Part shown: in pieces, positions 1 to 64,000 of the stretch
Layout of the letters: every line of letters starts with the position of its first letter
Numbering within the stretch: the first letter of the stretch is position 1
Assembly (NCBI GenBank): GCA_964276515.1
Contig: OZ193909.1
Location: 8,804,001-8,868,000, forward strand
Length of the DNA stretch: 64,000 bases
Reading direction: 5' to 3'
Source of the DNA: Gordius albopunctatus
Taxonomy: Eukaryota
Program-made: the position numbers and the translations under genes
The notes under the pieces: generated by a model
Seen by the model: only the letters and a program-made list of their open reading frames with translations
Databases searched by the model: none
What the model was told of the DNA's origin: nothing

Positions 1-495
1 GAGCAATTGACCATAGTTTCACAAACAAGTATAGGAAAGAATTTCAGCCGCTCTTTACTCCGTTCTCACTTGTTTGAAATTGATGCTCGCCCCCCCCCCC
101 CCAGGGTGAATCTCTAGCTACGCCATTGTTATTTAATAATGACAAAATTAATTATTAAAAGCTTTATTTTATATAAGTATGGCAGATCAAGGGCAGGGTT
201 TGACCCATTAGTTAAAAATATGGATAAATATAGAATCAAATTGTACATGTTTTGATATTATTGCAGTATTTACATGTACATCAATAAATATTGTCAGTAA
301 TTAAGCTAACTAATATCTGAGTGTGGTGGGCGTATGTGTAAGAGGAAAATATGGCACAATTTTACTACAAATATTAAATATAAATGCGTATTTGCTTAAA
401 ATTAATTGTAGGTCTATCATTTTTTAGCTCTGGAGTTCAAGGGATGAGGCGTTGAGGATAAACCCTAAAAATATTACCTATAAAATTAATTAATT

Positions 496-3400
496 TTAAA
501 TTACAGGTGTCCATTCAATATTAATCATTCCTTTTTGACATGAGTCCTTCTCTATACCACTACATTTGTCTACAACTTTAATATTTTGCTTATCACAAAG
601 TTTATCTGTCTCCCTAATGCCTGATTCAATAAAATTCTTCAATATCGACATTTCACGCATTTCAATAGAAAACTTTGATTTTTCATAATCAGCTGTATAT
701 ATAAAATATAGCATACGTGAATAAGAATAAATGATTACTTGAAGCTATTTTACCTCGATAGTCAGTATTTTCTAAGGAAGCGGTGTGGTAACCAGTGTCT
801 ACATTGAATGTGGGAGCATTTAGGCTAAAATATTGTTGGTGCGACGGTATGTTAATGAATGTATATGACGTATGCTTGTCATCCAAACAAGACAAATCTG
901 TCGAATTTTTATGCCATATTACACTACAGGTGTTGTGGCCTGCACGAGTTTCTTCGTGTATACTTGGTGAAATATTGGAGGGAAAATTCGAAGCTTCACA
1001 TTCGTAAATATAAGGTCCTATAATGTTTATGTTAAGATTTTTAATGATAATTAGTCACAAACTTGAACTTAAATGTTGATATAAATTATCGCTGTTTTCC
1101 CCTGGTTTTGAAACATCGTCCTGCCTACTTTCCCAATTTTCTTTATAATCATTGTAATTATGCAAATGTAAATTTTTAGGGATTGCTTCCAATTTATTAG
1201 GCGCCACACCCAAGCCCATTTCCGATATCGCATCATCATAATTGGCAAAAGATATATTATCAAGGCAAGGTGAAACCTCTTCAATAGTCGGTAAACTAAA
1301 TACTACGTGTTTCTTAGGAATTATCATACTAGGTTTAGGCCATGATTTTTCATCAGAATCGTTATCGAATGCTAAGATGACATAAAACATGACTATTTTA
1401 ATAATTGCAACGACTTTTATTTTTTTTATTCAATGAGCTTACCCTTTAAATCATATCGGTCCTCATAGGCACTGTTATCATATTTAGAATCACAGTATAA
1501 ATTTAATTCATTATTTGCTTTATCCATAGGAATCAAATTTGGATCGCTATATCAATTATATCAAAACAAGGTAATTATAAATTAAAAAAGTTAAAAACTT
1601 AACAAATAATATAGTATTTAATTTTTCTAATTTAATCCGGAGTGTTCTCGAACTTACAAATAATGCCTATCATGCTTGATTATTGAATAGTGGCGGACAT
1701 AGGGCTGGCCAAACCAAGCAAAAAAGTTATTTAAGACAAAGCGGATTCAAGGCTAATATTTTGGCATTTGTTCGTAACTTATTCTCACAAAAAGAACATT
1801 TATATATAAGCCAAAGAATATGCTACCTAAAATTATATTCAAAAATAGATAATTGATGTCAGGTTAAACACTCTAAGTTTACGTACATTGCATGTGCCAC
1901 GCTTTCTTACTATTTTAAGGTAGTGTCGCGCATTAAATATGGATGCTATCAATAAAAGTTGTGAGCGATTAAAAGTCAAATCCATATATTAAGATATTTT
2001 ATCATTAAACTAGATTAAGTCCAAATCTTAAACGAAATATTAAACATGTATCCCATTCCCATATTAATAATGTTATTGAGTGGTCATCATATTATATGGC
2101 AAATTTGTTACTAGAATCCTCAATTTTGAATACAATTATTGCTTAAAATGTTGGGTGTATTGGTTAAGAGCTAAAAACAATTCACCAAATTGCGCCAATA
2201 CTACTACTACATCTAATTAAGCAATTCTTAATTTACTAGTAAAATGTTTAAATTGCTTGCACATACTTTGGTTAAAATTTATTTAGGAAGGCGTAAAGGT
2301 TCTAAAATTCAATTCAGATCCCCAAAACATTTAAAGACAAAAATGTTAAATCCGAAAAACATCATAGATTTCCTTAAAAAGACTAAATAATTTATTAACA
2401 CTATTTGCATACATAATAATACCTTGAGTGAGAGATGATATTCCTATCGATATTTTCCATATTGGGGCGTGGATCCAGCCTGTCAAAAGGATCGGTTGTA
2501 TCTCCGTCATCCAATGATATAGACAAGTTTCGCGTACGGTCGCCTAAGTCGTCTTCTACATAAACGATTGTACATATTTTAATGATAAATAATACATCCC
2601 CATCGGCGTAGCCGGGGGGGGGGGCAGCCCTAAATGACGAAAAAGAAATTGTAATGCAAAACCCTTGAAAATTAAAAATTTATGTTTTGCCCTCAGTAGA
2701 ACTTTTAGACGTTTCGCCCCCCCTACAATCCACTGGCTACGCCCATTTACATCCCCGTTCTTACCAATCATGTCACTCGTAGCAGAATGGTGGTTCGTGC
2801 ATTTTGATTCATTCTCCATCTCAATACTAGTATCTAAGATTCATAAATATATGCCATTCTTAAGATTCAGGCATTATTTGATGATTTAATTGCAAAATCA
2901 AATTATTATTTAGGGAGTGAGGAGGGCTGGGTAGAGACCTGCCAAATCGATTTTTTAAGGCCCGGCCCGAGCCCGGAATTTAAAATAAAAAATAAATTAG
3001 GCCCGGCCCGAATTTTAGCATCTTTAAAAACAAGGCCCGGCCCGGAATTTTGGTAATTTCAGAAACTTAATCAAACTTAATTTTGGTAAAGTTTTTATTA
3101 AATAATAAAACGCACATAATAAAATTATAAATCGATAATAAAACTATTTTGATGCAAAAAAGCATAGGCATTAAAATTTTCCGTGTTTAAATTTGTTCTC
3201 CGCTCTGCATAAATGCGGCCCGCTGACGAATAACACCTCTTACTTGAGGCAAAAGCAGGTGTCGAAAAATCTTAGAAACAAGAGTGCTAAGCGCTGGAAA
3301 TGCCACCAATCCATTAATTCTATTTTTCGCGTTGATCTTTAACTTTGTGTTGGTGTCAACTTCATTTTCCTCTACATCTTTCTTCATATAAGATGTTTCA

Positions 3401-6400
3401 TGACATATCCGTTCCACAAAAATGGGCTATTGAGGATATGAGATTTTTTTGATTTTTGTAGGGCTTGTAAGTTTTGTTGAAAGTGGCTTGCATAGGTAAA
3501 TGTCCAATTTTTCTTTTCCTGGACTTTACACCATTTATTTCTTTGCAGATGAGTGTTCCATATTAGGCATTATCAAAACTAACATAAATAATTACTAAGC
3601 AGGAATCATAGGATAACACATTCTTTCAAATCTTACAAAATACAATATCTATTTTCTTATAATCTCTTCCATACTTCACTCTTTCTCTAAGATTTTCTTT
3701 TACTTTATAAAATTCTTTCTGAATATTTTCAGCTATTAGCAATAGATTTTTTTAATTCCATACTTAATTGTTTGTATATTAGAATAAGCGCGAAATGAAT
3801 AAATGAGTGTTTAACAGATTCAATAACTTGTATGAAATTTTATAGATTATTTTTAACAGAATAAAAGACTACTTAGGCTCTTCTAAATTATTCCGGGCTG
3901 GGCATATAATAAATTATGCCCGGCCCGGAATTTTAGAGCCTCAAAATTTAAGGCCCGGGCCTCGGGCCGCCCGTGAAGGTCTCTAGGGCTGGCTACCATT
4001 TATTCTTGATACTTATAAAGAACAGTGGGGAAGGTATATCTTCAAGCTTTGAGCAAGTGTCTACGGCGAGATCTTCTTTAATAGGTGAAATGGAAGGAGA
4101 CTCTATATCTGGTCTGCATCTAGAGTCAGGGGTAGAGGGTGATTGAATTGATCGCGATTTGAGCAGTCTCTTTCGATAGAAATCATTTGACACGGGGCTA
4201 GAAGTTAATTTCCTTGGTGTAAGGGAATTTAACGAAGGCGTCCTAAATAAATTATTTGATAATGTTCCAGTTACATAAGCGATGACACCCATATCTAAAG
4301 ATTCCGACTCGGCGTTTCTAAAAATCCCCGAGCCTGAATACGAAGTTGCTCCAAGCCTATTTTTAAATTTTAATTTTTAAACCTAATTTAATAAATACTT
4401 GGGCGTTGGGGTAAAAAGTTTTCTTTTAGTTGACATTGATGTGTTAACGATGTCTTGTTGCGAATCATTAGACGTGTCGCCGTTATTACTATGAAAGACG
4501 AAACTATTTAACAATTCCGACGTGTCGCAAAAGCTAGGTATACTAAGAATAGTTTGAGTTGAAGTAGATACCATGGTAGCTTGTAATTTATAAAAAAAAA
4601 CAAATTTAAAGAAAACATAGATGATATCTAAAATAGGTAATAGCACAGGTAAAAAGGTAATCCAAAATATAGTAACATGCTGATGAGTTTTTTTTATAAT
4701 TTTTTGTAAATATCTTAAAAACTATCAAAAAACATGAATTGTGTGTGGAAAAAATATAAATGTCAAAGGTTTTTTAGTTATAAATTGTAAAAACTTTAAA
4801 CATTTTTTACAAAGGTGTGGTTTTAACTGACAATTTTACCTTATTTTATAACCATCAAAAAAAACCAATTGACTTAATTTAATTTGGTTGAGCAGTCTGT
4901 CTTATATATAATTATAACAAACAAAACTTTATCAATTTTAATAAACATATTCATCTCTACATTCAAACATAAGCAATCATTATTGCATTCGAAAGTTGCT
5001 TCATTAAGGCCAATCCCTTATAGAGCAATATATATTTTTCTCCAATTTAAAAACGAATAAAACCTTCTTTACTGTAACATAACACTTCCAACAGAAAACG
5101 CACACAAAATTTTAATAATGACACCTAATCTTTAATCATGCATTGGTTTTTTGGGGTCTATGGCTAATATAATTAACATTTATAAGACAAAAGATATTAA
5201 GATTAGGAAATTAAATCTTTCAAAGGCATAACCTTACCATTGAAAATATCTGCATTTATTACATGTTTCTAAGTATCTATTACAAATAAATATATTCGTG
5301 TGTAACTAGAAGGAGTGCAAAAAATCTGCTTCTAGTTTTTCGAAATTCATAATAGGATCCTTTCTAAATATATTTCATTGCTTTTAGTTAAATATTTTCC
5401 TATTGTCGTTTCGAACTATTTATTGCGTTTTAGGTGTAACGTTTCTTATATTTTTAAGGATTAAATAGAGTATTTGACAATTTTAAGCTTATTTCAAAAT
5501 ATTATTTAGAGAATGGCATAAATTTTTTGATTTCTTAACCCTTGAGAGTAATTATGGGGTGTGAGAAACCCCACCTAAGTTTAAATTCGGTTTTAAATCT
5601 AGAATTTTGTTTTTCAGAATTTAGCAAAAGCTATATTTCCTAAAAATTTTATGTGTTTTACCCCAATAATATTAGAGAAATAAGCGTATAACTTTTTATA
5701 GATAGCTTAGAATAATTATATGCAGGCTTTCAGCTCCTTTTAAAGTTAGTAACAAGCATTAAAAATCACCATTTTTTAATACTTCTATTTTTTTGTAAAA
5801 TCATTTTATTGTAAATGCTTGCTTTTTTATTTTTTAAAGCTTCTTTTAATAAAAAAAAACATTTGTTTTTAAATTTTTTATTAGCTGTATGGTGTCCCTG
5901 ACAAAAATAAAAAATAGCATTTTGAATTTTTATAAATATTCTTTGGATTTAGTTAATTGCATATAATTTTTAAACTATTATTTATGGACAAAAAAATTTT
6001 CCCAAGAACCTATAAAAGGCTTTAATAAACATATATTTAAAATTTGGGAAGTGTTTCTATATTAATGTTAAAGTTATGATCATTTAAAGAATGGGATTTG
6101 ATATACCCCATAAGTCTGCCCAGGTTGAGATTTTAATAAGTCCTCTCAATGGTTAGTCACTTCATTTTATTAAATAAATGTTAACTTATATAACATCCAA
6201 TGATGTATTAAATTTGAACTTGAGGAATATAAAAGAGTAGAAATGATACATTCATAAGATCCAATTAGATTAAAAATTGCACAAAAAATGTTATTTCAAA
6301 AAAATAAATGTGCCTTATAATTTTTTGATCTTGTAAAAATATATGTATAAAGCAAGCAATTTTGAGGGAAAAATTATCTTAAAATTAATAGCCCTAACAA

Positions 6401-7961
6401 ACTTTATTTATGAAAAAGAATAATTTTTGTAAATAAAGTGGTTTAAGCATAAATCAAACCACAACATTATTTAAAATACCTATATCCAAATTTAAGATTA
6501 AATTTTGTATATAATTAATACAATTTAAACCTGCATTTATATTTAGAATAAAAAGCTACAAAATTGATGATTGTTATGGCTTATTATTTGTTGCTAGATA
6601 CTAAATTTATACCAACTTATATTGTTTTAGCTTAATTCTTTGAAATTTTTAATCATAAAATTGATGTCAGTAGATTGAGAATATTATACTGAGGGAAAAT
6701 TGTGTGAATTTTTTTATAAATTTAATTGTGGAAAAAATATTAAGGCAAATATTTAAAGCAAAAGATGAGTAAAATTTTATAAATTATCTTTTGTTTTTAA
6801 AAATTAAAGCAATTTGGACTATAGACCCATGAATATGAACTATTTTCAGAAAATGAAGTCTAACAATGAATATGATATTTTTTTATAACGTAAAATGAGT
6901 GGAAGAAGGGATACGTATCCAAATGAAATAATAACACTGAGTGAATGGAGAAGAGGGATATTAATGGATAGGGGAAAAGATGGGCAGTGATCTATTAATC
7001 CAAATTCCTTTAAATTAATTTAATAATTAATTTCCCAAGCCATCTTTTTGCCCATCTATGAATATCAAAGCCTCTGTCTTTATATTTAAAATTACTTTAC
7101 CCACGGATTAAAATATGTTCTGCTTAATTACATATAATTAAAATAATGTTAATTAAGCTAACTTGTATTTTGTATGGCTGGAGAACATATATTTAAGGGT
7201 GAGGCAAAATATTTATCAATTGCTCTTTGGCGCTCAACGTCATCATAAGATGTTTTGTCAGTGTTAAAATGTTGCCAAAATGAGGGAGAATTCTCAATAT
7301 CAATGGGAAACATTCTAGCTCTTTCTCCAATAGACCATTTAAAAGAATTATTTTCATGATCAGGATTTAGTATCTTAAATCTTGCTTTTTCTTTGGGCAT
7401 TGAATGATGACATTTTAATGATTCTATAAAATTTGGAGTCATAAAATTGCCTTTATAAGTAGATGCAGTTTGCTCAAAGGGGTTTGCACTAACATTTAAT
7501 TCTCTTTCACAATTTGGATCATTTAAATGTCGAGATTTAAGGTCAAAATACAAGTGCTGATTTTTGAAAAATTGTGTTTTATAGCCACATACAGGTGATA
7601 AAGTGGTTATATGCTTGGATTGGATAGGTGTTTTATAAATTGGATCATATAATTTATTTAATAAATTATGACTTAATGAACACTTACTAAAGATTTCATC
7701 TGTTTGTGTAAGTTCATTAAACATATCGTCCATGGTAGAATTTGTGACAATGAACTTAAGATCACATTCATGAGGAAACAAGCCTTTTAATTCTTTGTTG
7801 ATGTGATCAATTATAAAATTAGGTGCATGAACCACAATTTTAACATGATTGCATAAGCAGTTGTTGTCAAAATGCAACCTTGATTTTCGCTTAATAATTT
7901 TTGAAGTAGAATTAGCTTTGTTATTGATAATAAAATGGGGAGTTTTACATGATTTATACAT
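496..7961 (-). CDS. BORA: Protein aurora borealis (Bora), multi-exon
   Basis: Exon 1 (7961-7163) encodes NPFE...FKWSIGERARMFPIDIE...ERQRAIDKYF, matching the Bora N-terminal domain. Downstream exons join in phase via GT-AG introns: 4579-4399 (STQTILSIP, KRKLF), 4356-4013 (SPSISPI), 2833-2765, 2555-2423, 1546-1443, 1371-1063, 1017-754 (DTGYHT) and 692-496 (stop). Two small exons (5249-5238, 5016-4969) are tentative. The ORF-track start at 8018 is TTG; the first ATG is 7961. Confidence 0.88.
2601..2747. mobile_element. 147-bp hAT-type MITE (CATGGGCGTAG-terminus group) in a BORA intron
   Basis: Termini CATCGGCGTAGCC / GGCTACGCCCATT; perfect 8-bp TSD TACATCCC at 2593-2600 and 2748-2755. Confidence 0.85.
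2932..3985 (-). mobile_element. Non-autonomous hAT element with dimerization-domain relic, in a BORA intron
   Basis: TIR TAGAGACCT / AGGTCTCTA; TSD GGGCTGGG / GGGCTGGC (7 of 8); subterminal GGCCCG repeats; minus-strand relic FPALSTL resembling the hAT C-terminal domain. Confidence 0.8.
5539..6152. mobile_element. piggyBac-like MITE
   Basis: TTAA|CCCTTGAGAG at the left end and CTCTCAATGG|TTAG at the right end: an imperfect TIR with a TTAA-like target. Confidence 0.55.
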
Positions 7962-8189
7962 GATATTAAACTTGAAAATTTTAAAAAAACGCCAAATTAA
8001 ACATATGACCGAACGCAAACACGTTTATATTCAAAAGAAATCTTCTCAAAAAGAAAGGTACTAGTCCATAAAGCAATTAACAGTTATTACACTAAATTAT
8101 ATGCAACTGTTTATAAAAAAGCAGCTTATTTTTTTGATATGTGTTTAATTAAATAATATTATTTATATTAGCATTTTTTTTTATTTATG

Positions 8190-8236
8190 TAACACTACCA
8201 ACGACGGTCCCAAGTCCGTGTGGAAAAAGTGGAGGG
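8190..8236 (+). ncRNA. Twister self-cleaving ribozyme core (P1-type architecture, P1 absent)
   Basis: T|AA CACT ACCAACG ACGG TCCCAAGT CCGT GTGGAAAA AGTG GAGGG is collinear with the rice Osa-1-4 twister as I recall it. P2 CACT/AGTG, P4 ACGG/CCGT, pseudoknot T1 CCC/GGG, pseudoknot T2 AC/GT. Confidence 0.85.
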
Positions 8237-11184
8237 TTGGCGTCAGGTCGGAAGCCGGCTGTAAAAAGCAACTCCAAACACCATGGCAGCTTCAAATACG
8301 AACTTATACCAGAATGCTAGGGCGTCCTCCCCAAACGACGCGCATTGCATCATCCGCCCGTGCAATGTGAAAAGTATACAAGGGTCACCGCCTCACTCAC
8401 AACGAAGGCGGTTGAGGAACCTAGTTGTCGAACGGACAAGAGTGGCTAGCTGGAATGTGGGCACGCTGACGGGGAAGAGCATCGAGGTTGCGCAGATGCT
8501 AAAAAGGCGAAGGATACACATAGCGTGTCTACAAGAAACGTGGTGGCATGGAACAAAAGCCAGGGAGCTAGGAGATGGTTACAAGCTATACTACTCGGGT
8601 TCCCCATCACGGAAGAACGGGGTCGGTATAGTGCTTAGCGATTCCTTTAAGGACAAGGTAGTCGAAGTCAAACGATGCTCAGATAGATTGATGTGCATAA
8701 AGCTGGCGGATCAAGGCGGCCTTGTCAATGTTATTTGTGCGTATTCGCCCCAGGTTGGATGTTCCGAAAACGAGAAGGACGAATTCTATGAGAAGCTCGA
8801 AGAAGAAATACGCTACGTGAAGCCTGACGAGAATCTCATCATCGGAGCAGACTTTAATGGGCACGTTGGGAAAGAAAGGGGCGTGTACGAACAAAATCAC
8901 GGCGGGCATGGCTATGGAGTGAAAAATAAAGAGGGAGAGAAGTTACTACAGATGGCGCAAGCTTACGATATGGCCATTGGGAATACCTTCTTTCAGAAGC
9001 GTACCGAACATTTAGCGACGTACAGTAGTGGAAATCACCTTACACAGGTCGACTACATATTAGTGAAGCGCAAAAATTTGTGGCAAGTTAAAGATTGCAA
9101 GGTTATACCGGGGGAAGAAATCGCCAAACAACATCGGCCAGTTGTCCTTGATATAGCAAGAAAGATTTTTCCCGTAAGGAGAAAAGTCTACACACCAAGG
9201 ACAAAGTACGAAAAGCTTAAGGATGATCATGCAAATGAAATGTTTCACGCTCGAGCAACTCCGCTCTTGAAGGTTGCAGGCTTGGAGGGCGACATTAACA
9301 AAAGGTGGGGCACCGTTGCAAATGTTCTAAAGGAAACGGCCTTTCAAATATTGGGACGAACTAAGGGCGGCAGAGCTCACAAGCGTGAACCACTACGATG
9401 GTACAAAACGAAGAAAGGAGAAGACTACGAGGCATATCGTGAAGCGAAACGCAAAGCTAAGATAGCGGTCGCGATAGCGAAGAACGAGGCTTACACCGAG
9501 ATGGCAAACAAGCTCTATACCAAGGGCGGCCGGCGACATAGTCATGTATAAACTCGCAAAAATCAGGGAGAAAAAAAGTCGAGATGTCGGGACACTTAAA
9601 GTCATTAAAACGAAGGAAGTCATCAAAAGATGGAAAGATTATTTCCAAAATATGATGAACAAAACGAATGATAGAAGACCTCTAGAAGATGGAACCGAAC
9701 TCGAACTTGGTTTTACCATTTCAGGCTTATGAAATAGGAGCGCAACTAACGAAGATGCGGAAAGGGAAAGCGCTAGGTCCCGATGATATACCGATCGAAG
9801 CTTGGCTTGGGTGCAAAGGAGAAGGAATCGATATAATGACAGGCCTATTTAACGCTATGCTGTATGAGAGTCGTATCCCTGACCAATGGAGGGAAAGTAC
9901 GATAAGGTAAAGGAGACGCGCAGGAATGTGGCAACTTTAGAGGTATCAAGTTGACCTGTCACTCACTAAAACTACTAGAAAGGGTGCTAGTGAAAAGGCT
10001 CAATGACGAAGTTTGTCTCTCGCCCAATCAGTTTGGATTTGTGGCCGGTAAATCAACGATGGACCCAATCTTTGCGTTGAAGCAGACGATGGAAAAATAT
10101 GGCGACATAAGAAAGAAATTACACATGGTCTTCATCGATTTAGAAAAGGCCTACGATACGGTTCCGAGAGACTTAATATGGTGGTCCCTTAGAGCCAGAA
10201 ATATACCCGAAGGATATGTTCGACTTATCAAGGAAATGTATAATGGCGCGGTTGCATCTGTTAGGACTACCGTAGGAGTAACGAAACCCTTCCGAATAAT
10301 GATCGGACTACATCAAGGATCAGCGTTAAGCCCATTCTTGTTTAATCTAATTATGGATACAATAACAAAGGACTTGCACAAGCCAGCCCCTTGGACTATG
10401 CTATATGCCGACGATATTGTCCTATGCGATGAAACAAGAGAAGGGGTTTTTCATCAGGCGAAAAAATGGTCAGAACGTTTCTCGGAATTCGGGTTAAAGG
10501 TCAGCGAGAAGAAAACGGTTTACATGCAAACGATGGGCGGTAGTCCGCAAATGCACAAAATTGACGGTCCAAGGTACACGGAGGTTGATAAGTTCACATA
10601 TCTTGGCTCGCTATTACATCAAGAGGGAGGATGTACCGCCGAAGTCCATTCTCGAATCAAGAAAGCATGGCTCAAGTGGCGCAGCATCTCCGGTGTCATG
10701 TGTGACAAAAAGATACCAATTTGGTTGAAAAGCAAGGCGTACAAAACCATCGTGCGACCGGTCTTGCTTTACGGGAGCGAAACATGGGCTGTAACCACCG
10801 CGGAGGAGAAACTCTTGCAAGTCACGGAAATGAGAATGGTGCGATGTAGCTTAGGCTACACCAAGCTGGATCGTATGACGAACGAATCCTTGATGACAAA
10901 GATGGGTATACAAGCGACGAAGGACTTCTTAAGAGAAAATCGACTGCGGTGGTACGGCCATGTATTGCGAAGAGACGAAGACGATGTCACACGGCGAACG
11001 CTGGAGATGGAAGTGCCTGGAAGAAGAGGAAGGGGCAGACCACGTGCCACCTGGAAACGACTGGTTGAAAAGGATATGGGCATCAAACAGATGGAAATTG
11101 GCATGGCATTTACGCGACTCAGGTGGAAGAGGCTGCTGAAAACGTACCCCACATGTGGGATTTTCAACACGATAAAGAAGAAGG
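8191..11184 (+). mobile_element. RTE-clade non-LTR retrotransposon, both ends present but frameshifted
   Basis: APE endonuclease (SWNVGTL, CLQET, GADFNGH, QVDYIL) from 8283; RT motifs (QFGF, FIDLEKAYD, GLHQGSALSPFLF, YADD, FTYLGS) in 9951-11204. Frame breaks near 9545, 9700 and 9905. AAG-repeat tail at 11175-11184. TSD-like AGCATTT..TTATGTAA at 8170-8192 and 11185-11199. Confidence 0.95.
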
Positions 11185-11254
11185 AGCATTTTTATGTAAT
11201 TTAGCTATTAAATTTTTTCAATATTTAGTTTATTTGTTTGTAAAAATGTCTTCC

Positions 11255-11935
11255 TTTTTGAACAGCTTTTTTTTTGAATACACTTCAACTCTCCAACAAA
11301 GAGTTCAGGATTGGAACAGGGCTCCGCCTAGGAAGTGATATAGTTGCTCCTCATAAATGCAACTTATGTGGCTCATCTGTCGGTACAAAAGGTCACCATG
11401 GCCTGCATTGCAAATTTAATAAGGCCAGATTTCTACGGCACACATCTATTAATGCTCTTATACAGAAGACATTCAAAAAGGCGGGCTTTCTCTCCCAATT
11501 GGAGCCTAATGGTCTTTGCCTTAGCGATAAGACAAGAAGAGACCTGATGGATAGACCGTCATTCAATGGGCAAAAGGGCTATGCCTAGCTTGGGACTACA
11601 TTTTTCCGGATGCCTTTGCTCCCTCAAACCAAAACAAAGACCCCCTTGTTGATTCTGAAAGATTAAAGTCCGCTAAATACGCAGAACTTAATTCCTCACT
11701 GCTTTTCTCCCCTATAGTGACCACTACCCTTACAAAAATAGGTCCTAAAACCCAAGCCCTTCTGAAAGAATTGGGACGCCGTATAGCTGCCAATACCTTT
11801 GACAATAGGGAAACTTTCTTCATTAAACAGAAAATCGGAATCATTATTTGTCATTTCAACGCTATCGCAATTTTCGAATGTTTACCTCGCATATGATTTT
11901 TATAGTTGTTTATAGTTTCATTTAATAAAAAAAAT
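11255..11935 (+). mobile_element. 3' fragment of an RLE-type (CRE-like) non-LTR retrotransposon
   Basis: LRLG...CNLC...GHHGLHC zinc knuckle, RH motif, LEP, then after a frameshift RPDG...W...LAWD (restriction-like endonuclease) and LLKELGRRI; A-rich tail near 11925. Confidence 0.75.
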
Positions 11936-12449
11936 AGACAAAAAAAATTAAAAAAAAAATAAAAATAATTCCTCACCTTGATAATATTAAACTTGTTGAC
12001 TCTCTGCCATCCAACTCCACAACTCTCTGCGATCATTATATAGTTTAGGTATGAAATCAAATTTAAGGTAATAAGGGTTGTATTGGAACACACATTTCTA
12101 AAATGATTTTCGACATTTTTTGATGTAATGTAACAAGTTATTTAAAAAGCTATTTTTGTATCAATTAAATATTAATTTATAAGATTAATAGACAAAAAAG
12201 AAACTACCGTAATGTTAGTGTATTTCACTTACGCCTTAAAATTTATATGAATACCAAAGCCAAATATATAAATACAAAATCCCACGAACCACAAACAAAA
12301 ACTACGACGACTAAATTATATACCGGGGAAATGGGGAATAAAAAAATATATATCGACGTTCTGCGGGATAATATTTATCCACGTTCTAGCTATCTGAATT
12401 CTTTGTGTTTAACGTATAAAAGTAGCTCTACTTAGGGCGGAAATTATGG

Positions 12450-12822
12450 TGTCACGTTCAGTGAGGGGACATTGTAACAATTGCGTTCAGTTAGGAGATT
12501 TAATTACCTTGAGAGAGGAGGGGAGAGTATAAAAGATGGAACATTTGCGTTCATTGAGGGAATCTAATTACTGTGAGAGGGGACAGAAGAGTGTAAGCTT
12601 GCCACCGACCCCGACATCAGACAAATCCAATATTTTAATGTAATTACTAGCAAGAGCTTTTCGGCAATATTATATAAGACAGTGACATCTAAGACACTTT
12701 TACTATAATAACTTAGAAGCTACAACATCGAGCCTAAACTACTTAGGTAATATATTTTAGAATCAAGATAACTAAAGGGTAAAATTGGAAGGAGGAAATT
12801 TGTCGGAACAGACAACGTGACA
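12450..12822. mobile_element. Possible solo LTR or short-TIR element
   Basis: Ends TGTCACGTT...AACGTGACA (9-bp perfect inverted repeat, TG..CA); internal TATATAAG near 12671; no TSD seen. Confidence 0.4.
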
Positions 12823-15680
12823 CGAATTACATTGGGTAAGACGATGACGACGAAAACAACGGGTCCAGGATGTATGTTGTGTATATGCGATGGATAAAAG
12901 GCTGCCCAAGAGGCGAATATGTTATAGCGCAGGGAATCAGCTTTGGTTCGATGTATTTTAATACATATCTGCCATTTAATAATTTGGTTTATAAAAGCAT
13001 GTTAATATTATCAAACATTCAAAGTAAAAATCCTTGGCACACAATTAGATTAATATAGTTAAACTAAAAAAGTGAGATAACAACGAGGTAATCAGCTAGA
13101 AAAGACGCTGATGATGTCTCACGACAGATGTTGGGAAGAAAAGGGTAGACGAGGGACAATTAAAAACGCAATGATGGCGAAATAACAAAATGGTTAAAAA
13201 AAGAGCTAAGAGGCCAATAAAGAGATAGACGTGAGAATATAAAATGGACAAACAAAAATTAGTCAAATATAGAGTTTATTTTTCGACTGGAAAAAAAGTG
13301 AACAACTTAGATAAGAATGATTGTTTATAAAACACAAGCTATCAATTTTTTTGAATTTTCCTACAGGGTTATTCTTTACATTTGCAATTCTACATTCTCT
13401 TCCGCATACTAGCGGGGAAAAAAGTGGATTAATCATAGCTTTTGAAAAGGATCGCTCTTTCCTTCTCGTTGATTCGCATGCAACTTACTCATTTCTCTAT
13501 TTTGTATCTGTTTTCGCCACTCATGCATTTGACCCTGAGCTTTTTTATATTCTGGTATTTCTTGTCGAATTTATCCATTTATTTTTTTATTTTTTAATAA
13601 TAGACCAACAAACTCCTAAAAAGAAAAAGCTTAGCCAAATCAAATCATAGAATGGTATCTTAATCAAAAAAATTGTTAATTTTATAAAGTTTAGAATAAA
13701 AAATTTATTGATCAGTTTAATAACATTGGAAAATCGTTCATTCTAATTTTTCTTGAAAATTTTGTAATGTATACCCATACTTTTTACAAATTTTTTACCT
13801 TCGTAAACAATATTTTTTATGGATTTATATACATATATTGTCAAAAAATGTTATAGTAAAACATCAAAAGATTTAAAATAAAAAAGACAAGTACAAACTG
13901 GTAATCAATATTTTATTCAAACGTATATAAATGTATTATTTTACATGGATCAATTTAATCAAGGTCACAGGCTGTTCATCTAAAAATTTTCTCTGCCGAG
14001 AGTTTTTGGCATAGTCTATTATTCATTAAATATTTTGAAATAACGATATATTTAATAATTTTGTAATTTCAACATAGGGACTCCCATCTTAAGCTTAATT
14101 AACTGATTCGGGCTTCCTTATCCAGCTAAACCCCTGGGTAGGCCACGGTGTCCCGAAACCGCGTTGCCATGCCTACCCACATCAGGCCTAGCTGCCTCTT
14201 GACGCCCATTCTATTGGGTGCGTCCCGTGAAGATTTTTAAGGCCCAGCCTTCTTTCCCTTATCTCGAACATGATCGGTTGCAGTCTTGCGGTACATTCGC
14301 CTCGTATTGCTTTCACATGCACTTTGACCACGATTCAATCAGTCACGTATTCCATCTTGATATAAATAAAAAAGGATTATTATATGATTCTAGAGTGTAA
14401 TTGTTTAGCATGACTTATATGTCGACCTGGAGAAGCTAGTACTTATTTCCCCCATATTTTTGCTTTAGGATTGTCGCCTCTAGCCACTTTTGCTTTCTTA
14501 TATAATTACAGTCCCATATCGGCATGACCTATTTTAAATTTTGCCTCGTCGGGTGCTGTCGTGTTTAGCCGAGCCGTTTGTAACAATCTATCAACGGGAG
14601 TGTGATGTAAACGGCCTAAATACCTCGCTAATCGGTTGTTGAGAGGGAATCACGTGGCCACGCTATGGTATAGCCAATAAAGCCATGTGCAATCCTTTTC
14701 GACTTTAGCGTTTTTTAACTATCGTTTCACCACAGTCACTTGCACTTCCGGAAAAATTCTATTTTCTTATATAAAATACAAGGAAAGTTAAATTTTATCT
14801 ACATCTTAGTTCATTAATTCATCAATATCTCAACCCGCATCGGAAATGTTAAAGATATTTATACACGAGATCCCATGGGCATGGCCAATTAAATAAGCTA
14901 GGGCATTTAAGTAGGGCAAAAAATGTTTTTTAGATCAAGAATTTTACGATTTGGAGGGGGGGGGGGTAGCTGCCCATCCTTGCCTCCCCATTTATGCCCT
15001 CTAGCAATATTGAGTGAATTAATTTAATATTATGTAAGATTATTTATATATATACTCACTAGATGAACCCGACAAACGTTGTTTTGCCATTTACCCGGGT
15101 GTATTAAATTATGTTGGAATTTTAGGGCATATATGATGATTAAGCGGTTATTGAAGTAAAAATAAAGTTTGATTTCTATATGTTCTACTTCTATTGTTCT
15201 ATTTCCGTATAATAGATTAAGAATATATCAAATATAATTGGTAAGTGTTTATTATGCAAAAATTTTTAAACAAATAGTTAAAGAGGGTCCAAGGCCCAGG
15301 CCTACCCAAGAGAGAAAACCTGGCCCCATGGCCCCCCTCCCCCAAGGGAAAAATCTTTGGCCCCCTGGCCCTTCAAGCAATTTTTTTTTAATTTTTTTTG
15401 TAATTAAGAAACAATATCATAATTATTTGTTTCTGAATAAAACTTTTAATTCTTAACATAATAATGTCCATTGGCACTTTGCTAAAAGTATTTTCATTTT
15501 CCTCCTTATTTAACGCGCAAAAATGATAAAATGAGATTTTTTCATTTATTTATCCACGCAGGAGGGGAAACGACCGTCCTATAATAATAATTGACGTGAA
15601 AAATAAGCAAAAAAATGACTTTGATTTAATATTTCAAATCGTAAAATGTTTCCATTTTCCACAGCACATGCCTACATTTA

Positions 15681-17431
15681 TAGTGTTGCGATCTCGTCTC
15701 GTCTCGTCTCGGTCTCGAAAGCAAAATCTCGTCTCGTCTCGGGTGCAATTATTAAAATATCAATCTCGTCTCGTCTCGGCCTAGAAAAATCTCGTCGTCT
15801 CGACTTTTAAAAATAATTATATAAATATATTTTTTTCTGACTCTTATAAATTATTATATAAGATATAAATTGGTCATAATGGAACCAATTTTTTATCTCA
15901 AACCCCAAAACACAAGCTAGATGGGTATCTTAAGGCAGGAAGCACTATTGGATGTGTTATATATACTACTTGCCTCGAAGGTATAAAGTTGCTAAACAAT
16001 AACTTTCATTTCCTGGCTAAGGCTCAATAAAAGAATAAAGTTTAATAATATCATCATATTTTAACATAATGAATTTATTGAGATCTTATATAATAACGTT
16101 AAAATGATCACAAAAATGCGAGAGTAAACTTTTGAAGATATCATTATTAATAACATTGTAAATACAATAAAATAGGCATTTTTGTTGGAAGAACATAACA
16201 GTTTGAGATCTTACGTCATAGGCGTACAGAAGGGGGTAGTAAAACGGACCCCTTGGCAAAAATTAATAATTTTTTTATTAAAAAATAACATCTTTTCAGA
16301 TTGAAAGTTTTTAGCCTATAGCTGTGTTGACTCAAAATGACATTTATAAATAAATACCGATATATACTTTTTTTATTTTTGAATTGAATTTTGACAAAAA
16401 TCCAATTAACCATTATTCTCTTTTTCCGCTATCGTTTATTCACTTGGATTACAATGAAAAAAAGGATTTAGAGCATTATTTCCCTATAAAATTATTTGAT
16501 CCTTCTACATCTAAACCTAGTAATTCGTTGATCTATTGATAAATATAAATACAAAAGCGGTGTATAAAAATTGTCGCTATAAAACAATTTTTTATTTTCT
16601 TTTGCCAAAAGATAAGATATCAAGAATTTCATCAGGAGTTAAAGCTAACTCCCGATGAATCGTTAAAAGCTTGAGCTACTAAAATTTATTTTAAAGATTT
16701 AATAAGCCTGCAACTATATCAGTAAAAAGTGAAAAGCATTATTAATAATATTGGTGGATAGAAAAATACGCCCTTCGGGCATACCTGGGGGCTTCGCCCA
16801 CAGACCCCCGTTGGGGGCTCTACCCCCAAACCCCCATCTTCTGGGGGCTCCGCCTTATAAATAATTTATTAAAATAAAAATGCTTTTAAAAAAATTGGAT
16901 ACCCCCTTGAGAAAATCCTGGCTACGCGCTTGTCTTACGTTAATTGCACATATATAACTTAAAATATAAAATTTTCTTTAAACCACAATTTACAATGTTC
17001 TCCATTTTATTTGATTTATCCTTGAATACTGTGAAATGTTTGAGCAGCTTGCTCTTTTTTGTGTTGGATGATGAACTTGTTGCGCATAAACTCATTATAG
17101 GTCTAAATAATTTTATATTATATAAGCTATACAAATAAGGAACAAATACCCCAAGGGCTACTAACACTATGTCTATTAAGATTATATTACAAATTTGAAA
17201 TTTGCGCAAAGCGCATAATGTAATTACTATCAAAAGTTTCAAAATCATATTAATTTGCATTAAATACCCTAAATTTAAATCTCATAAAACAAAAATTCTT
17301 AATTAGCTAAATGAAAACTTAATAGATAAAAATTAAATTCGAGATCTCGCCGATAAAATCTCGTCTCGTCCCGTCTCGGTTTTTTGAGACGAGACGAGAC
17401 CGAGATTTTTCTTGGGGTTTCCGCATCACTA
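15681..17431. mobile_element. Non-autonomous hAT element nested in the Helitron
   Basis: TIR TAGTGTTGCG / CGCATCACTA; subterminal GTCTC arrays; perfect 8-bp TSD TACATTTA at 15673-15680 and 17432-17439. Confidence 0.85.
16217..16932. mobile_element. Non-autonomous hAT element nested in the previous element; related to 57926-59646
   Basis: Termini CATAGGCGTA / TACGCGCTTG; perfect 8-bp TSD TCTTACGT at 16209-16216 and 16933-16940; long blocks shared with 57926-59646. Confidence 0.88.
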
Positions 17432-20015
17432 TACATTTATCACACTACACTACCTACACGCATGACGATCTAGAAAATTCTATAAGTGATACACTTTTAT
17501 TATAGAACTGTATATTCAAATTTTCAAAGAAGACGATAGATACGCAGTACGTCATGAGGTTGCATTTGATTGACATTTTATTAAACGTCAAAACGTATAA
17601 AACCGGGAAATATCCGATATTTTTAAAACGAAAAGGTATTTTAGGAATCTGAAAAAGCTATTTTACTCCTGGCCATCCTGGGAACATACGAGTAAAATTT
17701 CGCGCTAATCGTGTCGGTAGTTTTAGAATTTAGCCCTACACACATGCACTTTACTTTATATATATAGATTCCTCCTTATTAAACATATATTGTTTTTTCA
17801 GATATACTTGGTATTTATTTATATAAAATACCAGGAGTCAACTTAATTGTCAATTCTAAATAGCAAAAACTTTACCGTGTTGAATTTCTTCAAATACCAA
17901 ACGCACAGAATAATTATTTTTAATATTATCTTCCTTTCTTAAGGGCGCCCTAAAGATGTTTATTTTTTTTATAAAAAATGTATTTAATATCTATAGGAGT
18001 TGATAAAGAGGGGGGGGGAATAATGTAGCGTTGAGTATACGCGGCACATGATAGTTGCTATTAGGAGGGTATGGAGCGTAATGTTAAACAGGAGAGGACA
18101 AGTTCAGGATATTTTTTGTATCAAGGATTTTTGTAAAAATTGCAAAGCAATTATTATAGCTAACCACATTTTATTACTACTATCCACAATAGGATGTCAG
18201 TGTATCAAAAATAAATTGCATAGCAATTGATAGTGATAACATAATTGAAATCATTAGGCTCAGTTTTTTGGGAAATATCTAGCTTAGCAAAATTATTAGC
18301 GAGTAAACAATCGTAAAAGGTAACGGTAGCCGACTAATAATCTTCCACTTTATTTTCGACTAATCCGCTGCAATTCCATTTAATAAATTGCAAGTTTTTA
18401 TCGATACTCATTAAGCTAACTTAAAAAAATATTAGTACAAGTTTGTAACAATTACAACATGTTTTGCTATCTATAAGATTTGAGCATATGATATACGAAA
18501 CATTATTCTATCTTATAGGGTTGATGACATTCTTTCGTCAATATCTTACACCATTCAATGAAAAAGTTAGGTATCGTCTTAAAATGCGTTTAAATATTTA
18601 AAAGTCAGTTATAATAGATTTTAGAGGTCAGACATTCTCAGAGCTAAATATTTTGCGTAATAATCACATTTTTGACAATTTTTTTAAAAGGAATATACCT
18701 CAAGTTGAATTTAAATAACCTCTATTCTATCCTTTTTATATAGCTAATATACTTTTACCGATCTTCAATAATAAAACCAATTTTTTAAGATGCTATTTCT
18801 TTTAATATTTGGCATTTGTAATTTTAAAAGATACGACGACTCCCGATAGAGTTGTTAAATTGCTAACTTTCTTCAACTCCAGATATCATCTGCTCGAGTT
18901 TCTGCTCGGCCCTCGAGCATTTTTATGTTACTGTTCTGCCTAGTGCACCAAACAGCGAGCACATATTGTGCTAACGCGCATATTAAGTAACTAAGTGTGC
19001 GTGCTCGTGTCTGGAGTTTGAAGAAAGTTACCAATTTAACAACTCTAACTCCCGAAGTCTTATATCGAAATTCTGCATCCAAGAGTTGACTAAATTGAAA
19101 CGAAATTTTTCTGCATAACTCGATATTAGTAATTACAAAACCAAACTGGATGCAGCGTGACATAATTTTTTTACTCCGAACTCAACTCATCTCTAAATAA
19201 AAATATATATTGTTTTATTGTGAGTAAAATTGCTAAATAAATTTCTTAAATTTTTGGCAATTTTGCCTGCATAAAATTTTATTTCCATATTATTTATAAC
19301 TCAAACTCAATTTAAATAAAATTTTTACTTAAAACAAATGGTCTCATAATAATCTTTATTTAAACCCACTACGAGTTTTGTGTCAACCAGTCTGTCGACG
19401 CTGCTTACACAATTCTCAAAAAGCCCCTAATTAATAACCCACTGACTAAATTATATTTAGGAAATCTTTACAATTTTCTTGATACCCAAAACAGGTTTGT
19501 CCACCATTTTAATGATGCGTTCATAAAATAAATAGATTTCTTTAGCTATACCCTAAAATAAAAAGGCTAAGCGGACACATGCAAACCAAATATAAATAGG
19601 TTAGGATTAGCTCTCAGAAATTAGAGATAGATCATATTTATTAATATCCCAATCTATTGTTAATATTATAATTATAGCTTTTTAATAAATTTTTGAATCC
19701 CACAAATTCTAGAAAGTACTCTTTACATAATTTTAAATGAAGAATATATATATATTATAACAATTTAATAACTTTATACATGATTGTCTACATATGTGCT
19801 CAAATAATGTTGATGATATAAGTATTTTATATGAATACGAAAATTTTATACTTAATAGTTGGTTACATGTGTGCTCATAGAACATATGATTGGTAATTGT
19901 TTGTAAATAAATTAATTGGTACTTGAATATTACCTTTTTGTTTCAATGTTATACCCTATTTTAACGTCAATAATCTAAGTGACAACAAATTATATTTACA
20001 TTTTCTAGGCCTGAT

Positions 20016-23000
20016 ATGCCTGCCTATAAGATAAGCTCTAGCAAAAAAATTACATATACAAAAGTATATATTTTCCATTTATAAAAAATATATTTAGGGT
20101 GAACTTTTTGACATCTCAAAGTCTCCATTGTCTCAACAAATTCCTAAATGTTTTCAATCAAAGTAGTTATTTTTATTTTATATATACATAAATTTATAGC
20201 CTTCTCAATGATATACCTTTAAGGAGAAGCAAAAATTGTAGCAATTACAATTATAAAGCTACATTTGCTTCCAGAAAAAACATTGGTAATAAAATAAATT
20301 ATATAATTTTTTAGTAATTTTTTAATAGATGATTCTGTGGGCAAAAAAGATTTTTCTGATAATTTCTCAGACCACTTTAATCAAGATAATTATGAAAAGG
20401 GGCAGAAATTTGCTAAAAATTCTTTTAATCATAACAAGCCCTTTAAATATGAGCATGATAATCTATATCAAAATAAACCTCAAAAAAGTTATTGCAAACC
20501 CACACCATTTGTGCGGGATTATGAGAAACGCAGGTATATAAAAATTCTCATAAAAATGATTATTTAGATTTGAACCAAATTTGTATGGCAATTCAAAAGG
20601 CTACAAATCTAGTGAACCGGAATGGTTTAGTGAAGGTCCTTTTAGTCATTTAGATAAAATGGAGTTAAAAGGGTTTGAAGATGGCCAAAACAGTCCTGAA
20701 AATGATAGTCATGAGTTTGAAAAAAATTTATTTAGGCAAAATCTAACAAATGAAAATGATGTTAAGAGTCAAAAAAGTATGAGATTTAAAAATATGTGAT
20801 TTAAAAAATAGAAAATACATATTTTTTAAGAGTCTTTGAATAATTAAAGTTTGTTTGATAACTCATGATATAAATTTGATTATTATTGATTTTAATATTT
20901 TTTAGATGAAGCTGCCACCAAAAACACTATAATTGAACCTTCTTCCCTTTTAAAAAGTTTACCTGAGGAGGTAATTGACCAAATTCAATTGGAAAATAAT
21001 GGTTTTGAAAAACAGCCATCTCTTATTGTATGCATTATTTTTAACTTTTATAATCCACATTTATGTTAGGAAAGGAAAGAAAGCCGTTTCCATGCTTTGT
21101 TTGAAAATAAGGGTAATTAATCTTTCATCCAAAAATTGACATGATTATTATATATTTTTCATTTTATAGTGCAGTCCACTTCGTCTTCAAATATATCAGG
21201 TATAATAATCAAATTATTATCTTAATTTCAACCTTAAGATGCTTTCAAGTCATTGTGTGGGACAACCTCACTATCAACAGTTACTGAAACAGCGCCTATG
21301 ACTCCATTTGAAAAATTAGTATTGGCGGTTAAAAAGCAAGAAGCTAATCCAAAGGTATAATATAATGTAATATAATATTAACTCATTTTGCTAGGCCTTA
21401 AACTTTGCCTCACAACCAGAAGATGCTATAACGGAAGAAGATATATTAAGGGAGATACAAACATCAACTCAATGCAACACAAATTCCTATGGCTTGTTTA
21501 CCTCAAACTTTACTACAAATCACAATACAAATTCTTTCAACGTACACCCTTAAATTAATAATTAATTATAAATTTTAGGAATTCAATAAAGTTTATCCCA
21601 AAGCTTCAGGGAAAGAGCCGATTAATGAAGCCACATTTAACATGCTCTCTAGTAAATCAATATTTTACAATATTTTAACATGATTTTAAAAAGTGATTGC
21701 ATCTTCTGCCAATACCCCCTGGGCAGGCAATTTGGGAAAGTTTAATGAGCCAATGGATGCCACCAAAAATGTGGTAAATCATTTTTATTCCAACATCCAT
21801 CAGTACCCCAAAGCTGCCTACCAAAATGCTGGGGATTTTTCAGGAGGTGGAAATAAAGGGCAAAATGATTTTTACCAAACTCCCTCTAACTTTCCAAATA
21901 TAATGTTGCCACCAGTGGCTCCTGGCTCTGGCCCTTGGTAAAAATTTATAGCTGAAAACTATTAATAAATTATACAAATTATTTTTTGACTTTCCCTGGG
22001 CGAATTTATGTCTTATAATTACTTTTAAATATTTTTAATTTGGTATTGTCATAAATATTTTCAAGTGGGTGAATTATATCATTCAGTCATTGTTGATGGA
22101 TGATTAGTAGTCGTTCTGAATGCATTAATAGAGAGACACTCTGGAGTTTTTTAGCTATACTATGTACGCCGTATGAAAAGAATTATTTTATATAGAATTG
22201 GGTTTATTTTAATCATATTTATATTCAGTTAATTGGCTTGGGATTTATTTTATTAATTTTTGTCCAATCACGGCTCGTAACCCTAGCGGGCCAGGTCGGT
22301 CTGCTCGATTAAAAGGTAAAGAAAATCGACTAATAATCTTGAAAACGTTATATTATAAGGGTAGATTTCGATTATTTTTTTGTTTATTTCAAAATAAAAT
22401 ATGTATTAAGTTTTCCTTGTATCGATGTGGGGATGCATACGCTGTTGACCTCTTAAATAAATCATACCCTGTCTGGCCAAACAAGAGCATAGCCCCCCTC
22501 TAACTTGAGAAATTTATTATAATTATAACTAAATTCCGATATATAATTATTTTGAACGTCCTAAAGCATTATTACCCCCCCCCCCTCCCTCCCTTCTAGT
22601 TCCAATCCCGGCTGTGCCCATTTGGCGAAAGATTTTCTTGGTTTATAATTTACTCTCCAATTAAGTTTTGGCTTAAATGAAATAGTGGCATAATTTCGGG
22701 ATAAAATTAACAACAAAATCTTTAGACAGGCTTTTAGGGACAGTCAAACAATGACAGTGTATTGCTAGGGGCTAATGTTTAAAATAATTAACTATGAAAA
22801 AATCATAATTATATGATAATATTAAAGAATACAAAAACGAAATAATTATAAATGAAATGATTGAAAGGCATCGTCATTTTCTTCATCTCCTTTGAGAATG
22901 GACAAACAACCATCAGGTATAAGAAATAGATTTTGCAATAGCTATGTGGCGTTAATTGCCTTAGTTCGAGGTTGGTGAGCGTTTATTGAGTTCTTTACAA

Positions 23001-24747
23001 AAAGTTGAAGCACTGCCATCCATGCCTTTTTCAATCTTGTTGTCGACCTCTTAGGTATGATTACAACCAAAATTCGCAACATTACCAACGACTAAAGATG
23101 TTGGCCATTGCCGCGGCGACGGCCACAATTAATAACCAGCAACCACCCGTTAATCCTATGGGATTGTTTTTGAACGCGCCCATCCCTTGCCAACCTACCC
23201 CAGTTTTTTCCTCGGGGTCCTATGCTTACCATAATAACCAACAGTCAAATGTGCCTAAACCGTAAAAATTATTAAATTATATTATGTTGTTAAGACTATT
23301 GACTTTTCATCTGAGTTTAGCGATTTTTAGTTTTGATTTTGCGTCCAAAAAGTCATCCACCCAATTTGCGTTTAGTCTAGCGCCATAACCTGTCTGCATA
23401 TATCTAATTAGTTATGCATGCAATCCTTATTTGCAAGCTTAACCGAACGTGCATCTCTCGAGTTTTTAAGTAGCGCATTGCGGTGGATCTGATTTGTATT
23501 TTTTAAACTATATAAGGCATATTAGCTTAGATACATACTTAAATTTACCACTATTTAATTACCAAAAAATGTATTGTTGTACGAGGTAAATTATTTTGTA
23601 TAACTATTTTTGTGTAAGCAGACCCTAACACCAGTCTTATTAATTATTTACACGAATTTATAATTAATTTAAATTTGAATATGGTCAGATTTTAAGATAG
23701 TTTTTAGATTTTGTTATCTAGTATTATAATTTGCCTTCAAGGGTGCGCTTCAGAAGCTAGTAACAAATCCACTTTTATTTAAAAGTTTCTTGAAAATGGA
23801 CGTTGCATAGGCTTAAATGCGTTTTCTGAAAAACAATTGTCCTAATTTTATATATATCGTTTTAGATGACTCTATCTTTTTGCTTTAGCTATAGTGGTGA
23901 ATCAAATAAAATGAATAGCCATGTTCATGAAGAAAGGTCTCAATCTCTTAATCTCATGGAAAAGGTAACATTTTATCAATTACCTACTATTTTTTCCATT
24001 TTTAGGCGACATCCTTAACGCCTACTGCTGTATTTCGTCAATTGGTTTCCAGTACTTTGCTACCAACTAAAATTGGTAGTTTATAAAATCTTCTTTATTT
24101 ATTTGTCAATTATTGTATATAGATGAGAATTTAAAATTCAAAAATTACTCTAAGAGCCAAGCTAATCCCATTTTAGAGAACGTGGCTCACTCAACTTTCG
24201 TCAATAATGTACGTCACATTTATCATTCATAATTTAAAATATTTAGCCTGAAGTTATACCATCATCATATAAATCAATCCCCAAATCCGATATTATGAAT
24301 TTCGATAATGACATACAGCAAAGACAACAAATGCTTATGAACCTCCTAAAAAATAATAACGTGCCTAATCTATTGAATTATAGGTCACCAAATTTCGGAT
24401 TACAGCCTAATATGTCATCGCAAAACTTGCTTATGTTGCAGCACCAATACACGATGTTGTTGAATTTGTTGAATAGTTCCAATAACTTGGCACCGAATCA
24501 AAAGATTATTTTACAAAGTAATTACTATTTAATTTTAAAATCAATTTTAGTAGACTACTTTTACCAGCTAAATAGCGCTATCATGGCAGCCGGTCTTCAA
24601 CAATATTTCTTGGCCAACCCCTGCCTAATCCCCACTCTATCAACCAACTATTTCCAAAATATAATGAATCCACCCCATCTACAACCCTATGTTCCGACCA
24701 CTTCCACTCAAAACCCCCAGAGTCAGAATAAGGTTGATGAAGAATGA
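20016..24747 (+). CDS. EIF4ENIF1: eIF4E transporter (4E-T / Cup family), multi-exon
   Basis: Splicing out mini-introns (20064-20097, 20163-20199, 20286-20328, 20534-20567, 21028-21069, 21200-21238, 21355-21394, 21542-21578, 21652-21693 and others) gives one frame. It contains YTKGELF (YXXXXLphi 4E-binding motif), EPEWFSEGP..MELKGF (Cup-homology/DDX6-binding region), SRFHALF, PFEKLV, LTPTAVFRQL and a Q/N-rich C-terminus. Confidence 0.88.
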
Positions 24748-25838
24748 ATGCGTGCTTGTTCCTGTTTATAAAACTTGTGAGAATGCACTTGTACACATCG
24801 TTGTTATATTTGTTTTTGAGATACATGACATTTTGAAAATGCTCTCATATTTACTAACTATTAATTTTAATATATTCTGTTTGATACATCAAAATGTTGT
24901 TTGACAAAATTATGCAGCAAAATGTAATTAAGTTATTTTCATTATTAAAACTACAATATAACATTGAATCAACTTGTCTTTACTACCTGGGCAGTATTTT
25001 ATATTTTTTATAAATTAATAAAGCATAAGGGTAACATTATAATATATGACTTCTTTATCTTATTCAATAACCTTTTAATGGCACATTTAAATAGAGGTCG
25101 AATAGCACCTAAAATATTTAATATACAACTAACTCAAGATTTAGACTCGTCTCTTAATTATTTTTTTATAAGTTTAACCCCCAATTAAGAAAGTCCAAAA
25201 CGAAAATTTGTCGCACTTTAAGTTAAAACCTTAAATGTTAATGGTGTCAAAATATATAGACGACTCATTTCATTACGGTTTCGACAAAATTTATTTCTAG
25301 ACAAACTTGCCCCAATATTAAGACTTCGGGGTTGGTTATATAACAAGTATCTTAATTTTTATTAGCCCTGCGTTGGTCTTAAGGGTCAATATGACTCGAT
25401 ACATAAAGGTATTACAAAAATAAAGTTATACGGTGTAGAGCTCTACCTCAACAGATATGGAATATCTGTATAACAGGTCGTGTATTTTAGACCTATTGTT
25501 TTATGTGGCATTTTTACAAGTCTACATCATATAACCCAGTAAAACCAGTCGATAATTTTTTAAAGACATTTGTTGAATATTAGAGATAATTATCTTAATA
25601 TGGTTACGGTTTAAACTCCAATACTATCCTGGTAGGCCTTTTTTATAAACTTCCTATAGTTATTTACTGCTTATATATATTCAAGTGATGATTTTATTTA
25701 ATAATTACATGCTTTCTGAATTTTGATTTTATATAAATATTTTAGCTACTATTTTTGGCTTTTATTAGTGTTGTGGTTTAATCTCTATTACTCCTTCCTC
25801 CCCCCCCCTCGCTTTGTTAAACGCCGCGTGCTAATGCC

Positions 25839-27310
25839 CAGTGGCATAGCTAGAGCCCTGTGCGTGTCGCCCGAAGCCCAGCCCGATCTGGTTTTGGGTA
25901 GGGCTCGGGCAAAATCTTATAATATAATCGGGGCTCGGGTCGGGCCTGATGTGGCGGCCCGAATCAAACTAAAACAAATTAATCTCATAAAATAGGATTT
26001 AAATAAAATTCGATATTAAATAATTATTTTTCGCACAGCGTACATTATATAGCTTCCAAACTTTAGCTTTTTCCCTTGTCTATCATTATATAACTGACCT
26101 GAATTGCAAATCTTATTCAAGTATTTAAATACATTTATAGTAGCTGTTACAACTTTAGAAATAAGATAAGTAAATATTTCAAAAGGTTTTTTTTTGTTTG
26201 AACTGTTAAAAATATATATTATAAAGTTAAATTTTTAGCTTTAAATGATTAACCGAATAAATTATAACGAGTAAAAATTTTTTTATTTCAAACTTATCCT
26301 AGTTGTAAATACGTGTAATAACAATCTAATGCATTTTATATTAAGATGGTGAAATAATTTTCAATAATATATTTCTCAAAATTTTATTTAAAAAATCGGG
26401 TCGGCCAAAAATAAAAAATTTTTTCGGGCAGAAGAAATTTTATTTTGCAGGGCTCTAGGCATAGCTAGGGAGGCGGCCCCCCAAGACCAAAAACCAGGCC
26501 CCATGGCCCCCCCCCCATGGAAAAAATCTTGGGTAAGAAAATCTATGAAGATTATAATTATTTGTTTTTTGAATATAACTCCTATAATATTTACCTATCC
26601 ATATCTTAACCTTTATTATTCAAGCATTCACAACGCAGGCTTTAACCCCTACAGCCCAAATATTTGTTTAATAAATGCAATTTCAACGGTTAATAGCCTA
26701 ATATTAACTTTAAATGATATTAGAAATGAGGATAACTATCAAATTCTTTATAATAAGGCGAAAGATTTACCTTCAATTTTTGATTTAGTACCTTCTAAAC
26801 GCATTAAAAAACCAAAAAAATTATGACACTTTTTACTCTTTTCAATCCACCAATTCATTAATTGATTTAAAAATTGATTTATATTATCCTATCATCGATA
26901 ATATAATAGCAGAATTAAACATAAGATTTTCGGAAATCAATTGTAATCTATATAGGTACTTAGAAGGTCTCATTGGCGTAGCCAGCATTTGAATTAGAGG
27001 GGGGTAATAATGATTTATGGAGACAAAATAATTATTTTTTCAAATTTCAGCCATAATTTTAATAAATTTCAACAAAATTCTCTTTTATCAGAAGTACAAT
27101 AATTAACCATTATGAATCAAAACTGCAAGATGCCGAAATAATAATGGCGAAAATGATATTTTTCCACTTATTAAAATTTTGCCCTCAATAGTGTTTCCAA
27201 ATTTTATTATTTTGATTAAAATAATTTTAACTATCCCAATACCTTCATGTTCATGGGAAAGATCGTTCTCATTGCTAAAACAGATTAAAACTTATCTTCG
27301 TTCCACCAAT
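25839..27310 (+). mobile_element. Decayed hAT (Tip100/ZMYM-like) element
   Basis: CAGTGGCATAGC terminus; relic peptides LNDIRNEDNYQILYNKA, YYPIIDNIIAELNIRFS (about 26880-26930) and ERSFSLLKQIKTYLRST (about 27255-27310). Right end not located. Confidence 0.65.
25851..26457. mobile_element. hAT-type MITE (TAGAGCCCTG family) inserted into the terminus of another hAT
   Basis: TIR TAGAGCCCTG / CAGGGCTCTA; perfect 8-bp TSD GGCATAGC at 25843-25850 and 26458-26465. Confidence 0.9.
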
Positions 27311-27730
27311 TGGTTGCTTAGGCTGTTTTTAGCACGCCATAATATGCTGAAATATTGAGATTCCTCAGCTTAGTTGTAATTAGTTTGCTATGCGTTTAAT
27401 TAATTTGATATTTTTTTGGCTGAAAATGCTTAATTATTTTATTCTTTCAGTGTTAATTTTACAATCATCTGCTAAGTTCTAATTAGTTGTGCTTTTAATT
27501 TTTTATTGATTCTATATTTTTGTATTTAAATTGATTTTTTATTATTTTTATTTATTTCTACCAATTTTTTGGGAAATTTTGTGATTTTGTTTGGTAATCC
27601 TATTTTTTATTTAAATGCTATTTTTGGTTATTTATTAATCAGCTAGAGTAATCAAAAGAGTTTTTTGAGCTAAGATAATATTTAGATAACAAATTTTATT
27701 AATCCATTTGTATAAATAGACATATATATA

Positions 27731-30147
27731 TTATGGAAAATGTTTTAGCCAATTATTTAAACATAATATGTGCTGAAGAGTAGTCGATGACATGCGGTTC
27801 CGTTTCTTTGTCATAACGTCTCCGGCCTTAGAAAAGACCCTTTCCGCGGCAACCGATGACGCCTGTTGTGCAAGAAAGGATCTAGCCATAATGGCTAGAT
27901 TCGGAAACTCAATTGCGTTGGTTCTCCACCATGCTTACACGTCGCCATGAATTGAGATCCTCGTTTTTTGCGCGTATTTGAATAACTCATCATGCTCCGT
28001 GTTGAGATTTGCTAGATTTGCATCAAGCCTAAAATATATAATATATTAAGAAAATATTTAGTTACGTTTTCTTCATCACGATTCGGCTTAACCGTGAGCT
28101 TTTTGCCAATGAATTCATATTCAAACCTTCTCCCCCTTGGTATTCATTCTGGAAAACCTGATAAAACTCCTCTGAATAAAAAGAGTTTTTTAAGACATTT
28201 GGAATTATATTGACATCCATTCTGGGATCCAAGTACAAACACGCGTAATTTTCAAATGTGCTTACAAAGGGCATATAGCTATTCAGATTTTTAAGCATCC
28301 TTTCAACGGATGCCAAAATTACTGAATTCTTATTCGTTAGTTTGAGCTGGTTTAATTCTTCCAACATGTCTTCGAAAAACAAGATAACGGATCCTACGGT
28401 GTTATTTGTTTCAGAACTCAATTCGACCGTGAGATCGTAGAACGTTTTGAGCATCTCCTCGACTTCCTTTAACAATGCGATTTCATCTGAAGAAAACAGG
28501 AGGCTTTTGTGGCCTATGTTTTTATCTGCCAATACATTGAGGCAGGCAATATTCTAGTAAAAAATATTATTATATACTATTATAATGTACCTTATTAGCT
28601 TCAGCCAACATAAGGTACGTTGAGTTCCAACGTGTATTATTCTACTGGGGGATTTTGGTTTTCGTCATTTTCGCGTGGCTAAGTGACGGTGATTTTTTCT
28701 AGGTCTTCACCAAAAAATACATCTTCTCGAGTGGTCCTTCGATGGCCACCAAACCCTCCTTTACCATAAGGTTGATAATGTGACAGGCACATCTTCTGTG
28801 ATAAACTACCTTTGGGGCGTTCCTTTTAAACAAATTGCGGGCGTTGTCGGTGGTGATAGACAATATTTTGTCAGTAATATGGTATTCATCAAATACCCTG
28901 AGCAATTGATGGTATAGTATATCAGAAGTATGCGGGTGACATACTTCAACAATGTCAAGTAGTAGGGACTTGGGCTCCCATAAATCATTTATAAAGTGGG
29001 CCGTGATGGCCATGAACGAGGAGTTTTTTATAGACGTCCACACGTCTGTAGTAATAGATATCTTGGATCTAAGGGATAAAAGGATTGTCTTGATTTCCGT
29101 TTGCTTATTATCGAAAAGAGAAGCCAATTCCTTCTTCGCTGTTTTTTTGGTCCATATTATGACTGTTGAATTAAAATATTTTAGGATATTATCTAAATGC
29201 GCTGAATCGAATATTTTGATGGTAAGATTTTCCTGAACAACTAAATTCAAAATTCTTTTGTTAATATTTTCGTTCTGATCATCGGTTAATTTTTGATTCG
29301 ATAAACTATATTCTTTCTCCACCTCTATTTCCCCATGAGCGTTTTTATAGTGGAGTTTGATATTGCCTACAAATATATTATAAGTTATCGGCTAGGATAA
29401 TATAATGAATCGTTAAAAATACTTACTCGTTGATGTCTTGCGTCCAAAATGCTTTGGGCAACTAATACACTTCTTTCTAGATTTAGGAGTCCAAACAAAA
29501 CAGCTTTTTCTCCCCACATTTGATCTGGAAACATTCCCCGTACAGAGCGAATTATGCTTAAAACAAAATAATGGAGATAGGGGGGTTTCTACATGGGCGT
29601 AGCCAGCTTTCGGATCAGGGGGGGGGGGCGAGCAAAAAAAATTGCCGAGACTAAGTGAGAGCAAAAAAAAAAAAAGGTCGCCAAGACCTTTTTTGGTATT
29701 TAACGTTAGTAATTAAAATATTTTGCTATTCTTTGGCCTCAACCCACATAAAAACTCATTATTAATCAACAGTACAGTGTACAGAGGATATGTAAACGAT
29801 GTATGAAGGAACTAACACAAACGCAACTACTAATCTCAATATTTAATTCTTATATAATTTAAATCTGCGTCAAAAGGTCGTGAAATAAAATTTTCAACAT
29901 AAAACTTAATTTCAATCAGGGGGGGGGGGGCGAAACACTAATTTTTTCCAATTTTTACATAAATTTACATTAAAAAATAGAAAAATTCTCATTCAGGGGG
30001 GGGGGGCGCCCCCCCCCTGCCTACGCCCATGGGTTTCTATTATACCTCATCATCACCGATCAGGGAATTTATTATCGAAACATCCTGTAAATCTCCGCAA
30101 GGTATTATATCGTCTTGAGCTTGACTAGTAATAACGAGGGTAGTCAT
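27731..30147 (-). pseudogene. hAT (Ac-like, BED finger) transposase pseudogene with three spliceosomal introns
   Basis: BED finger CISC...HYKNAH, SITTDVWTS, SITTDNA, CACHIINL, TRWNSTYLML, and WWRTNAIEFPNLAIMARSFLA..SSVAAERVFS. Introns at 29426-29367, 28590-28554 and 28065-28029. In-frame stops and a MITE insertion are present. Confidence 0.9.
29592..30031. mobile_element. hAT-type MITE inserted in the transposase pseudogene
   Basis: TIR CATGGGCGTAG / CTACGCCCATG; perfect 8-bp TSD GGTTTCTA at 29584-29591 and 30032-30039. Confidence 0.9.
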
Positions 30148-30182
30148 AAAAAAAGTAATTAATATCCTCCTTAATAAATAAA

Positions 30183-32443
30183 GGGTGTTATTTAACTGCT
30201 AAGTAAATAATTACAAAACGCTAAGTATTTTATGCTAAGTATTTAATTAAAATGCTAAGTAAATAATTACAAAACGCTAAGTATTTTATGCTAAGTATTT
30301 TAATCTAAATGCTAAGTATTATAATCTAAATGCTAAGTATTTTAAAGAAAATGCTAAGTTTTTTATTTTAAATGCTAAGTATTTTATTTTAAATGCTAAG
30401 TATTTTATTTTAAAGTGCTAAGTTTTTTATTAAAATGCTAAGTATTTTTTTACAGAATTTTGTGCTAAGTATTTTTTTACAGAATTTTGTGCTAAGTATT
30501 TTGATAAAAAAATGCTCAGTATTTTATAAGAAATGCTAAGTTTTTTTTAAATGATAAATTTTTTAATGCAAGTTTTCTTGATATGTTAAGTTATCAAAAT
30601 GGTAAGTATTTTATTAGACAATATTGTGCTAAGTATTTTGATTATAAAAAGTAAGTTTTCTTTAAAATGCTTGGTTTCCTATTATTTTTTTTATTTTTAA
30701 ATGCTAAGTATTATTTGTTGATACCAAAAGTTTTGACAATTTAAAGGTAAGTGTCTATAACAATAATAAATTATTGAACTTTTTAATTTTATATATGACT
30801 ATATATTTGTGAAGAAATACCCCTTATATAGTATAATCAAACTGGCTAAAAGGATAATTGATAACTTTTATTAAATATAAAACAAAATTATAAAAACGAG
30901 AATAATATATATAATTATTGAATTATTAAAGCTTTTTTAGCCTTAGAAGGCCTACCTCTTTTTCTTTTTTGGCCTATAGCAACATTTTTAGCCTCTAAAG
31001 GAGGTTTACATAGTTTTAATGTAATGGCAAGTCCTATAATATGCTTGCACATGTAATTTCGAAAGTATGATGGGCAATTACATTGACCCTTTTGCCACAT
31101 ATTATCTTCTTGGGGGAGGATAATGGACCAAGACTTAAAATTTTGCATTTTAAAATCCTCGAAAGAGGCCCAGTTAACTATATTAATGCTTATATCTTGA
31201 TTTGTGGTTGAGCTTATTTGGCCCATTGGTAGCTCTCCGTCCAAAGCCTTGTAGTTATTGTTGGTGAAGAAGCCACAGTGGTTTGTTGCAACTGGTAACG
31301 TAAAGACCATTTCTTAACCATATCCATGGCAACAATTTTGAAACGTGCCAGAGGGATTCTTTCCCTTAAAGTATAAAAGTCTGTTGTCTAATATTCCTTT
31401 TGGTTTTAGACCCAATTCAAACATACGACGTACTTCAGTTTTGACCGAATCTTCAATTTTATTCAAAATTGAGGGAATTGAATCATGGGTGTGCATGGAA
31501 TCTGCATCATATACAATAACCCTGTCTGACGTTGATTCATAAAGCATATAACATCGTGCTTCGCATTGCACTCCACGAAACTTTACTTGATTATATCTAA
31601 GTATATTTATATATGCCACTTTAAATTACATTACCTGTAATAAACTTTGGTGCCTTCCTCGGTTTTATTTCGGTACCAGAAGCTCCATACTTTTTCGCCT
31701 TTGAGAGCCCTTTTAGCTTCAGATTCATTGTCAAAAGAAGCTCTCTTTAACCATTTAATTGATCTATATGGTTGCCTGGGATGAATTTCAAGCCCTGAGC
31801 TTCCTGCTTCTTCCTCATCATCTGATTTATAAGGCGAGATTCGTGTGATTTCCATATTAAGCAATTAATAAATGAACGCATGTATATCAAATCAGTTGTG
31901 ATTGTGAAAACACATTTATTATTGTCCGAGAAAATGCCATATTTAATGTTATATTAAAAACACTTCACTTAAATTATTATGATCTTAATTACTTAGCATA
32001 ATTTATTTTAATACTTAGCAATCTATTTTATTACCTAGCATAATTCATTTAAATACTTAGCAATTTATTTTATTACTTAGCATAATTTATTTAAATACAT
32101 AGCAATTAATTAAATACTTAGCAAAATTTAGTTAAATACATAGCAAAAAAATAAAATACTTAGCAAAAGAATTATATACTTAGCAAAAAAATAAAATATT
32201 TAGCAAAAAAATAAAATACTTAGCAAATGAATTAAATACTTAGCAAATGAATTAAATACTTAGCAAAATTTATTTAAATACTTAGCAAATGAATTAAATA
32301 CTTAGCATTTGATTTTAATACTGAGAATTAATTTAAATACTTAGCAAAGGAATTAAATACTTAGCAAATGAATAAAATACTTAGCAATGAAGCTAAAAAT
32401 ACTTAGCGATTCGAATAAAATACTTAGCAAATTTTTTGTTGTG
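30183..32443 (-). mobile_element. Foldback-type MULE/MuDR element, internally deleted
   Basis: Arms of about 500 bp made of TGCTAAGTA repeats (30197-30710) and their complement TACTTAGCA (31990-32430). 9-bp direct repeat ATAAATAAA at 30174-30182 and 32444-32452. Minus-strand SWIM finger (CNCPSYFRNYMCKH) plus KRGRP; N-terminal WSFWY...YYR|YN...C...H-x-H. Confidence 0.82.
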
Positions 32444-32637
32444 ATAAATAAAACACTTTTCAACTTTTTGCCGGGGGGGGGTGGGGTATTTCATTGACGC
32501 CACTGCCTGCAGCATGCCATTGCCATTTCTCTCGTAAATTAGGAAATACATTACATACATAAAAAATACCACTATATCCCCCCCCTCCTCTCTAATAATG
32601 TATCTGTCTCAGACACAGCACTGTGCTAGTAGCAGTA

Positions 32638-32720
32638 GCCTAAAGCATGCTAGAGTAGCCTAAAGCATGCTAAAGTAGCCTTAAGCACGCTAAAGTAGCC
32701 TTAAGCACGCTAAAGTATGC
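32638..32720. repeat. Minisatellite, about four 20-bp units
   Basis: GCCTAAAGCATGCTARAGTA / GCCTTAAGCACGCTAAAGTA in tandem, lying between two short direct repeats (about 32575 and 32840). Confidence 0.7.
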
Positions 32721-33343
32721 TATCAACAGCCTAAGCAACCTTTCCTATTATATATTAGCGCTTGCTTACGCTTAGCTCAGCATAGCTACTACATACATAA
32801 TACACAACACAGCGACAGCACACATACCAGCACCACACAATATCCCCCTCTAATAATAATCTATCTGTCTCAAAAGGGGGAATATCTAAATTTAATTAAT
32901 ATCTAGGTGGCGGTATAGTTTTAAATACTAAATATATTTTAATTTAGCTTACAATAAAAAATTTTAAACAATTGTAACTTTAACTTATTAATTATTGGAT
33001 TTTTTACTTATTATTAATATAATAATTTGTTAATATGATTTAATATTACAAAAAAATAAGAGAGAAATTTAGGGACTATAGTTTTCTCGAAATCCTTGGC
33101 TATATGTCAGAATATTGACCTTAGCTCACCTAACCTAAAGGTTTAGCATAGCGCTAATATCCACCTAATAGCGCTTAGGCTAATTTAACCTACTAAATCC
33201 ACCTAATGTTTTTAGGTCGATTTGGAGCTAATGCCTTGGCGAATAGGTTAGGCTTTCAAAACACCCTTAAGGTTTGCTATGAACCTTTAACCTAGCCTAA
33301 GGCTGACCTTCGGTTAACCCACGGCTAGGTTTTTCCCATCACT

Positions 33344-35671
33344 AAATTCCATGTTATCATATAAAAATAATAAAGAATCTAAATTTTCTGGTTTAATTCG
33401 CGTTCTTCTTTCTTCTAATGTTCTTCCAGCCACCGAGAAATTTCTTTCCGAAGTGGTAGAGGTAGCAGGTATAGCAAAAAATTTATTTGCCAGCTTATAA
33501 AGCCTTGTCAGGACTGTTTGATATGAAACCCACCATTTCAGCAAATCTTTTTTTGAATCATATTTGCAATCTTCATTTTTTGACGAAAGGTAAATTTAGA
33601 TTTCATCGGGGGCTTTATCTTCTTCCTGCTCATCTTCCCATTGATTAACTATTTTAAAATATAAATTAAATAATTTATTTTATGTAAAAAATATATATAC
33701 ATAATACATATTTAAATGTATGTTAATTACTTTTTTGTCTTTTTTTTGAGGCTGACTATCACTATTTGCCGCATAATTTTCAATCTCAGCTGCAGAATCT
33801 ACCAAAAAATCCTTAGACTCTAGTGTGGATCTTATTTCATTAATTACGCCTACTCGCTCATTTGGGGGGAGCATCCTGAGTTGGCGATAATTTGGGCATA
33901 AAAATGTGGCACTTTTATGTTGTTGAGTGATTAGAAATTTTGACTTGAGGGTGGTACAAATATCTTTTTTAAGATCATTAATTTCGTGATGTTCTTCAAA
34001 ATCATCAATTTGCTCGTGGTCTGATTGTGAAAGATCACTGAGTAATTGGTAATATTGAATCAATATATTGTGAAAGGTTGGGTGTTGATCAGCTTCCAGA
34101 ACTAAAGAAGCCGTTTTAAACGGCCGGAGTACTTCTATTAGTTTGGTCAGCAAATTTTTATCAATCACATCTATCTTCTCTGGCATATCAATAGAAGTTA
34201 GATATGTGGTCAGTTCCTTATACTCCTTCAATATGCTCTCAAACATGTCGAGTCTGGAGTTCCATCTTGTTTCTATTGCTTGATGCAATGTATGATTTAA
34301 ATATTTATTTTTGCCACTTTGTTTCATATATGTCGTTAGCTTTTTGCATGCTTGTATCAAGTCATTAATTTGAGGGTAATGGAATGTAAAATCATTTTTA
34401 TTGAATACGTTTCGTAGTACTGTATTCAGTAAATGGGACGTGCAATTCATTCGCTTATGATTTTGCAAGGCATTGACCATGTTAGAACCCTGATCGGTAA
34501 CGTAAGTTATCAATCTCATGTATTCCGTAGGGATGTGAAGTTTTTCAAAATTTACAGATATTTCTCTTAAAATATTTTCCCCTGTTTTTTTTCAACGTCT
34601 ATTTTTGAAGTGAAAAGAATAAGCTTATGTAGGATTGTTAAGTAGTTTATTTTGACAAAGTCATCTGTCGAGAGGTGGAGAGTGGCTGAACATGATTTTG
34701 CTTTTAAATGGGGGAGTAACTTTAATATTAATGCTTCTCTACTTACATCTGCAAGTTTTGCTGTATTCCTACTTAAGGTAGTCCTATCTGAAAGTAATTC
34801 ATCAACGTTTATATGACCATGAATGGCACCAATATTCAGAGCTTCTTGGAGCATTGCTCTGAATCCTTCCCCGTTAACGATTGAAAACGGTCGAATATCT
34901 TTTGAAATAAAATAAATTATATGCTTTTCAAATTTTTTTTAATTTTGTGATTTCAGCGAGAGGTTTGGTGACAAATTTGTCAAGTGTATTTTTAGCTGAA
35001 GTTTTTGGAATACATTTATGATGCAAAAGATGGGAACTACCTCGAATGGAATTATATGTGTAGATATGATGGCCTTTCTTGCATATAACATAACGGTGTA
35101 TGTATCATTTTCATTTAGAAGGTCAAAGTAACTCTAAATTTGACTTTTTCCATCTTCTTTTTTAACTTGTTTGAGAAGATTTTTTTAAAATTTTTTTATT
35201 ATTTCTTCCATGACGGTTTTTAATCTGATAAACAATATTGGTGTATTTGCTAGCTGTTAGAATCCAAATGATTATTTCCAACACCCCCCCCCCCCCATTA
35301 TTTTTTCCCCTTAAGTCAGCGTGACTCACACCAGACAATACCCTTGCTGCACCATGGAGATTAGATTGCTTCTAAGAAGGCAAGCTACATCATTCATGAT
35401 TACCCGAAATCAAGAGGGAAAGGAGCTACGCGTGTGCTTTAAGGAAAGGGGAGAGTGATTGATGATTTTCGGAGTTGAGTTGGAATAGAAAGAGATGCGT
35501 GTCTACGTCTAGCTAGGGAAATTGTGATAAATATATTAGGGTAAGGAGGTGGTATTGGGCATCAAAAATGGTAAAGTAAAAAAAAAATGCAAAGATAATT
35601 ACGAAAAGGTATACTAAAAATTATTAATTTAATTATTATTGTATCCGATCCGATCCGACTAAACACCTCTA
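33344..35671 (-). mobile_element. Decayed hobo/Hermes-like hAT transposon
   Basis: Relics RPFSIVNGEGF, DRTTLSR, VTDQGSNM, CTSHLLN, ETRWNS, and WW...AIPATSTTSERNFSVAG. 5' terminus TAGAGGTGT at 35671 with GATCC repeats and flank GTGCAAAC (fits the GTnnnnAC target). The 3' end is cut by another TAGTGATGGG terminus near 33343. Confidence 0.85.
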
Positions 35672-36565
35672 GTGCAAACAATAAACCTTTGGTAAACTAA
35701 GCTAACTGAGTATTTTTACTTTCATTTTTAGCACTCCTTGCAAATAGGAGGGGAATTATATGGTTACCTAGGCAATTTGAATAAAGCAACTCGAACATCG
35801 GTTACTTAGGAAAAACTTAACCTTTATTATTCGAGCATTCACAACTCTCACTATTCATAAATCTTAACCTTGTATTTGACCACTCATTATAATTTAAATC
35901 TCTCGTTATTATTCACACAAGTAAACTTACTAGATGTATATAATAAACACAATACAATATGTTACATAAAAGAATTCATTCTCTTGAATCATTTGGGTTA
36001 TATTAAAAGTAGAAACTTATTTCTCTACAAGTCATTGATTAAAAATTATTTACCAGCCTTTTAATCGCCAGTAGATTTAAGCTTGAGGCCATTATGATGT
36101 TTTTACGAAAACTACATTTTAAAAATGATTTTTTGCGTCCTAAAATCTTTTAAACTTAGTAATGTAAAATTTTTTTAACAAATATTGCCAACCTTCTATT
36201 ACAAAAATATTAATACTTATTTTATCAACTTAAATTTGTTAGTAGATAAGAGAAAAATAATATGCGATTTTGCCTTAACCTATAAATGGCTATAAAATTT
36301 AAGCTTATGCTCAAAATGGTTTAAATTAAAGGGAAAGGCTTAAATAATTTAACTGTAAAACTTTAAGATCAAACTCCTTTTTATTTTAAATTACAACGAG
36401 TTAAACTTATGGATCATATTGATCCGTAAAACCAAACGAAAATGTATTCAACCACCAAGTGGTTGATGAATCAAAGAGAAACATGAGGCAATAACTAAAA
36501 TTTAGTCTCCTCGATTGATGTTTATTTTTTGTGTTAATACAATACATAACAATCATTTTAATGCA

Positions 36566-38099
36566 TTATCCATCATCGATCGAAGACATGTCCAAACCCT
36601 CAATTTCCTCTTCGGCTTGAGTGTAAACGCTTTCGCGAGGTTCTCGCTCTTCGTCATACTGCAGCGCAGTGTCAATGTAGTACAAAAGGCTATTAATCGT
36701 GCCTTTTTTGTTCAAGTTGAGCGGTTGAAAACGGATCAAATCGTAACCGTCAATCACGGTAGCTAGCATATGGGTCAAACGTTGATATTTCGCTCCCATC
36801 TTCAAGCTCGAAGAATCAAGTAATTCTTCGAATAATTCCAAACTCGGTTCGGATAAACGTTCGATAAGATCTTGACTGGATGAAAAGCACGGAGCCTAAG
36901 TGCATATTGGACGGGATTTTATGTTTTTATCATTAATGACATTTAAGCATAAATTCAAACATAAAAACGTACGATTGTAATAATCGACCCCCCCTTTAAA
37001 TAATCCTTTAACGGAAAGCAAACAATGTAACCTGTCATATTACTAGAAAAGGGTTGGAGGATTTTATTTGTTTTACGATATCCATCTTCGAGAATACATT
37101 AACGAAATGTATTCCTTCGAGGTTGATCATAACCGAGAGGGCTGTAAGGGTCACCGAAAAATACTTATCCACATCGACCAAAAAATGCGCGGCGTCTACC
37201 ATGAAAACGCCGCATAATCTGAAATCACAACGGTTGCATAGGAAATTAACGAGGCGTTTCACGGCGGGTACGTGAGTGTACAACTCAATTTGGCCAGGGC
37301 AATCGAATACTACATAATCTCCGTCGACAAGCGCTTCCTCTAAGCGCTCTTTGAGCCAAGAAAAATCGTCCTTGGCGAGATATTCCATGCAATAAACCAG
37401 CGCACCATTGGGACCAATTATATTTTCTATACAAATAAATATGTGAAACTAAGTTAATGAACTCCAAATGACAAAGATTGCCTTTTCTGTCTAACTAACT
37501 TTATTATTAATAACTTTAAGTCGTTAAACGAAAAATATAGGCTCTGGAAATTCAAAAATATATTTTATTAACGCGTTTACAAATATAGTTTGTCTATCTA
37601 ATCTCAAATTTTGAAGTAAGCAAAAAATTTCAGGAGCTAAATAATTTCGCCTAGCCAAAAATTGATACTGACCATTAGCTATATGCTTTGTTTTCGTTGA
37701 TTGCTCTTGAGCACTTTTGACAGCATCTCGAACTTTATTCCCAAGTTCCGTTGGAGACTTAATAGTCCTTTCGTTGGCCTCGGACCCGGAATCTTGAGAA
37801 CTAAGGCTGCCTTCGTCGCCAGCCTCCTCTTCCATTTGCTCCATTACGTCGTTGACCGTGATAAGATCCCTGACGTCTATATCGTATTCAATTGTTCCTG
37901 AGCCAACAATTTCTCGGCTTAAAGGAGTTTGCGAGCCCGTTGGTTGCACATCCAAATCTTCTGCACCGGGGTCTAAGTTGACAATTTTGATGTTTCGTCT
38001 GTCGAGGCGCGAAACGCGACAGTGTTCGAGTAAGGCACGACAGTACGTTGATTTGCCGCTCCCAGCAGGGCCCATAACGAATTGACCAAACTTAGTCAT
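36566..38099 (-). CDS. GPN3: GPN-loop GTPase 3
   Basis: Exons 38099-37673, 37426-37044 and 36895-36566 join in phase. Motifs: GPAGSGKSTYC, VNLDP, GPNGALVYCMEYL, FDCPGQIELYTH, SKMD, IDTALQY. Confidence 0.93.
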
Positions 38100-39839
38100 T
38101 GGCTAGTACCTTTTTTCGAACGTTTTCGTGAGTATTTTTTTATCTTCCCGATACAAAACTTTCTGTTGAACTATAAAAATTATAAAGTTAGCTTATGTGC
38201 ATCTATAAAGTTTGATGTGATGCTTAAAGCACACCTAAAAATATTCCAATGATTCAGACCAGTTTACAAATTGCTAAAAAGTGTTCTCAGCCATTTACAT
38301 TTTCGCGTTTATTATAGAACTTGATATAAAAACAATATAGGCAAAAACGCATAATTTGATGAAAGATTGAGTTATTTGTCAATTATATATCATACCTATA
38401 TATATGATGTATTTTTGTTAAGCAAAGTTTTTTCCAATATATTTTACATTAGGTAATTGCCATAAAAAATTTGTGCAATTAAATAAATTACATAAATAGT
38501 TTTTGTTGTTAAAACTTTTTAAAATTGTTACCCTATGTATAGTAAGATCATAAATAATACAATAGGTTTTAACAAATTTATCGCTATGCCATTATTAATT
38601 CAAGGCTAATTTAGGTTTTTGTAAACAACCTATAAAATTTTACAAATCAAAAAAATTATTTAGTATGAAAAACTCAAAACTTTGTTAATAATGTGTTTAA
38701 ATGAACTAATTTAACATAGGTTTAAACTTTGCCTTAACTGATGCTTTAAAATATAGAACGTAAATATATTGAGTGGAGCGATTGAATTTTTCCACAGCTC
38801 AACAAAAATTTAACCATAAAATTTTCTATTGGTAGATTAAAAGGTATTACATCTTTCCAAACATCAAACTAGGCCCAATTTTATGAACCATGATTTTTAT
38901 AAATTATTACACAACTTGTGGAAAAAAGTACAATGAAATGTACAAAAAAGTTATGTTTGTTATATGTAAGTGTATTCCTGTTTCAAAGGTGTATGTATCA
39001 GTTTTATGCTTTTTTGATAATATTAAATAAGATGCTAATAGTTTCTGATGTATCTGTTATTCTTTAATTTTTAATAACCTTTTTCTATTAAATTACTACA
39101 AATTTAAGTTGACAGACTGAAACATACCAAAATTTTAAGCAAATTTAGATCAGTATAATATTCAAGAGTAAAAAACATATAATATTCACAAGGTTATATT
39201 AATATTTAATGGCCATCATGCATCACCTTAACCACAAAATCTTATTTAATTAAAATAAATATAGATTTAAAGACTCATCAGAGCTTTAATTAAAAATTTA
39301 GGGAATCACCCACTCCCTTTAGGTACTCTTGCATATGCCACATTATGACCAAAACTAACTGAGATATGCAAAAAATATTGGAAATTATAAAAACTAACAA
39401 AATATTTTCATATTAAAAACTATAATATATAAAATTTGGCATAATGACATACCAAAGGGATCGAATAATATTTTTTCAAGTTTTACAACTTGTTTGGGTC
39501 GAAAGAAATAATATTTGTGACCTGTTCCAGCAAGACTTTTTAGGGCTACTAGAGTTAATCTACAAGAAGATTTAATTGCATTACACTTTGTACCTACTTT
39601 TCTTTGGCCATATATTAATTTATAAAAATTGCATATTAGCCACAGACTTAATTTTGAAAAGAGAAGAAAAGTGTTATGGATATATGGTCGAAAAATAAAA
39701 CGTTGCCTAAGTTTAGAAACACCACTTAATGTAATGTGGCTATTAAATTAACTGAATTGAATAACCGTCTACTAAAAAATATTTTATAATCTTAGATATT
39801 GGGTGATGATAGAATAAATGAGCGATTATGGCTAATAAT

Positions 39840-40110
39840 TAGAGCCCTGCAAAAGAGAATTTTTTCTGCCCGAGCCCGGCCCGACTTTTAAATTTATATT
39901 TTGACCGAGCCCGGCCCGAAAGACTTTTTTATTTATGGCCCGACCCGATTTTTAAAATAAAATTTTTGTAAAATTATATTCTTCAATTTTTTTACTATCT
40001 AGATATAAAATGCTTTATATTGTTATTACTCGTAATTTAGAACTAGGATAAGTTTGAAATAAAAATTCCATTTTCACTTGTTACAGTTTATTCAGCTAAA
40101 AAGTAAAAAC
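39840..40110. mobile_element. Truncated copy of the TAGAGCCCTG MITE family
   Basis: One terminus TAGAGCCCTGCAAAA and a body that is reverse-complementary to about 26240-26457; second terminus not found. Confidence 0.7.
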
Positions 40111-41074
40111 AATAGGGAAAAAATCATTTTTAAATGTTTTACCCTAAGTTGGTTCTACCAGTTAGAGGTTTAACATTTTTATTTTAGCTATTTAATTTTG
40201 CCCTATAGAGCGTCGAAAAGGGCCAAAAACGGTCATTTTCGCAACTTTGAATCTAAATATTTCAAAAACTTGATGTATAGGAAAAAAACGAAAAACATAT
40301 TTGTGTTCACCACAAAAAACTCATGTTGACCGTTTCCCGGTTGATTTTTTTGTATACCAGTGTAATCAACGCGAGAGAAAAACTATTTTATTTAATGTTA
40401 CGTTATGACTTAATTAAATTGTAAACAACAATGCTTTAATTATAAACGCACAAAAATTTCTGTGTATAATAATAATGTTAATAACAAAACCAAAATTAAA
40501 AAATTAGAAAAATTTTCCATAAGGAAAAAAAATCAAAATGAATTTAATTTAAATAATTTTTACTTGATATTATACCGAGTAAATAATCTTGTATTCCCCA
40601 CACTTTAGCTATCACCAAATATTTTATACCTTCTTTAATTAACCGACGGCGGCTATACACAATATTTTATCTCTCAACAATATTAATGACCTTGTTATGA
40701 TTTTCAATCGCCAAATTTTCAATCTATATATCTTTCTATTTTATTCCACACAATAATTCTTTTAAAAAACAAACAATCTACGGTATAATTTCGATATATG
40801 TGTATAATTCCCAAAAATGATCTTTTTTTATAATCACGATTCTTTTAAAACAATGAATCAGCATAATCATAATAATGATAATAAAAATATACGATTACGC
40901 GTTTCTATATCCCGCGTTTATTATAATGGCATTCTTAATGGCTCGTAACAAATGACAAAATGCGTGTGTTACAAAAATAGCATCTCTTTGATGGCTTAAC
41001 AATGATTTTCACAAATAGAAGGAGGAGGATGATTTGACAAAGATTAACACAAAAATAGAATTTACAATAATATT

Positions 41075-43850
41075 AGTAAGTAAGTAAGTTTGCCGCGAAG
41101 ACGCCCAAGAGCTTAGTTAGTGCAATCTAAGGTTGAGCCCCTTCTAACGCCAAATGGCGCATCAGGCCACGTTAGTGATAACGTGCGTAAGTATGCTGTA
41201 AAAAAATGATTAACATGCTGTGTAATTATGACATCTAAATATGTAATACCTGTTGACCTGAAAGTAATGTAAAGCCTTTAATGCTAGGTCGTAAATGAAT
41301 ACTGCGTGAGGAGATCCTTACTGGGGGAGCCGCAATAATTTGTTCTTTGAGAAGTCTTTCCAACGTTTGCTGTCTTGCATGATGGGCAGCAATGAATTCA
41401 AATCATGACCCATTGTTTGGACATCGCGGAACACCTTGTAAAGCCAGCTGCCATTGCATTTGCGACCTTTTAGCTGAGGTGGACACCAGAACAGGGAAGA
41501 TAGGCAGTAGTTGGTTCCCTTCCTCCGCACTTGATGTGCCAAAAAACCCCATTTTCTCGCGAGTAGAATATTTTTAATTGGAGCGATTTTGCAACGCACC
41601 CATAGATCCTCGTTGGTTATTCTCAACGGATAAAATATCCGGCAAACGATACGTAGCATTTTATTAAGACTGACTTGCAGCTTCTTTAAGCTAGGAGCCT
41701 TCAGCGACCAAGATTCGCAACCGTATAGGAGGATTGGTAGGATCGTGACTTTGTAAATCCTTATACGCGTCTGGAGCGTCAGTTGACGTGAGCGCCATAT
41801 CACCGAGCAAGAGTAGAACATGACCATGGTCCGACGGAGCTTCGATTCGGCATCCGCTTCGGCGTAGGTATCTGGAGTAAGCTCCACTCCCAAATATCAG
41901 ACTTTTTGAGATGCATTTATTACGATGTTGTTGATTACCAGAGTAGAGTTCGAGGGATCGTTTATGCAGATCATTGAGCATTTGTCGGGGTTTATAAGCA
42001 GTCCTCCTTGCTTGGCTTGGATGCTGAACCTGTCTAACATTAGTTGTGCTTTGGAGATAGAAGGGGTCACTAGACAAATGTCGTCTGCGAACAACAGGGA
42101 TGATATAGTAGTGCCGTTTAGTTTAATACCATCTGTCGGAAGTGTGGATCTCTTCATTATTAGATCCATCGCAATTATAAAGAGGAGAGGGGATAGCGGA
42201 CAGCCTTGCCTGACACCAGATGTTACTGGTAAGGGTTCCGATTTGTGGTGGAGGTGGGAGATAACTAGTTTCATGTTTTCGTCTTAGGCAAGCCTAAGAG
42301 GCATAGCGCTTCCCAAATGTATAGATGGCACAGCGAATCAAAAGCTTTAGCGATGTCTAAAAACACAAGAACCAGGGAGGGAACCGCTTGTCCGTGAAAT
42401 ATCCCATATGTTCCTTAAAGTTGTTATGTGCTCTGTCGTCGTACGGCACTTCCTAAAACCAGTTTGATTGTTTGTAATTATTTAATCCACCTCGCTGTAA
42501 ATTAGATTGTAAATAACCTTGATGAATATTTTTGATTCAAGGTTAAGTGGGCCTTTGAAGTTAACGATAAATCCTCTGTATATATCCACTACAGGGAATA
42601 AGGGCTGGGCCGATAAAATTGAACGAAAATGGTCTTCCCAAGCTTTGGTTTGGGCCAAGGAGTCGTTTGAGGCGCCAACTGTGCTTATGCTATTGTAGGC
42701 TCGTTTGGAGAATGTGTTATAGTTTAGGCTGTCTAGAATGGTAAATAGCTGGTGATTGTTATTGGAACGTGCTGCCGCTTCGGCCTCTGTGGTTTTTGCG
42801 TTAATAAACGCAATTTTATCTTGTCTGATGCTGGATTTAATCCGCTTGCTGAGAGCGGATAAGCATGCGTTTTTGAAAGGAAACTCATTTCTATCAAAGT
42901 AGATGTTAGATTTTGTCTTGAGGAGCCCAATTGTTTTTTCTGAAAACCATGTCTTTGTTCTAATTCGACACTGGTCCTTCAAGGGAATTGTAAATATTTC
43001 AGATATTTTTATGCTGTGGTCGTTTATCGACAGGTCGGAGAGATTGCTATTTTGGATTTTTAGGTGAAGGTGGTCCCTAAATTTAGGGTCTATTAAATTA
43101 TGTTTGTCACGGTCAGTGCGCCCGACGGATGAATTCAAGTCGCCAATTATAATTGGCACCGACTTGCGGCTTAATTCTTTGATTTTGTCAAAGAGAAGAC
43201 TGAAAAATTCGTTAATAACCTTAGTTTTGTAGGAGGATGTAGGGGCATAAACATTTATCACCGACAACACACGTACCCCTATTGTTAGATTGATTATAAG
43301 AATCCTTTCATTTACCCAGTCGATACTCAGAACGGGAAGACGTTTATTTATGAAAGTCGAAACCCCTGTTGCTGGATTATCTGTAAAACCCACGTGGTAA
43401 AGGGTGTACTCTGAGCTGCTGTCGATCCTAAAATGAGGAATCCGCGTCTGTTGTAGACAAAGGATGTCGAGTTTATGCTTTCTTGCATATGTTAACATCA
43501 TCTGTTGTTTGCCTTGGATCATAAGGGAATTGATATTTATAGAAGCTATTTTGATCTTTATTAGCTGTTAAGTTGGTGAGGACGAGGTAGGGGCAGAAAT
43601 TATGATCTGATGAGTTGAACCTTTCTTAAATTTATATATTTTGAGGTGTCGAGTTGCAGACTACGAGCCCTAGCCCAATTGTATGACGAAGTATTAATTG
43701 AACGGTTTCAAATCTCTTCTAAGAGTGAGGCTAGCCGAAAACGCATGACGATTAAAGTACTTAGCGGCTTGAATGACCTGGGTTTGATTTGGGGGTAAGT
43801 GGGTCTTAACCAAAGCTGATATAAGTAGAGCTACATGCTTTGTCACGGTT
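41075..43850 (-). mobile_element. Decayed APE-RT LINE (RTE-related), probably 5'-truncated
   Basis: APE (DILCLQQT, NVYAPT, IGDLNS), RT (GVRQGCPLSPLLF, LFADDI), C-terminal ILLYGCESW; multiple stops and frameshifts; (CTTA)n-type tail near 41075-41088. Confidence 0.88.
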
Positions 43851-44268
43851 CCATTTGATTATATAATGTTGATTATTCATAGTTCTTATTTAAAAGAATT
43901 GAGAATTGAATCAAAAAATTAAAAAAAAATACTGCAAAAAATTAAGAAATGATGATTTCGGAGCCTACAGCTCTAATTATTCGGCCATGGTCGGGCAAAA
44001 ACTTGATTAAAAAATGGAATTATATTTTAATTCGTCCAGCGGGCTTTTCCGACTAGGCATGTACAGATTTATAGTCATCAGAAGGAAACGTTTCCAAATT
44101 GTGCATACTCATTAGCTTTTGTAGAAGGGCGCGGGGCCGAAGTTGGTATAGGCTCTGTCTTTGAATAATAGCTTAGTTCAAATCCCGCTTTCAGCACTTT
44201 GTTTCAAAAAATGTAAATTATATCACATTGTTAAGACGTCTGTCAGGCTTGGATAGCCGAGCGTCACC

Positions 44269-44812
44269 TAGAGGCCTGCATAGTCACTTTTTTCAACCCG
44301 AACCCGACACGCAAGCGTTTTTAAAATTTTAACCTGAACCCGACCCGAAAGCGTTTTTAAATTTTCAACCCGAACCCAACCCGAAAGCGTTTTTAAACAA
44401 TAATAAATAATCATTTGTTAAGATTTTACCTTTCGTTATTCAACTTTTAATTGAATATTTACTTATATCTCTATGTAGTTAAATTTATAAATTACTCTAT
44501 TGACTATAAACAATAATACATAATCATTTGTTAATATTGTACCTTTCGTGATTCAGCTTTAAATTTGAATTTACCTCCAAATTAAACGAATTAAAAAAAA
44601 TAGAAAAGGAAATTGATTATATGAATGAATGATTATAATTAGTTATACAATTCGATATTGTTTTACAAAAATTATAGATAATAGCATTAATTTAACAAAT
44701 ACGTTTAGTTCATTTTGTAATGTAAGTGGCCCGACACCTAACTTGACCCGAAAGCGTTTTTAAATTTTTAACCCGAACCCGACCCGACTCGGGTGACCCG
44801 TGCATGCCTCTA
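44269..44812. mobile_element. hAT-type MITE with AACCCG subterminal repeats
   Basis: TIR TAGAGGCCTGCA / TGCATGCCTCTA; perfect 8-bp TSD GCGTCACC at 44261-44268 and 44813-44820. Confidence 0.9.
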
Positions 44813-46243
44813 GCGTCACCTCTCATCCAAATATCTAAAGAATATAACCATCTTGGTGTGACAAACAGCTATTGGAAATTAAGTTTTGTAAATTAATCAA
44901 ATAAATTGTCAATCATGGAGAAAATTGTGATCTGAAAGTAAAAAATAAAGCTAGGATAGAAAGCAACTTTAGACGATACAGAGAGAACATGGTTTTGCTA
45001 CAACGCCAGGGTGTAGCTTTTGTTAATAAGTATAATATCTTAATTTATAAAAGCATATCATTTGCAATTTCATGTAAAACGAGCTTAAATGTTAAATGAC
45101 AATAAGGCATCACATGTTAGCTTATTTATAATTGAGAATAAACTACGTTTTAAAAGCTTTGTATGTGTAGTGATGAACAAAAATAAATCTTTGCGACTTC
45201 ATCTTGTACACACGTCTGGTTTACTCTTTAAAATGAAATAACTTGCCTACTTAGTTATACAGTTTTTGCATTCCTAAATGTCCAACCTGTCTACTTGTTT
45301 ACCCTAGATCGGAATATTATTGGAGGGCCTAATAGTAAAGTTTTGTTGGGTTTCTGGCTGTTCTACATAATTTGTTTGAATATTACCGATATTCGTACAG
45401 CATATTGGAACCAACAAAAGTTGATAATCCGAACAATGCATATCTGAAAGGAGAAAGTAACACACCACAAAAAAGCCACCCAGGTCATTAAAGGCTGATA
45501 AAAAATTGCCCCACTATTTAATCCTTCCGTATAAGTTTCTTCCCCAATTATTGCTAATGAGTTTTCAGGAGTAGCGGTTGGATGTAGCTCCGCAATAAAA
45601 ATTATCAAACTAGCGGGGTATTTTAATATTCATTTGGGGGGGGGGCGAGGGAAGGGGTCATGATGCTAGCCAACCATTGTTAGATTATAATATAACGACT
45701 TATTGTGCTTTAGAGAGCTGCTTAGGTATTATGTGGTGATTGTTACTGGTACTTGGTGTGTATTATGTTATTAAAAATTTGATTAATAAATTTTGGTCTA
45801 AATATATTGACTGCACTCTAGCAACCATTATCAGATCAAAAAAGGCTACTTTCAAGTAATTTCTTTTACATCACTAGGATAATATACAGTAAAAAAACTT
45901 ATTACTGCAAGGATCACTAGAGACCCAGCCTCAGCAAGAAAGAGGTCAAAAATCATAAAAAATACGTGCGGTATAGTTAAAGCGATAGTTAATACGGTAG
46001 TAGCACATTTTCATGTTTTATATTTGTCCATATATTTCGTAAACGCTTGAAATGTATTTTATAATCATTTCCAGCTGCTTATTACTTTCGCCTTTTATAA
46101 AAACCTCAATCAATTATCGAGCATATTGACTGGCCTTACTTTTGGTTTATATAATTTAAATGCTCAAACCATAATGTGTATCGCTTAATTTTTCTATTTA
46201 TTATGATCAGCCTCTATAATCTATTGTGCTTATAATACAAGTT

Positions 46244-63434
<17,191 letters not shown>

Positions 63435-64000
63435 GATATGTTTTTTATTGCGTTACACACATTCTAATCCCAGCGATTTACCCGTACCTAGATACCTTAG
63501 CGCGCTTTAATGCTCTACCGACCGCTGTACATAAATTGCAACGAAATATAAACCTCTTATATCCCCCTCCCCCGATATCCATGTAAAATTTATATATTTG
63601 AATTAGCTAAGAAAAATGAAAGTTTCTCGCAAACTTCAGATTTGACTATGTGCTTTCAAAGTTAATCGTTGTACACAAGCCACTCATTCATTTATTTCGA
63701 CTTTCCTTTTATTCGCTTTTGTTAAATGTGATCAATAATTGATAATTTTTCCTTCAAAACCCCGGGTCGCCTTTAATATACCCACAAAACACCTCGAGAA
63801 CTATGGCATGAATATTGTTTGTTGCGGATACCTCACTCTCCTTCCCAAAATGCATACAACCGCCGTAATATATCGTTTCGCACCTGTAACGCCTTACGTT
63901 TATTCAATTCATTGAACTCTCAATATCGTATTATTTTCACTCGTGACTCTGTAGTGCAATTAATTACAATGACACTTATTATAATCTCCTACTTTTCCCC

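What the first reader, a model, noticed from the sequence alone, without database searches (positions are those of the whole stretch)
8170..8260. Twister ribozyme defines the 5' end of an RTE retrotransposon
Seen: 8190-8236 reads T|AA-CACT-ACCAACG-ACGG-TCCCAAGT-CCGT-GTGGAAAA-AGTG-GAGGG. Against the rice Osa-1-4 twister as I recall it (U|AA-CACU-GCCAAUG-CCGG-UCCCAAGC-CCGG-AUAAA-AGUG-GAGGG) there are two compensatory changes. The P4 outer pair C-G becomes A8204-U8219, and a T2 pseudoknot pair G-C becomes A8197-U8215. The scissile U-A (8190/8191) and the catalytic G (8232) are retained. Established: twisters cleave at this U-A and have been described at 5' ends of RTE-clade elements in schistosomes. 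Inference: the element is released from a read-through transcript by self-cleavage, so this copy begins at the cleavage site. It is probably unannotated in this lineage, though the association itself is not new.
Basis: partly seen in the sequence, partly recalled or inferred. Interest (0 to 1): 0.88.

Follow-up and report, generated by a model that had tools for sequence, protein, structure and literature searches.

The report
Twister ribozyme heads hairworm RTE retrotransposon
A jumping-gene family, in what is likely a horsehair worm, begins mostly at the base where a built-in twister-type RNA fold is predicted to cut itself free; the arrangement is already published for a blood fluke, so this is a further example in a new host group.

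Summary
Confirmed. Window 8186-8240 is the only Rfam match in the window (twister-P1, 38.6 bits, E 6.8e-05, below the 67.2 cut-off). It maps base by base on rice Osa-1-4. The changed pseudoknot pair is a published rescue pair (relative activity 0.17 single, 0.89 double).

It heads a 3.0-kb RTE-type element with a broken reading frame and an imperfect target-site duplication; a related organism has the empty site. In two runs the largest shown classes of 5' junction lie at 8191 and 8190, with unrelated AT-rich flanks, so the family starts at the predicted cut. The host is probably a nematomorph.

Cleavage is untested. P1 is nearly absent, one loop is 3 nt longer, and a base private to this copy may misfold it.

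The arrangement is published for Schistosoma Perere-3 and stated for RTEs generally; this scan found it before on other DNA. One extra: a covarying hairpin just downstream (8238-8261) overlaps the would-be P1 strand in all four twister-headed elements seen. New member of a known kind.

The parts
8170..8190 (+). 5' copy of the target-site duplication (host DNA); 8 nt longer in its T-rich middle than the 3' copy; supplies the base 5' of the predicted cut and the 5' side of P1
   Evidence: Two exact 9-nt blocks shared with the 3' copy (8170/11185, 8184/11191); contigs of X1 and X2 cross 7800-8216 with 0 differences
8191..8236 (+). Twister ribozyme core, type P1, without a P3 hairpin; predicted cut between 8190 and 8191; A8191 = general acid position, G8232 = general base position
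   Evidence: Rfam RF03160; pair check; numbering from Osa-1-4
8220..8227 (+). 3' strand of loop L2, 8 nt against 5 in the model; G8223 is private to this copy (family reads C or A)
   Evidence: Alignment; variant table
8237..8240 (+). Would-be 3' strand of P1; overlaps the 5' strand of the downstream hairpin
8238..8261 (+). Predicted hairpin with a 4x1 internal loop, followed by an A run; shared with RTE 5' UTRs with and without a twister
   Evidence: 47 of 49 cells paired, 5 of 7 pairs with two-sided change in 7 sequences; structure drawn by eye from those sequences
8283..9530 (+). Start codon (8283) and AP-endonuclease part of the single RTE frame
   Evidence: PF03372 E 6e-10; residues 9-429 of a 983-aa relative
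9531..9905 (+). Middle of the frame, broken by frameshifts and deletions
   Evidence: Two further frames against P0012; indel table
9906..11172 (+). Reverse-transcriptase part of the frame
   Evidence: PF00078 E 2e-34; 43-50% identical to 120 listed proteins, most with APE and RT domains
11173..11184 (+). Likely family stop codon and very short 3' end with two GAA units
   Evidence: Sequence; same layout as HmRTE-e01 in PMC2887409; not in frame in this copy, so inferred
11185..11199 (+). 3' copy of the target-site duplication (13 nt), followed by AA identical to the first two bases of the element
   Evidence: empty site in organism B, joint 8177 to 11204

Best explanation
This is a full-length, frame-broken copy of an abundant RTE-type retrotransposon whose first 46 bases match a twister ribozyme, which likely cuts the element's RNA out of host read-through transcripts and so likely fixes the family's 5' end at 8191. 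Shown: the fold, the element's anatomy, the target-site duplication, the empty site in a relative, and the clustering of family junctions at 8190/8191. Inferred from twister chemistry and the Perere-3 work: a host promoter reads into a copy; the twister cleaves N|AA (G8232 as base, A8191 as acid) and leaves a 5'-OH RNA starting AA; that RNA is translated from the AUG 92 nt downstream and copied by target-primed reverse transcription; each new copy starts at the cut, and its P1 5' strand is whatever host DNA lies there. This copy cannot make the full protein, and its own ribozyme may be weakened by G8223 (I put in-vitro cleavage of this exact copy at about 0.55, of the family form at about 0.85).
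For: Covariance-model hit. Both pseudoknots intact. In Osa-1-4, G13A alone has relative activity 0.17 and G13A/C31U 0.89; C20A/G35U 0.94. Loose ends before 8191: 43 (X2) and 46 (X4); before 8190: 32 and 36; next shown classes 11-18 at 8201-8203 (17 of 174 rows shown). Summed depth rises about 200-fold between bins 8181-85 and 8191-95 in X2 and X4. Only 8223 varies at high share within the core; other listed changes there are under 2.5% of depth. A sister subfamily shares the head up to 8278 and then diverges. Twister-P1 also heads 3 distant RTE relatives, L001, L002, L008. Published: T-variants cleave to 5'-AA with any 5' base and sit next to the duplication; P1 defects are tolerated and about 94% of tested twisters were active.
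Against: No cleavage or RNA-end data. Score far below Rfam's cut-off. Thermodynamic folding gives no signal (z -0.2 to +1.6). The 3-nt longer L2 strand and the combination of changes were not covered by the Osa-1-4 double-mutant data. G8223 allows a C8198-G8223 pair that would block the 2-bp pseudoknot (probability 0.41, 0.83, 0.54 in three contexts, model without pseudoknots). Smaller junction classes at 8201-8203 are unexplained, and 157 rows were hidden. 6 of 9 related elements with DNA upstream of the endonuclease match have no twister, so RTEs of this group do not all need one.
Confidence: 0.85

Rival explanations
1. The twister is active in the family but dead or very slow in this copy, because of the private G8223 and the missing P1; the locus is then a fossil record of cleavage in the parent element. 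This differs from the best explanation only for this copy.
For: G8223 is nearly absent from family depth (C about 64-69%, A about 30-35%). It can pair with C8198. A comparable helix extension was proposed for the near-dead A40C mutant of Osa-1-4. P1 has two wobble pairs only. The frame is broken.
Against: L2 changes and P1 defects are mostly tolerated. All catalytic and pseudoknot bases are intact. The folding model ignores pseudoknot energy.
Confidence: 0.4
2. The 5' end is set by an internal promoter that starts transcription at 8191, and the twister fold is a relic or serves another role such as translation initiation.
For: Internal promoters give sharp 5' ends in other LINEs (recalled). 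6 of 9 relatives lack a twister. Kojima 2018 speculates that conserved RTE 5' UTR sequence could bind a transcription regulator.
Against: A start site has no reason to fall on the A that twister chemistry predicts. The pseudoknot is kept by a two-sided change that rescues activity in Osa-1-4. AT-rich flank gives way to the fold at the same position in L001, L002 and L008.
Confidence: 0.07
3. The match is chance, or this copy is merely truncated at 8191 while the family extends further upstream.
For: Sub-threshold score; my loose descriptor hits 7 times in 100 simulated windows.
Against: E 6.8e-05 across 64 kb and 4227 families; upstream letters of other copies are unrelated to each other (agreement 0.44-0.47).
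Confidence: 0.02

Closest known systems
T-variant twister ribozymes at the 5' end of Perere-3 (RTE clade), Schistosoma mansoni (Liu et al. 2021, PMC8501958)
   Same: Type-P1 twister at the 5' end of an RTE element; cut predicted before AA; duplication directly 5' of the cut and supplying the P1 5' strand; same four bases after the 3' pseudoknot strand as most rows of their Table 1.
   Different: No P3 hairpin; A-U pairs in the 2-bp pseudoknot and the outer P4 pair; 8-nt L2 strand; shorter leader (92 nt from cut to AUG); different phylum. Activity is measured there and untested here. I could not compare the proteins.
Truncated twisters at 5' ends across the RTE superfamily (one sentence, 'in preparation', in PMC7761336)
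   Same: States the same association in general terms.
   Different: No data or species given; two searches found no follow-up paper in the held library.
Osa-1-4 twister of rice (PMC5113685, PMC6154101)
   Same: Minimal form without P3; of positions 7-35, 24 of 29 are identical, and positions 41-49 all are.
   Different: Two compensated pairs, U18->C, 3 more bases in L2, no proper P1.
HDV-like ribozymes at 5' ends of R2, RTE and other LINEs (reviewed in PMC6765202; Ruminski 2011 not held)
   Same: Same proposed job: release of a promoterless element from a host transcript.
   Different: Unrelated fold.
[quoted passage not shown]
   Same: A conserved stretch inside RTE 5' UTRs and RTE-derived SINEs of many animals; the 8238-8261 hairpin may be it.
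   Different: Its sequence is in a figure I could not read and my motifs were not in the supplement text, so identity is unverified. The passages read give no structure.

Membership tests
Twister ribozyme, type P1 (RF03160) | Significant covariance-model match | tested here: met
   38.6 bits, E 6.8e-05 over the window
Twister ribozyme, type P1 (RF03160) | Reaches Rfam's gathering score (67.2) | tested here: not met
   38.6 bits. The model carries a P3 hairpin and P1; L001, L002 and L008 also fall short at 49-59 bits
Twister ribozyme, type P1 (RF03160) | P2, P4 and both pseudoknots can pair | tested here: met
   All Watson-Crick
Twister ribozyme, type P1 (RF03160) | Catalytic A (A7) and G (G45), conserved L4 and 3' L1 bases | tested here: met
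   A8191, G8232 by mapping on Osa-1-4
Twister ribozyme, type P1 (RF03160) | P1 stem | tested here: not met
   Two G-U pairs of four; P1 is reported dispensable
Twister ribozyme, type P1 (RF03160) | Site-specific self-cleavage | not testable with these tools
   Needs an assay; family junctions at 8190/8191 are indirect evidence
T-variant/Perere-3 arrangement | Element 5' ends at the cut site across copies | tested here: met
   Largest shown classes at 8191 and 8190 in X2 and X4
T-variant/Perere-3 arrangement | Target-site duplication adjacent to the cut | tested here: met
   8170-8190 and 11185-11197, imperfect; empty site in X4
T-variant/Perere-3 arrangement | Ribozyme and element transcribed together | tested here: inconclusive
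   No RNA holder listed; X11 is only guessed to be RNA
RTE clade LINE | Single frame of about 990 aa with AP endonuclease then RT | tested here: met
   Four pieces colinear with residues 9-977 of a 983-aa relative; domains; definition from PMC2887409
RTE clade LINE | Very short 3' end with simple repeat units | tested here: met
   Two GAA units at 11177-11182; compare
RTE clade LINE | RT groups with named RTE elements against other LINE clades | tested here: inconclusive
   Quick tree of 34 rows without other clades or clade-labelled references; window RT unresolved. Hits of the same layout reach E 1e-115 or better; solved R2 and L1 only 4e-21 and weaker (a smaller database)

The most novel reading that the evidence does not exclude
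In RTE-borne twisters the strand labelled 'P1 3'' is really the first strand of an element-encoded hairpin (8238-8261 here) found across RTE 5' UTRs. That hairpin would stand in for P1, making cleavage largely independent of the host flank, with the ribozyme a swappable head in front of a common module. This would revise the published model in which the insertion site decides, through P1, which copies stay active.
Probability: 0.2. Interest if true: 0.6.

Novelty: new member of a known kind. Interest (0 to 1): 0.3.

Why it matters
It extends twister-processed RTE elements to a probable nematomorph and gives base-level evidence from many copies that the element boundary is the ribozyme's cut site. 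The natural pseudoknot change matches a rescue pair from deep mutagenesis. A young, abundant family with many different flanks is a good test bed for whether the insertion site or the element's own downstream hairpin controls cleavage. The principle itself is published.

Tried and rejected
Rfam at gathering score: 0 matches. No whole genome is held, so copies were examined only through contig tables. Free-energy folding of 4 of 5 stretches was weaker than shuffles and the fifth about equal; it says nothing either way for a double pseudoknot. No RNA holder listed. X11 (organism E, RNA only by guess): 7 contigs laid, 5 starting at 8190-8193; contigs cannot show an RNA start, so not used. X10: 0 contigs laid. 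Summed depth was not used as a copy number. A relaxed descriptor on all 79 loci gave mostly noise; only L001, L002 and L008 had the true loop motif. The downstream motif gave 0 matches in viral contigs and 41 in prokaryote genome contigs, a mix of apparent chance matches and likely eukaryotic contamination; these were chosen by the pattern and left out of pair counts. Rfam found no ribozyme at E<=5 in 10 loci carrying the motif without a twister; an HDV-like fold in L045 and L099 is only an impression by eye. The careful tree did not finish; the quick tree leaves the window RT unresolved. Roth 2014 and Ruminski 2011 are not held. The supplement of PMC11662667, which lists tested twisters from about 1000 organisms, could not be read and may include nematomorph examples. 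The scan's notes hold no look-alike by sequence.

Full report
OBSERVATION. Rfam finds nothing at gathering score. At E-value level twister-P1 matches 8186-8240 on the + strand at 38.6 bits, E 5.3e-07 in 501 nt, and is the only match at E<=0.5 in the whole window, E 6.8e-05. P2 (8193-8196 with 8228-8231), P4 (8204-8207 with 8216-8219), the 2-bp pseudoknot (8197-8198 with 8214-8215) and the 3-bp pseudoknot (8209-8211 with 8234-8236) are all Watson-Crick; P1 has two G-U pairs of four. The low score follows from the missing P3 hairpin, the weak P1 and three extra bases in L2 (alignment).

COMPARISON WITH A TESTED TWISTER. The window differs at G13->A, U18->C, C20->A, C31->U, G35->U and in L2. Counting columns in the flat text, G13A alone has relative activity 0.17 and G13A/C31U 0.89 (the same value in both rows); C20A has 0.86 and C20A/G35U 0.94 (one row each). 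So the pseudoknot change is an informative rescue pair, the P4 change much less so. A7 and G45 are the proposed acid and base (PMC6154101, passages) and map to 8191 and 8232. McKinley 2024 (PMC11662667; abstract, passages, section 32 part 1, section 35) reports about 94% of tested natural twisters active and P1 defects tolerated.

THE ELEMENT. GC rises from 0.28 in the 5' flank to 0.47 in 8191-11184. An AUG at 8283 opens an AP-endonuclease frame, and an RT frame follows. Against a 983-aa relative the coding region falls into four pieces in three frames covering residues 9-977, so this copy is full length but broken. The 120 listed relatives are 43-50% identical, mostly single APE+RT proteins of about 900-1050 aa. 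The element ends in two GAA units, as does HmRTE-e01 (PMC2887409, passages). Clade placement by tree was inconclusive. A GPN3 exon elsewhere in the window is 74% identical to Gordionus and at most 58% to the other 58 hits, so the host is probably a nematomorph; this rests on one gene.

INSERTION SITE. 8170-8190 and 11185-11197 share two exact blocks; the 5' copy is 8 nt longer. Contigs of X1 and X2 cross 7800-8216 with no difference, so the junction is real. X4 (organism B) has a joint 8177 to 11204 at depth 490, close to its flank depth of 522: an empty site with one copy of the duplicated bases, also lacking a few neighbouring bases. The base 5' of the cut is therefore host DNA. The target continues with AA, identical to the element's first two bases, which would allow microhomology at the 5' joint (inference).

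FAMILY 5' ENDS. On 8141-8290, 954 contigs of X2 and 2291 of X4 were laid, 224 and 329 of them only partly. Of the 17 loose-end rows shown (157 hidden), the 5' classes are 43 at 8191, 32 at 8190, 11 at 8201 and 11 at 8202 in X2, and 46, 36, 18 (8201) and 13 (8203) in X4. Agreement among the upstream letters at 8190/8191 is 0.44-0.47, with AT-only consensus: many unrelated flanks. The 8190 class is what a flank ending in T gives; its share (32 of 75, 36 of 82) is near the T content of the window outside the element (0.35), in line with cleavage after any base. Summed depth goes from 2,050 to 402,089 (X2) and 3,191 to 581,245 (X4) between bins 8181-85 and 8191-95. Within the core only 8223 varies at high share, and there the window's G is the rare base. 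Loose ends behind 8278 (59 and 65 contigs, agreement 0.75-0.76) show a sister subfamily with the same head and a diverged frame start (19 of 30 letters alike, by eye). X10 gave nothing; X11 gave 7 contigs.

RELATIVES. A metagenome scan with an RT alignment returned 79 loci. 11 match the start of the endonuclease; 9 have over 100 nt upstream of that match. 16 of the 79 loci, those 9 included, were scanned with Rfam: twister-P1 heads L001, L002 and L008 (49-59 bits); L006, L007, L009, L039, L045 and L062 have none (L062 holds only 118 nt upstream). In the quick tree L002 and L008 group with plant proteins, as do three loci without a twister, so the ribozyme is patchy in this group.

DOWNSTREAM HAIRPIN. 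Window 8238-8261 aligns with a stretch in L001, L002, L007, L008, L039 and L045. A 4-bp stem, 4x1 internal loop and 3-bp stem pairs in 47 of 49 cells, with two-sided changes at 5 of 7 pairs; 0 of 500 shuffles reach the covariation score, 15 of 500 the number of such pairs, and slid controls reach at most 57% paired. The structure was drawn by eye from these same sequences, which inflates this, and free-energy folding prefers other pairings in the window. A model built from it found 5 further copies at E<1e-5 in 80 sources, in repeats without a twister; these keep the pairs but are too alike to add covariation. In all four twister-headed elements the would-be P1 3' strand overlaps its first stem by 2 to 4 bases. 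It may be Kojima's conserved RTE 5' UTR domain (PMC5786205; passages, section 19, supplement search), unverified. Searches found no paper giving this motif or a structure for it. An alternative reading is that a G/U-only strand simply pairs easily with AT-rich flanks.

MECHANISM. Shown: fold, anatomy, duplication, empty site, junction clustering. Inferred: read-through from host promoters, cleavage before A8191, cap-independent translation, target-primed copying that ends at the cut. For this copy a Bora-like exon lies on the other strand, its first in-frame ATG 230 nt from 8191; a shared promoter is possible but untested. G8223 may weaken this copy: C8198 is predicted unpaired at 0.14-0.20 with it and 0.47-0.93 when 8223 is kept unpaired.

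WHAT IS KNOWN. Liu 2021 (PMC8501958; abstract, parts 3-4, sections 19, 21, 22, passages) shows this arrangement with activity in S. mansoni Perere-3. A 2020 review states it for the RTE superfamily as unpublished work (PMC7761336, passages). HDV-like ribozymes do the same job in other LINEs (PMC6765202, PMC13725137, passages). No paper linking nematomorphs with ribozymes turned up: none of the 15 papers listed of 2,111 mentions the phylum, and the one nematomorph genomics preprint opened of the 6 has no mention of RTE or ribozyme. An unread supplement may list such twisters. Six earlier notes of this scan describe the same arrangement in short RTE-derived elements on other DNA; I did not check them.

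VERDICT. Real, correctly read, and a new member of a known kind. Interest 0.3.

Noticed in passing
window 7158-8024 (-): Bora-like exon (PF15280, E 1e-06) head to head with the element; first in-frame ATG at 7961, next exon probably near 4580.
   Followed up: partly
window 11270-11900 (+): A second, decayed repeat right after the element; the frames show a Cys/His cluster and a PD-like stretch that recall a restriction-like endonuclease tail (by eye). High summed depth in X4.
   Followed up: partly
window 41300-43700 (-): A second, distant APE+RT LINE with broken frames; no Rfam match at its 5' end.
   Followed up: partly
window 8278 (runs X1, X2, X4, X11): Sister subfamily sharing the ribozyme and leader but with a diverged frame start.
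   Followed up: partly
window 8201-8203 (runs X2, X3, X4): Smaller classes of 5' junction about 10 nt inside the ribozyme; short truncations or clipping at a nearby mismatch.
   Followed up: no
window 8203-8264 (run X4): One contig goes back 62 nt, a tandem doubling of part of the ribozyme and leader in one copy.
   Followed up: no
L045:150-215; L099 upstream of its motif match: RTE leaders without a twister carry a shared stretch that looks HDV-like by eye; Rfam found nothing.
   Followed up: partly
L007:220-262; L045:211-252; L082: Another shared leader fold upstream of the common hairpin: a stem whose loop can pair with a downstream run, by eye; no Rfam match.
   Followed up: no
L060, L065, L066, L078: SINE-like repeats that begin about 25 nt before the common RTE hairpin and have no twister.
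   Followed up: partly
L082, L086, L096, L106, L115, L118: Contigs filed in prokaryote genomes carry pieces matching RTE proteins and are probably eukaryotic contamination.
   Followed up: no
window 37035-38102 (-): GPN-loop GTPase 3 exons; the first open frame holds a long stretch outside the Pfam match.
   Followed up: partly
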